NCBI GenBank assembly: GCA_963749075.1
Contig: CAVVLJ010000020.1
Coordinates: forward strand, 576,001 to 640,000
Source: an uncultured Pseudomonadota bacterium
Lineage (GTDB): Bacteria; Pseudomonadota; Alphaproteobacteria; JACZXZ01
Direction of reading: 5' to 3'
DNA: 64,000 nt
Part shown: positions 1-64,000 of the stretch, piece after piece
How the letters are laid out: every line of letters begins with the position of its first letter
Numbering within the stretch: position 1 is the first letter of the stretch
Position numbers and translations under genes: made by a program
The notes under the pieces: model-generated
Told to the model about the DNA's origin: nothing
The model's input: the letters and a program-made list of their open reading frames with translations, nothing else
The model's database searches: none

Positions 1-175
1 CCGGCTCGAGGCGGAAGAGGATGGTCGAGAGGCCGCTCGCCGGGTCGCTGTAGAGCACCTTCATCTCGATGCCCGGGAACTTGGTCCTCTCCCATGGCAT
101 GTTGACCGCATCGATGTAGTGGGAACGCGTCGCCTCCGTGTTCTCCGGGCGCATCGTGGCGTCGACCATCGTCAT
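1..175 (-). CDS. Cupin-domain protein (ChrR-like cupin), 5' part only; runs off the window
   Basis: Manual translation MTMVDATMRPENTEATRSHYIDAVNMPWERTKFPGIEMKVLYSDPASGLSTILFRLEP; GGGAGGA RBS upstream; W..T.FPGI..KVL pattern typical of ChrR-type cupins. Confidence 0.7.
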   Translation of the reverse strand, partial: MTMVDATMRPENTEATRSHYIDAVNMPWERTKFPGIEMKVLYSDPASGLSTILFRLEP

Positions 176-202
176 CGGGGTCCTCCCTTCTCCGGGCACG
201 GG

Positions 203-1429
203 CTAAAGTGCCGCCTCGCGCGCCGCGAAGCTGACGGGGAGCGCGCGCATGCCGCGGAAGACGAGCGAGTTCAGCCACTCGAGCCGCGTTGGCGCAAGGG
301 CGAGACCGGGGAGGCGCTCGACCAGCCGGGAAAGCGCGATCCTCGCCTCGAGCCGCGCGAGCGGCGCCCCTAAGCAGAAGTGGATGCCGTAGCCGAAGGC
401 GATGTGGCGGTTGGGCTCGCGCGCGAGGTCGAGCCGGTCGGGCTTGCGGAACTGCGCGGGGTCGCGGTTGGCGGCGGTCAGCATGAGGATGAGCCGCTCG
501 CCCGGGCGGATGCGCCGGCCGGAGAGCTCGAGCTCGGCGCGCGCGATGCGGGTGAGCGCCTGCACCGGCCCGTCGTAGCGCAGGAACTCCTCGACGGCAC
601 TCTCGGCGAGCTCCGGGTGGCGCTTTAGGCGGGCGAGCTCCTGCGGATTGCGCAGCAGGGCGAGGGTGGCGTTGGCGATCAGGTTGGTCGTCGTCTCGTG
701 CCCGGCGAAGAGCAGCAGCACGGCGTTGGCGACGAGCTCGGCTTCGTCGAGGCGGGCGTCCTCCTCGCGCGCGCGGATCATGGCGCCGAGCGCGTCGGCG
801 GGCGGTGCCGCGCGCCGCGCCGCGATGAGGCTCGCGAAATAATCGCGCATCGCACCCCAGCTCCGCGCTGCGCGCTCGTGCTTGTCGGGAAGCGCGAGCG
901 CCGTGCCCACCACGGTCGCGAGATCGTCCGACCAGGCCTTGAGCCGGGCGAAGTCCTCGGCCGGCACGCCGAGGAGCTTGCCGATGACCGCGACGGGGAG
1001 CGGATAGGCGAGATCGCCGATCACGTCCATGGCGCCCGCCGCCTCGGCGCGCTCGAGAAAGCCGTCCACCAGCGCCTCGATCGCCGGCTCAAGGCGGTTG
1101 ACCGCGGCAGGGACGAAGGCCCGGTTCATGGCCGCGCGCAGGCGCGTGTGGTCGGGCGGATCGCGGAACACGGCCCAGAGGCCGAGCGCCTTGGCGAGCT
1201 CGGCGAGCGGCGAGCCGTCGGCCCCCGAGACATGGTCGGCGAAGGGGGTGATGCGGTCGGCCGAGAGGCGCGGGTCGTTGAGTGCTGCGTGCACGTCGGC
1301 GTAGCGCGTCAGGAGCCAGCCGCCGAGCCGCCCGCTCCAATGGACCGGGTCCTCCTCGCGCAGGCGGCGCATGAGCGGGTAGGGGTCGGCGCGCACCTCG
1401 GCGCGGCTCAAGTCGAAATCCAAGTCCAT
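203..1429 (-). CDS. Cytochrome P450
   Basis: I-helix FAGHETT, EFLR (ExxR), heme motif FGYGIHFCLG; start taken at MDLDFD. Confidence 0.95.
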   Translation of the reverse strand: MDLDFDLSRAEVRADPYPLMRRLREEDPVHWSGRLGGWLLTRYADVHAALNDPRLSADRITPFADHVSGADGSPLAELAKALGLWAVFRDPPDHTRLRAAMNRAFVPAAVNRLEPAIEALVDGFLERAEAAGAMDVIGDLAYPLPVAVIGKLLGVPAEDFARLKAWSDDLATVVGTALALPDKHERAARSWGAMRDYFASLIAARRAAPPADALGAMIRAREEDARLDEAELVANAVLLLFAGHETTTNLIANATLALLRNPQELARLKRHPELAESAVEEFLRYDGPVQALTRIARAELELSGRRIRPGERLILMLTAANRDPAQFRKPDRLDLAREPNRHIAFGYGIHFCLGAPLARLEARIALSRLVERLPGLALAPTRLEWLNSLVFRGMRALPVSFAAREAAL

Positions 1430-1577
1430 CGTCCGGGTCCCGCCTCTTGCCGGCCGCGCGCGCTTTAATCCTATGCCAAGTGCGCGCGGAATGGCACGCC
1501 GCGCTGCAAGGAGCCTTGGCAGGGGAGCCGCGGCTCCGATAAAACACCAGCCTTCACCTCTCACGCGGGAGACGAGG

Positions 1578-2756
1578 GTGGCGGAGAGCTACGACGTGGT
1601 GATCGTGGGCGGCGGTGCCGTGGGCAGCGCGGTCGCGTTTTTTCTCACGGCCGACTCGGGCTTCGGCGGCCGCGTGGCGGTCGTGGAGCGCGACCCGAGC
1701 TACGCCCGCGCCTCCACCACGCGCTCGGCGGGCGGCGTGCGCCAGCAGTTCTCGACCCCCGGCAACATCGAGATGTCCAAGTTCGGCGCCCATTTCGTCA
1801 AGCACGTCGGCGACTATCTGGCGGTTGACGGCGAGGTGCCGCAGCTGAGCTTCCGCGAGGGCGGCTATCTCTTCCTGGCGAGCGAGGCGGGCCGCGCCGT
1901 GCTCGAGCGGAACCATGCGATGCAGCGGGCGCACGGCGCCGACAACGTGCTGCTTCCGCCTGAGGCGCTCGCCAGGCGCTTCCCCTGGCTCGACACCGCG
2001 GGTATAGCGCTCGGCTCGCTCGGGTTGGCCAACGAGGGCTGGTTCGACCCCCACGCGCTCCTCCAGGGCTTCAAGCGCAAGGCGCGCGCCGGCGGCGCCG
2101 TCTACATCGCGGACGAGGTGGTGGGCATCGCGCGGAGCGGTGCTGCCATAACGGGCGTAAACCTGCGCTCGGGCGAAGCGCTCGGCTGCGGCATCCTGGT
2201 CGACGCGGCCGGGCCCTTCGCCGGCGCCGTGGCGGCGCTCGCCGGCATCGAGCTGCCGGTCCGCCCGCGCAAGCGCTACGTCTATGTCATCGCCTGCCGC
2301 ACGCCGGTCGAGCGCTGCCCGCTCCTCATCGACACCACGGGCGTGTGGGTGCGCCCGGAGGGCAGCCAGTTCATCTGCGGCGTCTCGCCCGAGGAGAGCG
2401 AGGATAGGGACTGCGAGGATCTCGAGCTCGATTACCGCCTCTGGGAGGAGGTCGTGTGGCCAACCCTCGCCCGCCGCATCCCGCCCTTCGAGGCCGTCAA
2501 GCTCACCAATGCCTGGGCCGGGCATTACGACTACAACACGGTCGACCAGAACGCCATCCTCGGGCCGCATCCCGAGGTGCGCAATCTCCTCTTCGCCAAC
2601 GGCTTCAGCGGCCACGGCATCCAGCAGTCGCCCGCCGCCGGGCGCGCCATTGCCGAGCTCGTCCGTTACGGCGGCTACCGCAGCCTCGATCTCTCGGAAT
2701 TCGCTTACGCGCGCTTTGCCGCGGGCCGGCCCTTGCGCGAGCTCAACGTGGTGTGA
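1578..2756 (+). CDS. FAD-dependent oxidoreductase (DAO / sarcosine oxidase beta / FOXRED1-like)
   Basis: GGGAVG Rossmann motif, STTRSAGGVRQQFS, NGFSGHGIQQSPAAG; GTG start after GGAGACGAGG. Confidence 0.9.
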   Translation: MAESYDVVIVGGGAVGSAVAFFLTADSGFGGRVAVVERDPSYARASTTRSAGGVRQQFSTPGNIEMSKFGAHFVKHVGDYLAVDGEVPQLSFREGGYLFLASEAGRAVLERNHAMQRAHGADNVLLPPEALARRFPWLDTAGIALGSLGLANEGWFDPHALLQGFKRKARAGGAVYIADEVVGIARSGAAITGVNLRSGEALGCGILVDAAGPFAGAVAALAGIELPVRPRKRYVYVIACRTPVERCPLLIDTTGVWVRPEGSQFICGVSPEESEDRDCEDLELDYRLWEEVVWPTLARRIPPFEAVKLTNAWAGHYDYNTVDQNAILGPHPEVRNLLFANGFSGHGIQQSPAAGRAIAELVRYGGYRSLDLSEFAYARFAAGRPLRELNVV

Positions 2757-2768
2757 GCCGCGGCACCC

Positions 2769-3164
2769 TTACGGGCCGACGATCGCGTAATAGGCGCCGC
2801 CGTTGCCGACCTCGGTGAAGAAGACCCAGTAGTTGACCTGCTCGCCGCAGCGGTCGAGCGTCCACATCTCGCGCCACTTCTTCTCGGTGACGGAGCCGAG
2901 CGAGCGTACGGTCGGCGCCTCGGCGGGGGCCGCCTTGACGAATTGCTTCTGCTGGCAGCCCGGCACCTTCTGGTCGTCCTGGCCGAGGATGGTGATCTGG
3001 GTCTTGCTCTGGAGGAAGGGCGAGGCGAGCGAGCCGATGTTGTAGCCGTCGGCGCCGCCCCCCTGGGTTCCGGCCGCAAAGGCCGCCGCCCCTGGAAGCT
3101 GAGACATCAAAAGAGCGGCCGCAGCCGCCACGCCGTAAAGGCGCCACTCCCTCTTTGCGCGCAT
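2769..3164 (-). CDS. Hypothetical secreted protein
   Basis: Signal-peptide-like N-terminus, two Cys, W-rich motif WREMWTLDRCG; GAGAGGG RBS. Confidence 0.65.
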   Translation of the reverse strand: MRAKREWRLYGVAAAAALLMSQLPGAAAFAAGTQGGGADGYNIGSLASPFLQSKTQITILGQDDQKVPGCQQKQFVKAAPAEAPTVRSLGSVTEKKWREMWTLDRCGEQVNYWVFFTEVGNGGAYYAIVGP

Positions 3165-3302
3165 CAGATCCCTCTCGCCGCCGGTCGATGGCTGATTTTT
3201 TTGTTGTGCCGCAGCCTAGCGTTTTTGGGCGGCGCCGCCAAATGATTTCCACAAGGCCTGTTTCCACAAGGGTGGGCGCTCGCGCCGGACGGCGCCGAGG
3301 CG

Positions 3303-3337
3303 AAAAAGAGAGCGGCGCCGGCAATGGCCGGCGCCGC
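3303..3337 (-). terminator. Rho-independent terminator after the OmpA gene
   Basis: Stem GCGGCGCCGG...CCGGCGCCGC followed on the minus strand by TCTCTTTTT. Confidence 0.7.
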
Positions 3338-3362
3338 AGTCCTGAAGTCGCGTCCGACGAGC

Positions 3363-4203
3363 TTACTGGAGCTCGATGTGGACGTTCCGGTTCTCCTGCT
3401 CGCGGACCTGATCCGGGGTCTTCACCCTGAGATCGGTCTTGCCCTTGCCGATGGAGGTGATGACGGCTGCGGGCACGCCGTGATGCACGAGGTAGTTCTT
3501 GGCGGCCAGCGCGCGCTCCACCGAGAGACGCTGGTTGTAAGGTGCCGTGCCGACGGTGTCGGTGTGGCCGGTCAGCAGCACCTTGGGCTTGCCGAGCTTG
3601 CGGATCGAGTTCGAGCACGCTGTTGAGGATCTCCGCCGCATCCGCGCGGATGTTGTAGCGGTTGAAGTTGTAGTAGATCCAGAAGTCGCGCGCCGGCGGC
3701 TCCATGACCATGGGCTTCGGCTTCTCGAGCTTCGCCATGGCCTGCTCGAAGCGCGCCCGGCAGCCGTCGAGGACCGCCTTATAGATCGGGTCGCACCAGT
3801 CGCGGATCATGCAGTCGAACGAGACTTGCGCGATGGCAAGGTCCCCCGGATCGCTCTGCTTGGCGCCGGCCGCGATGACGGCGTTGAGCCGCGCCTCGTT
3901 GTGCTTCGCCTCGGCGAGCTTGGGCGGCGGCAGGCCCTGGGCATCAACATTCTCCCAGGGCACCTCCTGGCCCGCGCCGGCCGCCGCCGACTTGTGACCC
4001 CAGAAGAGGGCTTCGCTCAGGAAGCGGTTGTGCTGAAAATCCCGAGCCAGGACCATGTATTCTTTGTGCAGGGCCTGAGCGTAGGGCGAGCCCGTCCCAG
4101 GACTCTGCTCGATCGGGTTAAGCTGTGCGTTGATGTCGTCTGGATAGCAGGCACCGAGCAGCAAAAGCCCGACTACGGCACCGAGCGCTCTCACGAGTTT
4201 CAT
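3363..4203 (-). CDS. OmpA-family lipoprotein, split by a +1 frameshift near 3610
   Basis: Lipobox LLGAC; OmpA_C motifs YYNFNRYNI, GHTDTVG, YNQRLS..RA, NRNVHI spread over two frames; removing one base joins them. Confidence 0.85.
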
Positions 4204-4500
4204 TTCTTCACCCCCTGTGGAGTTCAGCCCCCGTTTCTGTTGCACCCTAGCCGAAGGCGCTCATTGTTGCAACAGGAGGGACCCGCGCCGAAGCCATCCC
4301 ACCGCTCCACTTTGCGAGGGTCCAATCGCTCCAACGCGCCAGCAAGATAGGACATGGCAAATGCCTCAAACAAATCAACATTGACGTTGCATCGGGGCTC
4401 AATCTAGGGAAAGGGTGTGACAAAAATGCGACGCTTAGCCTTTGCAATTCGCAAAAATAGCCGGCTCAGCATGGCAAGGCGGCAGGCGGCCGGAGATCTC

Positions 4501-4923
4501 TCAATGAAGCTGCTTGACGTCCGGCTGGCTGGGCAGGGCGGGATCGGCGGTCTCCGCCGAGAGCGGCCCGGCCTGATGATGGTAGAGTTTCCAGCCGCCC
4601 GCCTCGCGCACGAAGAGGTTGGTGGCCACGAGATAGCCCTCCTCGACGATCTCGTAGCAGACGACGGTGGCGACATCGCCTTTGAGCGTCACCCGGCACT
4701 GCAGGCAGCGGATGTTGGGCGACTGAGGATTGCCGAGGATGCCGGCCCAGCTTTCCATCACCGCCTCCCGGCCGAACAGCGGCGCCCAGCCAGGATGCAG
4801 GCAGGCGACCTCCACGTCGCGCGCCCAGAGTGCCGCCATGGCAGGAAGGTCGCGCGTCGCAAAGGCCCGGTAGAAGGCCTCATTGGCCGCCAGGGCGGCT
4901 TGCTCTCCCTCGCTCGCGCGCAT
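4501..4923 (-). CDS. SnoaL-like / NTF2-family protein
   Basis: ANEAFYRAF..RD..AM..LW, CLHPGW, ATNLF, WKLYHHQ motifs. Confidence 0.85.
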   Translation of the reverse strand: MRASEGEQAALAANEAFYRAFATRDLPAMAALWARDVEVACLHPGWAPLFGREAVMESWAGILGNPQSPNIRCLQCRVTLKGDVATVVCYEIVEEGYLVATNLFVREAGGWKLYHHQAGPLSAETADPALPSQPDVKQLH

Positions 4924-5040
4924 GCTGCGGCCCCGGCGACGCCTCACCACCGGCAAGCTTAGTCGATCCGCGCGCGACCGGGGATAGAAGTTTGCCCGCT
5001 CAAGCTCGGCCGCCTGCCGCAGCACGGGGCCACCGCGGCC

Positions 5041-6249
5041 TCAGGCGCGCACCAGCCCCTCGAGAGGCCGCACCTGGGCGCTCTCCGGGAAGACCACGCG
5101 GTCGAGCGCCTCTTGCGGCAGCTCCAGGTGGTCGCGCAACACGCCCTTGAGCGCTGCCCGCAGGTCGAGGGTCGCCGCCAGGTCGCGGCCCTGGTAGAGC
5201 TGTCCCTGGCCGAGGCCGGGCCAGCGCGCCACGACGCGTCCGCCGTGGACGGCGCCGCCGATGACGAAGGCGGCGGTCGCGGTGCCGTGATCCGTCCCGC
5301 CGGTGCCGTTGGGGTGGACCGTACGGCCGAACTCGGTGGCGGCGACGACGACCGTGCTCTTCCAACTCGGCCCCAGGGACTGGGCAAGGCCCGCGACGCC
5401 CGTGGCAAAGGCCTTGAGGGTGTCGGCCATGCGCCCTGCCACGGTGCCCTGGCCCTGGTGGGTGTCCCAGCCGAGGCACTCCATGACGGCGACGCGCGGC
5501 CCGGCCTCGGCGGCGAGGAGCTTGCCCGCCTCTGGGGCGAGCCTGGCGAAGGCATTGGCTTGCGGCCCCACCGGTCCCATGGCGCGCTGGTCGCCCAGCG
5601 TCTCGTCGGCAAGGGTCTCCCCCTGCACCCCCTCCTCGAGCGCCGAGGCGAAGAGGCGGTCGCCGCCGTAGAGCGCGCGCAAATCGCGCACCAGCTCGGG
5701 CGGCAGGCCGGGGAGCTGGGAGGGCGCCCACGACTTGACCGGCACGGCGCCGCGCAGCGCTAGCGGGATGCCCTGGCCCACGGCGAGGCCGCTCCGCGTC
5801 CCCTCGGCGCCGTAGAGGCCGAGGGCGCGGTTGAGCCAGCCGCTCTCGCTCACATGGGGCTTGGCGGCGCCGTTCTCGAGCACGTCCTGGCCGTCGAAGT
5901 GGGAGCGCTCGCGGTAGGGCGTCGCCACGGCGTGGAGGGCCAGCGCCTCGCCCGACTTGAACAGCGACGCGATGGGCTCGAGTGCGGCATTGAGGCCGTA
6001 GAAGCGGTCGAGCGGCAGGATGCCGCCCGTCTCGCCCGGCTGGGGGAGCGAAAGCGAGCCGCGCACCGCGCGGTAGTCGGGATCGCCGTAGGGCGGCACC
6101 GAGGCGAGGCCGTCCATGGCGCCGCGCAGGATGACGAGCACGAAGCGCCGCTCGCTCGCAATGCGGGCGAAGGCGACGCCGGGCAAGCCGAGCGCTGCGG
6201 CACCGGAGCCGAGGGCCACGCCCAAAAGCATGTCGCGGCGGGAGAGCAT
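5041..6249 (-). CDS. DUF1501 family protein, Tat-exported
   Basis: SRRDML twin-arginine signal; LRGAMDGL, RSHFDGQ, WDTH, EFGRT, GTDHG motifs. Confidence 0.9.
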   Translation of the reverse strand: MLSRRDMLLGVALGSGAAALGLPGVAFARIASERRFVLVILRGAMDGLASVPPYGDPDYRAVRGSLSLPQPGETGGILPLDRFYGLNAALEPIASLFKSGEALALHAVATPYRERSHFDGQDVLENGAAKPHVSESGWLNRALGLYGAEGTRSGLAVGQGIPLALRGAVPVKSWAPSQLPGLPPELVRDLRALYGGDRLFASALEEGVQGETLADETLGDQRAMGPVGPQANAFARLAPEAGKLLAAEAGPRVAVMECLGWDTHQGQGTVAGRMADTLKAFATGVAGLAQSLGPSWKSTVVVAATEFGRTVHPNGTGGTDHGTATAAFVIGGAVHGGRVVARWPGLGQGQLYQGRDLAATLDLRAALKGVLRDHLELPQEALDRVVFPESAQVRPLEGLVRA

Positions 6250-6252
6250 GGG

Positions 6253-7677
6253 CTACCTCCTCTGGAATTCGCGGCTGGCGAAGACGAGGGTCAGCTTGGC
6301 GACCGGATCGCCGGCGGACGCGATCGTCTTGAGGGTCGAGGGCGAGGCCACGGGTGCGATCGTCTCGCGCGCAATGGCCTCGGCGGGGGTGCCGCCGGCC
6401 AGCTTGTGCGCTGCAGCATCGGCCCACTCGATGCGGTGCATGAGCGCCTCGGGCGCCAGCCAGTCGGACGCCCGGTCGGGCCAGCCCGCGGGCGAGGGTG
6501 CCGCGAAGGGCGGCTGGCCGAGAACGCGCAGCGACTGCACGAGCACGCGCGGCTCCTGCGGCACGAAGCCGCTCGCGCGCACGAGCGAGACGACGAGGTC
6601 CTGGGGCGTCTTCACCTTGGCCAGCGGGTCGCGCCACGCCTCCGGCGCCTCGACGAGCGCCCGTGTTACGGCCCCGAGGTTGCCGTCGCTCCTCAGATAG
6701 ACCGCGGCCAGGCGCGCCACCGCCGCCGCCGGCGGCTCGTCGGCGATGAAATGGCGCGCGAGCTTGAGCGCGAGATGATGCGCCGTCGCCGGGTGGCGGG
6801 CGAGGTTGCCGATCGCCGCCTCGGCCTCCTCCATCCCGGCCTCGCGATAGGTGACGCCGAGCAGCGTCTTGGGCCCCGGCTCATGGATGCGCGGGGCGAA
6901 GTGGAAGCTGCCGCCGCCCGGCTGGCGCGGCGGCACGATGCTCCAGCCCGTCAGCATGCGCGCCATGGCCTCCACGTCGCGCTGGCCGTAGCCGCCGTTG
7001 ACGCCGAGGGTGTGGAGCTCGAGGAGCTCGCGGCCGAGGTTCTCGTTGATGCCCTTGCCGAGGCGCAAGCCCGCCATCGAGTCGGGCCCGATCGAGCGCG
7101 CATTGTCGAGATAGAGCAGCATCGCCGGATGGCGCAGCACGGCGCCCACCATGTCGGCGAAGCGGCCCAGCACGTGCGGCCGGATGGCCTCGCGCTCGAA
7201 GGGACCGCAGAGGCCGGCGACCACGGGGCGCTGGATCGAGACGGTGAAATGGTTCGACCAGAAGGCGACGAGCCGCTCGACGAGCGGCGTCGTGCTCTCT
7301 ATTGCGGCGTGCGTGCGCGCCACCGCCTCGGCGAGATAGACCTCGCGGATCGGCCGGGCGAGGTTGGCGAGTGCCGCCTTGGCCGTCGCCGCTGCGGGCT
7401 CTTCCATGGGTTCGGCCATGTTGGCGCGCCGCGCGAACGCAACCTGGTTGCCGGCTGCGAGCTGCTTCCTCTCCTCCTGGATCTCGAGGCGCAGCGCAAA
7501 GAAGCGCTGCACCTGCTCCTGCGGGGGCGGCAGGCTCGCAAGTGCGGCCGGCGCCTCCGGTGCGGCAAGCTGGTGGAGGAGCCAGCCGCGCGGGTCGCCG
7601 GCAATGCGCCCCAGATCTCCCGGCCGCGGGCCGAGCCCGAAGCGATTCGCCGCGATGAAGGCCTGTTCGAGCGCCAT
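6253..7677 (-). CDS. DUF1800 family protein
   Basis: NRFGLGPRPG, FWSNHF, MLLYLDN, NENLGRELLELHTLG motifs; directly upstream of DUF1501. Confidence 0.9.
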   Translation of the reverse strand: MALEQAFIAANRFGLGPRPGDLGRIAGDPRGWLLHQLAAPEAPAALASLPPPQEQVQRFFALRLEIQEERKQLAAGNQVAFARRANMAEPMEEPAAATAKAALANLARPIREVYLAEAVARTHAAIESTTPLVERLVAFWSNHFTVSIQRPVVAGLCGPFEREAIRPHVLGRFADMVGAVLRHPAMLLYLDNARSIGPDSMAGLRLGKGINENLGRELLELHTLGVNGGYGQRDVEAMARMLTGWSIVPPRQPGGGSFHFAPRIHEPGPKTLLGVTYREAGMEEAEAAIGNLARHPATAHHLALKLARHFIADEPPAAAVARLAAVYLRSDGNLGAVTRALVEAPEAWRDPLAKVKTPQDLVVSLVRASGFVPQEPRVLVQSLRVLGQPPFAAPSPAGWPDRASDWLAPEALMHRIEWADAAAHKLAGGTPAEAIARETIAPVASPSTLKTIASAGDPVAKLTLVFASREFQRR

Positions 7678-7780
7678 GGGCGCGCCTCAAATTTGATTAA
7701 AATGCTTGCTGCACGCGTATCATCGCATGCCGTCCAGGATACGCCCTTGAAAGCACAATCCTGCGGCCGGCGCCAGCCCG

Positions 7781-8422
7781 TCAAGCGCCGAGGCGCAGCA
7801 CCCGGCCGCCCGCGGCACGGGCGTCCGCCGCGTCGTGGGTGACGAGGAGTGCGGGCAGCGCGCGCAGCACTATGTGGCCGAAGACGAAGCGGCGGAACTC
7901 CTCGCGCAGCGCCGCATCGAGCCTGTTGAAGGGCTCGTCGAGGAGGAGTGCCTCCGGCTCGGCGAGGAGGATGCGCAAGAGCGAGACGCGCGCGCGCTGG
8001 CCGCCCGAGAGCGTGGCCGGATCGCGCCGCGCGAAGCCGGCGAGCCCCGCCTCGCCGAGTGCCGCCTCGATGCGGGCGCCGCGCTCGGCCTTGCCGCGCA
8101 CCGCGGCTGCCAAGCCGAAGGCCAGGTTGCCGCCGACCGAGAGGTGCGGGAAGAGCAGGTCGTCCTGGAAGAGGATGCCGAGGCGGCGCTCCTCGGGCGG
8201 CAGCTCGGTGACCTCGCGCTCGCCCACGAAGACGCGGCCGCGCGCGCTGAAGGCGGGGTCCGCGGTGCCGCAGATGAAGGCGAGGAGCGTCGACTTGCCG
8301 GCACCGCTCGCTCCCATGATCGTCACCACCTCGCCCGGCGCCACGGCAAGATCGAGCGCCGGCACGAGGATGCGGCCGGCAAGCGCCAGCTCGACGCCTT
8401 CGAGGCGGAGTGCCCCGCTCAT
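7781..8422 (-). CDS. ynjD: ABC transporter ATP-binding protein (YnjD-like)
   Basis: Walker A GASGAGKS, FQDDLLFPHLSV, LSGGQ, LLLDEPF; start overlaps the permease stop. Confidence 0.85.
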   Translation of the reverse strand: MSGALRLEGVELALAGRILVPALDLAVAPGEVVTIMGASGAGKSTLLAFICGTADPAFSARGRVFVGEREVTELPPEERRLGILFQDDLLFPHLSVGGNLAFGLAAAVRGKAERGARIEAALGEAGLAGFARRDPATLSGGQRARVSLLRILLAEPEALLLDEPFNRLDAALREEFRRFVFGHIVLRALPALLVTHDAADARAAGGRVLRLGA

Positions 8423-10149
8423 CCCGGCCGCACGTGCCCGCGCCGCCAGGCCGAGAGTGCGGCGGGAAAGAGGATGGCAAGGCCGAAGGCGAGGAGCGGC
8501 AGGAGCGACTGGAGGAAGGCGTAGACCGCGATGACGCGGCGGTCGGCACCCGCGGCGAGCGTCACCGCCTCGGTCGTCAGCGTGGCGAGCCGGCCGGCGC
8601 CGGCAAAGACGGTCGGCAGGTACTGGCCGACGCTGACCGCGAAGCCGACCGCGGCGGCGATGAGGAGCGGGCGCAGCAGCATGGGGAGCTTGACGCGGAG
8701 GAGGACGCGCGCCGGCCGGGCGCCGAGGCAGCGCGCCGTGCGCGCGTAGCGCGGGTCGAGCGCGCGCCAGGGATCGGCGAGCGAGAGGAAGACGTAGGGC
8801 AGCACGAAGAGGAGATGGGCCCAGACGACGGCGGCGAAGGTGCCGTCGAGGTCGAGGCGCAGGAGCAGCACTTGCGCGCCGAAGAGGAAGGCGATCTGCG
8901 GCACCAGGAGCGGCGCGTAGAGGAGCCAGAGCGCCTTGGCACCGGCGCGGGCGCCGCTCTCCTCCTCGTTCTCGAGGCAGGCGAGGGTGAGCGCGAGCGC
9001 GAGCGCCGTCGCCGCGAGCGCCACGGAGCACGTCGTCGCGGTGGGCCAGGCGAGGCTCCTGAGCGCGTGCCGCCAGGTGGCGAGCGTCCAGCCGCCCGGC
9101 AGGCTCGCGGGAAAGCGCCAGGCCGAGGCCACGGACCAGAGGGCGATGCCCAGCATGCTGAGCATGCTCAGCATCATGAGGAGGAGCGGGGCCAAGGCGG
9201 CCAGGCGCAGGCCCGGCTCGGCCGCGCGCCCGCGGCCGCCGCGCGCGATCCAGCGCCGCCCGAGCGACCCGGCCGCGGCCTCGCCCAGGCGCCAGAGGCC
9301 GGTCGCCGCGGCGACGATGGCAAGGAGCAGAGAGGCGGCGGCGGCGGCCGGGAAATAGAGCGTCACGTCCGGGTTGGAGAACCAGCGCAGGGCGAGCACC
9401 GCAAGCGGCGGCGGATTGCCCGGCCCCAGGATGAGGGCGATGTCGACGACCGAGAGCGAGAAGGCGAGTACGGCATAGACCGGCAGGCGGATCTGCGGAT
9501 AGATCTGCGGCAGCACGATCTTGATCCAGGCGACGCAGCGGCCGTAGCCGAGCGCCCGCGCCACGTCGAGCTGGGCACGCGCCGGCACCTGGTTGAGGGC
9601 GGCGAGCGTCATGAGGAGGAGGTAGGGCACCTCCTTGACGAGGAGGCCCAAGACGAGGGCGAAGCCCCAGGGATCGCCCACGCTCGCCACGTCGGGCGGC
9701 AGCGTCCAGCCGGTGAGCCACGGCGAGACGAGGCGGGCAAGCCAGCCGCTCGGCGCCAGGAGGAAGGCGAGCCCGATCGCCATCGCCGAATGGGGCGAGG
9801 AGAGGAGCGGGGCCAGCATCGCCTGCACGCCGCGAAAGGCCGGCCGGCCATGGGCCCAGGCGCAAAGCGCCACGGTGAGCGCGAGGGCGGCCGCGGTGGC
9901 GGCAAGGCCGGTCGAGAGCGTGAGACGCAAGGCGGTGGCGAAGCCTGGATGGGCGAAGAGCTGCCGCCAGGGGGCGAGGCCGAGGTGCGCGCCGCCGAGT
10001 GCCGGCAGGTAGCCGAAGGCCGGCAGCAGCGTGCCCAAGAGCCCCGCCGCGATCGGCAGCAGGAAGGCGGCGACGGTCGCGGCGGGTGCCGCGCGCAGCA
10101 GGCGGCCGGCGCGCCGCGGCCGCGCGGCAGCGAGAGCGCCGCGCGGCAC
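8419..10149 (-). CDS. ynjC: ABC transporter permease (YnjC-like, duplicated TM domain)
   Basis: Many TM segments, PAFGYLP, LYAPLLVPQIAFLFG; GTG start overlaps the upstream TAG. Confidence 0.85.
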   Translation of the reverse strand: MPRGALAAARPRRAGRLLRAAPAATVAAFLLPIAAGLLGTLLPAFGYLPALGGAHLGLAPWRQLFAHPGFATALRLTLSTGLAATAAALALTVALCAWAHGRPAFRGVQAMLAPLLSSPHSAMAIGLAFLLAPSGWLARLVSPWLTGWTLPPDVASVGDPWGFALVLGLLVKEVPYLLLMTLAALNQVPARAQLDVARALGYGRCVAWIKIVLPQIYPQIRLPVYAVLAFSLSVVDIALILGPGNPPPLAVLALRWFSNPDVTLYFPAAAAASLLLAIVAAATGLWRLGEAAAGSLGRRWIARGGRGRAAEPGLRLAALAPLLLMMLSMLSMLGIALWSVASAWRFPASLPGGWTLATWRHALRSLAWPTATTCSVALAATALALALTLACLENEEESGARAGAKALWLLYAPLLVPQIAFLFGAQVLLLRLDLDGTFAAVVWAHLLFVLPYVFLSLADPWRALDPRYARTARCLGARPARVLLRVKLPMLLRPLLIAAAVGFAVSVGQYLPTVFAGAGRLATLTTEAVTLAAGADRRVIAVYAFLQSLLPLLAFGLAILFPAALSAWRRGHVRPG

Positions 10150-11477
10150 TATCTCGTGTAGCGCTGCTCCCATTCCGCGGCGATCCGGGTCATCCAGGAG
10201 GGATGCGGCTCGAGCAGCACGTTGCCGAGCTCGGCAGGGGTGGGGAGTGCTGGGCTCTGCGGCAGCTCGGCGAAGAGCTTCTGCTCCTCGGGCGCGAGCT
10301 TGTCCAAGTCGAGCACCGTGAGGCTGCCCATCTGGCGGATGTCCTCGGCATGCGCCTGGGTCGCGGGTGCCAGGAGGAAATTGGCGACCACCATGGCGCC
10401 GGCCTTGTGCGCGGCGTTGTAGGGGATGGCGACGAAGCTCGTGTTGCCGATGGTGCCGCGCGCGAGCGTCGCGGTGCGCACCGAGGGCGGCAGCAGGCCG
10501 GCCGCGATGTCGACCGCCGCCTCGGCCGGATTGAAGGAGATCATCATGTCGAGCTCGCCGTCGTCGAGGAGCTGGCGCATGGCCGGCCCGCTCGCGGGGA
10601 ACTCCCGGCCGCCCCGCCAGAGGAGCGGGCGCAGCGCGTCGTACCAGGACCACAAGGGCGCCGTCACCGCAGCGAAGCTCGCATCGCTCGCCGGCTCCTG
10701 CAAGCGCGCGGGATCGGGTGCGAGCTCGTAGAGCGCCTGCTTCAAGAAGGTGGCGCCGAGGAAATTGCGCACGGCCGGATGGGTGAAGCGGCCGGGATGG
10801 CGGCGCGCCCAGGAAAGAAAGTCGGGGATCGAGCGCGGCACGTCCTCCACACGGGCGCTGTCGTAGACGAAGACGACCTGCGCCATGCGCCACGGCGATT
10901 CGAGGCCGTCCACGGGCACCGTGAAGTCGACGAGGTTGGAGGGCTTGTGGCGCGTGTCGACGTAGCGCATGTTAGGCAAGCGATCGGTGAACGGTCCGTA
11001 GAGCAGGTGCTGCTCCTTCATGGCGAGGAAATTGGGCCCGTTGATCCAGACGAGGTCGACCGCGCCGCCGGCGTCGCGGCCGGCCGCCTTCTCCGCCACC
11101 ACGCGGGTCACCGCCTCGGCGGTGTCGCTGAGCGGCACCTGACGGAGCGTCACGCCATAGCGCCGGCCCACCTCTTGCCCCACCCAGGCGATGAAGTCGT
11201 TGGTCTTGGCGTCGCCCGCCCAGGCGTTCCAATAAACGGTCTCGCCCCGCGCGCGGGCGAGGATGTCGTCCCAGCCCTCGCTGCGTGCCGCGTGGGTCGC
11301 GAGGATCAGGGCGAGGAGTGCGAGGGAGACGAGTGTCAGGCGCCTCGGCCCGCCACGACCCCCCTCCCTACCCTCCCCCTCAAGGGGGGAGGGGCATTTA
11401 CTTGTTATGCTATGCGATGTGCACCCCCTCCCCCCTTGAGGGGGAGGGTTGGGGAGGGGGGTAGGACAGGCGCTCAC
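10149..11477 (-). CDS. ynjB: ABC transporter substrate-binding protein (YnjB-like) with an in-frame palindromic insert in the N-terminus
   Basis: VYWNAWAGD, DLVWINGPNF, GNTSFVAIPYNA, EPHPSW; GTG start overlaps the radical SAM TGA; no ATG/GTG between the insert and the signal h-region. Confidence 0.85.
   Translation of the reverse strand: MSACPTPLPNPPPQGGRGCTSHSITSKCPSPLEGEGREGGRGGPRRLTLVSLALLALILATHAARSEGWDDILARARGETVYWNAWAGDAKTNDFIAWVGQEVGRRYGVTLRQVPLSDTAEAVTRVVAEKAAGRDAGGAVDLVWINGPNFLAMKEQHLLYGPFTDRLPNMRYVDTRHKPSNLVDFTVPVDGLESPWRMAQVVFVYDSARVEDVPRSIPDFLSWARRHPGRFTHPAVRNFLGATFLKQALYELAPDPARLQEPASDASFAAVTAPLWSWYDALRPLLWRGGREFPASGPAMRQLLDDGELDMMISFNPAEAAVDIAAGLLPPSVRTATLARGTIGNTSFVAIPYNAAHKAGAMVVANFLLAPATQAHAEDIRQMGSLTVLDLDKLAPEEQKLFAELPQSPALPTPAELGNVLLEPHPSWMTRIAAEWEQRYTR
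11358..11462. repeat. 105-bp palindromic element, family A (CCCTCCCCC-TCAA/TTGA-GGGGGAGGG double hairpin)
   Basis: Arms ACCCCCCTCCCTACCCTCCCCCTCAAGGGGGGAGGGG and CCCCTCCCCCCTTGAGGGGGAGGGTTGGGGAGGGGGGT are near-perfect reverse complements around an AT-rich spacer. Confidence 0.9.
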
Positions 11478-12538
11478 GCGCCGCGCTCCCTCGCCGCACG
11501 GCGCCGCTCGCGCGCCGCGGCGAGCACGGGCCCCAGCATCTCCTCGTGGAAGCGGTCGCAGCCGATGCAGAGGTTCCGGTAGGGGCGGCCCGCAGGCGTC
11601 GCGGTCGACGAGCGCTCCAGGAAGCGCTCCTCGCTCCAGCCCTGGGCGATGCCCATGCGCTCCGGATGCCCCATCGAGATCGCCTCGTAGGCGGGAACGC
11701 CCGTGAGCGAGTCGAGGATGTCGATGAGGCCGTCCTCCAAGAGGCTGCCCAACGGCAGCTTGGTCTTGATGCAGCACGGGTAGAGGCTGCCGTCGGGCTC
11801 GACGGAGACCTCCGAGCCGCTGTAGCGGTGGCTCAGGAAATTGAGCCCGCCCGACCAGCGATTGCAGAAATTGTCGGCGAGCGTGGCGCGGCTGAGGTCG
11901 TTCTGCCAGGCGCGGCCGCGCGGCCACAGCTTGCCGATCCAGGAGTCGGGCGTGGCGCCGAAGAAGCTGTAGTACTGCCCGCTCTCCTCGTGCCACTTGC
12001 GGCTCTCCGAGGAGAGCCCGGAGGGCGCCATGCCGTGGCGCTCGAAGAGGCGCGAGAGCTCCTCCATGAAGGCGGCCTGGCGCTCGGCCCCCTCGAGGCC
12101 GACGTGGTAATCGTCCACGCCGGCGACGGAGATCATCGAGACGCCGCGAGAGAGGAGCTCGTCCACGATTCTGTCGGTCACGAGATCGCCGGTCGTCTGC
12201 ACCACGATCTTGACGCCGCCTTGGGCCGCATAGCGGCGCGCGAGCCGCTCGATGACCGGATAGGTGACGCGCTCGCGCACCTCGTCGAGGAGGCACTCGC
12301 CGCCCGAGAGGATGACGCGGCCGACCTTCTCGGCAAGCGTGCCGTCGGCTTGCGGCTCGTCGCGGTCGAGATAGGTCATGCGCTCGGGAAAGTGATCGAC
12401 GATGCGGGGGAAATTCGCCGCCGCCTCGGCGAGGACGCCTGCCAGCCCCTCGCGCACGTAGGGATGGAAGCGCTCCTCGTAGCAATGGCGGCAGCGCCGG
12501 TGGCAGGCCCAGCTCATGACGTAGTAGATCGATTCCAT
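11474..12538 (-). CDS. Radical SAM protein with a C-terminal Cys-containing (SPASM/Twitch-like) region
   Basis: CHRRCRHC (CxxxCxxC), SGGE motif, C-terminal FCNRW...PDGSLYPCC...CIGCD. Confidence 0.9.
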   Translation of the reverse strand: MESIYYVMSWACHRRCRHCYEERFHPYVREGLAGVLAEAAANFPRIVDHFPERMTYLDRDEPQADGTLAEKVGRVILSGGECLLDEVRERVTYPVIERLARRYAAQGGVKIVVQTTGDLVTDRIVDELLSRGVSMISVAGVDDYHVGLEGAERQAAFMEELSRLFERHGMAPSGLSSESRKWHEESGQYYSFFGATPDSWIGKLWPRGRAWQNDLSRATLADNFCNRWSGGLNFLSHRYSGSEVSVEPDGSLYPCCIKTKLPLGSLLEDGLIDILDSLTGVPAYEAISMGHPERMGIAQGWSEERFLERSSTATPAGRPYRNLCIGCDRFHEEMLGPVLAAARERRRAARERGA

Positions 12539-12572
12539 GGGACTCCCCGGCCTCGCCTCGGCGCCGGCGCGC

Positions 12573-13376
12573 TTACGCCTGCGGCCGCCAGCGAAGAAGA
12601 TAGCGCTCCACGCGCTCGATCGCGAGGTCGATGCCGAGCACCACGATCGAGGTGAGGATGAGGCCGGCGAAGACCCCGGTGGTGTCGAAGACGCCCTGCG
12701 CCTGGGCCACCACGTAGCCGATGCCCTTGGAGGCGCCGATGTACTCGCCGACCACGGCACCCACGAGTGCGAAGCCGATCGAGGTATGGAGGCTCGAGAA
12801 GATCCAGGCCATGGCCGAGGGCAGATAGACGTGGCGCATGAGCTGATGGTCGGAGGCCTGCAGCATGCGCGCGTTGTTGAGGATGACGGGATCGACCTCG
12901 CGTATGCCCTGAAAGGTGTTGAAGAACACCACGAAGAACACGAGCGTCACGCCGAGCGCGATCTTGGAGGCCATGCCGAGCCCGAACCAGATGATGAGGA
13001 TGGGGGCGAGGATGACGCGCGGCAGCGCGTTCATGACGCGGATATAGGGGTCGAACACGGCGGCGAGGAGCTCGACCCGCGCGAGCGCCAGGCCTGCCGC
13101 GACGCCGGTCACGATGCCGATCGCGAAGGCGGCCATCGCCTCGGTGAGCGTCGTCGCCAGATGGATCCAGATGTAGCCGGTCCAGATCCACTGCGCCATG
13201 CGCAGGGCGATTTGAGACGGCATGCTGAAGAAAAAGGGATCGAGCCAGCCCGTACGCGAGAGCGCCTCCCAGGCGCCCATGCTCGCCGCGAAGAAGCCGA
13301 TCCGCAGCGCGAGGATGAGCCGGCGGCTCGTCCGCTTGCGCGTGACGACGACGGCGGCGCTCTGCTCACGTGCCAC
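12573..13376 (-). CDS. ABC transporter permease, NitT/TauT family
   Basis: NALPRVILAPILIIWFGLG, GAVVGEYIG motifs. Confidence 0.9.
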   Translation of the reverse strand: MAREQSAAVVVTRKRTSRRLILALRIGFFAASMGAWEALSRTGWLDPFFFSMPSQIALRMAQWIWTGYIWIHLATTLTEAMAAFAIGIVTGVAAGLALARVELLAAVFDPYIRVMNALPRVILAPILIIWFGLGMASKIALGVTLVFFVVFFNTFQGIREVDPVILNNARMLQASDHQLMRHVYLPSAMAWIFSSLHTSIGFALVGAVVGEYIGASKGIGYVVAQAQGVFDTTGVFAGLILTSIVVLGIDLAIERVERYLLRWRPQA

Positions 13377-14217
13377 GGCCGGGCTCCGCGCGGTCCTCTG
13401 CCATGTGCTTCATCACCTCGTCGCGCAGGTCCGCCCAGATGCGCTTGTAGAGCGCGTTGAAGGCGGGATCGAGGCGGATCTCGGCCACGTCGCGCGGCCG
13501 CTTAAGCGCGATGCCGTAGTCGCCCTTGAGGCGCGCCGGGCCGGTCGAGAGCACGACCACGCGGTCGGCGAGTGCGATCGCCTCCTCGAGGTCGTGGGTG
13601 ATGAAGAGCACGGTCTTGCTGCTGCCCTGCCACAGCTCGAGTAGCTCGTTCTCCATGATCTGGCGCGTCTGCACGTCGAGGGAGGCGAAGGGCTCGTCCA
13701 TGAGGAGGATGCGCGGGTCTGTGATCCACGCCTGGGCGATCGCTGCGCGCTTGCGCATGCCGCCCGAGAGCTGGTGGGGAAAGCGGTCCTCGAAGCCGGC
13801 GAGGCCGACGCGCGCGAGCCAGCGCCGCGCCTCGGCCCTGGCCTCGGCGTGAGCGACGCCGCGGAAGACGAGGCCGAGCTTGACGTTGTCGAGCACCGTG
13901 CGCCACGGCAGCAGGGCATCTTGCTGGAAGAGATAGGCGGCGTGCGGGTTGACGCCCGTGAGCTGCTCGCCGAACACCGAGACGCGCCCCTCGGGCGGAA
14001 AGAGGAGCCCGGCGGCGGCGTTGAGCAGGGTCGATTTGCCGCAGCCCGACGGCCCCACGATGGCGACGAAGGTTCCCGTCTCGATTGCGAGATCGATGCC
14101 GCTCATCACCGTGTGGACGGCGCCCGCGGGCGTGGCGAAGCGCACGGTCACGCCCTCGAAGGCGATCGCCGGCGCGCCGTCAGGCCGGGGCACCGGCCCG
14201 CCTGCAATAGACGCCAC
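13366..14217 (-). CDS. ABC transporter ATP-binding protein, NitT/TauT family
   Basis: GPSGCGKS, FQQDALLPWRTV, LSGGMRKR, LLMDEPF; start approximate (GTG). Confidence 0.9.
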   Translation of the reverse strand: MASIAGGPVPRPDGAPAIAFEGVTVRFATPAGAVHTVMSGIDLAIETGTFVAIVGPSGCGKSTLLNAAAGLLFPPEGRVSVFGEQLTGVNPHAAYLFQQDALLPWRTVLDNVKLGLVFRGVAHAEARAEARRWLARVGLAGFEDRFPHQLSGGMRKRAAIAQAWITDPRILLMDEPFASLDVQTRQIMENELLELWQGSSKTVLFITHDLEEAIALADRVVVLSTGPARLKGDYGIALKRPRDVAEIRLDPAFNALYKRIWADLRDEVMKHMAEDRAEPGRGT

Positions 14218-14240
14218 CCGCCCCCATGCGGTCCCGCCGC

Positions 14241-15311
14241 TCAGTGGGTGGGGATGCCGAACTTCGCGGCCGCCTTCTCGGCGTAGGCATTGGTGTAGGT
14301 CTTCGCGAGATCGACGTGGGCCTGCGCCACCTCGGCGTCCGACTGGCTGAAGACGTCCAGCACCGCCTGGGCGCCCTTCGGGTCCATGAGGCCGTTCTCC
14401 GAGTACATGGGGATCGTGTTGACGAGGGCTGCGAGATAGAGCGCCTTGTCCTGGCCCACGTATTCCGCGGGCATCTTCTCCATGATCTCCGCGGGCGTGT
14501 GCCCATGAATCCACTTGAGCGTCTCGACGACGGCATCGGTCAGCCCCTGGGCCTCCTTGGCGTGGGCTGCCACCCAGGCCTCAGGCGCGTAGAGGGCGCC
14601 GCCCGGGTAATCGCCGCCGAACACCTTGCGCGTGTCCGCGGCGGTGCGCGTGTCGACCAGGATGCGCAAGTCCTTGTGGCGCGCCTTGAGCTGGGTCACC
14701 GCCGGGTCGAGCATGACGGCCGCCTGCACCTGGCCCTGCTCCATCGCGGCAATCGCCGTGGCGCCGAGGCCGACGCCGAGGGCCGGCACCTTGGCCGGGT
14801 CGTAGCCGCCCTTCTTGAGCGCGTATTTGAGGAAGAAATCGGTGGACGAGCCGGGTGCCGAGACGCCGACGTTGTGGCCGACGAGGTCGCCCACGGATTT
14901 GATCGTATCGGTGAACTTGGGCGAGACCACGAGGACGAGGCCGGGGAAGCGGTCGTAGATCACGAAGGCCTCGAGGAGCTTGCCCTTGGGCGCGAGCTCG
15001 ACCGTATGGTCGTAATAGCCGGAGACCACGTCGGCGCTGCCGCCGAGCACCGCGGTCAAGGCCTCGGAGCCGCCCTTGAGCGCGATCATCTCCACGTCGA
15101 CGCCGTTCTTCGCATAGAGGCCGAGCTGGTTGGCCAGCACCGTCGGCAGATAGCAGAGGCAACCGGCACCGCCGATGGCGAGCTTCACGTGGGGATTGTC
15201 CGCCGCTTCAGCCGCACCGACGCCAGAGAGCAGCCCGGCCGCCAGCGCTATCGCCGCGATCCGCCGCAAGGTCGCGCGGCCGCCTCGCGGCATCTTCCAT
15301 GGGTTTCCCAT
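14241..15311 (-). CDS. ABC transporter substrate-binding protein, NMT1/SsuA/THI5-like
   Basis: Signal peptide, CLCYLP, GVSAPGSST, GGDYPGG motifs; GAGGA RBS. Confidence 0.88.
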   Translation of the reverse strand: MGNPWKMPRGGRATLRRIAAIALAAGLLSGVGAAEAADNPHVKLAIGGAGCLCYLPTVLANQLGLYAKNGVDVEMIALKGGSEALTAVLGGSADVVSGYYDHTVELAPKGKLLEAFVIYDRFPGLVLVVSPKFTDTIKSVGDLVGHNVGVSAPGSSTDFFLKYALKKGGYDPAKVPALGVGLGATAIAAMEQGQVQAAVMLDPAVTQLKARHKDLRILVDTRTAADTRKVFGGDYPGGALYAPEAWVAAHAKEAQGLTDAVVETLKWIHGHTPAEIMEKMPAEYVGQDKALYLAALVNTIPMYSENGLMDPKGAQAVLDVFSQSDAEVAQAHVDLAKTYTNAYAEKAAAKFGIPTH

Positions 15312-15414
15312 CACCGTTTCCTCCCTTGGGGGCAATTACGTTGACCGCCTCGTCTCAGGGCATGGCGCTACCCTAGCGGGCGGGGGCAGCGCGAACAAGG
15401 GGCGGTCGAGTACG

Positions 15415-15583
15415 CCTGCAGTACCGCCGTGGGTCCTTCGAGACGCGCCCCTTCGGGGCGCTCCTCAGGACGAGGTCAATTTGTGTGTGGCAGAAATGCT
15501 GTTCCTCGTCCTGAGGAGCGAGCGCAGCGAGCGTCTCGAAGGACCCACCGTAGCCGGTCCGAGACACCTTTGACCACGCGGCG
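15415..15583. repeat. Palindromic element family B, copy 1
   Basis: GGGTCCTTCGAGACG...CTCCTCAGGACGAG / CTCGTCCTGAGGAGCG...CGTCTCGAAGGACCC; inverted homolog at 52812-52973. Confidence 0.85.
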
Positions 15584-15621
15584 CTACGGGAGGGTAATGC
15601 GCGCGTCAACGGCCGTGCGTG

Positions 15622-16215
15622 CTAGCGCTCGCCGCCCGGATAGTGCTTTTCCAGCGTCGCGCCGCACGTCTCGACCGCGGCGATGAAGCCGTCGGCAAGC
15701 CGGCCCGCCTGGACCGCGGCGACGAAGCGGGCGACGAGCTGATTCCAGGTGTCCGGCGCGACGCGGCCGTGGATCTCGCGGTCGGCGAGCACCTCGACGT
15801 AACGCTCGCCGAGCGACACGAAGAACAGCACGCCATTGCGGTGCTGCGCGCTGCCCACGATTCGGGTGGCGAACTCGCGCTGAGCGAGCTGCCGCGCGTG
15901 CTCGCGCCTGATGGCGCCAGGGACGATGCGCAAGCGGAGCGGCCGCCAATCGAGAACGAGAGCGAGCGCTATGAAGAGCGCGGCGTTGACGAGGAAGCCC
16001 TCGCCGATGGAGAGCGCCGGGCGGAGCAGCGCCAGCACGCCCGTGACCGAGAGCGCGGCGACCGCGGCCCAGGCCACCGGGAAAAGCGCATAGCGCTCGC
16101 TCGCCGGCACGATCACGAGTGCTATGTGCGCGCTGGTTCGACGTTCCGCGTCGGCAACGGCGGCGCCGATGCGCTCGCGCTCCTCTTGCGTGAGGGGAAC
16201 CTTGGCCGTCACCAT
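15622..16215 (-). CDS. TPM-domain membrane protein
   Basis: ERIGAAVADAERRTSAHI, GVLFFVSLGERYVEVLADREI. Confidence 0.85.
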   Translation of the reverse strand: MVTAKVPLTQEERERIGAAVADAERRTSAHIALVIVPASERYALFPVAWAAVAALSVTGVLALLRPALSIGEGFLVNAALFIALALVLDWRPLRLRIVPGAIRREHARQLAQREFATRIVGSAQHRNGVLFFVSLGERYVEVLADREIHGRVAPDTWNQLVARFVAAVQAGRLADGFIAAVETCGATLEKHYPGGER

Positions 16216-16991
16216 GAGCCGGAAGCGCCTCCGCCGCCGAACGATCCGCCGCCGCCCGAGAAGCCGCCGCCAGAGAAGCCGCCCCCGCCGGACGAGCTGC
16301 CGGACGACCCGCCGAGCCAGAAGACCGAGCCGTGGCCGTGGCGATGCGGGTCGTGGCGGTGCCGCCACAAGCCGACGAGGACGATGCCCCAGATGCCGAA
16401 GAAGACCAGGCACCAGAGCGGGATGAAGATGGCGAGAAAGAGGGGGCTATCCTCCGCCTTCCCCCCGCCCGCGACCGCCTGCTCGCCGCCGAGCACGCGC
16501 AGCATGGCGGCGGTGCCGTTGCGCACGGCGGCGTCGAAATCGCCGCGGCGGAAGGCCGGCAGGATCACCTGCTCGATGATGACGCGGCTCTCGGCGTCGG
16601 TGAGGCGGCCCTCGAGGCCGTAGCCCACCTCGATGCGCACCTTGTGCTCGTTGGGCGCCACCAGGAGGATGGCGCCGTTGTCGCGCCCCTTCTGGCCGAT
16701 GCCCCAGCTGCGGCCGAGCTGGTAGCCGAAATCCTCGATCGCATAGCCTTGCAGCGACTTGACCGTCGCCACCACGATCTGCTCGCCCGTCGCCTTCTCG
16801 CGCGCGGCCAGCATCTCGGTGATCTCGTCGCGGGTCTTGGGCGACAGGATGCCGGCGTCGTCGACGACGCGGCCGCTCAGCTGAGGGAAGGACGGTGCCG
16901 CGGCGGCGACCGCCCCCAGGACCAGCCAGAGCGCCGCGGCGGCGCCCACGAACGCGGCGTGCCGGCGCCGCGGCCTCGGCCGAGGCGCCAT
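16209..16991 (-). CDS. TPM-domain protein (YgcG-like) with Gly-rich tail
   Basis: GRVVDDAGILS, WGIGQKGRDNG, RIEVGYGLEG, GGGSFGGGGASGSW. Confidence 0.9.
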   Translation of the reverse strand: MAPRPRPRRRHAAFVGAAAALWLVLGAVAAAAPSFPQLSGRVVDDAGILSPKTRDEITEMLAAREKATGEQIVVATVKSLQGYAIEDFGYQLGRSWGIGQKGRDNGAILLVAPNEHKVRIEVGYGLEGRLTDAESRVIIEQVILPAFRRGDFDAAVRNGTAAMLRVLGGEQAVAGGGKAEDSPLFLAIFIPLWCLVFFGIWGIVLVGLWRHRHDPHRHGHGSVFWLGGSSGSSSGGGGFSGGGFSGGGGSFGGGGASGSW

Positions 16992-17593
16992 CAGAACTTG
17001 ACCTGGGGCGGCTGCTGCGCCTGCTCGGAGATGGAGAAGGTCTCCTTGACCGTGGCATCGGGATAGAGCAGGGCCGCGATCCAGCGGCTGGGGATCGAGC
17101 GCAGCGTCGTGTTGTAGCGCTGCACCGCCTCGATGTAGTCGCGCCGCGCCACGGCGATGCGGTTCTCGGTGCCTTCGAGCTGCGATTGCAATGCCAAGAA
17201 ATTCTGGTCCGATTTGAGCTGGGGATAGCTCTCGCTCACCGCCAGGAGGCGCCCCAGCGCGCCGGTCAATGCGGCCTGGTTCTGCTCGAAGAGCTTGAAC
17301 GCATCGGGGTTGGTCAGAATGTTGGCCGGCAGTTGCATCTGCGTCGCCTTGGCGCGCGCCTCGGTGACGGCGGTGAGCACCTGCTGCTCCTGGCGGGCAT
17401 AGCCCTTCACCGTCTCGACGAGGTTCGGAATGAGGTCGGCGCGCCTCTGGTACTGGTTCAGCACCTGGCTCCACGCCGCCTTGACAGCCTCGTCCTGACG
17501 CGGCACCGCGTTGATGTCGGAGGCGGCGAGGGCGAGCGCGCCGAGCAGGACCACGGCGATGACCGCCGTTGCACCGCGAGACAAGCCGAACAT
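16991..17593 (-). CDS. lemA: LemA family protein
   Basis: YQRRADLIPNLVETVKGYA, YPQLKSDQNF, LEGTENRIAVARRDY. Confidence 0.95.
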   Translation of the reverse strand: MFGLSRGATAVIAVVLLGALALAASDINAVPRQDEAVKAAWSQVLNQYQRRADLIPNLVETVKGYARQEQQVLTAVTEARAKATQMQLPANILTNPDAFKLFEQNQAALTGALGRLLAVSESYPQLKSDQNFLALQSQLEGTENRIAVARRDYIEAVQRYNTTLRSIPSRWIAALLYPDATVKETFSISEQAQQPPQVKF

Positions 17594-17654
17594 CTCTACT
17601 CTCCCCCTGGGCGCAGCTCGAGGCAAGCTGCCTCGGCTAGCCCGGCATCGGGCG

Positions 17655-18359
17655 CTACTTGGCCAGCACGATCTCCACGCGGCGGTTCTTCTGGCGGCCC
17701 GCGGGATCGTCGGAGCCGTCGGGCTTGGTGTTGGGCGCCACCGGCTTGGTGGCGCCGAAGCCTTGCGTCGTCATCTTGACGTGGCCCAGCCCCTCTTTCT
17801 GCGCGAGCCACTGCTTCACGGATTCGGCGCGGCGCTCGGAGAGCTTCTGGTTGTAGGACGGGGTACCCTTGCCGTCGGTGTGGCCGTCGATGCGCACGCT
17901 GCGCCCCTTGCCCTTGTCCCTGATGATCCCGGCGACCGTATGGAGTGCTGCCGCCGCCTCGGGCTTGATCGTCGCCTTGTCGAAGTCGAAGAGCACGTTG
18001 GCCGAGAGCTCGATGCGGATCTCGGTGGCGGTCTCCTTGACCTGGAGGTCCTTGACCCCGCCCGAAAGATCGACCGCCTTGCCCCCGGTGCCCGCGGCGG
18101 CACCGCCGATCGCCTCGTTCTTGCCGGCGAGATCGACGACGATGAATTTCAGGTCGGTGATCCGGCCGGAAAGATCGAGAAGCTTCGCTCCGGCGTCCAG
18201 AACCTTCCCTGCGGCGCCGCCGGACCCGCCGCCCAAATCGACGACGGTGAACACAAGATCGAGCGTCTTCCCGCCGAGCGGTCCGCCCGCACCCTCCTGG
18301 GCCGGCGCCGCGCTGGCGCCGGCGGCGAGAAGAAGCGCAACGCAGCCAGCCAGGCGCAT
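17655..18359 (-). CDS. OmpA-family protein with repetitive N-terminal region
   Basis: Signal peptide; VLFDFDKATIK, GHTDGKG, YNQKLSERRA, NRRVEI. Confidence 0.9.
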   Translation of the reverse strand: MRLAGCVALLLAAGASAAPAQEGAGGPLGGKTLDLVFTVVDLGGGSGGAAGKVLDAGAKLLDLSGRITDLKFIVVDLAGKNEAIGGAAAGTGGKAVDLSGGVKDLQVKETATEIRIELSANVLFDFDKATIKPEAAAALHTVAGIIRDKGKGRSVRIDGHTDGKGTPSYNQKLSERRAESVKQWLAQKEGLGHVKMTTQGFGATKPVAPNTKPDGSDDPAGRQKNRRVEIVLAK

Positions 18360-18373
18360 CGCACCGGCTCCCT

Positions 18374-18839
18374 TCACTTGGCGAGCGGCACGTCGTCCAT
18401 GGGGATGAAATGCGGCACGACCACGCCGATCTTGTCGACGCCGTCGGGCGGCGCCGGGAATTTTACCCACAAGTTGATGCTGGCATGCGGGGCAATTTGG
18501 GGGATGTTGCGGCTGCAGACGCAAGTCTTGTCGGCGTCATGGATCGCCTCGTACTTCTTCTTGCCGGCCAGATCGACGAGATAGACGCCGTCGACGCTAT
18601 ATGACTCCTGGGCCCACAAACTGTCGAAAATTCGAACCCCCGAGTCCGAATCATTGAATACCGTGAAGCGCAGCATGACGGTTCCGCCGGTCACACGCTT
18701 CAGCTCCAGGACGTTCGATGCGAGTGCCCGTCGCCTCGCCGTCGGTGGAGGCGATGGGCGCTGCCGCAACCGGCTGCAATAGGGCGAACATCGACAAGCC
18801 GCAGAGCATCGCCAGCCAGACCAGTTTTCGCATAGCCAT
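18374..18839 (-). CDS. Secreted Ig-like hypothetical protein, +1 frameshift near 18714
   Basis: Signal peptide MAMRKLVWLAM... continues after a one-base shift into VLELKRVTGGTVMLRF...KKKYE...CVCS...FPAPP; GAGGGGG RBS. Confidence 0.7.
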
Positions 18840-19039
18840 GACCCCCCCCTCATGCTGTCCCGACAAGCATTCGCGACGATCTTAAGAACCAAGATGAGAA
18901 CGGTTGCCCCGTCAGCCGCGAGAGATTAGCCGGTATTCCCCCGGCGATTGAACTCTAGACGCATTAGAATATAGAATTTTCCTTCGAGATGCACCGGAGA
19001 TTCATGGACGAGCGATGCCATATTCCGCCGAGGCCCGCC

Positions 19040-20779
19040 ATGTCGCACGATGACCCCAGAGAGAAGCCGCACGGCCTCGCCCGCGGTCTCACGCAATACG
19101 GCGATCCCGGCTTCGCCGCCTATCTCCGGCGCTCCTTCGCGCGCTCCATGGGCTATTCGGCGGCGCTCCTCAAGCGGCCTGTCGTCGGCATCGCCAACTC
19201 CGCGAGCGGACTCAACAACTGCCACCGCCATTTCCCCGAGCTCGTGGAGGCGGTGAAGCGCGGCGTGCTGGCGGCGGGCGGCCTGCCCCTCGAGTTCCCC
19301 ACCATCTCGCTGGGCGAGCCCTTCCTCGCCCCCACCAGCATGATGTTCCGCAACCTCATGGCGATGGACGTGGAGGAGATGGTGCGCGCCCAGCCGCTCG
19401 ACGCGGTGGTGCTGGTGGGCGGCTGCGACAAGACGGTGCCGGCCCAGCTCATGGGTGCCGCCTCCGCCGGCGTGCCCGCCATCCAGCTCGTGGCCGGCCC
19501 CATGATGACGGGCCGCTACCGCGAGCAGCGCCTCGGCGCCTGCACCGACTGCCGCCGCTTCTGGGCGCAATACCGCGCAGGCACCCTTCCGGGCGAGGAG
19601 ATCGAGCTCATCGAGAGCCGCCTCGCCACCACCGCCGGCACCTGCGCCGTCATGGGCACGGCCAGCACCATGGCGGCGATCTCCGAGACGCTGGGCATGA
19701 TCCTTCCCGGCACCGCGGCGATCCCGGCCGTGCATGCCGACCGCCTGCGCGCCGCCGAGGCGACGGGCGCGCGCGCGGTCGAGCTTGCCGGCTCGACGCT
19801 GACGCCGGAGAAGATCATCACGGAGAAGTCCGTCGAGAACGCGCTCCGCGTGCTGCTCGCCCTCGGCGGCTCGACCAATGCCATCGTGCATCTGACCGCG
19901 GTCGCCGGCCGGCTCGGCATCCCGGTGCCGCTCTCGCGGCTCAACGAGCTCAGCGACGCGACGCCGGTGCTGGTCGACTTGAAGCCGGTCGGCGAGCATT
20001 ACATGGAGGACTTCTTCGCGGCGGGCGGCGTCGGTGCCGTGCTCGCGGAGCTCAGGCCGCTCCTCCACCTCGACTGCATGACCGTCACCGGCGAGACGCT
20101 CGAGCAAGTCCTCGCCGCGCGGCCGGCCTGGGTCGACCGCCGCATCGTGCGGCCGCGAGAGGAGCCGTTCCAGCCCCAGGGCGGCCTCGTAGCACTCTTC
20201 GGCAGCTTGGCCCCGCGCGGCGCCATCTTGAAGCGCGCCGCGGCCTCGCCGCAGCTCTTCGAGACCGAGGGGCGCGCCGTGGTCTTCGCCTCGCTCGAGG
20301 ACTTGGCGCGGCGCATCGACGATCCGGCGCTCGACGTGACGCCCGAGGATTTCCTCGTGCTGCAGAATGCCGGCCCCAAGAGCCCCGCTGCGATGCCGGA
20401 GGCTGGCTATCTGCCGATCCCGGGGAAGCTCGCGCGCCAGGGCGTCAAGGACATGGTGCGCATCTCGGACGCGCGCATGAGCGGCACCGCGTTCGGCACC
20501 ATCGTGCTCCATGTGACGCCCGAGGCCGCCGACGGTGGGCCGCTCGGCCTTGTTAAGAGCGGCGACCGCATCCGGCTCAGCGTGAACGAGCGCCGCATCG
20601 ACCTCCTGGTGGACGCGGCCGAGCTCGCCCTCAGGCGGCAGAGCCAGGTGCCGGCGAGCGTTCCCGCGCGCGGCTACGCCAGGCTCTTCCACCAACACGT
20701 GCTGCAAGCGGACGGCGGCTGCGACTTCGATTTCCTCCGCCCGCCCGGGCGCGCAGCGAACGGCATGCCGAGCCCCTGA
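19040..20779 (+). CDS. IlvD/Edd family dehydratase (dihydroxy-acid or sugar-acid dehydratase)
   Basis: NNCH, GGCDKT, GTCAVMGTASTM, GGSTNA, SDARMSGT motifs. Confidence 0.92.
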   Translation: MSHDDPREKPHGLARGLTQYGDPGFAAYLRRSFARSMGYSAALLKRPVVGIANSASGLNNCHRHFPELVEAVKRGVLAAGGLPLEFPTISLGEPFLAPTSMMFRNLMAMDVEEMVRAQPLDAVVLVGGCDKTVPAQLMGAASAGVPAIQLVAGPMMTGRYREQRLGACTDCRRFWAQYRAGTLPGEEIELIESRLATTAGTCAVMGTASTMAAISETLGMILPGTAAIPAVHADRLRAAEATGARAVELAGSTLTPEKIITEKSVENALRVLLALGGSTNAIVHLTAVAGRLGIPVPLSRLNELSDATPVLVDLKPVGEHYMEDFFAAGGVGAVLAELRPLLHLDCMTVTGETLEQVLAARPAWVDRRIVRPREEPFQPQGGLVALFGSLAPRGAILKRAAASPQLFETEGRAVVFASLEDLARRIDDPALDVTPEDFLVLQNAGPKSPAAMPEAGYLPIPGKLARQGVKDMVRISDARMSGTAFGTIVLHVTPEAADGGPLGLVKSGDRIRLSVNERRIDLLVDAAELALRRQSQVPASVPARGYARLFHQHVLQADGGCDFDFLRPPGRAANGMPSP

Positions 20780-20891
20780 GCCGCGCACGATTATTGCCTC
20801 GCTTCCGCCAGTCGTGTTAGGATGTGTCGTGGTTCCTGAAGCCGTCCCCGGCGGAGGCCCGCCGCGCGGACGGGGGGGAGGGACGAAGACG

Positions 20892-21119
20892 ATGAAGACG
20901 CTGGATTTGCGGGTTTCGTTTCTCATTGCCGCAGCTTGGCTCCTCGCCCTCACGATGTTCTCGATGTGGCGTGGCGCGTCGTTCGGCGGGGAGGAGATTG
21001 GCATCTTCAGTGCGCTGGGGCCGCTTCCCGTTGCGTCGCAGGACATGGCGGCTGCACAGGCTCCCAAGCACAACAAGCTGCCGATCCATTGGGCCCATCA
21101 GCGCTGGGGCGCTGTCTAA
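20892..21119 (+). CDS. Small hypothetical membrane or secreted protein
   Basis: GGAGGG RBS, ATG, hydrophobic N-terminal helix; 75 aa. Confidence 0.45.
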   Translation: MKTLDLRVSFLIAAAWLLALTMFSMWRGASFGGEEIGIFSALGPLPVASQDMAAAQAPKHNKLPIHWAHQRWGAV

Positions 21120-21327
21120 GCAACAACAATAGCCGCGCCGGGCGCCGTCCGCCGGACATCGCAGAGCCGGAAGAGGTGCTGTTCGCGATCGCCGATGCCG
21201 GCTCGATGCTGCCGTCCTGGCTTGCCGGACGACACGGGGCAGCTCGTGCGCTTCCTCGTTCCCCTCGTCGCTCGCTTGCTTTATCGTGCTCGGCAAAATA
21301 CGCCGCGGAGGAAGCGAGGAGCCTGCC

Positions 21328-21957
21328 ATGCAGCTTTACGACTGTAAGCCCGCGCCGAGCCCGCGGCGCGTGCGCATCTTCATGGCCGAGAAGGGCATCG
21401 CCATCCCCACGATCCAGGTCGATCTGCGCGCGGGGGAGCAGTTCACGCCCGCCTTCAGCACCGTCAACCCGCAATGCGTGGTGCCCTATCTCGTGCTCGA
21501 CGACGGCACGGGCATCTGCGAGGTGCCGGCGATCTGGCGCTACCTCGAGGAGAGCTACCCGTCGCCGCCGCTCATGGGCATTGACGCCAAGGACAAGGCG
21601 CTCGTCGCCATGTGGGAGCGGCGTGCCGAGCTCGAGGGCTTCCTCGCGGTGGGCGAGGCGTTCCGCAACTCGAGCCCCGCCTTCAAGGACCATGCGCTCT
21701 CGGGTCCGCACATCTACGCGCAGATCCCGGCCCTCGTCGAGCGCGGCAAGGCGCGCTTCGCCGACTTCCTCGGCGAGCTCGACGGCTGGCTCGCCGCGCG
21801 CGAATTCGTGGCCGGCCCGCGCTACACCGTGGCCGACATCACCGCCCTCGTCGCCGTCGATTTCGCGGGCTGGATGAAGATCGCCATCCCCGCCGAATGC
21901 CGGAACGTGCGGCGCTGGTACGACGCGGTCGCCGCCCGCCCGAGCGCCAAGGCGTGA
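21328..21957 (+). CDS. Glutathione S-transferase family protein
   Basis: APSPRRVRIFMAEKG, NPQCVVPYL.LDDG, YTVADIT; AGGAG RBS. Confidence 0.92.
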   Translation: MQLYDCKPAPSPRRVRIFMAEKGIAIPTIQVDLRAGEQFTPAFSTVNPQCVVPYLVLDDGTGICEVPAIWRYLEESYPSPPLMGIDAKDKALVAMWERRAELEGFLAVGEAFRNSSPAFKDHALSGPHIYAQIPALVERGKARFADFLGELDGWLAAREFVAGPRYTVADITALVAVDFAGWMKIAIPAECRNVRRWYDAVAARPSAKA

Positions 21958-22011
21958 CGAGGGGACGAAGCGGGTGCACGACGGAGGACACGGAGAGCGG
22001 AGAGAGTGAGG

Positions 22012-22104
22012 TTTCAGCGCAGAGGGCGCTGAGGTTTCGCGGTGGCCGCAGTGAGATTGATACCATCGCGTACCCTGCGAGACCTCAGCGTCCTCCGCGC
22101 TAAA
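22012..22104. repeat. Palindromic element family C, copy 1
   Basis: AGCGCAGAGGGCGCTGAGGTTTCGC...GCGAGACCTCAGCGTCCTCCGCGCT; aligns with 39273-39364. Confidence 0.8.
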
Positions 22105-22157
22105 TCCTCCTCTTCTTCTCTGGCGAAACCGATCGGGCGCGGTGAAAGAGGTTCGCG

Positions 22158-23036
22158 ATGACGCTGCCCAAGGACCGCATCGCCTATTCCGCCATCGTCG
22201 ACCGCCCGCCGCTCAAGCTGCCGGGCGGGGCGCGGCTCATCGTGTGGCCCATCGTCAACCTCGAGGTGTGGGAGATCGCACGTCCCATGCCGCGCCAGGT
22301 GCTGCCGGCGCCGGCGGGTGCCGCCGTGGTGCCGGACGTGCCCAACTGGGCCTGGCACGAGTACGGCATGCGGGTCGGCTTCTGGCGCCTCAAGGCGGCA
22401 CTCGAGCGCTTCGCCGTGACCCCCACCCTCTCGATCAATGCCGCGGTGGTGAACGAGTATCCGCGCGTGGCCGAGGCGGCGCGCGACGGGGGCTGGGAGT
22501 TCATGGGCCACAGCTTCGTTCAGATGCCCATCCACCAGCTCGCGGACGAGCGCGCGGCGATCGCGCAGTCGCTCGATACGCTCGCCGCCTTCACCGGTGC
22601 CCGCCCGCGCGGCTGGCTCGGCCCCGGCCTGACCGAGACCTACGAGACCCTCGATCACCTGGCCGAAGCGGGCATCGAATATATCGGCGATTGGGTGTTC
22701 GACGATCAGCCGGCGACGCTGCGGACCGCGCACGGCCCCATCGTGGCGCTGCCCTACACGGTCGAGCAGAACGACATCCCGATGATGATCGTGCAGCATC
22801 ACCGGGCGGACGAGCTCTTCTCGCGCACGCGCGACGCCTTCGACCGGCTCCATGCCGAGGGCGGAGAGAGCGCGCGCGTGCTGGCGCTCGCCGTGCATCC
22901 CTACATCAGCGGTGTCGCGCACCGCATCCGGCACTTCGAGGCCATCCTCGAGTATATGAAAGCCCGCGAGGGCGTGCTGTTCTGGACCGGCGCCGAGATC
23001 CTCGACTGGTACCGCGCCGCCGCCAGGGCGGCCTGA
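22158..23036 (+). CDS. Polysaccharide deacetylase family protein (PuuE allantoinase-like)
   Basis: NWAWHEYGMRVGFWR, EFMGH, GWLGPGLTE, LAVHPYISG. Confidence 0.88.
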   Translation: MTLPKDRIAYSAIVDRPPLKLPGGARLIVWPIVNLEVWEIARPMPRQVLPAPAGAAVVPDVPNWAWHEYGMRVGFWRLKAALERFAVTPTLSINAAVVNEYPRVAEAARDGGWEFMGHSFVQMPIHQLADERAAIAQSLDTLAAFTGARPRGWLGPGLTETYETLDHLAEAGIEYIGDWVFDDQPATLRTAHGPIVALPYTVEQNDIPMMIVQHHRADELFSRTRDAFDRLHAEGGESARVLALAVHPYISGVAHRIRHFEAILEYMKAREGVLFWTGAEILDWYRAAARAA

Positions 23037-23055
23037 GGGGAAATAAGGAAACACC

Positions 23056-24354
23056 ATGAGCGAGGACATCCTGGCGGCGGGCTTCAAGGAGACGCCATTC
23101 TGGTGGGAGGCCGCACCCATCTCCCCACGCCCGGCGCGCGAGCTGCCGAAGCACGTCGACGTAGCGGTGATCGGCGCCGGCTATTCGGGGCTTTCGGCTG
23201 CCCTCACGCTGGCGCGCGCCGGACGCTCGGTCCTCGTGCTCGAGGCCGGCGTTCCCGGCGAGGGGGCGAGCTCGAGGAATGGCGGCATGTGCGGCGACCA
23301 GCTCAAGCCCTCGCTCGAGGAGCTCACCCGCCGCTACGGCGAGAAGCTCGCGGTGGCCCTCCTCAAGGAGGGGCGCGAGGCCCTCGAGTTCCTGGCCTCC
23401 TTCATCACGCAAGAGGGCATCGAGTGCCATTTCTCGCGCATGGGGCGCTTCACGGGCGCCCTCAAGCGGGGCCAGTACGAGGAGATGGCGCGCATTTCGG
23501 AAACGCTCAGGAAGGTGAACGGCTTCGAGTTCGACATGGTGGGGAAGGCCGAGGTGCGCCAGGAGATCGGCACCGACGCCTATGTGGGCGGCCGCGTCAC
23601 CCATCACCACGGCGGCCTCCACCCGGCACTCTATCACCGCGAGCTCCTGAAGCGCGCGCTTGCGGCCGGTGCCCAGATAGCAGGCGAGACGCCGATGACG
23701 GGCTTGAGGCGCGAGATGCGCGGCTTCACCGTCGGCACGCCCAAAGGCGAGGTCGAGGCGCGCGACGTGATCGTCACCACCAACGGCTATACCGGCCCGG
23801 TGACGGACTGGCTGCGCCGCCGCGTCATCCCGGTGACGAGCTACATCATCGCGACCGAAGAGCTCTCCGGCAACCTCATGCTTGAGCTCATGCCCAAGGG
23901 GCGCATGATGACCGATACCAACCGCCTCCTCGTCTATTTCCGCCCGTCGCACGACGGCAAGCGCATCCTCTTCGGCGGCCGCGCCCACTACCGCCCGGCC
24001 GACCTCAAGGAGGCAGGTGCGATCTTGCGCCGCTACCTGGTGCGCCTCTTCCCCGAGCTCTCGGAGACGCGGCTCAGCCACAGCTGGTACGGCTTCATCG
24101 CCTACAGCTTCGACCGCCTGCCCCACAGCGGGATTTCCGACGGCGTGCATTACGCGCTCGGCTACTGCGGCTCGGGCGTGGTGATGTCGACCTGGCTCGG
24201 GCGCAAGGCGGCCTTGAGCGTGCTCGGCTCGCTCGAGGGCCGAAGCGCCTTCGCAGAGATCGGCCATCCGAGCTTGCCGCTCTACCGCGGCACGCCGTGG
24301 TTCCTGCCGCTCGTCAAGGCATACTACTACGCCGCGGACGTGCTAGGCCGCTGA
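23056..24354 (+). CDS. FAD-dependent oxidoreductase (PuuB/DadA-like)
   Basis: GAGYSGLSAA, GASSRNGG, GYCGSGV motifs. Confidence 0.9.
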   Translation: MSEDILAAGFKETPFWWEAAPISPRPARELPKHVDVAVIGAGYSGLSAALTLARAGRSVLVLEAGVPGEGASSRNGGMCGDQLKPSLEELTRRYGEKLAVALLKEGREALEFLASFITQEGIECHFSRMGRFTGALKRGQYEEMARISETLRKVNGFEFDMVGKAEVRQEIGTDAYVGGRVTHHHGGLHPALYHRELLKRALAAGAQIAGETPMTGLRREMRGFTVGTPKGEVEARDVIVTTNGYTGPVTDWLRRRVIPVTSYIIATEELSGNLMLELMPKGRMMTDTNRLLVYFRPSHDGKRILFGGRAHYRPADLKEAGAILRRYLVRLFPELSETRLSHSWYGFIAYSFDRLPHSGISDGVHYALGYCGSGVVMSTWLGRKAALSVLGSLEGRSAFAEIGHPSLPLYRGTPWFLPLVKAYYYAADVLGR

Positions 24355-24360
24355 GCCGGG

Positions 24361-24660
24361 TCATGCGGCACCCCAGCCTCGCGGAACGAGCAGCTTCGCC
24401 GCCGCCGACAGGCGATGGCGCAGGACTTCGCGCCGCGCCGTGGCGTGGTCCGCCATCCAATTGAACATGACGTAGCGTCTCACCCCGACGTAAGGCTTGT
24501 GGCCGTGATAGGACCGCTCGGTGCGGCGAAAAGCCGCAAGCGTACCTCCAGTTGGCGGCACCTCGGCAGCCGCGTCCTCGATAACCCCGCGGCTGATGTT
24601 CTTGGCCAAATTCTTCTGAAAAACGCCGCGGTATACGACCTCCACGGAACCGGTAGCCAT
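24361..24660 (-). pseudogene. Chimeric remnant: 2-oxoacid:acceptor oxidoreductase-like N-terminus fused to a 2OG-Fe(II) oxygenase C-terminus
   Basis: AGGAGG RBS + MATGSVEVVYRGVFQKNLAKNISRG, then EVPPTGGTLAAFRRTERSYHGHKPYVGVRRYVMFNW, which lacks the upstream HxD half of an oxygenase. Confidence 0.55.
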
Positions 24661-25039
24661 AGCACGTACCTCCTGGCCGACTTGACCAAAATTACGTCCG
24701 GATTTTTGGAGTACGTATTTTCCATCCCTTTTGGTAGCGCTCGTTGAGATATTGATACGAACTAGCGGCCGGGAAAATGATCTGGATCGAATTCGCGCCT
24801 CTCGATTGCGCTATGCTCGACGCAAATGTGCCGCTCTTCCTCGGCTGCGTGGAGCGCGGACGTTTGGGTGCAAAGGTTATCCTGGCCGCCGCCGATGCGC
24901 GCGCGGCGGTCGGTTGGGCGCGTGCGTCCTTCGTGACATGGGGCTGTCAGCGAACCTGATCACCATCGTCAAAACAAGCGGATGTCCGGTTGGGGCCAAT
25001 AATGAAGAGAGTCCGTTCGTCATTTGAGCCTGTCCGGCT

Positions 25040-25240
25040 CGGTGGTGCAACGGGACGGGGCGTGGAGCCCCCAACGAGCTCAAACGCCCCGCCCCGTTGC
25101 GTCACGGAGGCGCCGAGCCTGGCTCGGCCGCTGTTACCGTCTCGCCAAGGACTTTGAGAACCTCACCCGTACCGCCTGGGCCTTCGTTGTGCTCGCCGGC
25201 ATCCGCCTCATGGTCCGTCGACCAGCGAGGCTCGGTCCAA
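25040..25240 (+). mobile_element. IS5-family transposase C-terminal remnant
   Basis: AWLGRCYRLAKDFENL...AFVVLAGIRLMVRR resembles the IS5 C-terminal motif; no start codon or catalytic core. Confidence 0.7.
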
Positions 25241-25276
25241 GAACCAAAACTTTCCGAACAGACACTTATGTTTTTG

Positions 25277-25292
25277 ATAACAATATCTTAAC
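25277..25292 (+). promoter_or_regulatory. Candidate CtrA-like box
   Basis: ATAA-CAATATC-TTAAC, one mismatch to TTAA-N7-TTAAC, in an AT-rich tract upstream of the tad cassette. Confidence 0.3.
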
Positions 25293-25380
25293 GATATTCT
25301 GTTAATGTGCTGCAATGCGATATTGAAAAACCGCTCAGAATTGGTCAGGTTTGCTTCTGAGGCAGATATTTGGTTCTGCT

Positions 25381-25836
25381 AGGTCCCGTTTACAGAGTTG
25401 CCAGACGTAGGCAGCGTCAGATGGTAGCGAGATGAAGGGTGTCGAGGAAGGATCGAGCGAGCTTGTCGTAGTGTGTGGCGACGGTGCGGTTGAGCTTGTC
25501 CGCCATCGCGTGCGCCAGCGTGGAAGCAACAGCCTCCCACACGCCGGCCTCGCTCCAGCGTCGGAAGCGCTAGTACACGTTTATCCATTTACCGTACTTC
25601 TCCGGAACGTCCCGCCAAGGGGCGCCGGTCCGCAGCCGCCAGAGAATGCGGTTCACGATGGTTCGGTTGTCGAACGACGGTCGGCTCTTGCGGCCACGCT
25701 CCGCCGGCAGCAAATCCTTCAACAATCGTCGTTTGGCTTCGCTCAGATCGCCTCGGCTCAAGGTCCCCTCCTCTCCAAGAGGAATCCTTGAATCGAAATT
25801 CGATTCGGGCGTCATTCATTTTGTAAACAGGGCCCA
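25381..25836 (-). mobile_element. Internally deleted IS5-family element with both terminal inverted repeats
   Basis: Ends GGTCCCGTTTACA and TGTAAACAGGGCC (imperfect TIR) in CTAG/CCAG context; transposase N-terminus DNRTIVNRILWRLRTGAPWRDVPEKYGKW ends at a premature stop. Confidence 0.8.
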
Positions 25837-25936
25837 GCACCGTGAGACGGATGGAACTGAGTCGACCACGTTACGGAGATACCTAAAAACCCGGACAGGA
25901 AATTCGCGCGTTACTAGAGTCAAGGACTCAAATTCG

Positions 25937-27172
25937 ATGAATACGACACAAGCAATACGCGCCCTCCCTAAATGGCTCGTCGCTCTGTACGCCGACCAGC
26001 GCGGCGCTGCGTTGATCATGACGGCCCTCATGATCGTCGCGCTTTGCGGCATTGCCGGGCTCGGCACCGACGCAGCGAACTGGTACACCAATGAGCGCCA
26101 GATGCAGAAGATCGCGGACAACGCGGCTTTGGCCGCCGCTCCGCTCCTCGGCACCCAGAGCAATACCACCGCAATGATCACCGCGGTAGCCGAGAATGTC
26201 GGCGTTCTCGACGGCCTGTCCACGGCTAATGGCGATACCATTTCGGTGCAAGTCGCCGCCGACCGCTCCACCGTGACAGTCACCGCTTCGCGTAATCTGC
26301 AACTCTACTTCTCCGTGCTTTTCTTGCCCAAGGCCCCGACGACCACGGCCACGGCGGTGGCCGGGCCGGGAGGAACCCCCGTCTGCATTCTCGTTCTTGA
26401 TCCGTCCGGCCAAAGCCTGTTGGTCAATAGCGGCGCCCAAATCAACGCGCCGAATTGCCAAATAAACGTCGCTTCGACCAGCAGTCCGGCGGCGATGATC
26501 GATTCGAGTCTTCCGAATATCGCCGGGATGTGCGTCGCGGGAGGGACAACCGTCAATGGCGGCGCGCAGGTCAATAACTTGACCAATCATTGCACCGTCG
26601 CCTCGAATCCCTATGCTGGCACGATCCCCAAGCCGAGCTACAGCAATTGCACCGTTAGCAACCAGAACTACAGTGGGACGGTGCATCTTTCGCCTGGGAC
26701 CTATTGCGGATCGTTCAATTTTAATGGATCGGGGACGGCGAACCTCGCGGCGGGCACTTACATCCTCGATGGAACGAATTGGAATCTGAATAGCGGTTGG
26801 ACCATCAACGGCACGGCCGTGACGTTTTATTTCGTCAACAGCTCCTCCTACATCCAAATCAATTCGGGCGTCACGGCAAACTTGTCGGCACCGACGAGCG
26901 GCACCTATGCCAATGTCCTGATGTTCGAGCCTGATGGCCTGAGCACAAGCAGCTTTACGATCGACGGATCCTCGTCGGGACATTTATTGCAGGGTCTTAT
27001 TTATCTGCCGAGCCGCAACATTACCTTTAACTCCGCCTCGAACGTCACGAGCGACGGCATGACGCTGGTGGCAAATGAGGTCACCTTCGATACGATGAAC
27101 TTGTCCCTAAGCCCGTCGCCGAATGCCATCAATTCGGCCAACGGTAGCCTGAACGCGGTGCTCTTGCAGTGA
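25937..27172 (+). CDS. tadG: TadG-like pseudopilin / putative pilus tip protein
   Basis: Prepilin-like QRG|AALIMTAL, ADNAALAAA; Asn/Ser/Thr-rich C-terminus with PGTYCG and GLIYLPS. Confidence 0.8.
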   Translation: MNTTQAIRALPKWLVALYADQRGAALIMTALMIVALCGIAGLGTDAANWYTNERQMQKIADNAALAAAPLLGTQSNTTAMITAVAENVGVLDGLSTANGDTISVQVAADRSTVTVTASRNLQLYFSVLFLPKAPTTTATAVAGPGGTPVCILVLDPSGQSLLVNSGAQINAPNCQINVASTSSPAAMIDSSLPNIAGMCVAGGTTVNGGAQVNNLTNHCTVASNPYAGTIPKPSYSNCTVSNQNYSGTVHLSPGTYCGSFNFNGSGTANLAAGTYILDGTNWNLNSGWTINGTAVTFYFVNSSSYIQINSGVTANLSAPTSGTYANVLMFEPDGLSTSSFTIDGSSSGHLLQGLIYLPSRNITFNSASNVTSDGMTLVANEVTFDTMNLSLSPSPNAINSANGSLNAVLLQ

Positions 27173-27648
27173 TATGGCCGACGAACAAAGTGCATCGCGC
27201 CGTCGCTTCGGCCCGGGGCGCCGCCGCAGTCGAAGTGGCCCTGGTTCTAGCGCTATTCCTCGTGCCATTTCTGCTCTTGTTGTGGGACGTGGGACTAGTC
27301 GCCTTGGGCAAGGCCGAGCTCGACGAGGCGCTGCAGGACACGATGACCTACGTCAGCGCGGGCAACGCGAGCAATAGCTCCGGTATCACGGCCGCCGCCC
27401 AAAAGGCCTATGGAACATCGATCACCGTCTCGACCAGCACGGTCTGCTACTGCGTTGCCACCGGCACAAGCCAGCCGACCGCGCCCAGCTCGATAGCCTG
27501 CACAAGCACGTGCAATTCTGGCTACGTTCGTCAGCAGTTCATGAACATCACAGTGAGCACCGAAGTCGATATTCCGTTTCCGGTGTCAGGCTTCAACCTG
27601 ACGTCGCCGCTAACGCTCACGACGACCGGCTCCGTGCGCACCGGCTGA
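27169..27648 (+). CDS. tadE: TadE-like pseudopilin
   Basis: RG|AAAVEVAL prepilin motif, TM helix, CYC...C...C. Confidence 0.82.
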   Translation: MIWPTNKVHRAVASARGAAAVEVALVLALFLVPFLLLLWDVGLVALGKAELDEALQDTMTYVSAGNASNSSGITAAAQKAYGTSITVSTSTVCYCVATGTSQPTAPSSIACTSTCNSGYVRQQFMNITVSTEVDIPFPVSGFNLTSPLTLTTTGSVRTG

Positions 27649-27650
27649 CG

Positions 27651-28073
27651 ATGTCGCGAACCGGCCTCCTTGCCAAGTTTTTCGGGGATCGAAGAGGCAC
27701 AGCGGCCCTGGAGGTTGCCCTTACCCTTCCGATCTTTCTCGGCGTGTGCCTCGGCATCGCGGAGCTCGGACTCTACGTGGCCCAGCAGCAGGCGCTTACC
27801 GAAGCCGTCTTCGCCGGCGAACGCTATGCTATCGTGCACGGCTCGCAAAGCTCTTCGCCGGCCTCCGCCTCCACCATCCTGACGCAAGTCCAGAATAATT
27901 GCGGTATGCTCGCCCCTGGCAATATCTCCGTGTCGGTCACATTCTCCCCGAATAATAGTCCAGGAAGCACCGTGGCGATCGTGGCGACCTATCCTTGGAC
28001 ACCGCTTTTTACCCTTTTTTATTTACCGTCGGTCACAATCACCGCTCGATCGGATGCGACTATTCTCCATTAA
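27651..28073 (+). CDS. tadE: TadE-like pseudopilin
   Basis: RG|TAALEVALTLPIF, GERYA motif. Confidence 0.85.
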   Translation: MSRTGLLAKFFGDRRGTAALEVALTLPIFLGVCLGIAELGLYVAQQQALTEAVFAGERYAIVHGSQSSSPASASTILTQVQNNCGMLAPGNISVSVTFSPNNSPGSTVAIVATYPWTPLFTLFYLPSVTITARSDATILH

Positions 28074-28378
28074 GCGCAGATGCTTCCGGGTCACATGAGG
28101 AATTGGATACGAAGTGGTGAGCAGTCCGAACCCGCCCGTGCCTAGTAAGCGATGTTCCGGAACCCTCGTAGATGCATGCTGCGGCTTGGCTTAGGACGTT
28201 CCGAGAACCCTTAACATGAGCGGCAGCCCTTAGCGCGCGGCTCTATGTCCGCAAAGCCCGCGATCCGGAAACGCAATGCGCGACGCAATCGACGCGCTCT
28301 CCAATTCCGCACCGGCATGCTATGCTGTCGGCGCGTCCGCAAGAGACGCGGCGAAACGTCCAGAGAGAGCGGGAGGCA

Positions 28379-29542
28379 ATGGCCATGACGAGACTTCTGA
28401 GCACGATGGCAGCGCTCGGCGCCGCGGCGCTGCTCGCGGCAGGGAGCGCCGCGGGTGCCGCCGAGCCGATCAAGCTCGGCTCCTTCCTCGCCGTGAGCGG
28501 GCCGGCGGCCTTCCTGGGCGATCCCGAGAAGAAGACCCTCGAGCTCTTCGTCGAGCGCATCAACGCCGCGGGCGGCGTGCTCGGCCGGCCGCTCCAGCTC
28601 ACCGTCTATGACACGGGCGGCGACGCCAAGCAGGCGGCGACCTTCGCGCGCCGGCTCATCGACGAGGACAAGGTCGACTTCATCATCGGCGGCAGCACCA
28701 CGGGCGACACCATGGCCGCCGACCCGCTCGTCGAGCGCGCCGAGATTCCCTTCATCTCGCTGGGCGGCGCCTCGGTGATCGTCGATCCGGTCAAGAAGTG
28801 GCTGTTCAAGACGCCGCACACCGACCGCCTGGCGGTCGAGAAGGTCTATGCCGACATGAAGAAGCGCGGCCTCTCCAAGGTCGGCGTCATCGGCGGCGAC
28901 GGCGGCTTCGACAAGTCCTGCATGGCGAACGCCGCCGACAAGAAGCTGCTCGATCCCGCCGGCGTCAGCGTGGTGGCGAGCGAGACCTACAGCTCGGGCG
29001 ACAAGGACATGACGCCGCAGCTCACCAAGCTCAAGTCGGCACCCGGCATCCAGGCCATCCTCTTCTGCGGTTTCGGGGCCGCCTCGGTGATCGTCACCAA
29101 GAACTACCACCAGCTCGGCATCACGGTGCCGCTCTACCACAACCACGGCTCGGCCTCGAAGCAGTTCATCGCCGGCGCCGGCGAGGCGGCAGAGGGCGTG
29201 CGGCTCCCGGCGGCGGCCGTGCTGGTCGCGGCCGCGCTCCCCGCGAGCGACCCGCAGAAGAAGATCGGGCTCGCCTACACCAAGATCTACGAGGAGCGCT
29301 ACCACGAGCCGATCTCCACCTTCGGCGGCCACGCCTACGACGCGCTCATGCTGCTGGTGAACGCGATTCAGCGCGTGGGCTCGACCGATCGCGCCAAGGT
29401 GCGCGACGCGCTCGAGACCACCAAGGGCTTCGTCGGCGTCGACGGCATGTTCAACCTGTCGCCGACCGACCACGACGGCCTCGACATCTCCTCCTTCAAG
29501 ATGGTCGAGGTGAGGGACGGCAACTGGAAGTATCTCTATTAG
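28379..29542 (+). CDS. Liv-type ABC substrate-binding protein (possibly for aromatic acids)
   Basis: Signal peptide, IKLG...SGPAAFLG, INAAGGVLGRPL, FGGHAYDA; GGGAGG RBS. Confidence 0.9.
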   Translation: MAMTRLLSTMAALGAAALLAAGSAAGAAEPIKLGSFLAVSGPAAFLGDPEKKTLELFVERINAAGGVLGRPLQLTVYDTGGDAKQAATFARRLIDEDKVDFIIGGSTTGDTMAADPLVERAEIPFISLGGASVIVDPVKKWLFKTPHTDRLAVEKVYADMKKRGLSKVGVIGGDGGFDKSCMANAADKKLLDPAGVSVVASETYSSGDKDMTPQLTKLKSAPGIQAILFCGFGAASVIVTKNYHQLGITVPLYHNHGSASKQFIAGAGEAAEGVRLPAAAVLVAAALPASDPQKKIGLAYTKIYEERYHEPISTFGGHAYDALMLLVNAIQRVGSTDRAKVRDALETTKGFVGVDGMFNLSPTDHDGLDISSFKMVEVRDGNWKYLY

Positions 29543-29554
29543 AGGCGGCGCGGG

Positions 29555-29695
29555 TCCCTCACCCTCCCGTGGCCTTGCGGCTATGGGCCCCGCCCTCTCC
29601 CGCAAGCGGGAGAGGGATTGAGCGGCGGCGCCTATCCCCTCTCCCGTTTACGGGAGAGGGAGGGACCCATTGCGACGCAATGGGAGGGTGAGGGA
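29555..29695. repeat. Palindromic element family A variant between SBP and permease genes
   Basis: TCCCTCACCCTCCC...GGGAGGGTGAGGGA outer arms with inner hairpins CCCTCTCCCGCAAGCGGGAGAGGG and CCCTCTCCCGTTTACGGGAGAGGG. Confidence 0.88.
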
Positions 29696-29700
29696 AAGCC

Positions 29701-30573
29701 GTGGCCGAGTTTCTCCAGTTCCTCTTCTCGGGCATCACCGTCGGTGCCATCTATGCCCTCGTCGGGCTCGGTTTCTCGATCATCTACAACGCGAGCCAGG
29801 TGATCAATTTCGCCCAGGGCGAGTTCGTCATGATCGGCGGGCTCGCGACCGCCGTGCTGGCGGAGGGCGGCATGCCGGTGCCGCTGGCGGCGGCTCTCGC
29901 CATAGGCTTTGCCGTGCTCGCGGGTCTCGCCTTGGAGAAGCTCGCGGTCGAGCGCGCGGGCGAGGCACCCGTGGTGGCGCTCATCATCATCACGGTGGGC
30001 GCCTCCATCTTCCTCCGCGGCCTGGCGCAGGTGGTGTTCGGGCGCAACTATCATTCGCTCGCCGCCTTCTCAGGCGAGACGCCCATCCGGTTCGGCGGTG
30101 CCGCCATCGTGCCGCAGACGCTCTGGGTGCTCGGCAGTGCTGCACTCCTCGTCGCCGCACTCTGGTGGTTCTTCAACCGCACGCGGCTCGGCAAGGCTTT
30201 CCTCGCCACCTCCTGCGATCCGCTGGCGGCCCAGCTCGTCGGCATCGGCACGCGGGGGGTGCTGCTGCTCTCCTTCGCCCTCTCGGCGGCGCTGGGGGCG
30301 GTCGCCGGCGTCCTCATCACGCCCATCTCGCTCACCTCCTACGACGCGGGCGTGATGCTCGGCTTGAAGGGCTTCAGCGCCGCCGTGCTCGGCGGGCTCG
30401 GCAGCAGCATGGGGGCCGTCGCGGGCGGCCTCCTCTTGGGCCTCCTCGAGGCGTTCGGCGCCGGCTATCTCTCCTCCGCCTACAAGGACGCCATCGCCTT
30501 CGTCATCATCCTCCTGGTGCTCTTCTTCATGCCCCAGGGCCTCTTCGGCCAAAAGAGGAGCGAGCGACTGTGA
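29701..30573 (+). CDS. livH: Branched-chain amino acid type ABC permease
   Basis: GAIYALVGLGFSIIY, NFAQGEF, LKGFSAAVLGGLG. Confidence 0.9.
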   Translation: MAEFLQFLFSGITVGAIYALVGLGFSIIYNASQVINFAQGEFVMIGGLATAVLAEGGMPVPLAAALAIGFAVLAGLALEKLAVERAGEAPVVALIIITVGASIFLRGLAQVVFGRNYHSLAAFSGETPIRFGGAAIVPQTLWVLGSAALLVAALWWFFNRTRLGKAFLATSCDPLAAQLVGIGTRGVLLLSFALSAALGAVAGVLITPISLTSYDAGVMLGLKGFSAAVLGGLGSSMGAVAGGLLLGLLEAFGAGYLSSAYKDAIAFVIILLVLFFMPQGLFGQKRSERL

Positions 30574-31562
30574 GGGGGCCGGGGCCGCGCATGCCGGGGC
30601 TCTACCGCGGCAGCACCAGGCGCACCTCGCCGCGGCTCCAGCACTACCGCGGCCTCCTCATGCTGGCGCTCGTGCTGGCCCTGCTGCCCTGGCTCCTGCC
30701 CAACGACTTCTTCCTCAATGTGGCGATCCTCATCGGGATCAATGCCATCGTCGCGGTCGGGCTCAACCTGCTCATGGGCTACGCCGGGCAGATCAGCCTC
30801 GGACATGCCGGCTTCTTCGGCCTCGGCGCCTATGCCTCGGCGATCCTCACGGCACGCTACGGCTGGCCGCCGGCCGTCGCCGTGCTGGCGGGTGCCGCCG
30901 TCGTGGGCCTGCTCGCCTTCGCCGTGGCGCGCCCGCTCCTCCGCCTGCGCGGCCACTATCTCGCCATGGCGACGCTCGGTCTCGGCGTCATCATCTCGCT
31001 CGTGCTGGTGCACGAGAGCGAGCTCACCGGCGGGCCCGACGGCATGACGGTGCCGCCATTGAGCTTCCGCGGCCGCGAGTACGCGAGCGAGTGGAGCTGC
31101 TACTGGATCGTGGCCGGCGCCCTCTTCCTCGCGGTCGCGGCGGCGCTCAACCTTGTGCAATCGCCGCTCGGCCGGGCGCTCCGCGCGCTCCACGGCTCGG
31201 AGGCGGCGGCCGAGATGGTGGCGATCGACACGGTGCGCTACAAGACGCGCGCCTTCGTGATCTCGGCGCTCTTCGCAAGCATCGCCGGCAGCCTCTTCGC
31301 CCATTCGAGCGGTTTCTTGACACCGTCCGAGGCGAGCTTCCTCCGCTCGATCGAGTTCGTCACCATGGTCGTGCTCGGCGGCATGGCGTCCACCTACGGC
31401 GCCGTGGTGGGGGCGGCCGTCGTCACGGTGCTGCCCCAGGCGCTGGCACTCTTCCACGACTACGAGCAGCTGGCACTCGGCCTCGTGCTCATGCTCACCA
31501 TGGTGTTCATGCCGAAGGGCCTGGTGCCGAGCCTCGCCGCGCGCTTGGGGAGGCGGCCGTGA
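30570..31562 (+). CDS. livM: Branched-chain amino acid type ABC permease
   Basis: GLNLLMGYAGQISLGHAGFFGLGAY, YLAMATLG; GTG start overlaps the livH stop. Confidence 0.9.
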   Translation: MRGPGPRMPGLYRGSTRRTSPRLQHYRGLLMLALVLALLPWLLPNDFFLNVAILIGINAIVAVGLNLLMGYAGQISLGHAGFFGLGAYASAILTARYGWPPAVAVLAGAAVVGLLAFAVARPLLRLRGHYLAMATLGLGVIISLVLVHESELTGGPDGMTVPPLSFRGREYASEWSCYWIVAGALFLAVAAALNLVQSPLGRALRALHGSEAAAEMVAIDTVRYKTRAFVISALFASIAGSLFAHSSGFLTPSEASFLRSIEFVTMVVLGGMASTYGAVVGAAVVTVLPQALALFHDYEQLALGLVLMLTMVFMPKGLVPSLAARLGRRP

Positions 31563-32395
31563 GCCTCCTCGAGGTGGAGCGGCTATCTCGCGAGTTCGGC
31601 GGCATCCTCGCCGTCGACGATTTGAGCTTCGCCGTCGAGGAGGGCAGCGTCTTCTCGCTGATCGGCCCCAACGGGGCGGGCAAGACGACGCTCTTCAATC
31701 TGGTGACCGGCTTCGAGCGGCCGACGCGCGGCCGCATCCGCTTTGCCGGCCGCGACGTGACGGGCCTCGCACCTTCTCAGCTCGCAGCCCTCGGCATGTC
31801 GCGCACCTTCCAGAACCTGCGGATCTTCTTCAACATGACGGCGCTCGAGAATGTCATGGCCGGCCGCCACCGCCACCTCGACGGCCGCGTGCTCCCCGCC
31901 CTCTTCCGCCTGCCATGGATCGCGCGCGGCGAGCGGCGGGCGGCGGGCGAGGCCGCAGCGCTTCTCGAGCTCGTCGGCCTCGCGGAAGAGGGCTCCCTCC
32001 AGGCGGGCGAGCTCTCCTACGGTGCCTTGAAGCGCCTCGAGATCGCCCGCGCCCTCGCGACCGGGCCCAGGCTTCTCCTCCTCGACGAGCCCGCGGCCGG
32101 CCTCAATGCGCGCGAGACGCAGGAGATCGACGCCCTCATCGCCAGGCTGGCCAAGGGCGGCATCACCGTGCTCCTCGTCGAGCACGACATGAAGCTGGTC
32201 ATGGGCGTCTCCGACCGCATCCTCGTGCTCGACTACGGCCGCAAGCTCGCCTGTGGCACGGCGTTCGACGTACGCAACGACCCGGAGGTGATCGCAGCAT
32301 ATCTCGGCCATGCCGGGAGCGCTCTCGCCCAGCCGTCGTCGGGACGCAAGAAGCCCGCCGGTCCCCCGCCCATCGACGTGTCGGGAGAGCCCTGA
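31559..32395 (+). CDS. livG: ABC ATP-binding protein
   Basis: GPNGAGKT, SRTFQN, LSYG..KRLEIARAL, LLDEPAAG. Confidence 0.9.
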   Translation: MSLLEVERLSREFGGILAVDDLSFAVEEGSVFSLIGPNGAGKTTLFNLVTGFERPTRGRIRFAGRDVTGLAPSQLAALGMSRTFQNLRIFFNMTALENVMAGRHRHLDGRVLPALFRLPWIARGERRAAGEAAALLELVGLAEEGSLQAGELSYGALKRLEIARALATGPRLLLLDEPAAGLNARETQEIDALIARLAKGGITVLLVEHDMKLVMGVSDRILVLDYGRKLACGTAFDVRNDPEVIAAYLGHAGSALAQPSSGRKKPAGPPPIDVSGEP

Positions 32396-33099
32396 TGCTG
32401 CTCAAGATCGACGGGCTCTCGAGCCACTACGGCCGCATCCAGGCGCTCCGCGGCATAGCGCTCGAGGTCTTGGAGGGCGAGCTCGTGGCCCTCGTCGGCG
32501 CCAACGGCGCGGGCAAGACGACGTTGCTCCGCACCATCTCCGGCGTGCGGCCGGCGAGTGCCGGCACCATCCGCTTCGACGGCGAGGACATCACGCGCGG
32601 CTCGCCGGCGCGCCGCGTGCGCCTCGGCATCGCCCAGGTGCCCGAGGGCCGCCACGTCTTCGGCCCGCTCTCGGTCGAGGACAATCTCGCCCTCGGCGGC
32701 TACACCCGGCCGCGCCGCGAGGCCGCGAAGACGCTGCAAGAGGTCTACGAGCGCTTCCCGGCACTCGCCGAGCGCCGCCGCCAGCCGGCCGGCACGCTCT
32801 CGGGCGGGCAGCAGCAGATGCTGGCGATCGGCCGGGCGCTCATGGCCAAGCCCCGCCTCCTCCTCCTCGACGAGCCGAGCATGGGGCTCGCCCCCATGCT
32901 CGTCGAGGACATCTTCCGCACCGTGCAGCAGTTGAAGGAGCTCGGCACCACGGTGCTCCTCGTCGAGCAGAACGCCTATGCGGCCCTTGCCATCGCCGAG
33001 CGCGGCTACGTCATGGAGACCGGCCGCATCGTCCTCGCCGACAGCGGCCGGGCGCTCCTCGAGAACGAGCAGGTCAAGGCGGCCTATCTCGGGCTGTGA
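32395..33099 (+). CDS. livF: ABC ATP-binding protein
   Basis: GANGAGKT, VPEGR, LSGGQQQMLAIGRAL, AYLG end. Confidence 0.92.
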   Translation: MLLKIDGLSSHYGRIQALRGIALEVLEGELVALVGANGAGKTTLLRTISGVRPASAGTIRFDGEDITRGSPARRVRLGIAQVPEGRHVFGPLSVEDNLALGGYTRPRREAAKTLQEVYERFPALAERRRQPAGTLSGGQQQMLAIGRALMAKPRLLLLDEPSMGLAPMLVEDIFRTVQQLKELGTTVLLVEQNAYAALAIAERGYVMETGRIVLADSGRALLENEQVKAAYLGL

Positions 33100-33138
33100 C
33101 CGCCCGCTCACCGCGCGCGCCGACTGGAGATGGCAAGG

Positions 33139-33246
33139 AATCCCTCTCCCGTAAACGGGAGTGGGATTTATCGCGACCGGCGGCGGCGCGGCGATGTGTG
33201 CATCAATTCGCGCCTTCGCGGGGACAAGCTTCGCGGGAAAGACGAC
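33139..33246. repeat. Family A hairpin plus a degenerate REP-like remnant; possible terminator
   Basis: AATCCCTCTCCCGTAAACGGGAGTGGGATT hairpin (same core as at 29637); then tandem CTTCGCGGG units ending GGGAAAGAC. Confidence 0.6.
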
Positions 33247-33303
33247 GAGGCACGCGTCCACACGATCGGGTCATGCTCCGACGGCATGGAACGTTCCGCC
33301 CGC

Positions 33304-33340
33304 TTGACATCAAAACATCAACATGTCTATGCTTTGATGC
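33304..33340 (+). promoter_or_regulatory. Promoter/operator of vapBC
   Basis: TTGACA -35; inverted repeat CATCAAA...TTTGATG directly before the ATG. Confidence 0.55.
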
Positions 33341-33589
33341 ATGAGAACGACCCTCACCATCGACGATGACGTGGCCGCCGTGCTCTTGCGCCTGCGCAAG
33401 AGCCGCGAGGCGAGCATGAAGACCCTCATCAACGAGGCGCTGCGGCGCGGCCTCAAGGATATGGGCGCGCGCACCAAGCGGCGCGGGCCGGTGCGCACAC
33501 GCTCGGTCTCGCTCGGACGGCTGCGCATGGCCGGTATCGACAACATCGCCGAGGCGCTCGCCATTGCGGAGGGCGAGGCCTTCAAGTGA
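33341..33589 (+). CDS. vapB: VapB-type antitoxin (RHH)
   Basis: MRTTLTIDDDV, LINEALRRGL; overlaps a PIN toxin gene. Confidence 0.88.
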   Translation: MRTTLTIDDDVAAVLLRLRKSREASMKTLINEALRRGLKDMGARTKRRGPVRTRSVSLGRLRMAGIDNIAEALAIAEGEAFK

Positions 33590-34017
33590 TCCTGCTCGAC
33601 GCCAATATCCTCATCTATGCCCATGTCAGCTCCTTTGCGCGCCACCACGCCGCCCGCAACTGGCTCGACCGTCAACTGAACGGCCCCGCTTCCGTCGGGC
33701 TGCCATGGCCAAGTCTCCTTGCATTTCTGCGCCTGGTGACGAATCCGCGGGTGTTCGAGCATCCCGAGCCGATGGCCGAGGCATGGCGCCAAGTGCTTCT
33801 ATGGCTCGCGTGCGAGACGGCGTGGGTGCCGCAGCCGACGGAGCGTCATGCGGAGCTGCTTGGCGAGTTCCTCGGCCTTGCGGGCGTACTTGGCAATCTC
33901 GTGCCGGACGCGCATCTCGCCGCTTTGGCGGTCGAGCACGGGCTTACGCTATGCTCCACGGACGGCGACTTCGCGCGCTTCCCCGGCTTGCGCTGGGTCA
34001 ACCCCCTCGCGGCGTGA
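33586..34017 (+). CDS. vapC: VapC PIN-domain toxin
   Basis: LLDANILIYA, NLVPDAHLAALAVEHG, STDGDFARF. Confidence 0.92.
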   Translation: MILLDANILIYAHVSSFARHHAARNWLDRQLNGPASVGLPWPSLLAFLRLVTNPRVFEHPEPMAEAWRQVLLWLACETAWVPQPTERHAELLGEFLGLAGVLGNLVPDAHLAALAVEHGLTLCSTDGDFARFPGLRWVNPLAA

Positions 34018-34026
34018 GGCGCATCC

Positions 34027-36082
34027 TTACGGCGCGCCGTCCTCCTCGATCCGCGGCAGCGTCATGTCCGGCTCGTGGGCGAGCAGCACCCAGCCGCTCC
34101 AGCCCCAGCGGTCGACGGCCATCGCGCGCTGCACGGTGCGCCCGGGCAGCAGCGCCGCCTCGAGCTCGGCGCGCGGCGCGTTCTCGTCGCGCACGGCGCG
34201 GCCGAAGGTGAGGAAGCTGCCGACGTGGTAGAGGCGCTGCTCGACAACGGTGCCGAGCCACAGGCGGGAGGAGCGTCCGTCGCCGGTGTCGAGCTCGACC
34301 GGCGCCCGCCAGAGCCGCAGGATGAGGCGCTTCGCCGGCCCTTTCTCGGGCCGGATGAGGATGAGCCGCGCCGGCCGCCCGTCGTGGAGCTGTGTGAGGA
34401 CGGGGAGATCGGAGAGCTCGGCGCCCGGCTCGAGCCAGGCGAGCGCCGAGCCGAGCGTCCAGGGCGGCGGCTCGCTCCAGCCGCGTGCCGCGAGCGCCGT
34501 CTCGAGCGCCGGCAGCGTGCCCGCCCATTGCAGCGTGATCGGCTCCTCGAGGCCGCCCGCGAGATCGATGCGCCGGGCCGGCTCGTCGGCCCAGCCGTCC
34601 CGCCACCATTCCGCCGCCGCCATGTGACTGATGACGGGCCTCAGCGCGTAGCGGTGGAGATCGCCGCGGAAGTGCCCGCTCGCGTGATAGACGCCCGCCG
34701 TGGCGAGGACGAGGGCGGCGAGGCCGAGGAGCCCGCCGGCGCCGACCTTCTGCGGCCGGTGATTGAGGTAGACGATGCCGAGCCCCGCCACCCAGGCGAG
34801 GGCAAAGGCGAAGCCGACCGCCGCGTCCGAGGTCCAGCGCACGCCCAAATAGACGCGCGAGAAGGCGATGAGGAAGACCAGCACGCTCATGAGGATGGCG
34901 AGCGCCAGAACGTCCGCGCGCCGCGAGCTCGCGTCCGGCGAGCACGGCAAGGAGGCCGTAGACCGTCCCGCACACCGCCGTATGGCCAAGAGTGAAGGCG
35001 AGGCGGCTCGCCTCCTCGAGCGGCATCGGGCGCGGCAGGCCGAGGAGGACGGCGAGCCCTGATGCGAAGAGGCCAGCGACGGCGATGCCGCCCAGCCAAT
35101 AGGCGGCTGCCCGCCGTCCGCCTCGCGCGGCGAGCCAGAGCGCTGCGGCAAGCGCCACCGCACCCGTGACCAGCGGGTCGCCGAGCTCCTTCAGCACGAC
35201 CAAGGCGCGGTCCGCCCAGGCGCTGTGCACGCCCTGGAGGAAGTTGAGCACCGCCTGGTCCATGCGCAGGACGGGCTCGCCCGCACCCGTGTCGTCGAGA
35301 ACGGCGAGGAGGCCAGTGATGCCGCCGCCGAGGAGGAGGACGAGGAGCGCCAGGCCCTTCACCTCGTCATGGCTCGGATCGAGGAGCGAGAGGACCTCGC
35401 GGCTCGCCCAGTTGTCGTGATGCCGCGCCCAAAGCCAGAGCCTCGAAGCACCGCCCGCGAGGAGCGGCAGTCCCTTGCCCACGGCGAGGCGCACCAACAG
35501 CACGATGAGCCAGAGCACCACCGCGAGGACGACGATCATCACCAGGAGCCGGCCGCCGACGGCGCCCGCCACCGCGAGCGAGGCGCCCACGATCACCGCG
35601 GGCACGATGTGCGCGATGGCCCAGGCGAAAGCCGAGACGATGTTGACCACGTAGAAGCGCCAGGGCTCCATGCGCAGGATGCCGGCGACGAGGGGGACGA
35701 TGGCGCGGATCGCCGGCGTGAAGCGGGCGATGAGGATGCTCTTGCCGCCGTGCTTGTCGAAGGCCGCCTGCCCGAGTGCGATGAGCTGGGGATATTTCTT
35801 GAGCGGCCACATCTCCGCGATCTCGCGGTGGTAGCGCTGGCCGAGCCAGAAGGAGAAGCCGTCGCCGACGATGGCGCCCAGGATGGCGGAGCCGAGGAGC
35901 CACCAGATGTCGATGGCGCCGCTCGGCACCAAGGCCGCGATGGTCACGATGATGGTGGTGCCGGGAATGAAGGAGCCGAGCACGGGCAGCGATTCGGAGA
36001 AGGACAGCACGAGGACGAGCCCGTAGGCGAGATGCTGGTTGCTGCCGACCGCCTCGACGATCTTGTGGAGGATGTCGCCCAT
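34027..36082 (-). CDS. DedA/VTT + PAP2-like + LssY C-terminal membrane protein, +1 frameshift near 34909
   Basis: DedA motifs ESLPVLGSFIPG and ARFTPAIR; SRVYLGVRWTSD PAP2-like motif; EPITLQWAG; two frames joined by removing one base. Confidence 0.85.
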
Positions 36083-36083
36083 C

Positions 36084-36290
36084 TTAGGCCGGGTCCGTCT
36101 CCTTCGCCTTCGCGACGGCCGCGCGCAGCAGCTCGATGTCGCCGATGTGATTGGCGAGGAGCAGGACCAGCTTGGCGTCGAGCTTGAGGCTCTCCTCGGC
36201 GCTCAAGCCCGCATGGGCCGCGATCAGGAGGGCGTAGAGCTCGTCGGGTGCCGCGAGGTTGAGCGTGTCCTTGAGCGGCACGGCGCTCAC
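36084..36290 (-). CDS. DUF2783 domain protein
   Basis: NLAAPDELYALLIAAHAGLS...LVLLLANHIGD. Confidence 0.85.
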   Translation of the reverse strand: MSAVPLKDTLNLAAPDELYALLIAAHAGLSAEESLKLDAKLVLLLANHIGDIELLRAAVAKAKETDPA

Positions 36291-37948
36291 TCCCCGGCCT
36301 CGGCCAGCGCTGCCCGGCTGGCAAGGCCGCAGGCGCGCGCCAGTGCCTCCGCGAGCGCGCGCCCGTCGATCTTGCGCCAGCGCGCCGCCACGTGCTGGTC
36401 CGGCCGCAGGAGATAGGCGGTGCCGGGCCGCGCATCGTAGCGGCGGAAGGCCGTGCCCTCGCCGTCGACGAGTGCCTGATTCGCGCCGCCCGCCGAGGCG
36501 ACGGCGACCAGTCGCACGGGCGGCAAGCCGCGTGGCAAGGCAGCACGCGCCGCCGCGGCCTGGCCGCCATCGTCGAAGGCGAGGAGCGTGAAGCCGCCGG
36601 CGAGCGCGTCTAAGAGCCAGGCCTTGCCGCCATCGCAAAGGAGCGGCGCATCGGGGGCGGCGGCGCCCGGCGCCAGCGCACCGGCGAAGCCGTCGCGGTC
36701 GGGGGTGTTGAGGGGCGAGCCGGCAAGGACGGCGGGTGTCGAGAGCCGGCCGCTGTTGACGAAGGCGCGCGCCATGGGCGCCTTGCCGGCGAGCTCGAGC
36801 ACGGCGTCGCGGAAGGCCACGGCCGCGGCACCCTTGGCCGACATGAAGTCGGTGGTGCGCGCGGCGATCGCCACGTTGTCGCGCGCCGCCGGCACGCGCT
36901 CGTCGTCGTAACTGTCGAGAAGGGCGTCCGGCGCTTGGCCGGAGAGGACCAGGGCGAGCTTCCAGGCGAGGTTGTCGGCGTCCTGGACGCCGCTGTTGCC
37001 GCCGCGGGCGCCGAAGGGCGACACCTGGTGCGCCGCGTCGCCTGCGAAGAGGACGCGGCCATGGCGGAAGCGCTCGAGCATGCGGCACTGGAAGCGATAG
37101 ACGCTCACCCATTCGAGCTCGAAGGGGCGCGTGGGACCGAGCATGGCGGCGAGCCGCGGCACCACGCGCTCGGGCATGCGCTCCGCCTCGGGATCGGCCT
37201 CGGGACCGAGCTGCAGGTCGATGCGCCAGATGTCGTCCGCCTGGCGGTGGAGCAGGGCCGAAGGCCCGGCGTGGAAGGGCGGGGCGAACCAGAACCAGCG
37301 CTCGGTCGGGAAATCGGCCTTCATCTTGACGTCGGCGATGAGGAAGCGGTCCTCGAAGCTGCGGCCCTCGAACTCGAGGCCGAGGAGGCGGCGGAGCGTG
37401 CTCTTGGCGCCGTCCGCCGCGATGACGTACTCGGCCGCAAGCGCGTAGGGGCCGTCCGGGGTCTCGACCTCGAGCGTGACGCCGCCGCGTTCCTCGCGCA
37501 CGCCCGCGACGCGGTGCTTCCAGCGGATATCCATGGCGGCGAGCGCCTCGGCGCGCGCGACGAGCGCCTCCTCGACGTAATATTGCTGGAGGTTGATGAA
37601 GGCGGGGAACTTGTGGCCGGGCTCGGGCAAGAGGTCGAAGCTATAGAGGAGGCGCTCGCGGTGGAAGACCTTGCCGCGGCTCCAGGTGATGCCCTTCGCC
37701 ATCATGGGGGCCGCAGCGCCCAGGCGGTCGAAGATCTCGAGGGTGCGCTTGGCCCAGCAGATGGCGCGGCTGCCTGTGCTCACCGTGTCGTCCTCGCCGA
37801 GCACCACGGTCTCGACGCCGCGCACGGCGAGATCGATGGCCGCCGCGAGCCCGACCGGGCCGGCCCCCACCACCGCCACCTGGTGGCGCCGTCCCGGGCG
37901 CTCGCGGACCGGGCGATAGGCGAAGGCGGGATAGCGGTAGCTGGTCAT
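36287..37948 (-). CDS. FAD-dependent monooxygenase (MhpA/PheA-like)
   Basis: GAGPVG, ADGAKS, AGDAAHQVSPFGARGGNSG, LLRPDQHV. Confidence 0.9.
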   Translation of the reverse strand: MTSYRYPAFAYRPVRERPGRRHQVAVVGAGPVGLAAAIDLAVRGVETVVLGEDDTVSTGSRAICWAKRTLEIFDRLGAAAPMMAKGITWSRGKVFHRERLLYSFDLLPEPGHKFPAFINLQQYYVEEALVARAEALAAMDIRWKHRVAGVREERGGVTLEVETPDGPYALAAEYVIAADGAKSTLRRLLGLEFEGRSFEDRFLIADVKMKADFPTERWFWFAPPFHAGPSALLHRQADDIWRIDLQLGPEADPEAERMPERVVPRLAAMLGPTRPFELEWVSVYRFQCRMLERFRHGRVLFAGDAAHQVSPFGARGGNSGVQDADNLAWKLALVLSGQAPDALLDSYDDERVPAARDNVAIAARTTDFMSAKGAAAVAFRDAVLELAGKAPMARAFVNSGRLSTPAVLAGSPLNTPDRDGFAGALAPGAAAPDAPLLCDGGKAWLLDALAGGFTLLAFDDGGQAAAARAALPRGLPPVRLVAVASAGGANQALVDGEGTAFRRYDARPGTAYLLRPDQHVAARWRKIDGRALAEALARACGLASRAALAEAGE

Positions 37949-39249
37949 TTCGGCCTGAGGTCGATGACGCGCTTCGCCTTGCCGAGCGAGCGCTCGACGG
38001 CACCGTGTGCGGCCACCTTCACCTCGACCGTGACGCCGATATAGGCCTTGACCTCATGCTCGAGCGCCTTGGCCGCATCCGCCTGGGCCGCGGGCGGCAG
38101 GCCCGCAGCACCTTCGACCACGACGGCGAGGGTGTCGAGCCGGCCCTCGCGCTTGACCTCGAGCACGTAATGGGGCGACAGCCGCGCGTCCTTGAGGATG
38201 AGCTCCTCGATCTGGGTTGGGAAGAGGTTGACGCCGCGGATGATCAGCATGTCGTCCGTGCGGCCGGTGATGCGCGCGAAGCGCCGGAAGCTGCGCGCGG
38301 TGCCGGGCAGCAGGCGCGTGAGATCCCGCGTGCGGTAGCGGATGACGGGGAAGCCCTCCTTGGTGAGCGTGGTGAAGACGAGCTCGCCGAAGGCGCCCTC
38401 CGGCAGCACCGCGGCGTCGGCAGGGTCGATCACCTCGGGATAGAAATGGTCCTCCCAGATGGTGGGTCCGTCCTTGGTCTCGACGCATTCGTTGGCGACG
38501 CCCGGCCCCATCACCTCGGAGAGGCCGTAGATATCGACCGCGTCGATGGCGAAGCGGGCCTCGATCTCCTTGCGCATCGCCTCGGTCCAGGGCTCGGCAC
38601 CATGGATGCCGATGCGGAGCGAGCAGGCGCTGGCGTCGCGGCCCTGGCGCTGGAACTCGTCGGCGATCGCCAGCATGTAGCTCGGCGTCACCATGACGAT
38701 GTCGGGCTTGAAGTCGGCGATGAGCTGGACCTGGCGCTCGGTCATGCCGCCCGAGACGGGGATCACGGTGCAGCCGAGCCGCTCGGCGCCGTAATGGGCG
38801 CCGAGGCCGCCGGTGAAGAGGCCGTAGCCGTAGGCCACGTGAACGATGTCGCCCGGCCGGCCGCCCGAGGCGCGGATCGAGCGCGCCATGAGGGTTGCCC
38901 AGACGTTGATGTCGCCCTCGGTATAGCCGACGACCGTCGGCTTCCCCGTGGTGCCCGAGGACGCATGGATGCGCACGATCCTCTCGCGCGGCACCGCGAA
39001 CATGCCGAAGGGATAGTTGCGCCGCAGGTCCTCCTTGGTGGTGAAGGGGAACCTGGCGAGATCCTCGAGATGCTTGAAGTCGCCCGGATGCACGCCCGCT
39101 GCGGCGAAGGCCTCCCGGTAATGGGGCACGTTCGCGTAGGCATGCGCGAGCGTGCGCTTGAGACGCTCGGTCTGCAGGCCTGCGATCTCGTCGCGGCTCG
39201 CCCTCTCGATCGGCTCCAGCTCGCCCTTCTGCGGCACCCGCGCCGGCAT
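37945..39249 (-). CDS. paaK: Phenylacetate--CoA ligase
   Basis: HASSGTTGKP, YGYGLFTGGLG, DIYGLSEVMGPGV, RYRTRD. Confidence 0.95.
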   Translation of the reverse strand: MPARVPQKGELEPIERASRDEIAGLQTERLKRTLAHAYANVPHYREAFAAAGVHPGDFKHLEDLARFPFTTKEDLRRNYPFGMFAVPRERIVRIHASSGTTGKPTVVGYTEGDINVWATLMARSIRASGGRPGDIVHVAYGYGLFTGGLGAHYGAERLGCTVIPVSGGMTERQVQLIADFKPDIVMVTPSYMLAIADEFQRQGRDASACSLRIGIHGAEPWTEAMRKEIEARFAIDAVDIYGLSEVMGPGVANECVETKDGPTIWEDHFYPEVIDPADAAVLPEGAFGELVFTTLTKEGFPVIRYRTRDLTRLLPGTARSFRRFARITGRTDDMLIIRGVNLFPTQIEELILKDARLSPHYVLEVKREGRLDTLAVVVEGAAGLPPAAQADAAKALEHEVKAYIGVTVEVKVAAHGAVERSLGKAKRVIDLRPK

Positions 39250-39272
39250 GACGTTACCTCCAAAAAGAGAGT

Positions 39273-39364
39273 TTTTAGCGCGGAGGAAGCGGAGGTTTCG
39301 CAGAGGGCGCAGTGATTGTTATACCTCCGCGTACCCTGCGCCTCCTCCGCCTCCTCCGCGTTGA
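39273..39364. repeat. Palindromic element family C, copy 2 (inside the paa operon)
   Basis: AGCGCGGAGGAAGCGGAGGTTTCGCAGAGGGCGCAGTGA...CGCGTACCCTGCG...TCCTCCGCG aligns with 22012-22104. Confidence 0.8.
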
Positions 39365-39410
39365 CCCTTTCTTGTCTTCTCTTCCGTGCCTCCTTTGTGA
39401 ATTTATCTCC

Positions 39411-40616
39411 TCACGCCCGCTCGATCACCATGGCGATGCCTTGGCCGACGCCGATGCACATGGTGGTAAGCGCATAGCGGCCCTTGCGCCGGGCGAGCTC
39501 GTAGCCGGCGGTGAGCACGAGGCGCGCGCCCGAGGCGCCGAGGGGATGGCCGAGGGCGATGGCGCCGCCGTTGGGGTTGACGTGCTCGGCGTCGTCCGGC
39601 AGGCCGAGCTGGCGCAGGACCGCGAGCGCCTGGGCGGCAAAGGCCTCGTTGAGCTCGATCACCGCCATCTCGGCGAGCCCGAGGCCCAAGCGCTCGAGGA
39701 GCTTCCTCGTGGCCGGCGCCGGCCCGATGCCCATGATGCGGGGTGCGACGCCGGCGCTCCCGGCACCGACTACGCGGGCCTTGGGCGTAAGCCCGTATTG
39801 CTTCACCGCGCGCGCGGAGGCGAGGAGGAGGGCGGCCGAGCCGTCGTTCACGCCCGAGGCATTGCCGGCCGTCACCGTGCCGCCCTTGCGGAACGGCGCC
39901 GGCAGCTTGGCGAGCGCCTCGAGCGTGGTGTCGGGCCGCGGATGCTCGTCCTCGGTCACGACCTTGGGCTCGCCCTTCCGCTGCGCGATGCTGACCGGCA
40001 CGATCTCGGCGGCCAAGGCGCCGTTCTTCATGGCAACGCCGGCGTGCGCCTGGGAGCGCTGGGCGAAGGCGTCCTGGTCGGCGCGCGAGATCTGGAACTC
40101 CTCGGCCACGTTCTCGCCGGTCTCGGGCATGGAATCGATGCCGTACTGGGCCTTCATGAGCGGGTTGACGAAGCGCCAGCCGATGGTGGTGTCGTAGATC
40201 TCGGCTGAACGGCTGAAGGCGGCCTCCGCCTTGGGCATGACGAAGGGTGCCCTGCTCATGCTCTCGACGCCGCCCGCGATCATGAGGTCGGCCTCGCCCG
40301 TCTTGATGGCGCGCGCGCATTGCGCGACCGCCTCCATGCCCGAGCCGCAGAGGCGGTTGACGGTGACGCCGGAGACAGCACTCGGGAGACCCGCGAGAAG
40401 GGCCGCCATGCGCGCCACATTGCGGTTGTCCTCGCCCGCCTGGTTGGCGCAGCCGTAGATCACGTCGTCGAGCGCCTCCCAGGCAATACCCGGGTTGCGC
40501 TTGATAAGCGCCTTGATAGGCACGGCCGCGAGATCGTCGGTGCGCACTCCCGCGAGGACGCCGCCGTAGCGCCCGATGGGCGTGCGCACCGCGTCGCAGA
40601 TAAAGGCTTCGCTCAT
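39411..40616 (-). CDS. paaJ: 3-oxoadipyl-CoA thiolase (PaaJ/PcaF)
   Basis: [37 protein letters not shown]. Confidence 0.93.
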
Positions 40617-41104
40617 TTGGGCTCCCTCTCTCGCTCGCCGTGAGCGGGCTCGGGTGCTGCCACCACCTCTCCCGCGATGACGCGCGAATTGCCGCGGAAG
40701 AGGGCGACGAGCTCGCCCGCCTCGTTGCTCACCTTCACGTCGTAGACGCCGCCCCGGCCGGCGAGCGTCTGCTCGGCCGCCTCGGCGCTGAGGACCTCGC
40801 CGAGCCGTGCCGGCTTGAGAAAGCTGATGGTGCAGTGCTGGGCCACGGCGTTCCGGTTGTGCGAGTTGCAGGAGAAGGCGAAGGCGGTGTCGGCGAGGGT
40901 GAAGATGAGGCCGCCATGGCAGGTGCCGTGGCCGTTCACCATGTCCTCGCGCACCGTCATGCAAGTCTGCGCGTAACCGGGGCGGATGGCGAGGAGTTGG
41001 ATGCCGAGCGCCCGGGAGGCGCTGTCCCGCGCGTACATGCCTACCCCCACCGCGTCCGCCAGGCGCTGCGCCCGCCCGCGGCTCCCGCCCGCCGCCTCAG
41101 CCAT
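40613..41104 (-). CDS. paaI: Hydroxyphenylacetyl-CoA thioesterase
   Basis: [25 protein letters not shown] hot-dog fold motif. Confidence 0.92.
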
Positions 41105-42629
41105 GAAAATGCCCTCCGCCGAGCACCTTGCGGCGCAGGAGTGGCGAGGCGCGGTAGCGGTCGTCACCGTAGCTCCGCGCGAGATGGTCGAGGACCGCGA
41201 GGATGCGCGCGAGCCCGAGCGCCTCCGCCCAGGCGAGCGGGCCTTGGGGATAGGAGACACCCTTGACCATGGCCGTATCGACCGCCTCAGCCGTGGCCAC
41301 GGATTGGTTGACCGCCTCCGCCGCCTCATTGGCCAGCATGGCAAGGATGCGCATGAGCACCATGCCGGGCACGTCGTCGATGGGCGAGACCGCCATGCCG
41401 AGCGCCTGGAAGAGGCCGCCTGCTGCGGCGAGCGCCTCGGGCGGCGCCTGGTTGGCCTTGGCGAGTGCGATGCGACGCGCCGAGCCATAGTCGCGCGCGA
41501 GATCGAAAAGCACCAGGCGCTCGCCCGCCCGCTCGCTCGCCGCCCGCTCGGTGGCGCTGCGGCCGTCGGTCAAGCGCAGCACGGCGCCGTCGAGCACGAT
41601 CGCCCCCTCGCGCGCATCCTCGCCGTCGCGCGCGCCGAGCGGGAGACCCTTGGCCTTGATCGCGGCGGCGAGGTCCTCGGCCGGGCCGAGCCGGCCCTCG
41701 ATCACGATGCGCCGGGGCGGCGGAGCCGGCGGCAGCGTCGCCGGCTGGGGCGGCGTCGCACCCTCCGAGTAAGCGTACCAGCCATGCCCGCTCTTGCGCC
41801 CGAGGCGGCCGGCAGCGACGAGCTCGCGTTGTCTCAAGGAAGGCTTGTAGCGCGGGTCGTAGAAATAGTCGGCGAAGACCGAGTTGGTCACCGCCCAGTT
41901 CACGTCGAGGCCCACGAGGTCCATGACCTCGAAGGGCCCCATGCAGAAGCCGCCCGCCTCGCGTGCCAGTGAATCGATGGTGGCGAAATCGGCGGCACCC
42001 TCCTCGAGCAGGCGCAGCGCCTCGCCGTAGAAGGGCCGCGCCACCCGGTTCACGATGAAGCCGGGCGTCGAGGCTGCGTGCACCGGGTCCTTGCCCCAGG
42101 ATCTCGCCGTGTCGGCGACCAGGGCCGTGACGGCGGGGTCGCTCGCGAGGCCGCTCACCACCTCGACGAGCGGCATGAGCGGCGGCGGGTTGAAGAAATG
42201 CATGCCGCAGACGCGGCCCGGCCGCTTGAGCCCGGCGGCGATCGCGGTGAGCGAAAGCGAGGAGGTGTTGGAGGCGAGGACCGCGTCCTCGCCCACCACC
42301 GCCTCGAGTGCCGCGAAGAGCGCGCGCTTGGCGGCGAGCTCCTCGACCACCGCCTCGATGACGAGCGACGCGGGCGCCAGCTCCGCGAGATCGGCGCACA
42401 GGGCGATGCGCTCGAGGAGCGCCGCCTGCACCTCGGCCGCCATGCGCCCGCGCTCGACGAGGCGCTGGAGCGCCTTGGCGATGCCGTCGCGCGCGCGCGC
42501 GGCAGCGCCTGCGGCTGCGTCATAGAGCAGCACGCGATGGCCGGCCGCGGCCGCCACCTGGGCGATGCCGCTTCCCATGGTGCCGGCGCCGACCACGGCG
42601 ACCGTTGCGCTCTTGGCGAGGGCTGCCAT
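41097..42629 (-). CDS. paaH: 3-hydroxyadipyl-CoA dehydrogenase
   Basis: GAGTMGSGIA, SNTSSLS, GMHFFNP, PGFIVNRVARPFYGEA. Confidence 0.92.
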   Translation of the reverse strand: MAALAKSATVAVVGAGTMGSGIAQVAAAAGHRVLLYDAAAGAAARARDGIAKALQRLVERGRMAAEVQAALLERIALCADLAELAPASLVIEAVVEELAAKRALFAALEAVVGEDAVLASNTSSLSLTAIAAGLKRPGRVCGMHFFNPPPLMPLVEVVSGLASDPAVTALVADTARSWGKDPVHAASTPGFIVNRVARPFYGEALRLLEEGAADFATIDSLAREAGGFCMGPFEVMDLVGLDVNWAVTNSVFADYFYDPRYKPSLRQRELVAAGRLGRKSGHGWYAYSEGATPPQPATLPPAPPPRRIVIEGRLGPAEDLAAAIKAKGLPLGARDGEDAREGAIVLDGAVLRLTDGRSATERAASERAGERLVLFDLARDYGSARRIALAKANQAPPEALAAAGGLFQALGMAVSPIDDVPGMVLMRILAMLANEAAEAVNQSVATAEAVDTAMVKGVSYPQGPLAWAEALGLARILAVLDHLARSYGDDRYRASPLLRRKVLGGGHFHG

Positions 42630-43420
42630 CAGCGCCCCTTGAACTGCGGCTTGCGCTTCTCGAGGAAGGCGGCGACGCCCTCGCGGTAGTCCTCGCTGCG
42701 CGCGGCGATGCGCTGGAGGTCGCGTTCGAGGTCGAGCTGGCGCTCGAGGCTGTTGCCCGCGGAGGCGTTGATCGCCTGCTTGATGAGGGCGAGTCCCTTG
42801 GTCGGCTGCTCTGCCAGATGCGAGGCCAGCGCGCGCGCCTCCTCGGCGAGCTTGTCGTCGTCGACGCACCTCCAGATCATGCCCATCTCGACCGCACGCT
42901 CGGCGGAGACCGGCTCGCCCAAGAGGGCCAGGCCCAGTGCCCGCGCCTGGCCGACGAGGCGCGGCAGCGCGTAGGTGCCGCCCGCATCGGGCACCAGGCC
43001 AAGGCGGCAGAAGGCCTGGATGAAGCTCGCCGAGCGCGCGGCGAGCACGATGTCGCAGGCGAGTGCCAGGTTGGCGCCGGCCCCGGCCGCGACGCCGTTG
43101 ACCGCGGCCACCACGGGGAGCGCCATGCCGCGCAGGCGGCGGATGAGAGGATTGTAGAGGCGCTCGAGCGTGTCGCCCGCATCGTGCGGCGGCTCGCCGG
43201 GTGCGGTCCTACGCTCGCTCAGGTCCTGGCCGGCAGAGAAGCCGCGGCCGGCGCCGGTCAGGAGAAGCGCGCGCAGCTCCTTGTCGTCCTCCACCTCGTC
43301 GAGTGCTGCCTTGAGCTCGCCGTGCATCTCGGCGGTGAAGGCATTGAGCCGCTCCGGCCGGTTGAGCGTGATCGCGGCATAGCCTTGGGCGCGCTCGAAG
43401 ACGATGGTGCGGTAGGCCAT
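42629..43420 (-). CDS. paaG: 1,2-epoxyphenylacetyl-CoA isomerase (crotonase family)
   Basis: GRGFSAGQDL, YNPLIR, AAGAGANLALACD, LVPDAGGT. Confidence 0.92.
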   Translation of the reverse strand: MAYRTIVFERAQGYAAITLNRPERLNAFTAEMHGELKAALDEVEDDKELRALLLTGAGRGFSAGQDLSERRTAPGEPPHDAGDTLERLYNPLIRRLRGMALPVVAAVNGVAAGAGANLALACDIVLAARSASFIQAFCRLGLVPDAGGTYALPRLVGQARALGLALLGEPVSAERAVEMGMIWRCVDDDKLAEEARALASHLAEQPTKGLALIKQAINASAGNSLERQLDLERDLQRIAARSEDYREGVAAFLEKRKPQFKGR

Positions 43421-43432
43421 GGCGCGCGCCCC

Positions 43433-44230
43433 CTAGTCCGTTGCGGCGGCGGCATCGGCCGCCGCCCGCGGCGCCGCGAGCCCGAGGGCCGCAAGCCGCT
43501 CGCCGATCTCCGCCTCCCAACGCGCGAGGAGCTCGCCGTTGGCATGCTGGCGCAGGCCGTATTTGCGGTAGAGCTCGAAGCGCTCGCTCTCGCTGCGCCC
43601 GAAGGTGGCGGCGACGCGCGGGTACCAGTAGGCGACGGAGGCAGCTGCCGCAAGGGCGGCGCGGTCCCGCTCGATGGCGCGCTTGAGCCCGGCCTCGCCG
43701 AGGCGCGCATGGGCGATCTCGCCGAGCACGATGCTCCTCAGCGCCGCACCGAGCGGCTGGTAGGAGCACTCGAGGAGATCGCCCAGCTGGATGGCGCTGG
43801 CGCGGCCCATCAGCATGTTCATCGCCACCGCGTCGACCCAGCCCTCGAGGGGGTAATGGAAGACGTTGAGGCGCTTGTCGCCGCCGAGGCGCCGGTTGCC
43901 GAGGTCGAGGGCGCGGTCGAGCCGCGCCTGCCAGGCGTGCGAGCGCACGTAAAGCTGCGGGTCGACGCCGAAGCGCTTCATGAGCTCGAGCACGGCCTCG
44001 GCGTGGGCGAACTTGTCGCTCACGATGCGGGCCGCCGCGGCGCGCTCGCGGATGCCGGGTGCGGTGTTGATGCGCTCGGCGAAGCCCGCGGCCCCGGCGA
44101 GCTCCGAATCGACGAAGACGACCATGAGGCGCAGGAGCTCGGCGCGATAGCCGGCCGGGAGCTCGTCGTCCGCGCCGAGTTTCCTCCCCTGGCCGATGCG
44201 CGCGATGAGATCGGCGTCGTCGCTTCCCAC
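43433..44230 (-). CDS. PaaA/PaaC-like ferritin-fold protein with degenerate di-iron ligands
   Basis: YRAELLRLM..FVDSELAG, SYQPL, EIAHARLG, YWYPRV...FG. Confidence 0.75.
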   Translation of the reverse strand: MGSDDADLIARIGQGRKLGADDELPAGYRAELLRLMVVFVDSELAGAAGFAERINTAPGIRERAAAARIVSDKFAHAEAVLELMKRFGVDPQLYVRSHAWQARLDRALDLGNRRLGGDKRLNVFHYPLEGWVDAVAMNMLMGRASAIQLGDLLECSYQPLGAALRSIVLGEIAHARLGEAGLKRAIERDRAALAAAASVAYWYPRVAATFGRSESERFELYRKYGLRQHANGELLARWEAEIGERLAALGLAAPRAAADAAAATD

Positions 44231-44361
44231 CCGGTCCTCCTTGGCGGTCCTCCTTGGCGGCTCGCCGCCCTTGGGCCTACTCTACCCCGCGCGCGCCCCC
44301 CTTTGTAGGGGCCTATCCGCATGCGGCAGGTGCTGCCCGGTCCCCGCTTCCTCGAGGTGCG

Positions 44362-44811
44362 ATGGCGGACATCCTCATCCTGGTCGGCAGCGAATCGGGC
44401 AATGCCCAGATGGTGGCCGACGTCCTCGAGGAGGAGCTCGGCAAGGCGGGCCATGCGGTCGAGGTCCAGTCTAAGGGCGGTGCGGAGGAGGCGAGGCTTG
44501 CCGCGCGCTCGACCGTGCTGATCTGCTGCTCGACCCACGGCGAGGGCGAGTTGCCCGAGAACATCCGGCCGCTCTACGCGGCGCTCGAGCAAGCGCGGCC
44601 CGATCTCTCCCGCCTGCGCTACGGCGTGATCGCGCTCGGCGACCAGACCTACAGCGCCACCTTCTGCCGCGGCGGCAAGATCATGGACGCGCTTTTCGCT
44701 TCCCTCGGCGCCGAGCGCATCGGCGAGCGGCTCGAAATCGACGCCTGCACCCAGCCGCTGCCCGACGAGGAGGCGCTTGACTGGGCGCGGGAGTGGGTGT
44801 CCGTGCTGTGA
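44362..44811 (+). CDS. Flavodoxin (MioC/YqcA-like)
   Basis: GSESGNAQMVA, STHGEGELPEN, LGDQTY..FC; GAGGT RBS. Confidence 0.9.
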   Translation: MADILILVGSESGNAQMVADVLEEELGKAGHAVEVQSKGGAEEARLAARSTVLICCSTHGEGELPENIRPLYAALEQARPDLSRLRYGVIALGDQTYSATFCRGGKIMDALFASLGAERIGERLEIDACTQPLPDEEALDWAREWVSVL

Positions 44812-44821
44812 GCGCCGCGCG

Positions 44822-45268
44822 CTACGCCCGCGAGAGCGCCGCCCAGCGCCGGATCGAGCGGCGGTAGCCTTCGGGCATGGCGAGGGCGTCGATCTCGTCG
44901 AGGGCGAAGAGGCCGAGTGCCTTGTGCTCGGCGCTGAGCACGGGCTCGCTCCCGCCGTGCACGGCGCAGCCGTAGCTCACGATGACGACCTCGACCTCGC
45001 CGCAAATGTCATAAAGCCAGCAGTCGAGGATGTCGGCGGCCGAGACGGCGAGGCCGAGCTCCTCGGCTATCTCGCGCTCAAGGCAGGTGCGCGGGTCCTC
45101 GCCCGGCTCGAGCTTGCCGCCCGGCAGCTCCCACTCGTCGCGCTCGTTCTTGAGCAGGGCGACCTTGCCGCGGAGCAGCACGACGCCCTTGATGGAGACG
45201 GGAAAGCGCTGAGCGCCGCCGTCCGGGTTCGGCGCATCCCCATCGGCCGTGTGGTGCTTCCCTGTCAT
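44822..45268 (-). CDS. NUDIX hydrolase
   Basis: Nudix box GGKLEPGEDPRTCLEREIAEELG. Confidence 0.9.
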   Translation of the reverse strand: MTGKHHTADGDAPNPDGGAQRFPVSIKGVVLLRGKVALLKNERDEWELPGGKLEPGEDPRTCLEREIAEELGLAVSAADILDCWLYDICGEVEVVIVSYGCAVHGGSEPVLSAEHKALGLFALDEIDALAMPEGYRRSIRRWAALSRA

Positions 45269-45404
45269 GGCGGAATGGCGCTCCTCCCCTCTCCCGCGAT
45301 TATGGCACGGCGGAGGCCGAGAGGGTTGCGCCGCGCGCGACGGCCGTTGCACACTGTCCTTGTCCGAATGCGCTCTTGCTCGAGCGCCGGCAGGAGGAAG
45401 CGGC

Positions 45405-46265
45405 ATGGCGCCCGCCGTCAGCGCCTTTTTCGACGACGCCACCAAGAGCATCAGCTATCTCGTCGCCGATCCGGCGAGTAGGGAGGCCGTGGTGATCGAC
45501 CCGGTGCTCGACTATCAGGCGGCGGGCGCCCGCATCGGCACGGCAGGTGCCGACCGCATCCTCGCCAAGGTGGGCGAGGACCGCCTCGCCGCCGCCTGGA
45601 TCCTCGAGACCCATTCCCACGCCGACCACCTCTCGGCCGGCGCTTATCTCAAGGAGCGGCTGGGTGCGAGGACCGCGATCGGCCGCGGCATCGTCGAGGT
45701 GCAGCGCACCTGGCAGCGCATCTACAACCTCGACGTCGGCTTTCTGCCCGACGGCTCCCAGTTCGACCGCCTGCTCGACGACGGCGAGCGCCTGCCGCTC
45801 GGCGCGCTCGAGGTGCGCGTGCTGGCGACGCCGGGCCACACGCCTGCCTGTCTCACTTACGCGATCGGCGACTGCGCCTTCGTGGGCGACACGCTCTTCA
45901 TGCCCGACTACGGCACGGCGCGCTGCGATTTTCCCGGCGGCGACGCGCGCGTGCTCTTCCGCTCGATCCGCCGCATCCTGGCGCTGCCGGCTGCCACGCG
46001 GCTCTTCACCTGCCACGATTACGCGCCCGGCGGACGCGCCTATGGCTGGGAGACGACGGTCGCCGAGCAGCGCGCCGCCAACATCCACATGCACGACGGC
46101 GTGGATGAGGAGAGCTTCGTCGCCATGCGCCGCGCGCGCGATGCACAGCTCTCGCCGCCCGAGCTGATCCTCCCGGCCCTCCAGGTCAATATCCGTGCGG
46201 GCGCCTTGCCGCCGCCCGAGGCGAACGGCGTCTCCTATCTGCGCATCCCCTTGAACGCGATTTGA
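45405..46265 (+). CDS. MBL-fold persulfide/sulfur dioxygenase (Blh/ETHE1-like)
   Basis: ETHSHADHLS, TPGHTPAC, GDTLFMPDYGTARCDFPGG, CHDY, LRIPLN. Confidence 0.9.
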   Translation: MAPAVSAFFDDATKSISYLVADPASREAVVIDPVLDYQAAGARIGTAGADRILAKVGEDRLAAAWILETHSHADHLSAGAYLKERLGARTAIGRGIVEVQRTWQRIYNLDVGFLPDGSQFDRLLDDGERLPLGALEVRVLATPGHTPACLTYAIGDCAFVGDTLFMPDYGTARCDFPGGDARVLFRSIRRILALPAATRLFTCHDYAPGGRAYGWETTVAEQRAANIHMHDGVDEESFVAMRRARDAQLSPPELILPALQVNIRAGALPPPEANGVSYLRIPLNAI

Positions 46266-46268
46266 ACC

Positions 46269-46502
46269 ATGACGCCCAAGCGCACGCTCGACGCCAAGGG
46301 CTTGAAATGCCCGCTCCCCGTGCTCAAGGCGCGGCGCGCGATGCGCGAGCTTGCCGAGGGCGACGTGCTCGAGGTGCTGGCGACCGATCCAGGTGCTGTC
46401 AAGGACTTCGCGGCCTTCTGTGCCGCCACCGGCGACGGCCTCCTCGCCTCCCGGCGCGACGGCGAGGTCTACGTCTTTCACATCAGGAAGGCTGCCGGAT
46501 GA
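46269..46502 (+). CDS. tusA: TusA/SirA family sulfur carrier
   Basis: LDAKGLKCPLP motif, ATDPG. Confidence 0.88.
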   Translation: MTPKRTLDAKGLKCPLPVLKARRAMRELAEGDVLEVLATDPGAVKDFAAFCAATGDGLLASRRDGEVYVFHIRKAAG

Positions 46503-46555
46503 CGGAATGTAGCGAGCGTGCTTTTCGTCGTCCGTCGTCCGTCATCTGTCGTCCG
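46496..46555. repeat. 7-bp tandem/inverted micro-repeat (TCGTCCG)n between convergent genes, family D
   Basis: TCGTCCG TCGTCCG TCATCTG TCGTCCG at 46528-46555, with complementary CGGATGACGGA at 46496. Confidence 0.65.
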
Positions 46556-47678
46556 CCTCCCAGCACCTCGCCGGTCCGAGCTGCGCCTCCGTGACGCCGC
46601 GTGCCGCCACGTCTGGAGGGAGCGAGGCGCCGCTTGCGAGGGCGGCTGTGATGCGGCCCATGGCGGGCGAGGTCTGGATGCCGTAGCCGCCTTGCCCGGC
46701 GAGCCAGAAAAAACCCTCCGCATCGGGAGCGAAGCCGGCCACGAGCGTCTTGTCCGCGACGAAGCTCCGCAAGCCCGCCCAGCGCCGCGAGATGCGCGCG
46801 ATCTTGAAGGTGACCGCCTTCTCGATGCGGTCGGCGGCAATCGCGATGTCGAGCTCCTCGGGCTGGACGTCCTGGGGCTCGACCGGCGTCTCGTCCGCGG
46901 GCGAGCCGAGGAGCTTGCCGGCCTCGGGCTTGAAGTAGAACTGCTCCTCCACGTCGGCGGCGAGCGGGCAGCCGTCGAGGCGGGAGCCGGGCGGGGCGTC
47001 GAAGATGAAGGCGGTGCGCCGCTTGGGCACGAGGCCGACTGGCTTGGCGCCGGCGCGCGCCGCGAGCACGTCCGCCCAGGCGCCGGCGGCGTTGACCAGC
47101 ACCGGGGCCGCGAAGTCGCCCGCGGGCGTGCGCACGTGCCAGCGCCCGCCCTTGCGCTCGGCCGAGGTGACCTCGGCCGAGGTCACGAGCTCGCCGCCGC
47201 GCGCGCGCAGGCCCCTCAAGAAGCCCTGGTGGATGGCGTGCACGTCCATGTCCATGGCGTCGGGATCGAGGAGGCCGGCCTCCACATAGTCGGGGTTGAC
47301 GAGCGGGAAGAGCGCCAGCGTCTCCTTCTTGTCGAGCTGCCGCAGGTTCGGCGCGTCGCGGCTCACCTCGGCATATTCGTGCTCGAGCGCCGCCATCTGG
47401 TCCTTGCGCGCCAGCAAGAGGACGCCGCGCGGCGAGAGCAGCGCTGCCTCGGAGAAGCCCTCGGGAGGGCCCACGAAGAAGGCGCGGCTCGCCGAGGTGA
47501 TGGCGCGCACAGTCGCATTGCCGTAGCTCTCGATGAACATGGCGGCGGAGCGCCCGGTCGTGTGGTAGCCCGGCTGGCTCTCGCGCTCGAGGAGAATGAC
47601 GCTGCCGCGGTGGGCGAGCTCGTAGCCGGCCGAGGCGCCGGCCATGCCGGCGCCGACGATGAGGAAATCGCAATCCAT
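46542..47678 (-). CDS. FAD-dependent oxidoreductase (D-arginine dehydrogenase DauA-like)
   Basis: GAGMAGAS, GYHTTGRSAA, NAAGAWAD, WAGLRSF, GQGGYGIQTSPAMG. Confidence 0.88.
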   Translation of the reverse strand: MDCDFLIVGAGMAGASAGYELAHRGSVILLERESQPGYHTTGRSAAMFIESYGNATVRAITSASRAFFVGPPEGFSEAALLSPRGVLLLARKDQMAALEHEYAEVSRDAPNLRQLDKKETLALFPLVNPDYVEAGLLDPDAMDMDVHAIHQGFLRGLRARGGELVTSAEVTSAERKGGRWHVRTPAGDFAAPVLVNAAGAWADVLAARAGAKPVGLVPKRRTAFIFDAPPGSRLDGCPLAADVEEQFYFKPEAGKLLGSPADETPVEPQDVQPEELDIAIAADRIEKAVTFKIARISRRWAGLRSFVADKTLVAGFAPDAEGFFWLAGQGGYGIQTSPAMGRITAALASGASLPPDVAARGVTEAQLGPARCWEADDR

Positions 47679-47792
47679 GGCGCCCTTATAGCGGCAAAAT
47701 GAGCGCTCGTCTCGCGAGGCCGGCTGGCGCCAAATGTTGATGACAAAATGCCGCAGTCCGGCCACTGTTGAGACCGCCCCCGAAGGACCGCC

Positions 47793-48722
47793 ATGGCGAC
47801 GCTGCTCTACACCCACCCCGCCTTCCTCGAGCACGACACGGGCCCGCATCACCCCGAGCGGGCGGACCGCCTGCGCGCGATCCACACGGCACTCGAGAGC
47901 GAGGCCTTTGCACTCCTCGAGCGCCGCACGGCGCCGCTCGCGGAGAAAGCGCAGATCGAGCGCACCCATGAGGCGCACTACGTCGAGTGGGTGCTCGGCC
48001 AGATCCCCAAGGAGGGTTTCGCCGGCCTCGATGCGGATACCATCGTCTCGCCGGGCTCGGGCGAGGCCGCCTTCAGGGCCGCGGGTGCGGTCTGTGCCGC
48101 AGTCGACGCGGTGGTGGCGGGCGAGGCGGAGAACGCCTTCTGCGCCGTGCGCCCGCCCGGCCATCATGCCGAGCCCGGCCAGGCCATGGGCTTCTGCATC
48201 TTCAACAACGTGGCGATCGGCGCGGCGCACGCGCGCGTGGTGCACGGCTTGCAGCGCGTCGCGGTCGTCGACTTCGACGTGCATCACGGCAACGGCACCC
48301 AGGCCGCCTTCGCCGCCGATCCCGACTTCTTCTATGCCTCGACGCACCAGTGGCCGCTCTATCCCGGCACCGGCCAGCCCCACGAGCGCGGCGTCGCCGG
48401 CAACATCGTGAACGTGCCGCTCGCCCCCTTCTCGGGCTCGGCCGAATTCCGCGCCGCCATCGAGAGCCGGGTGCTGCCGGCGCTCGACGCCTTCAAGCCC
48501 GAGCTTCTCATCATCTCGGCCGGCTTCGACGCCCATTTGCGCGACCCGTTGGCCTCGCTCAACCTGGTCGAGGAGGACTACGCCTGGGTCACGCACAAGC
48601 TCCTCGAGCTCGCCGCGCGCCACGCCAAGCGCCGCGTCGTCTCCTCCCTTGAGGGCGGCTACGACCTGCGCGCGCTTGCCAAATCGGTCGCCGCCCATGT
48701 CGACGTGCTGATGGCGGGGTAG
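47793..48722 (+). CDS. Histone deacetylase family (AcuC/HdaH-like) amidohydrolase
   Basis: HPERADRL, RPPGHHA, GFCIFNN, DFDVHHGNGT, SAGFDAH, EGGY. Confidence 0.93.
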   Translation: MATLLYTHPAFLEHDTGPHHPERADRLRAIHTALESEAFALLERRTAPLAEKAQIERTHEAHYVEWVLGQIPKEGFAGLDADTIVSPGSGEAAFRAAGAVCAAVDAVVAGEAENAFCAVRPPGHHAEPGQAMGFCIFNNVAIGAAHARVVHGLQRVAVVDFDVHHGNGTQAAFAADPDFFYASTHQWPLYPGTGQPHERGVAGNIVNVPLAPFSGSAEFRAAIESRVLPALDAFKPELLIISAGFDAHLRDPLASLNLVEEDYAWVTHKLLELAARHAKRRVVSSLEGGYDLRALAKSVAAHVDVLMAG

Positions 48723-48830
48723 CGGCACGGCCGCATCCGACCCGAACGAACTTGAGAGCAGCAGCCGGTGGGTGACTTTGCGGGCGGTCATGGTAGAATA
48801 GTATAGATTAATGGTAGAATGATGTAAGAA

Positions 48831-49085
48831 ATGAGCATGAACATCAAGAACGAGGAGACGCATCGTTTGGCACAGGAGCTCGCCAAGCTGACGGGAGAGA
48901 GCCTGACCGGCACCGTCACCGTGGCACTCCGCGAGCGCCTGGAGCGCACGCGCCGCGCGCGGCGCGGCAGCCTCTCCGAGCGCCTGCTGGCGATCGGCAA
49001 GGATTGCGCGAAGCGCCTCAGGGAGCCGTGGCACTCCGCCGATCACGGGGCGCTGCTCTACGACGAGCGCGGCTTGCCGCGATGA
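48831..49085 (+). CDS. vapB: VapB-type antitoxin (PSK-trans-fac-like)
   Basis: [24 protein letters not shown]...LYDERGLP. Confidence 0.88.
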
Positions 49086-49477
49086 TCATCGACGCCTCTG
49101 CGCTGATTGCCATCCTGCGCGACGAGCCGGAGGCGGCAGCTTGCGCCTCCGCGATCGAGCAGGCCTCGAGCCGCCGCCTCTCCGCGGTGAATTTCGCCGA
49201 GGCCGCGGCCGTCGTCGATTTGAGCCGCAACCCGATCGCGAGCCGCCGCTTCGACGAGCTTCTCAGCGAGGCCGAGGTCGCGATCGAGCCCGTGACCGAG
49301 GCCCAGGCACGCATCGCGCGCGAGGCCTATCGCGATTTCGGCAAGGGCAGCGGACATCCCGCCGGGCTCAATTTCGGCGACTGCTTCGCCTATGCGCTGG
49401 CCAAGGCCGCGGGCGAGCCACTGTTGTTCAAAGGCGACGATTTCGCCGCGACGGATGTGGTATCGGCGCTGAGCTGA
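49082..49477 (+). CDS. vapC: VapC PIN-domain toxin
   Basis: [34 protein letters not shown]. Confidence 0.93.
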
Positions 49478-49577
49478 GGGCCGCCGCCGCAGGCCTACGT
49501 TTCGCTCGCCTTGCTCCGCCGGACCTGGCTTACTATAGTCGCGCGCCGGAATCACGAAGACGAGCCAAGAGGATGGC

Positions 49578-49829
49578 ATGCCCGAGGGGGCACTTCCCGC
49601 CGACGTGGCGAAGATGAGCTTCGAGGAGGCGCTCGCCGAGCTCGAGGCCATCGTGCGCCAGCTCGAGGAGGGCAAGGGCAAGCTCGACGACGCGATCAAG
49701 GCCTATGCGCGGGGCGCTGCGCTGAAGCGCCATTGCGAGGCTAAGCTCGCCGAGGCGCGCGCCAAGGTGGAGAAGATCGTGCTGGGGCCGGAGGGAGCGG
49801 CCGGCCTGGCGCCGGCCGACGTGGACTGA
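49578..49829 (+). CDS. xseB: Exodeoxyribonuclease VII small subunit
   Basis: SFEEALAELEAIVRQLEEG...AYARG. Confidence 0.93.
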   Translation: MPEGALPADVAKMSFEEALAELEAIVRQLEEGKGKLDDAIKAYARGAALKRHCEAKLAEARAKVEKIVLGPEGAAGLAPADVD

Positions 49830-49846
49830 ACGAGGGGCAACCGACT

Positions 49847-50734
49847 TTGCGTGCTTTCGATGCCGCACTCGCCGTCTCGGCCGCCGCCGTCGAGGCCGCG
49901 CTCGAGCGCGTGCTCCCGACGGGGAGCGGCCCCGAGGCGCGCGTCTTTGCCGCCATGCGCTACGCCACGCTCGGCGGCGGCAAGCGCCTCAGGCCCTTTC
50001 TCGTGATCGAGGGTGCGCGGCTCTTCGGCGTGCCCGAGACCCATGCCACGCGTGCGGGTGCCGCGGTCGAGCTGGTGCACTGCTACTCCCTGGTGCACGA
50101 CGACCTGCCTGCCATGGACGACGACGAGCTGCGCCGCGGGCGTGCGACCTGCCACATCCAGTTCGACGAGGCGACGGCGATACTCGCGGGCGACGGGCTC
50201 TTGACCCTCGCTTTCGAGGTGCTGGCCGATCCGGCCACGCACCCGGATGCCGGCGTGCGCATAGCCCTCGTGGCAGCACTTGCCAAGGCGGCCGGGGCCG
50301 AGGGCATGGTCGGCGGCCAGATGTTCGACCTCGAGGCCGAGACGCGCGCGCTGGCGCTTCCGGAGATCAAGCGCCTCCAGCGCATGAAAACGGGCGCCCT
50401 CTTCGCCTTCTCCTGCGAGGCGGGCGCCATTCTCGGCCAGGCACCGGCCGCGGCGCGCCGGGCCCTCCTCGCCTATGCCGAGGACCTCGGTCTCGCCTTT
50501 CAGATCGCCGACGACCTGCTCGATGCCGAGGGCAGCGAGGCCGAGGTGGGGAAAAAAGTCGGCAAAGATGCCGCACTCGGCAAGGCCACCTTCGTTTCGC
50601 TTCTAGGTATTGAAAATGCCCGAAAAGAGGCACAAATGCTGGTGGGGCGCGCGGTTTCAAGCCTTGATATTTTTCATGAAAAATCGGAACCTCTAGCGGA
50701 ACTCGCCCGTTTTGTCATCGCGCGGCGGGCATAG
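49847..50734 (+). CDS. ispA: Farnesyl diphosphate synthase
   Basis: [28 protein letters not shown]; located between xseB and dxs. Confidence 0.93.
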
Positions 50735-50771
50735 GGCGGGCAGCGGGCAGGCAGAGGAGGAGGAGGGGGAC

Positions 50772-52697
50772 GTGACAGGCCAATCCAGCACACCGGTTCT
50801 CGATCAGGTGAAGGAGCCCGCCGATCTGCGGCACTTCACGGTCGATCAGCTCAAGGAGCTGGCGGCGGACCTGCGCCGCGAGACGATCGACGCGGTCTCG
50901 GTCACCGGCGGCCACCTGGGCGCCGGGCTCGGCGTGGTCGAGCTCACGGTCGCCATCCACCATGTCTTCAACACGCCCGAGGACAAGCTCATCTGGGATG
51001 TGGGCCACCAGTCCTATCCGCACAAGATTCTCACCGGCCGGCGCGAGCGCATCCGCACGCTCCGCCAGGGCGGCGGGCTCTCCGGCTTCACCCGCCGCGT
51101 CGAGAGCGTCTACGATCCCTTCGGCGCCGCGCACAGCTCGACCTCGATCTCGGCCGGCCTCGGCATGGCGGTGGCGCGCGACCTCCAGGGCAAGAAGTTC
51201 AACGTCGTCTGCGTCATCGGCGACGGCGCCATGAGCGCCGGCATGGCCTATGAGGCGATGAACAATGCCGGCTCGCTGACGAGCCGCCTCGTCGTCATCC
51301 TCAACGACAACGACATGTCGATCGCACCCCCCGTGGGAGCCATGAGCGCCTATCTGGCGCGCCTCGTCTCCTCCAAGCCCTACCGCTCGCTGCGCCATCT
51401 CGGCAAGGAGATCAGCAAGCGCTTCCCGCGCTCGCTCGGCAACGCCGCGAAGCGTGCCGAGGAATACGCCCGCGGCCTCGTCACCGGCGGCACGCTCTTC
51501 GAGGAGCTCGGCTTCTTCTACGTGGGCCCCATCGACGGCCACAACCTCGACCACTTGCTGCCCGTGCTGCGCAACGTGCGCGACGCCGACGACGAGGGTC
51601 CCATCCTCATCCACGTGGTGACCCAGAAGGGCAAGGGCTATGCCCCGGCCGAGGCCTCCGCCGACAAGTATCACGGCGTCGCCAAGTTCGACATCGACAC
51701 CGGCAAGCAGGCCAAGTCCGCGACCAACGCGCCGGCCTACACCAAGGTGTTCGGCAACGCCCTCGTCAAGGAGGCGGAGAAGGACCCGCGCATCGTGGCG
51801 CTGACCGCCGCCATGCCGTCCGGCACCGGCGTCAACATCTTCGCCCAGCACTTCCCCGAGCGCGCCTTCGACGTGGGCATCGCCGAGCAGCACGGCGTCA
51901 CCTTCGCGGCGGGTCTCGCCACCCAGGGCATGAAGCCCTTCTGCGCCATCTACTCGACCTTCCTCCAGCGCGCCTACGACCAGGTCGTGCACGACGTGGC
52001 GATCCAGAAGCTGCCGGTGCGCTTCGTGCTCGACCGCGCGGGCTACGTGGGCGCCGACGGGCAGACCCACCACGGCGCCTTCGATCTGAGCTATCTCGGC
52101 TGCCTGCCCGAGTTCGTGCTGATGGCGCCGGCGGACGAGGCCGAGCTCGTGCATATGGTGGCGACCCAGGTGGCGATCGACGACCGGCCGAGCGCCATGC
52201 GCTATCCGCGCGGCGACGGCATCGGCGTGCCGATGCCCGAGGAGGGCGTGGCACTCGAGCTCGGCAAGGGCCGGATCTTACGCGAGGGCACGGCCTTAGC
52301 CATCCTCTCCTACGGCACGCGGCTCCAGGAGGCGCTCAAGGCGGCGGACGAGCTCGAGGCGCGCGGCCTCTCGACCACGGTGGCCGACGCCCGCTTCATG
52401 CGCCCGCTCGACGAGGCGCTGGTGCGCCGGCTCGCCGCCGAGCATCAGGTGCTCATCACCGTCGAGGAGGCCACGATCGGCGGCTTCGCGAGCCACGTCA
52501 TGCATTTCCTCGCCCACGCCGGCCTCTTGGACCGCGGCCAGCTCAAGTTCCGCCCGCTCTGCATGCCGAGCCGCGTCGTCGACCACGACAAGCCGGAGCT
52601 GCAGTACGACCTGGCCGGGCTCAACGCCAAGCATATCGTGGCGCAAGCGCTCGCGGCCCTGGGCCAGGAGCGGCTCGAGACGCTGATCCGCGCGTAG
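50772..52697 (+). CDS. dxs: 1-deoxy-D-xylulose-5-phosphate synthase
   Basis: [38 protein letters not shown]; GAGGAGG RBS. Confidence 0.97.
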
Positions 52698-52811
52698 CGC
52701 GGGGCGGAGGCAACTCTCGCTCGCTCGGTCGCTCCGCCGCCCGCTCCTCCCGCTCACGGGTGGGCTACGGGATTAACACAAAGCCGAGGATTGTCGGCAA
52801 AGCGTGGTATT

Positions 52812-52973
52812 GCGCTGTGCAAAGGCGCCTCGGTCCGGTTGCGGTGGGTCCTTCGAGACGCTCGCTACGCTCGCTCAGGATGAGTTTAAGTCCTTCCGCC
52901 ACACGCGATTTTACTCATCCTGAGGAGCGCCCCGAAGGGGCGCGTCTCGAAGGACCCGCGGCGGCGCTGTAAG
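52812..52973. repeat. Palindromic element family B, copy 2 (inverted relative to copy 1)
   Basis: GGGTCCTTCGAGACG...CTCAGGATGAG / CTCATCCTGAGGAGCGCCCCGAAGGGGCGCGTCTCGAAGGACCC; flanks also match copy 1. Confidence 0.85.
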
Positions 52974-53028
52974 CTTCGTCAAAACGCGTGAATGCCGCGG
53001 CTACGGCCGCGCGAAAGAAGGAGCTCAC

Positions 53029-53316
53029 ATGATGAAGAAGAAGGGCCGCATCGGATCGTCCTTCGACGAATTCCTGAAGCATGAGGGCATTTACGAGGAG
53101 GTGACGGCGCGCGCCATCAAGCGCGTGATCGCCCGGCAGCTCGATGCCCTGATGCGGGATCAAGGCCTCTCGAAATCCGCACTTGCCAAGCGCATGCAGA
53201 CCAGCCGCGCGCAGCTCGATCGCCTGCTCGACCCGGAAAACGAGTCGGTCACGCTCACCACGCTCACGCGCGCCGCGCAAGCCGTCGGGCGGCAGCTGCG
53301 CATGGAATTGGTGTGA
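53029..53316 (+). CDS. XRE-family HTH protein, probable orphan antitoxin
   Basis: IGSSFDEFL..EGIYEEV, LAKRMQTSRAQLDRLLDP...VTLTTL. Confidence 0.85.
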   Translation: MMKKKGRIGSSFDEFLKHEGIYEEVTARAIKRVIARQLDALMRDQGLSKSALAKRMQTSRAQLDRLLDPENESVTLTTLTRAAQAVGRQLRMELV

Positions 53317-53363
53317 AGCGCCCCACGCCCCTCCGAGCGGTGTCGCCGATGGGAGCGCGCAGC

Positions 53364-54125
53364 ATGCCCAGGCCCTCGACCAGGACCCGGCTCGACCAGC
53401 TCCTCGTGGCGCGCGGGCTCGCCGAGAGCCGCAGCCGCGCCCAGGCGCTCGTCATGGCGGGGCTCGTCTATAGCGGCGAGCGGCGGCTCGACAAGCCGGG
53501 CGCTCTGGTGGCGGAGGATATCGAGCTCGCCTTGCGCGGCCGCGATCACCCTTGGGTGTCGCGCGGCGGGCTCAAGCTCGCGGCGGCGCTCGACCATTTC
53601 GCCATCGATCCGCACGGCCTCACCGCGCTCGACATCGGCGCCTCCACGGGCGGCTTCACCGACGTGCTGCTGGCGCGCGGCGCTCGGCGCGTCTACGCGG
53701 TCGACGTGGGCCACGGCCAGCTCGCCTGGAAGCTGCGCCAGGACCCGCACGTCGCGGTGCTGGAGCGCACCAACGCGCGCCATTTGAGCCGCGCGCAAGT
53801 GCCCGAGCCGATCGAGCTCATCGTCTGCGACGCGAGCTTCATCGGCCTCGCCACGGTACTTCCCGCAAGCCTGGCACTGGCCGCACCCGGCGCCTTCCTC
53901 ATCGCCCTCATCAAGCCGCAGTTCGAGGTCGGCCCCGGCCAGGTGGGGAAGGGCGGCATCGTGCGCGACGAGCAACTCCGCGAGGCCGTTTGCGAGCGCA
54001 TCCGCCGCTTCCTCGCGGAGCAGCCGGGCTGGACCGTGCTCGGCCTCATGGCAAGCCCGATCGCGGGTGCCGACGGCAACAAGGAGTTCCTCATCGCAGG
54101 ACACCTCGCGGAGCGCCCGCCGTGA
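53364..54125 (+). CDS. tlyA: TlyA family rRNA methyltransferase
   Basis: S4 domain RLDQLLV.RGL, VSRGGLKL, DIGASTGGFTD, KPQFE. Confidence 0.93.
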   Translation: MPRPSTRTRLDQLLVARGLAESRSRAQALVMAGLVYSGERRLDKPGALVAEDIELALRGRDHPWVSRGGLKLAAALDHFAIDPHGLTALDIGASTGGFTDVLLARGARRVYAVDVGHGQLAWKLRQDPHVAVLERTNARHLSRAQVPEPIELIVCDASFIGLATVLPASLALAAPGAFLIALIKPQFEVGPGQVGKGGIVRDEQLREAVCERIRRFLAEQPGWTVLGLMASPIAGADGNKEFLIAGHLAERPP

Positions 54126-55399
54126 GGCACGAGCTCGAGGTCACGATCGAGGAGATCGGCGCGCGCGGCGACGGCATTGCCAGGCTCGCCGATGGCGGCC
54201 GCCTCTACGTGCCCTTCACCGTGCCGGGCGACCGCGCCCGCGTCCGCCTGGGAGATCGGCACCCCGACGGCTATGCCGGCCGCGTGGTCGAGCTCCTCGC
54301 CGAGGGTGCCGGGCGGGCGGCGCCCGCCTGCCGCCATTTCGGGAGTTGCGGCGGCTGCGCGCTCCAGCATCTCGACGAGGCCCATTACCGGCGCTGGAAG
54401 CTGGCACTTCTCGAGACGGCGCTCGCGCGCCAAAAGATCGCGCCTGGGGCGATCCGTCCGCTCCTCGTGAGCCCGCCCGCGAGCCGGCGCCGCGCCGAGC
54501 TCGCCGCCGTGCGGCGCAAGAGCGATCTCGTGCTCGGTTTCCACGCGCGGGCGAGCCACCAGGTCATCGATCTCGCGGAATGCCCGGTGCTGCGGCCGGC
54601 CATCGTTGCACTCCTGGCGCCGCTCCGCGAGCTCCTCTTCGCCGTCCTCGAGCCGGGCGGCCGCGCCGATGCGCTGGTGACGGAAAGCGACAGCGGCCTC
54701 GACCTCCTCCTCGTGAGCGACGCCGCGCTCGGCCTCAAGCGCCGCGAGCGCCTCGCCGCCTTCGCCGAGGCGGCCGATCTCGCGCGCATCGCGCGCCGCC
54801 ATCCCATGGGCTCCGGCGCCGAGCCGATCGTCGAGCGCCGGCCCGTGCGCGCCCGCTTCGGCGATACGGCGGTCGAGCTGCCACCCGGAGCCTTTCTCCA
54901 GCCGACGCGGGAGGGCGAGGCGGCACTCGGCCGTGCCGTCGCGGAAGCGGTCGGCGGCGCCCGCCGCATCGCCGACCTCTATGCCGGCTGCGGCACCTTT
55001 GCCCTGCCGCTAGCCGCGGCCGGGCGGCAGGTGCGGGCGTTCGAGGCCGAGAAGCACGCGGTCGCGGCGCTTGACGCTGCAAGTCGAGCCGCGGCCGGCC
55101 GGCTGCGACTTGCGGCCGAGGAGCGCGATCTCGCACGCCGGCCCCTCGAGCGAGAGGAGCTCGCCCGCACGGATGCCGTCGTCATCGACCCGCCGCGCGC
55201 GGGCGCCAAGGCGCAGGCCGCGGCCCTCGCCGCGAGCGGCGTCGCGCGTATCGCCGCGGTCTCGTGCAATCCCGCGACCTTCGCGCGCGACGCGCGCATC
55301 CTCGCCGACGGCGGCTACGGAATCGAGTGGATCCAGCCGGTCGACCAATTCCTGTGGTCGCCGCACCTCGAGCTGGTGGCGTGCTTGAGCCGGCGCTGA
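54122..55399 (+). CDS. rlmD: TRAM-domain RNA (uracil-5)-methyltransferase (RlmD/TrmA family)
   Basis: CRHFGSCGGC, FLQPT, DLYAGCGTF, DPPRAG, VSCNPATFARD. Confidence 0.85.
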   Translation: MRHELEVTIEEIGARGDGIARLADGGRLYVPFTVPGDRARVRLGDRHPDGYAGRVVELLAEGAGRAAPACRHFGSCGGCALQHLDEAHYRRWKLALLETALARQKIAPGAIRPLLVSPPASRRRAELAAVRRKSDLVLGFHARASHQVIDLAECPVLRPAIVALLAPLRELLFAVLEPGGRADALVTESDSGLDLLLVSDAALGLKRRERLAAFAEAADLARIARRHPMGSGAEPIVERRPVRARFGDTAVELPPGAFLQPTREGEAALGRAVAEAVGGARRIADLYAGCGTFALPLAAAGRQVRAFEAEKHAVAALDAASRAAAGRLRLAAEERDLARRPLEREELARTDAVVIDPPRAGAKAQAAALAASGVARIAAVSCNPATFARDARILADGGYGIEWIQPVDQFLWSPHLELVACLSRR

Positions 55400-55531
55400 G
55401 GCGCTTCAAAGCGGCCGCGGGTTCCCCTATCCTCTTGAGGTGCTGCCGACCGGCGAGCTTTGCGCAGGAGCGGCGATGCTGCCGCGTATGAGCGAAGCGT
55501 CCGTGTGCCTAGAATGGAGACCGGCTCCCGC

Positions 55532-57122
55532 ATGGCCCGACCCGCCCGTCCCACGGCCGATTGGGTGATCTCGGCCCTCGGGCGCGCCGCTTACGGCGCG
55601 CGGCCGGAGGACGTGGCCGAGCTCACTCAGCACGGCTTCGCACCCTGGGTCGAGGCGCAGCTCGTACCGCGCGAGGAGGAGGACGGCGGCGCGCACGAGC
55701 GCCTGGCCCGCCTCAAGCTCCGCATCCGCCATGGCGCCAACGCGAAATGGCCGGCGCTCGACGAGATGCGGCCGCTTACCCTCCTCGACCGCCCGATCGA
55801 GGAGAGCTGGGACCTCATCGTCCGGCGCGGCGGCATGGACGGCGCCGAGCGCCGCCGCGCGCGCGAGGAGGTGACGGCGGCGACCATCCTCCGCGCGGTG
55901 CACAGCCGCTGGCAGCTGCGCGAGGTGCTGGCGAGCTTCTGGCACGACCACTTCAACGTCGATGCCTATTCGAGCGACGAGATCTCGGTGGCGCTGCCCT
56001 CTTACGACCGCGAGGTGATCCGCCGCCACGCGCTCGGCAATTTCCGCGACTTCCTCGAGGCGGTCGCCACCAGCACGGCGATGCTCTATTACCTCTCGAA
56101 CCGCAGCTCGCGCGCTGGTGCCGCCAACGAGAATTACGGCCGCGAGCTTTTCGAGCTGCATACGCTTGGCAGCACCGCCTATCTCAACGACCGCTACGAC
56201 CGCTGGCGCTCGGTGCCCGGTGCAGCCAAGGGCGCTCCCGTGGGCTACATCGACGAGGACGTCTACGAATCCGCGCGCGCCTTCACCGGCTGGACCGTCG
56301 AGGACGGCAGCGGCATCGACGGCCGGCGCAAGCTGCCCGCGACCGGCCGCTTCGCCTACGTCGAAATCCTGGCACGACGGCTACCAGAAGCGCGTGCTGG
56401 CGAACGAGTTCAAGGAATTCGCACCCGCCATGGCGGACGGCAGGCGCGTGCTCGATCTCGTGGCCGCCCATCCGGCGACCGCGCGCGCCATTGCGACGAA
56501 GCTCTGCCGCCGCTTCATCGGCGACGATCCGCCGCCAAGCGCGATCGCCGCGGCACTGCGCACCTGGACGGCCGCGCGCCGCGCCAAGGACCAGATCGCA
56601 GTGACCGTACGCACCATCCTCCTCTCGCCGGAATTCGCCGCGGCGCGCGGCCGCAAGGTGCGCCGGCCGCTGGCGCTTGCCGCCGCCTTCGCGCGCGCTC
56701 TCGGCCTCGACCTCATGCCGAGCGAGCCCTTGTGGAACGAGCTCGCCAACGGCGGCCAGCGCCTCTTCGGCTTTCCGCCGCCGACCGGGCTTCCCGACGA
56801 GGGCGCCTATTTCCTCGGCGCCAACAGCATGCGGCGGCGCTGGACGCTGGTGCTGGCGCTCGCCGAGAACTGGTGGGGCACGGGCGAGCTGCCGCTCCCG
56901 CCTCTCCTCGCGGCAGCGCCGGCGACGCCGCGCGCCGCCATCGGGCATTTCCTCAATGCGATGCAGGGCCGTGCCGAGGCGGCGAGCGTCGAGGCCGTGC
57001 TCGGCGGCCTCGGCTGGCCGGCGGACGAGCCGCTCGGCGACCCCGGGCGGCCCGACGCGATGAAACGGCTCGCGCGCATCGCCGCCTTAGCTGCCATGGC
57101 GCCCGAGTTCCAGAGCGCCTGA
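55532..57122 (+). CDS. DUF1800 family protein, +1 frameshift near 56364
   Basis: FWHDHFNV, MLYYLSN, NENYGRELFELHTLG; continues in the next frame as WHDGYQKRVL...HPATA...PEFQ. Confidence 0.85.
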
Positions 57123-57131
57123 GGAGCCGCC

Positions 57132-58430
57132 ATGACGCTCACGCGACGCGACATCCTCCGGCACGGGCTTGCGGCAGGCGCCGGGGTGGCGCTGGTGCCG
57201 GGCTTGCGCCGCCTCTCCTTCGCGGCCGACGGCGTCGAGCGCCCGCTCCTCGTCATCGTGCACCTGCGCGGCGGCTGCGACGGGCTCAACCTCATCTCGC
57301 CGGCGAGCGATGCGGACTTCATCGCGGCGCGCGCCTCGGACCTGCGCGTCGGCAGCGACGGGCCGGATGCCGGGCACGCGCTCGCGAACGGCCCCGATCC
57401 GGGCATCGATTTCCGCCTCCACCCTGCTGCGGGCGGGCTCGCCGAGCTCTACAAGAGCGGCGAGCTCGCCTTCGTCCACGCCGTGGGCTTGAGCGATGCC
57501 ACGCGCAGCCACTTCGTCGCAACCGACATGATCGAGCACGGCGTCGCCGGCGCCGCCGCACTCGCCCGAACGGCCACCGGCTGGCTCGCGCGCTACCAGC
57601 AGAGCCGCGGCGGCGAGCGGCCCACGAGCGCCGTCTCGGCCGCGGCGGCGCCGAGCGGCGAGCTCGCGGGCGACGCGGCGGCGCTCGCGCTGCCCGATCT
57701 CGGCGGCGGCTTCACCGCACCGGGCGGGCCGCAGGCGAGCGAGGTGCTGCGCCGGCTCTACGAGGCGGCGCCGGGGCCGGCCGCGGCGGCGGGCCGCGCC
57801 TCGCTCGCCGCCATGCAGCTCGTCGACCAGCGCCTGCCGCGCGACGCGCAGAACCGCCCGCTGCCTTACGCCCCCGAGCATGCGGCCAATTACGACCGGG
57901 CGGGCGATCTCGCACGCCCGCTGCGCACCGTGGCCCAGCTCGCCAAGCTCGAGATCGGCCTCGAGGCCGCCACCGTCGACATCGGCGGCTGGGACACCCA
58001 CGAGTACCAGCCGGGCCGCTTCCGCAATGCGGTCGAGCGACTGTCGAGCGGCATCGGCGCCTTCTACGAGGACATGTGGCGCTCTCGCGACCGGCTCATC
58101 CTCGTGACGGTGAGCGAGTTCGGCCGCCGCCTGCGCTCGAACCGCAGCAACGGCACCGACCACGGCCGCGCCGGCGTGATGGCCGTCCTCGGCGGCAGGG
58201 TGGCCGGCGGCCGCATCTACGGGCGCTGGCCGGGGCTCGCCTCGCACGAGCTCGACGAGGGGGTCGATCTCGCGGTCGCCACCGACTACCGCCAGGTGCT
58301 CGGCGAGGTGCTCGCAGCCCATGCGGGCAAGCCATTGGCCGCCGCGGTCTTCCCCGGCTACGCCATGGCCAGGCCGCTCGGCCTCTTCCGCCGCACGGCC
58401 GCCGCCGCGAGCACCCTCAAGCGCGGCTAG
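57132..58430 (+). CDS. DUF1501 family protein, Tat-exported
   Basis: TRRDIL signal; LRGGCDGL, RSHF, WDTH, EFGRR, GTDHG. Confidence 0.9.
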   Translation: MTLTRRDILRHGLAAGAGVALVPGLRRLSFAADGVERPLLVIVHLRGGCDGLNLISPASDADFIAARASDLRVGSDGPDAGHALANGPDPGIDFRLHPAAGGLAELYKSGELAFVHAVGLSDATRSHFVATDMIEHGVAGAAALARTATGWLARYQQSRGGERPTSAVSAAAAPSGELAGDAAALALPDLGGGFTAPGGPQASEVLRRLYEAAPGPAAAAGRASLAAMQLVDQRLPRDAQNRPLPYAPEHAANYDRAGDLARPLRTVAQLAKLEIGLEAATVDIGGWDTHEYQPGRFRNAVERLSSGIGAFYEDMWRSRDRLILVTVSEFGRRLRSNRSNGTDHGRAGVMAVLGGRVAGGRIYGRWPGLASHELDEGVDLAVATDYRQVLGEVLAAHAGKPLAAAVFPGYAMARPLGLFRRTAAAASTLKRG

Positions 58431-58576
58431 CATTGCGGCCCCGTCTGCCGGCGGCCTCTTTCCCTAGGCCGCTCGGCGGCGGAGGCATTTGCCGCTTATT
58501 TCCCGCCGGAATGTCGTAATATGCCGGTCTGGCATTCTCGGTCCGGGAGCCTCGCAATTCCTGCAGGAGCGGTCGA

Positions 58577-59260
58577 ATGCGCTGTCTCGTGATCGAGGAC
58601 GAGGTCGAGACCGCGCGCTACATCTGCAACGGCCTCAAAGAGGCGGGCTTCGCCGTGGTGTGGTGCGGCAACGGCGTCGACGGGCTGCATCTGGCGACCG
58701 GCGAGCGATGGGACATCATCGTCCTCGACCGCATGCTCCCGGGCGAGATCGAGGGCCTGTCGATCGTCCGGACCGTCCGCGAGCTTGGCAAGACGACGCC
58801 TGTCCTGATCCTGAGCGCCCTTGCGAGCCTCGACGAGCGCGTGCGCGGGCTCGACGGCGGCGGCGACGATTACCTCACCAAGCCGTTCGCGTTCTCCGAG
58901 TTGCTTGCCCGCGTGCACGCCCTGCTGCGCCGCTCGGGGATGCAGCCGGAAGAGATTTCCGAGCTCTCGATCGCCGACTTGAAGCTCGACCTGAGGCGGC
59001 GCAAGGTCGAGCGCGCCGCGGTTCCGATCGCGTTGCAACCGCGGGAATTCCGCCTGCTCGAATATCTGGTCCGTCACCAGGGACAGGTGGTCACCCGCAC
59101 CATGCTTCTCGAGTCGGTATGGGATTATCACTTCGATCCGCAGACCAATGTCATCAACGTCCAGATCAGCCGGCTGCGCCAGAAGATAGACAAGGGCTTC
59201 TCGCCGGCGCTCCTGCATACTCTGCGCGGCGTCGGCTACATCATGAGCGTCAATGACTAA
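58577..59260 (+). CDS. OmpR/CusR-family response regulator
   Basis: LVIED, LDRMLP, DDYLTKPF, winged helix ending LRGVGY. Confidence 0.93.
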   Translation: MRCLVIEDEVETARYICNGLKEAGFAVVWCGNGVDGLHLATGERWDIIVLDRMLPGEIEGLSIVRTVRELGKTTPVLILSALASLDERVRGLDGGGDDYLTKPFAFSELLARVHALLRRSGMQPEEISELSIADLKLDLRRRKVERAAVPIALQPREFRLLEYLVRHQGQVVTRTMLLESVWDYHFDPQTNVINVQISRLRQKIDKGFSPALLHTLRGVGYIMSVND

Positions 59261-60701
59261 GCTGTGGAATTCCGTCTCGTTCCGCCTGGCGCTGGGCCAC
59301 GGCGCGCTGATGATCTGCGCCATGGCGATGATTTCATGGGCGGTCTATTTCGGCACCGTCGGCGTGCTCAACCGCGGGATCGACGCGAAGCTCTTCGCGA
59401 CCTCGCGACGGCTCTCTCAGCAATTCGAGATAAGCGGCATCGAACGGCTCAGGCGCGATATAGACGGGCTCCTGACGGACGGCATAGATCAGGACACGGA
59501 AGTCTACCTCCTTCTCGACGCGGGCGGGCGGCGGATGACGGGCAATCTCTCAGGATGGAACGCCGCTCAGATGCCCTTTGAGCGCCTGACCGATCAGGTG
59601 GCGACCCGGAGCGAGCTCGGCGCCGATCACGATCAGCCGTCGGTCAGCCGGCTCCTGCCGCACCGATTGTCGAATGGCGCCGTGCTCGTGGTCGGCCGCG
59701 ACATACAGGATATACGCGAGATCGAGCAGCTCGTGCTCCGCGCTCTTACCGTGGGGGGCGGAGTGACCTTGCTGCTTGCGATCGGCGGCGTCTTCCTGCT
59801 GCGCCGGCAGCTCGAGCACCGCGTCGCGGTGATCCGCCGGACGGCCCTCGAGATCGAAGCCGGAGACTTGAGCCGTCGCATCCCCGTATCCGATACGCCG
59901 GACGAGTTCAGCCGGCTGAGCGGCGACATCAACCATATGCTCGACCGCATCCAGCATTTGATGGACGGCGTGCGGGACGTCTCCAATGCCATCGCGCACG
60001 ATCTGCGCACACCGCTCGGCCGCATCCGAAGCTTGCTCGACGAGGCGCTGCTGCCCGGCAAGGGAGCGAAGCGCCTCTCCGAGGCCGCCGTCGCCGCGAT
60101 CGGCGGGATCGACGAGCTCATCACCGTCTTCGACAAGCTCCTGCAGATCGCGGAGGCTGAGTCGGGGACCCGGCGCCAGTCCTTCCGACCCGTCGCACTC
60201 AGGGAGGTGATCACCGACGTCGTCGAGCTCTACGATGCCGCCGCCGAAGCAAAGGACATCTCCCTTGCGGTCGAGATCGACGGCGAGCCTATGACGCTCG
60301 GCGACAAGGACCTGTTGCGCAGCGCCACGGCAAACCTCATCGACAATGCACTTAAATATGCCGGCAGCGGTGCCGCCGTGCGTGTCCGCGCGGCGCAAGA
60401 CCAGAGCACCGCGTCGATCGTCGTCGAGGACGACGGACCCGGCATTCCGCCCGAGGAGCTGGCAAAAGTCGCCACGCGGTTCTATCGCCTCGATCGCAGC
60501 CGGAGCCTTCCCGGCAACGGTCTCGGGCTTCCGATCGTGGCCGCCATCGGCCGTCTTCACGGCGGAACGGTCTCTTTGGAAAGCGCCCATCCCGGCCTCA
60601 TCGCGCGCATCGTCCTTCCGCGCGCAAGCGTCGCGGCGCGCAGTGCTGCCGCAATGGAGACGGCCTCCAGGGTGCGCGCGGCCAGCAACACGCCGGTCTG
60701 A
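59253..60701 (+). CDS. HAMP sensor histidine kinase
   Basis: Two TM helices, HAMP, AHDLRTPL, NLIDNALKY, DDGPGI, GLGL. Confidence 0.93.
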   Translation: MTKLWNSVSFRLALGHGALMICAMAMISWAVYFGTVGVLNRGIDAKLFATSRRLSQQFEISGIERLRRDIDGLLTDGIDQDTEVYLLLDAGGRRMTGNLSGWNAAQMPFERLTDQVATRSELGADHDQPSVSRLLPHRLSNGAVLVVGRDIQDIREIEQLVLRALTVGGGVTLLLAIGGVFLLRRQLEHRVAVIRRTALEIEAGDLSRRIPVSDTPDEFSRLSGDINHMLDRIQHLMDGVRDVSNAIAHDLRTPLGRIRSLLDEALLPGKGAKRLSEAAVAAIGGIDELITVFDKLLQIAEAESGTRRQSFRPVALREVITDVVELYDAAAEAKDISLAVEIDGEPMTLGDKDLLRSATANLIDNALKYAGSGAAVRVRAAQDQSTASIVVEDDGPGIPPEELAKVATRFYRLDRSRSLPGNGLGLPIVAAIGRLHGGTVSLESAHPGLIARIVLPRASVAARSAAAMETASRVRAASNTPV

Positions 60702-60740
60702 GCCGCCGCCAAAGGGCTCCCGCCCGATCGTGGAGCCAGG

Positions 60741-61481
60741 TCAGGGAGATCGATTCTCGATCCGGATGCGATCCCTGGTCGTCGAAAAGAATCCTTCGAT
60801 ATTGCCGGCGACTTTCGGAAGATCGCTCGCGAGCTTGTCCAAATCCACGTGGCGGTCGTGCGGGAGCTCCGCAATCCAACCGCTTCGCTTCCAGACGATG
60901 TAGATCCAGAAGCTGCGCGTATAGGTGCAGTCGGGACAGGTGACCATCCCCACACCGAAGATGCGGTTCCCCGGCTCGAGGTCGGACTCGGCACCCGCGC
61001 TCGCGAAGAGGGCAATGGCGCCGCTTCGCTCGTGCGGCCTGATATAGTCGAACCCCGCCGCCGGGATCTGCAGCGGGTTGCGGTCCGTCGCCAAATCCGG
61101 CCGGTCGAGGTTCCACAGCAGGAACGAATATTTGATATCGCGCGCCACTTTGCCGGAATTATTGATGAGCAGCAGCGAGGGCTGCAGGGGATAGACGAAG
61201 CGGAAGGTGACATCCGGCCGCTCCGCGCCGACATAACCGTCCCTGACGGGCTTCCAGCCGACGGCCAGGAGCAGTGCCGCGCCGATCAAGGCGAGGCAAA
61301 TCTTGCGCGAGCGCGATTGCGCGGTCATCAAGGGCGAGAGCCAGACGAGATCGGCGACAATGCCCTCTGCCGCCAGCAACAGGACGACGCGGCACCACCA
61401 GCTCGTCGGCAGCCCCACCGCCAGAGCCGTGACGGCGACCGCCGCGCAAATTTCGATACCGGTGCCGACCGGTCTTGCCAT
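60741..61481 (-). CDS. Hypothetical membrane protein
   Basis: About three N-terminal TM segments, then a soluble domain with CPDC; GGAAAG upstream. Confidence 0.55.
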   Translation of the reverse strand: MARPVGTGIEICAAVAVTALAVGLPTSWWCRVVLLLAAEGIVADLVWLSPLMTAQSRSRKICLALIGAALLLAVGWKPVRDGYVGAERPDVTFRFVYPLQPSLLLINNSGKVARDIKYSFLLWNLDRPDLATDRNPLQIPAAGFDYIRPHERSGAIALFASAGAESDLEPGNRIFGVGMVTCPDCTYTRSFWIYIVWKRSGWIAELPHDRHVDLDKLASDLPKVAGNIEGFFSTTRDRIRIENRSP

Positions 61482-61763
61482 CTTGAGCTTTCCGCGCAGG
61501 AACGCGCCGGCCTTTGGTCGCGGCATGCCGTTGGGTCTTCGTTGGAAGGCTCGAGGCGCCCGGGCGCCGTCTTGGGCGCTCCTTCCGGACGTGCAACCGA
61601 TGCGCATCCTATGGCTTGAAGCCTCTCCGGATGATTTCCATCGGGTTATCGTTTGGAAATCTCGCGCCGCCGCGGGGGATGCATCCGCACGACGGGCGGA
61701 CAAAGAGAGAGCCCCTCCCCCGCCTTCCGGTTTGCTCCGACGACGTCGAGATGCGGACAGGCA

Positions 61764-63311
61764 CTACTGTGTCAGCACGACCTCGGTCAGGCCGGAGCCG
61801 CTGCCGCCGCTGACGTTGCAATTCATCGCGAAGTAATTGTTCTTGTATTGGCAATCCTCGCCGTAACCGGGGCCGTTCACCGTCATCCCGGTGCAATGGC
61901 TGGCCGGCCCGTAATACTGCTCTCCGGGCCCGACGCCGCCGGCGTCGTCCCACCAGAACACCGTGGCGGGCGCGATCGCCGACGAGCCGCTGCCGCTCGC
62001 CAAGGCCGAAATCTGAGCGCAAGTGGGTGCCGCAAACTGAGCGCCGCCGCCGGTCAGCGACGAGCAGTTGGGAACGGCGGCGGCGGGTGCCGTGGAACTG
62101 TTCGACAGGCCGTTGATGTAGTTTTGCGTGACGCCGGTTTGGATATAGAGCGAGCAGTTGGGCGAGCTCGAGCTTGGCGCTGTCCGGTATTGGGTGCTGC
62201 AGGAGTAGGTCGTCACCGACCCGGACACCGACGAGGAACAGTTGGAATAGCCCGAACTGGGCGCATTGATCCCGAGATAGGTCGCGAGCGTGTTGTAGGA
62301 CCCCGACGCGATCGGCTCGGTGATCGTGGTGCCGCTGGGATACAAAATGCTGGGCGGCAGCGTGACGGACACCGCCGTAATCGTGGTGGTGCCGTGAGAC
62401 GTCGTGCTCGTGACTTTGACGGTATAGGAATAGTTGGTGTTCTGGCTGGGGGACTGGGCGTTCCCGAGCAAGGACGAATAGAAGGCCTGCGAGCCGCCAT
62501 TGGGAGCGCCGTAGGAATTCGCTCCGGTGACCGCGGCCCCGCAAGAGGGATTGCCGGTATTGCCGTTGGTGTCGTTGCGTAGCATCACGCCGAGCGGCTG
62601 ATTGACGTTGAAGGTCGGAAGGGCCTGTCCGGGGGGCATTGTGGCGAGCGGGTTGGGAGACGAATAGCTCGTGCCGATCTCGTAATAATTGCCCTGGTTT
62701 GAGCTGCTGGTTGCCACCGAGAAAGTGGGAACCGCGCCGTAATTGTATCCGGTGCCGGCTGTGTTTTTCGGCACCTGATAGAGATAGACGGTGTTGCCGT
62801 CGCATGCCTGGGAGTTGACGTTGGTGAATTCGAGCTGCGGCGTGATCACGGGATTGCCGGCAGTCCCCGAGGCGCTCACGTAGAGCGTGTGGTAGACGAG
62901 GTAGAGGAAGGTCGTCGCGAGAGTGCCGCTGGCACTGACGGTGACGGTGTAGGCGTTGGCGGTTCCGAGCGCCGGGTTGATCGTTCCGCTCGTGTTGGTG
63001 GTCACCGACGGCGAACCGACCGTGAGGCCGTTCGGCAGGATGGCGGCCTTGAAGTAGTTGGTGGCGACGGTCTGCGCGTTGCTCGCCGAGCCTGGGCCGA
63101 TGAAGGCGGCAGCGCCCGCGAGTGCCGCTGCGTCGACGGCGCTTTGCAGGACATACCTGGCCTGGACCGCGCGCGCATAATCGATGGCAGCACCCAGGGC
63201 GATCATGAAGGGCGTCAGCATCAAAGCGAACATGATGGCCACCTGGCCGCTCCTGTCGCCGAGCAGCCGGAGGGGCCTGGGCATGAGCTTCGCTTTCGGG
63301 AGAAGCGACAT
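61764..63311 (-). CDS. tadG: TadG-like pseudopilin with a long Ser/Thr/Asn/Cys-rich C-terminus
   Basis: SG|QVAIMFALML, IDYAR, LQSAVDAAALAGA; AGGAA RBS. Confidence 0.82.
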   Translation of the reverse strand: MSLLPKAKLMPRPLRLLGDRSGQVAIMFALMLTPFMIALGAAIDYARAVQARYVLQSAVDAAALAGAAAFIGPGSASNAQTVATNYFKAAILPNGLTVGSPSVTTNTSGTINPALGTANAYTVTVSASGTLATTFLYLVYHTLYVSASGTAGNPVITPQLEFTNVNSQACDGNTVYLYQVPKNTAGTGYNYGAVPTFSVATSSSNQGNYYEIGTSYSSPNPLATMPPGQALPTFNVNQPLGVMLRNDTNGNTGNPSCGAAVTGANSYGAPNGGSQAFYSSLLGNAQSPSQNTNYSYTVKVTSTTSHGTTTITAVSVTLPPSILYPSGTTITEPIASGSYNTLATYLGINAPSSGYSNCSSSVSGSVTTYSCSTQYRTAPSSSSPNCSLYIQTGVTQNYINGLSNSSTAPAAAVPNCSSLTGGGAQFAAPTCAQISALASGSGSSAIAPATVFWWDDAGGVGPGEQYYGPASHCTGMTVNGPGYGEDCQYKNNYFAMNCNVSGGSGSGLTEVVLTQ

Positions 63312-63319
63312 GGCGTTCC

Positions 63320-63922
63320 TCACGTACAGGGAGAGGTGCAGGAGATCGGCGAATTGCCGCGCGGCCGGGCAAAGGATGTCTGGCTGAACGTGAAGAGGCC
63401 CGGGAGCACGTATTGGATGGCCGAGCTGTAGATGTAGGTCGCTTGGACGACGATCACGCTGTCGCCGGGGGCGCCGGCATTCGGCACCAGGTTGGTGGGC
63501 GTCGTCGCATCGGTGACGGCTCCGGAGCCCATCGCCGTCGCAGCGACGGTACAGGACAGGTCGCTTTCCCAATCTTCCTTGACGCCGCCGGACGTGTAGT
63601 TGGTGACGCTGGCGATCGCGACCGAGAACGCATTGGCATTGCCGGATGTCCCATTGGTCGGGAATGGCGTCATCACGAGCATTCCGGCTTTGCAGAAATT
63701 GCCCAGCGATCCGCTGGTGCCGCTGGTGACGCCGTTGATCTGCTGTGCGGCCAGGTCGGCGATCGCCGCGGCTGCATTGCTCAGCATCATGGCGGCCCGG
63801 ACCATTTGGGCGCCTTCGTAAAGGCCATACATGATGATGATCATGACCGGCGCCACGAGCACGAATTCGAGGGCGGCCACCCCGCGTTTATCGGCGATGC
63901 GGGAGCCGAGCCGGCGCAGCAT
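63320..63922 (-). CDS. tadE: TadE/TadF-like pseudopilin
   Basis: RG|VAALEFVLVAP, C-terminal FARPR. Confidence 0.85.
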   Translation of the reverse strand: MLRRLGSRIADKRGVAALEFVLVAPVMIIIMYGLYEGAQMVRAAMMLSNAAAAIADLAAQQINGVTSGTSGSLGNFCKAGMLVMTPFPTNGTSGNANAFSVAIASVTNYTSGGVKEDWESDLSCTVAATAMGSGAVTDATTPTNLVPNAGAPGDSVIVVQATYIYSSAIQYVLPGLFTFSQTSFARPRGNSPISCTSPCT

Positions 63923-64000
63923 CAGTAAGGCTCGGTCTGGAAGGCGATCGTCGATATGAGAAAACCGCCGGTCGTGCCGAGCACGTCGGCGACCCACTGA
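63922..64000 (-). CDS. TadE-like pseudopilin, 3' end only
   Basis: Manual translation QWVADVLGTTGGFLISTIAFQTEPY*, matching the AF(R/Q)xEP(F/Y) end of alphaproteobacterial TadE; TGA overlaps the next ATG. Confidence 0.65.
   Translation of the reverse strand, partial: QWVADVLGTTGGFLISTIAFQTEPY

Follow-up and report, generated by a model that had tools for sequence, protein, structure and literature searches.

We analysed a 64-kb stretch of DNA (the window), in which a gene for a YnjB-like ABC transporter substrate-binding protein lies on the minus strand at positions 10149..11477. The gene has 442 codons, including the insert described below, and matches NF008633 and Pfam SBP_bac_8. The match to NCBIfam NF008633 (PRK11622, YnjB-type) reached 494.2 bits against a cut-off of 203 and aligned residues 51-440 to positions 9-396 of the 397 in the profile; the first approximately 42 residues of the protein lie outside the profile. 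Upstream on the same strand is a radical-SAM/SPASM gene (11474..12760; Pfam PF04055 and PF13186), with 12760 as a putative start of the open reading frame (ORF). A radical-SAM gene was also found upstream of ynjB in the congeners and at many remoter orthologous loci. The two minus-strand frames downstream are both open. One (8419..10161, start approximate) encodes a two-domain ABC permease that resembles YnjC, with NCBIfam permease models matching weakly and all under their cut-offs, and with Pfam BPD_transp_1 reaching 22.6 bits (cut-off 26.4). The other (7781..8425) encodes a YnjD-like ABC ATP-binding protein, which was matched by NCBIfam ABC ATPase models at E values down to 3.9e-47, all under the equivalog cut-offs.

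The ynjB-like gene begins with a GTG (11475..11477, minus strand) that overlaps the TGA stop of the radical-SAM gene (11474-11476) as GTGA. A Shine-Dalgarno-like AGGGAG (11486..11491, minus strand) lies 8 nt before the GTG, within the end of the radical-SAM ORF; it is unpaired in the predicted RNA fold and may function in ribosome binding. Read along the gene strand, the order is GTG, then AGC GCC TGT CCT (codons 2-5, S-A-C-P, 11463..11474), then a 105-nt element (ACCCCCC...GGGGGGT, running from 11462 to 11358), then CGT GGC GGG CCG AGG CGC CTG ACA CTC. The element therefore separates codon 5 from codon 6 and lies 12 nt downstream of the start codon. It is followed by the remainder of a native signal peptide (11280..11357, minus strand), which aligns with the signal peptides of the orthologues and was divided by eye into RGGPRR (positive n-region), LTLVSLALLALILA (h-region), and THAARS (c-region). 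The criteria for a Sec signal were a positive n-region, a hydrophobic h-region of about 10-15 residues, and small residues at -3/-1. By eye, putative Sec-type cleavage features could be recognized in RGGPRR and the hydrophobic stretch, followed by T-H-A ahead of ARS. Twin-arginine export was considered and set aside: RR is present here, but the congeners do not have it. Translation of the minus strand gives the conceptual product V/M-SACP-[TPLPNPPPQGGRGCTSHSITSKCPSPLEGEGREGG]-RGGPRRLTLVSLALLALILATHAARS-EGWDD...

The element itself (11358..11462, minus strand) is a copy of a palindromic repeat, recognized by its sequence, its inverted repeat, and its family membership. Its 35 in-frame codons encode TPLPNPPPQGGRGCTSHSITSKCPSPLEGEGREGG without a stop, and only one of its three sense frames is open, which is the gene's own. 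The original prediction had described a 105-nt, in-frame, stop-free element adding 35 amino acids after MSACP, and the sequence and translation are exactly as it claimed. The inverted repeat has 36-nt arms that are 92% complementary with 30 nt between them (11359-11394 and 11425-11460). The 5' arm (11425..11460) is C-rich, encodes a Pro-rich stretch, and contains a small hairpin of its own, CCCTCCCCC-TCAA-GGGGGGAGGG. The 3' arm (11359..11394) is G-rich and encodes a Gly/Glu/Arg-rich stretch. Within the window, a 24-nt arm motif was found only in these two arms, compared with 0 expected. In an alignment of the family, both arms were conserved while the centre, here the loop at 11395..11424, was variable across copies; in this copy it resembles the centre of one subfamily only.

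The element was also distinct in its predicted structure and codon composition. RNA folding of 151 nt around it gave -111.2 kcal/mol, compared with -73.8 +/- 4.1 kcal/mol for shuffled sequences (z -9.2), and none of the 200 shuffles folded as well. The element alone folded at -90 kcal/mol; such a hairpin must be unwound in read-through, which counts against read-through. A search of Rfam returned 29 matches to the element at E <= 1, every one under its gathering score; they were mostly microRNA-precursor hairpin models, so that they reflect a chance likeness to any long hairpin. In-frame GC3 was 0.66 in the element and 0.92 in the rest of the gene, which we counted for a foreign origin of the element. 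An insert full of codons unusual for this genome is a further point against read-through.

Genome-wide, the family was found at 117 places in 5.5 Mb, of which 93 were full-length copies (at least 85 nt), in agreement with the original view that the element belongs to a dispersed palindromic repeat. The family was also present in all five congeners and in four further genomes (41 searched). It is mostly intergenic: according to a GC3 heuristic, approximately 85 of the 93 copies had no coding frame running through or into them. Intragenic copies numbered two of 93 in this genome (in ynjB and dnaE2) and one of 23 examined in the congener G003. An enrichment of insertions in signal peptides, which had been put forward for testing, was not seen, with one of 93 copies so placed in this genome and none of the 23 examined in G003. 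The in-frame and stop-free state was given by 54 of 558 combinations of copy, strand, and frame (9.7%). This means that an open frame arises by luck in about one of ten insertions and on its own is no proof of selection for translation. Among the 22 combinations of copy and frame that are open into a downstream coding frame, 20 had a start codon within 29 codons, the exceptions being the ynjB copy and the internal dnaE2 copy. Family copies are thus common ahead of gene starts.

We then considered how the family may have spread. No target-site duplication clearly exceeded shuffled pairings across the 93 copies (k = 2 to 9, boundary offsets -2..+2); the best counts were 14 of 93 at k=2 (shuffle maximum 14) and 9 of 93 at k=3 (shuffle maximum 8). 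A RAYT gene (Y1 transposase, PF01797) was found neither in this genome (96% complete) nor in the five congeners, all of these genomes being incomplete, and 6 of 14 control genomes were positive. For these genomes, RAYT was accordingly set aside as the mobilizing enzyme. Half elements lying 1.1-1.2 kb apart were found at three sites, two of which hold an ISAs1-like transposase gene with its own ends, while the third holds a single-copy GIY-YIG gene. None of the three inserts looks like a parent insertion sequence, and the IS-sized pair look like other elements that landed inside copies. The GIY-YIG gene was rejected as the cognate enzyme: it is single-copy here, and a search with it as the query gave no match in 10 relatives, of which 8 have the repeat. 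Many copies contain GGGTAGGGA in their 3' arm. In its build the family is REP/REPIN-like, without a transposase partner found in these genomes.

The second intragenic copy in this genome lies in frame inside mature DnaE2, in a variable loop. Element-like Pro/Gly-rich segments were found at the same spot in DnaE2 of all five congeners. Together these suggested that translated copies of the family are tolerated outside ynjB as well. It had been proposed that the ynjB copy is tolerated because the signal peptide is cleaved off. This is plausible, yet the in-frame copy inside mature DnaE2 indicates that cleavage is not needed. The DnaE2 surface loop was found to hold copies of two different subfamilies in different species.

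To place the ynjB insertion among relatives, we compared orthologous loci. The element was absent from ynjB in all five congeners, whose YnjB alignments begin only at residue 34-50 of this protein, with a junction that lacks the element. In one congener (G004), the same GTGA overlap of start and stop is followed directly by a compact signal peptide, MSVPGAGRALALLAAALFAGTHARAAG (beginning MSVPGAGRALALL...). This matches the peptide that remains here when the element is removed, as the original prediction had anticipated. Among the 139 other distinct orthologous loci, a start codon is present at 138, located 12-40 codons ahead of where the mature protein begins. This genome has no start in that range and only the GTG, 64 codons before the mature start. 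The absence of the element from the congeners and the position of the start at the 138 loci indicate that the insertion is derived, and that it probably arose in this genome's lineage after the split from the five congeners searched. The claim that the element was inserted into a YnjB-type gene at its coding start is thus upheld. The YnjB tree places this genome outside the congeners, and the remoter sequences likewise do not have the insert. No empty-site allele or conspecific was found, with none of the matches listed (80 genome-contig and 80 metagenome-contig loci) more than 80% identical.

The genome is metagenome-assembled and most of the element is made up of C and G runs, so the contig could have been joined through the repeat, or homopolymer lengths called wrongly, in which case neither the 105 nt nor the frame would be real. 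The sequencing runs listed for this stretch were three DNA runs of one soil study, with no RNA run among them. Their contigs do break at the repeat, none of them joining across the element or spanning 11474-11514. However, 11109-11385 is also covered by an independent public contig, which differs at one base, has no gaps, and witnesses the ynjB-side junction and 28 nt of the element (11358-11385) only. The order of a radical-SAM gene followed by ynjB is common to the five congeners and many remoter loci, which argues that the contig join is right. In addition, the frame is exactly what the sole start codon requires, and the dnaE2 copy in the same assembly is likewise in frame. We therefore consider such an artefact highly improbable.

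The start codon is central to how the insertion is read. No in-frame ATG, GTG, or TTG was found between the GTG and codon 55 after the element, and the GTG was the only start within the 30 upstream codons checked. Within the codons checked, this confirmed that the GTG coupled to the radical-SAM stop is the sole start ahead of the h-region. If translation instead began at a non-canonical start behind the element, the element would be a 5' leader, and the only in-frame candidate is a CTG at 11339-11337. This CTG is located just ahead of the hydrophobic core with GAGG 3 nt before it, and a leader would be in line with the common placement of family copies upstream of gene starts (20 of 22 open combinations). 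However, CTG starts are rare in bacteria, the 3-nt spacing of GAGG is short, and the product M-TLVSLALL... would have no positive n-region. A proper in-frame GTG with AGGGAG at 8 nt is available upstream, and G004 uses the same architecture. A start at the CTG thus seems very unlikely indeed.

We next examined whether the hairpin would affect initiation at the GTG. Opening positions -20..+19 around the GTG was predicted to cost 34.2 kcal/mol with the element and 34.9 kcal/mol after its removal in silico, and initiation is not predicted to be harder with the element. The earlier suggestion that the hairpin tunes or blocks translation therefore found no support at initiation. A co-opted hairpin might instead tie ynjBCD expression to translation of the radical-SAM gene, or govern how the mRNA between the two genes is processed or how stable it is. 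The GTGA overlap of start and stop and a predicted stem that runs through the flanks nearly to the start codon would fit such a role, and strong REP-type hairpins are described in PMC3733652 as affecting mRNA stability and termination. Against it, besides the unchanged opening energy of the initiation window, no intrinsic terminator was found on the gene strand within the element, where terminator-like matches were restricted to the opposite strand. Both the five congeners and 138 of the 139 other orthologous loci manage without the element, and a single copy without conservation is no demonstration of function. We regard co-option as a regulator as improbable.

The insertion could also have silenced or strongly weakened ynjB, leaving a young pseudogene or hypomorph with a poor start or with ribosomes stalling in the hairpin, its open frame being a matter of luck. 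The hairpin is very stable (-90 kcal/mol alone, -111 kcal/mol with flanks, z -9.2) and starts 15 nt downstream of the GTG's first base, and an in-frame open state is given by chance in about one of ten insertions. Only this lineage carries the insertion, and the picture would be the same for a recent knock-down. However, the mature part of the protein shows no decay and no long branch, with a YnjB root-to-tip length of 0.571 for this genome compared with 0.624-0.705 for the congeners. The gene contains no stops and covers the profile almost end to end, the transporter genes downstream are open, and the genome holds only one YnjB match at E <= 1e-30. By these signs the ynjB-like gene is not visibly decaying. 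Opening the ribosome site is predicted to cost as much with the element as without it, and the same family has been kept in frame in dnaE2 across the genus. Loss or strong weakening of ynjB is therefore unlikely in our judgement.

Considering the sequence evidence together, we favour, with a probability of about 0.6, the explanation that a repeat of about 100 nt inserted in the start of ynjB and that ribosomes most likely still read through the element and make a longer pre-protein. A dispersed palindromic repeat of about 100 nt would have entered a YnjB-type gene of this lineage 12 nt downstream of its start codon. Because this copy is 105 nt long and open in the frame of the gene, the gene would keep its only start codon. 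Translation from the GTG would then read through the element and yield a pre-protein with an n-region of 47 residues, compared with about 12. As the arms consist of C and G runs, the 35 added residues are rich in Pro and Gly. Since RGGPRR, the hydrophobic core, and the cleavage region are intact and adjacent, the extension would leave with the signal peptide, and export would presumably still work. Ribosomes finishing the radical-SAM ORF may help initiation at the GTG.

A bolder version, which we consider doubtful, would treat the family as a REPIN-like replicator that lacks RAYT. In any open frame its arms, being runs of C and of G, would act as a ready-made Pro/Gly linker, and the family would persist inside proteins at permissive sites, such as signal-peptide n-regions and the DnaE2 surface loop. 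In addition, ynjB would be expressed only when ribosomes arrive from the radical-SAM gene.

With this locus, the selfish palindromic repeats that lie in frame within a gene gain a clear case from an uncultured lineage of soil alphaproteobacteria, outside Rickettsia. It also indicates where in-frame inserts survive, with two of 93 copies located in a signal-peptide n-region and a variable DnaE2 loop. For annotation, it is a warning that gene callers may overlook the start or annotate a 'low-complexity' N-terminus of 35 residues. If translated, the n-region of 47 residues would offer a natural test of how large an uncharged, Pro/Gly-rich addition a Sec signal peptide can carry.

We compared the family with the systems described for other bacteria. 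It resembles the MITEs described in PMC10969869 (ERIC, QMITE1, and the Anabaena MITEs) in being a small non-coding repeat with inverted ends that can make in-frame fusions with host ORFs. Unlike them, it had no 2-9 nt target-site duplication beyond shuffles, and no insertion sequence sharing its ends turned up as a parent. The Brucella repeats Bru-RS1 and Bru-RS2, as described in PMC10800456 after Halling and Bricker 1994, are also palindromic dispersed repeats of about 103-106 bp from an alphaproteobacterium, with insertion sequence activity nearby. However, compared by description, the copies presented there lie downstream of zntA, between genes, or ahead of the zntR-zntA locus, and none is described there in coding sequence.

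The likeness to REPs and REPINs covers more features. As in the descriptions of PMC3116915 and PMC3733652, the family has two inverted units that are themselves palindromic, a poorly conserved spacer, and around a hundred copies. It is also mainly intergenic and without target-site duplication, and insertion sequences lie inside copies here as ISPpu9 does in REPs according to PMC8450116. The end of a REP carries a GTAG or CGTC tag in the account of PMC3733652. The differences are that no RAYT was found here (genome 96% complete, five congeners) and that the arms, at about 36-38 nt, are longer than classical REPs.

In the passages of the literature searched on in-frame insertions, no insertion of a palindromic element or MITE into a signal peptide was described. 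The comparison with Rickettsia palindromic elements (RPEs) made in the original prediction is apt as a way of working, judged by the description of RPEs (Ogata et al. 2000) that PMC10969869 gives. According to that source, the first reported RPEs were about 150 bp and nearly half of the copies lie in ORFs, whereas only two of 93 copies here are intragenic. The present family, compared by description only, also differs in being about 100 nt, extremely G+C-rich, and from a free-living soil alphaproteobacterial lineage. Its peptide varies with the frame of insertion and is not one conserved peptide. Both, as far as that description goes, are short palindromic dispersed repeats that lie in frame within genes and are read as an extra peptide where the protein bears it. 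The ynjB and dnaE2 copies follow the RPE mode, each being a palindromic dispersed repeat that is in frame and stop-free in a protein-coding gene. The insertion in ynjB is no new kind of biology; it cleanly exemplifies a type of event that was known before.

All genes near the element are located on the minus strand. A radical-SAM/SPASM open frame (Pfam PF04055 and PF13186) ends at a TGA stop (11476-11474) that overlaps the GTG start (11477-11475) of a ynjB-like gene, with the sequence AGGGAG lying 8 nt 5' of this GTG. The ynjB-like frame comprises 442 codons (GTG 11477 to 10149), and two further open frames follow on its 3' side, encoding a two-domain ABC permease and an ABC ATPase. Its product matched NF008633, the profile of YnjB-type binding proteins, at 494 bits (cut-off 203), with residues 51-440 aligned to profile positions 9-396 of 397, and it was the single YnjB gene in the source genome (G000) at E <= 1e-30. 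After five codons (M/V-S-A-C-P), the frame enters a 105-nt palindromic element running from 11462 down to 11358, with two 36-nt arms that are 92% complementary and 30 nt between them. The element contains no stop in the ynjB frame, while the remaining two sense frames are closed. The encoded peptide is TPLPNPPPQGGRGCTSHSITSKCPSPLEGEGREGG, in which the translation reads 3 acidic residues, 4 basic residues, and 1 His among the 35 inserted, and the product continues as RGGPRRLTLVSLALLALILATHAARS-EGWDD. The original prediction had described the element correctly in every detail readable from the sequence.

The 105-nt in-frame insertion in the n-region of the ynjB signal peptide is real, well delimited, and derived. 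YnjB proteins of five genomes from the same genus (congeners) were 75-78% identical, with matches starting at query residues 34-50, behind the element, and in none of the five was the element present in the DNA that joins the radical-SAM stop to the signal-peptide coding sequence. In four, ~55 nt separate the radical-SAM stop from an ATG start (MKRPALLALSLLLG...). G004, the fifth, shares the GTGA overlap of G000, and MSVPGAGRALALLAAALFAGTHARAAG comes immediately after it. Both the GTG as native start and the signal peptide that had been proposed by removing the element gain support from this arrangement. We then collected 160 more YnjB loci from two public collections, which gave 139 distinct loci after removal of duplicates and of 6 loci with too little upstream DNA. 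Taking the farthest start per locus within 12-40 codons ahead of the aligned mature start (median 23 codons), an ATG, GTG, or TTG was found in 138 of the 139; the nearest start of G000 ynjB is the GTG, 64 codons ahead. In the YnjB tree, G000 branches outside the congeners, and the remoter sequences likewise have no insert. The in-frame GC3 of the element, low against the rest of the gene (values below), also fits a derived insertion. A conspecific genome, which would have allowed the insertion to be dated, was found neither in the two public collections nor among the contigs of the soil metagenome runs.

Congeners and many remoter loci keep the order of the radical-SAM gene and ynjB, which indicates that the join across the element is sound. 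An independent public contig spans 11109-11385 with no gap and one base difference, a second witness for the ynjB-side junction and, of the element itself, for the adjoining 28 nt alone. We give an assembly error at the element only a small probability.

We searched the whole G000 assembly (5.49 Mb, 23 contigs, 96% complete) by permissive blastn with the element as query and found 117 places, 93 of them at least 85 nt long, consistent with the dispersed repeat that had been predicted. In the alignment of these 93 copies the arms are conserved (ACCCCCCACCCCAACCCTCCCCCTCAAGGGGGGAGGGGG ... CCCCTCCCCCCTTGAGGGGGAGGGTAGGGAGGGGGGT) and each holds its own small hairpin, while the centre of ~25 nt differs among copies except within a few subfamilies. 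Copy lengths range from 87 to 119 nt (mode 100-101); 20 of the 93 are divisible by three and two are exactly 105 nt. The 24 partial places include short single-hairpin forms of ~48 nt. The family was found in all five congeners and in 4 more of the 41 genomes searched, 3 of these 4 from the same taxonomic family. An Rfam search of the element gave no match above threshold, and the palindromic repeat family here is new and unnamed. Across three runs from a single soil metagenome study (X1-X3), the summed contig depth over 11351-11473 was hundreds to thousands, compared with ~8-50 in the flanks, so the repeat or its relatives are abundant in many organisms or copies in these samples.

Coding calls for the copies relied on open frames and the codon-position G+C pattern (genome 68% G+C), a heuristic by which ~85 of the 93 copies are intergenic. 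For 22 copy/frame combinations, from 21 copies, the open frame of the element continued into coding sequence on its 3' side. In 20 of the 22, a start codon lies at most 29 codons 3' of the copy, so these copies are 5' leaders; the ynjB copy and one internal to dnaE2 account for the other two. No other G000 copy is preceded by a start codon and followed by a coding frame that has none of its own, and the dnaE2 copy is the only one of the 117 places with same-frame coding sequence on both flanks. It was also the sole intragenic copy among the 23 distinct full copies examined in the congener G003, those delivered as loci among 56 matches. An enrichment of in-frame copies in signal peptides, for which a test had been suggested, was not seen (1 of 93 in G000, 0 of the 23 examined in G003).

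Many copies end 1-13 codons 5' of a downstream ATG, for example C20:682730-682833, C20:384792-384900, and C21:540671-540772. Their purine-rich 3' arm (GGGAGGGGGG) is Shine-Dalgarno-like and would be locked in the hairpin. The copy at C20:367220-367326 is directly 5' of a gene whose conserved N-terminal stretch begins ahead of the first start after the element; this gene may start at a GTG or TTG within the element arm, and its product presumably begins like a PhyH-type dioxygenase. By the same heuristic, an upstream coding-pattern frame enters and stops inside six copies in G000 (C17:512261-512364, C17:1124435-1124524, C21:446082-446189, C16:1055687-1055786, C2:70898-71016, and C14:59142-59246), where the repeat may provide the upstream gene with its final codons and stop.

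The copy in dnaE2 (C17:39927-40025; L025:1501-1599) lies in frame between WDCTLE and ALRLGFRQVKG of a DnaE2-type error-prone polymerase of 1,087 residues. A Pro/Gly-rich, element-like segment occupies the same DnaE2 place in all five congeners (loci including L038, L039, L040, and L041). In G003 and G005, both arms of the segment are intact, the subfamily is another one, and the left boundary lies ~40 nt further left than in G000. The loop reflects either more than one insertion or conversion of copies, and under both options a mature protein has kept an in-frame member of the family in several species. Function evidently survives translation through such an element. Removal of the insert with the cleaved signal peptide, proposed as the reason for its tolerance in ynjB, is plausible there, but the dnaE2 copy indicates that cleavage is not a precondition.

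Across the family, 268 of 558 copy, strand, and frame combinations were open, and 54 (9.7%) were open with a length divisible by three. An in-frame survivor in a family of roughly one hundred copies is expected from purifying selection on random insertions, and the in-frame state by itself is no proof of ynjB expression. We consider it probable (roughly 0.6) that ynjB is translated through the element and its product exported. A working gene is favoured by a mature part that is intact and matches the family profile end to end, by a branch that is not long (root-to-tip 0.571 for G000, 0.624-0.705 for the congeners), by its being the sole YnjB gene, and by signal-peptide parts that are left untouched (the positive RGGPRR, hydrophobic core, and cleavage region). 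The charge composition of the insert and the predicted opening cost of the ribosome site, given below, count on the same side. Silencing or weakening of ynjB by the insertion is unlikely given these features; in its favour, elongation must unwind a hairpin with a predicted fold of -90 kcal/mol for the element by itself, and the insert codons are atypical of G000 (in-frame GC3 0.66, compared with 0.92 in the remaining ynjB gene). On the 3' side of the element, the next 55 codons hold no start codon; translation from a downstream CTG, which would bypass the element, is given little weight. For the RNA, a 151-nt stretch that includes the element has a predicted fold of -111.2 kcal/mol (shuffles -73.8 +/- 4.1 on average, 0 of 200 as stable). 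Opening positions -20 to +19 relative to the GTG has a predicted cost of 34.2 kcal/mol when the element is present and 34.9 after its in silico removal, and narrower windows behave alike. In this model the element folds on itself and the ribosome site is not buried further, which does not support the proposal that the hairpin regulates ynjB; an acquired regulatory role has only a slight probability.

An ISAs1-like insertion sequence is present twice (C16:85631-86937, L205; C17:~242070-243335), each time inside the small hairpin of a family copy, which it splits; it encodes a transposase with DDE_Tnp_1_assoc and DDE_Tnp_1. The repeat thus serves as an IS landing site, as described for REPs (PMC8450116). 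At C16:759182-760335 (L204), a gene (L204:634-1395, minus strand), single-copy in G000, lies between two half elements. Its 253-residue product is a LEM-3-like GIY-YIG nuclease (PF22945, 35.5 bits), and the G000 query had no match in 10 relatives; a mobile nuclease gene may have inserted itself here into a copy of the repeat.

The architecture of the family is REP/REPIN-like, as far as the abstracts on REPINs describe them (PMC3116915, PMC3733652), but their defining enzyme, the Y1/RAYT transposase (PF01797), was matched neither in G000 nor in any of the five congeners by a search that was positive in 6 of the 14 control genomes. Target-site duplications (2-9 nt) were not clearly more frequent than in shuffled controls, so the family does not show the duplications expected of MITEs. 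Only 2 of the 93 copies are intragenic, and in none of the senses tested does the element belong to the Rickettsia palindromic element families. A palindromic repeat in frame within a gene is an event type already known, although the portions of the literature available to us held no description of one inserted in a signal peptide. According to the review PMC10969869, Rickettsia palindromic elements have such in-frame insertion in genes as their hallmark, and ERIC, QMITE1, and Anabaena MITEs are further cases on record; in this respect, the ynjB case works like all four.
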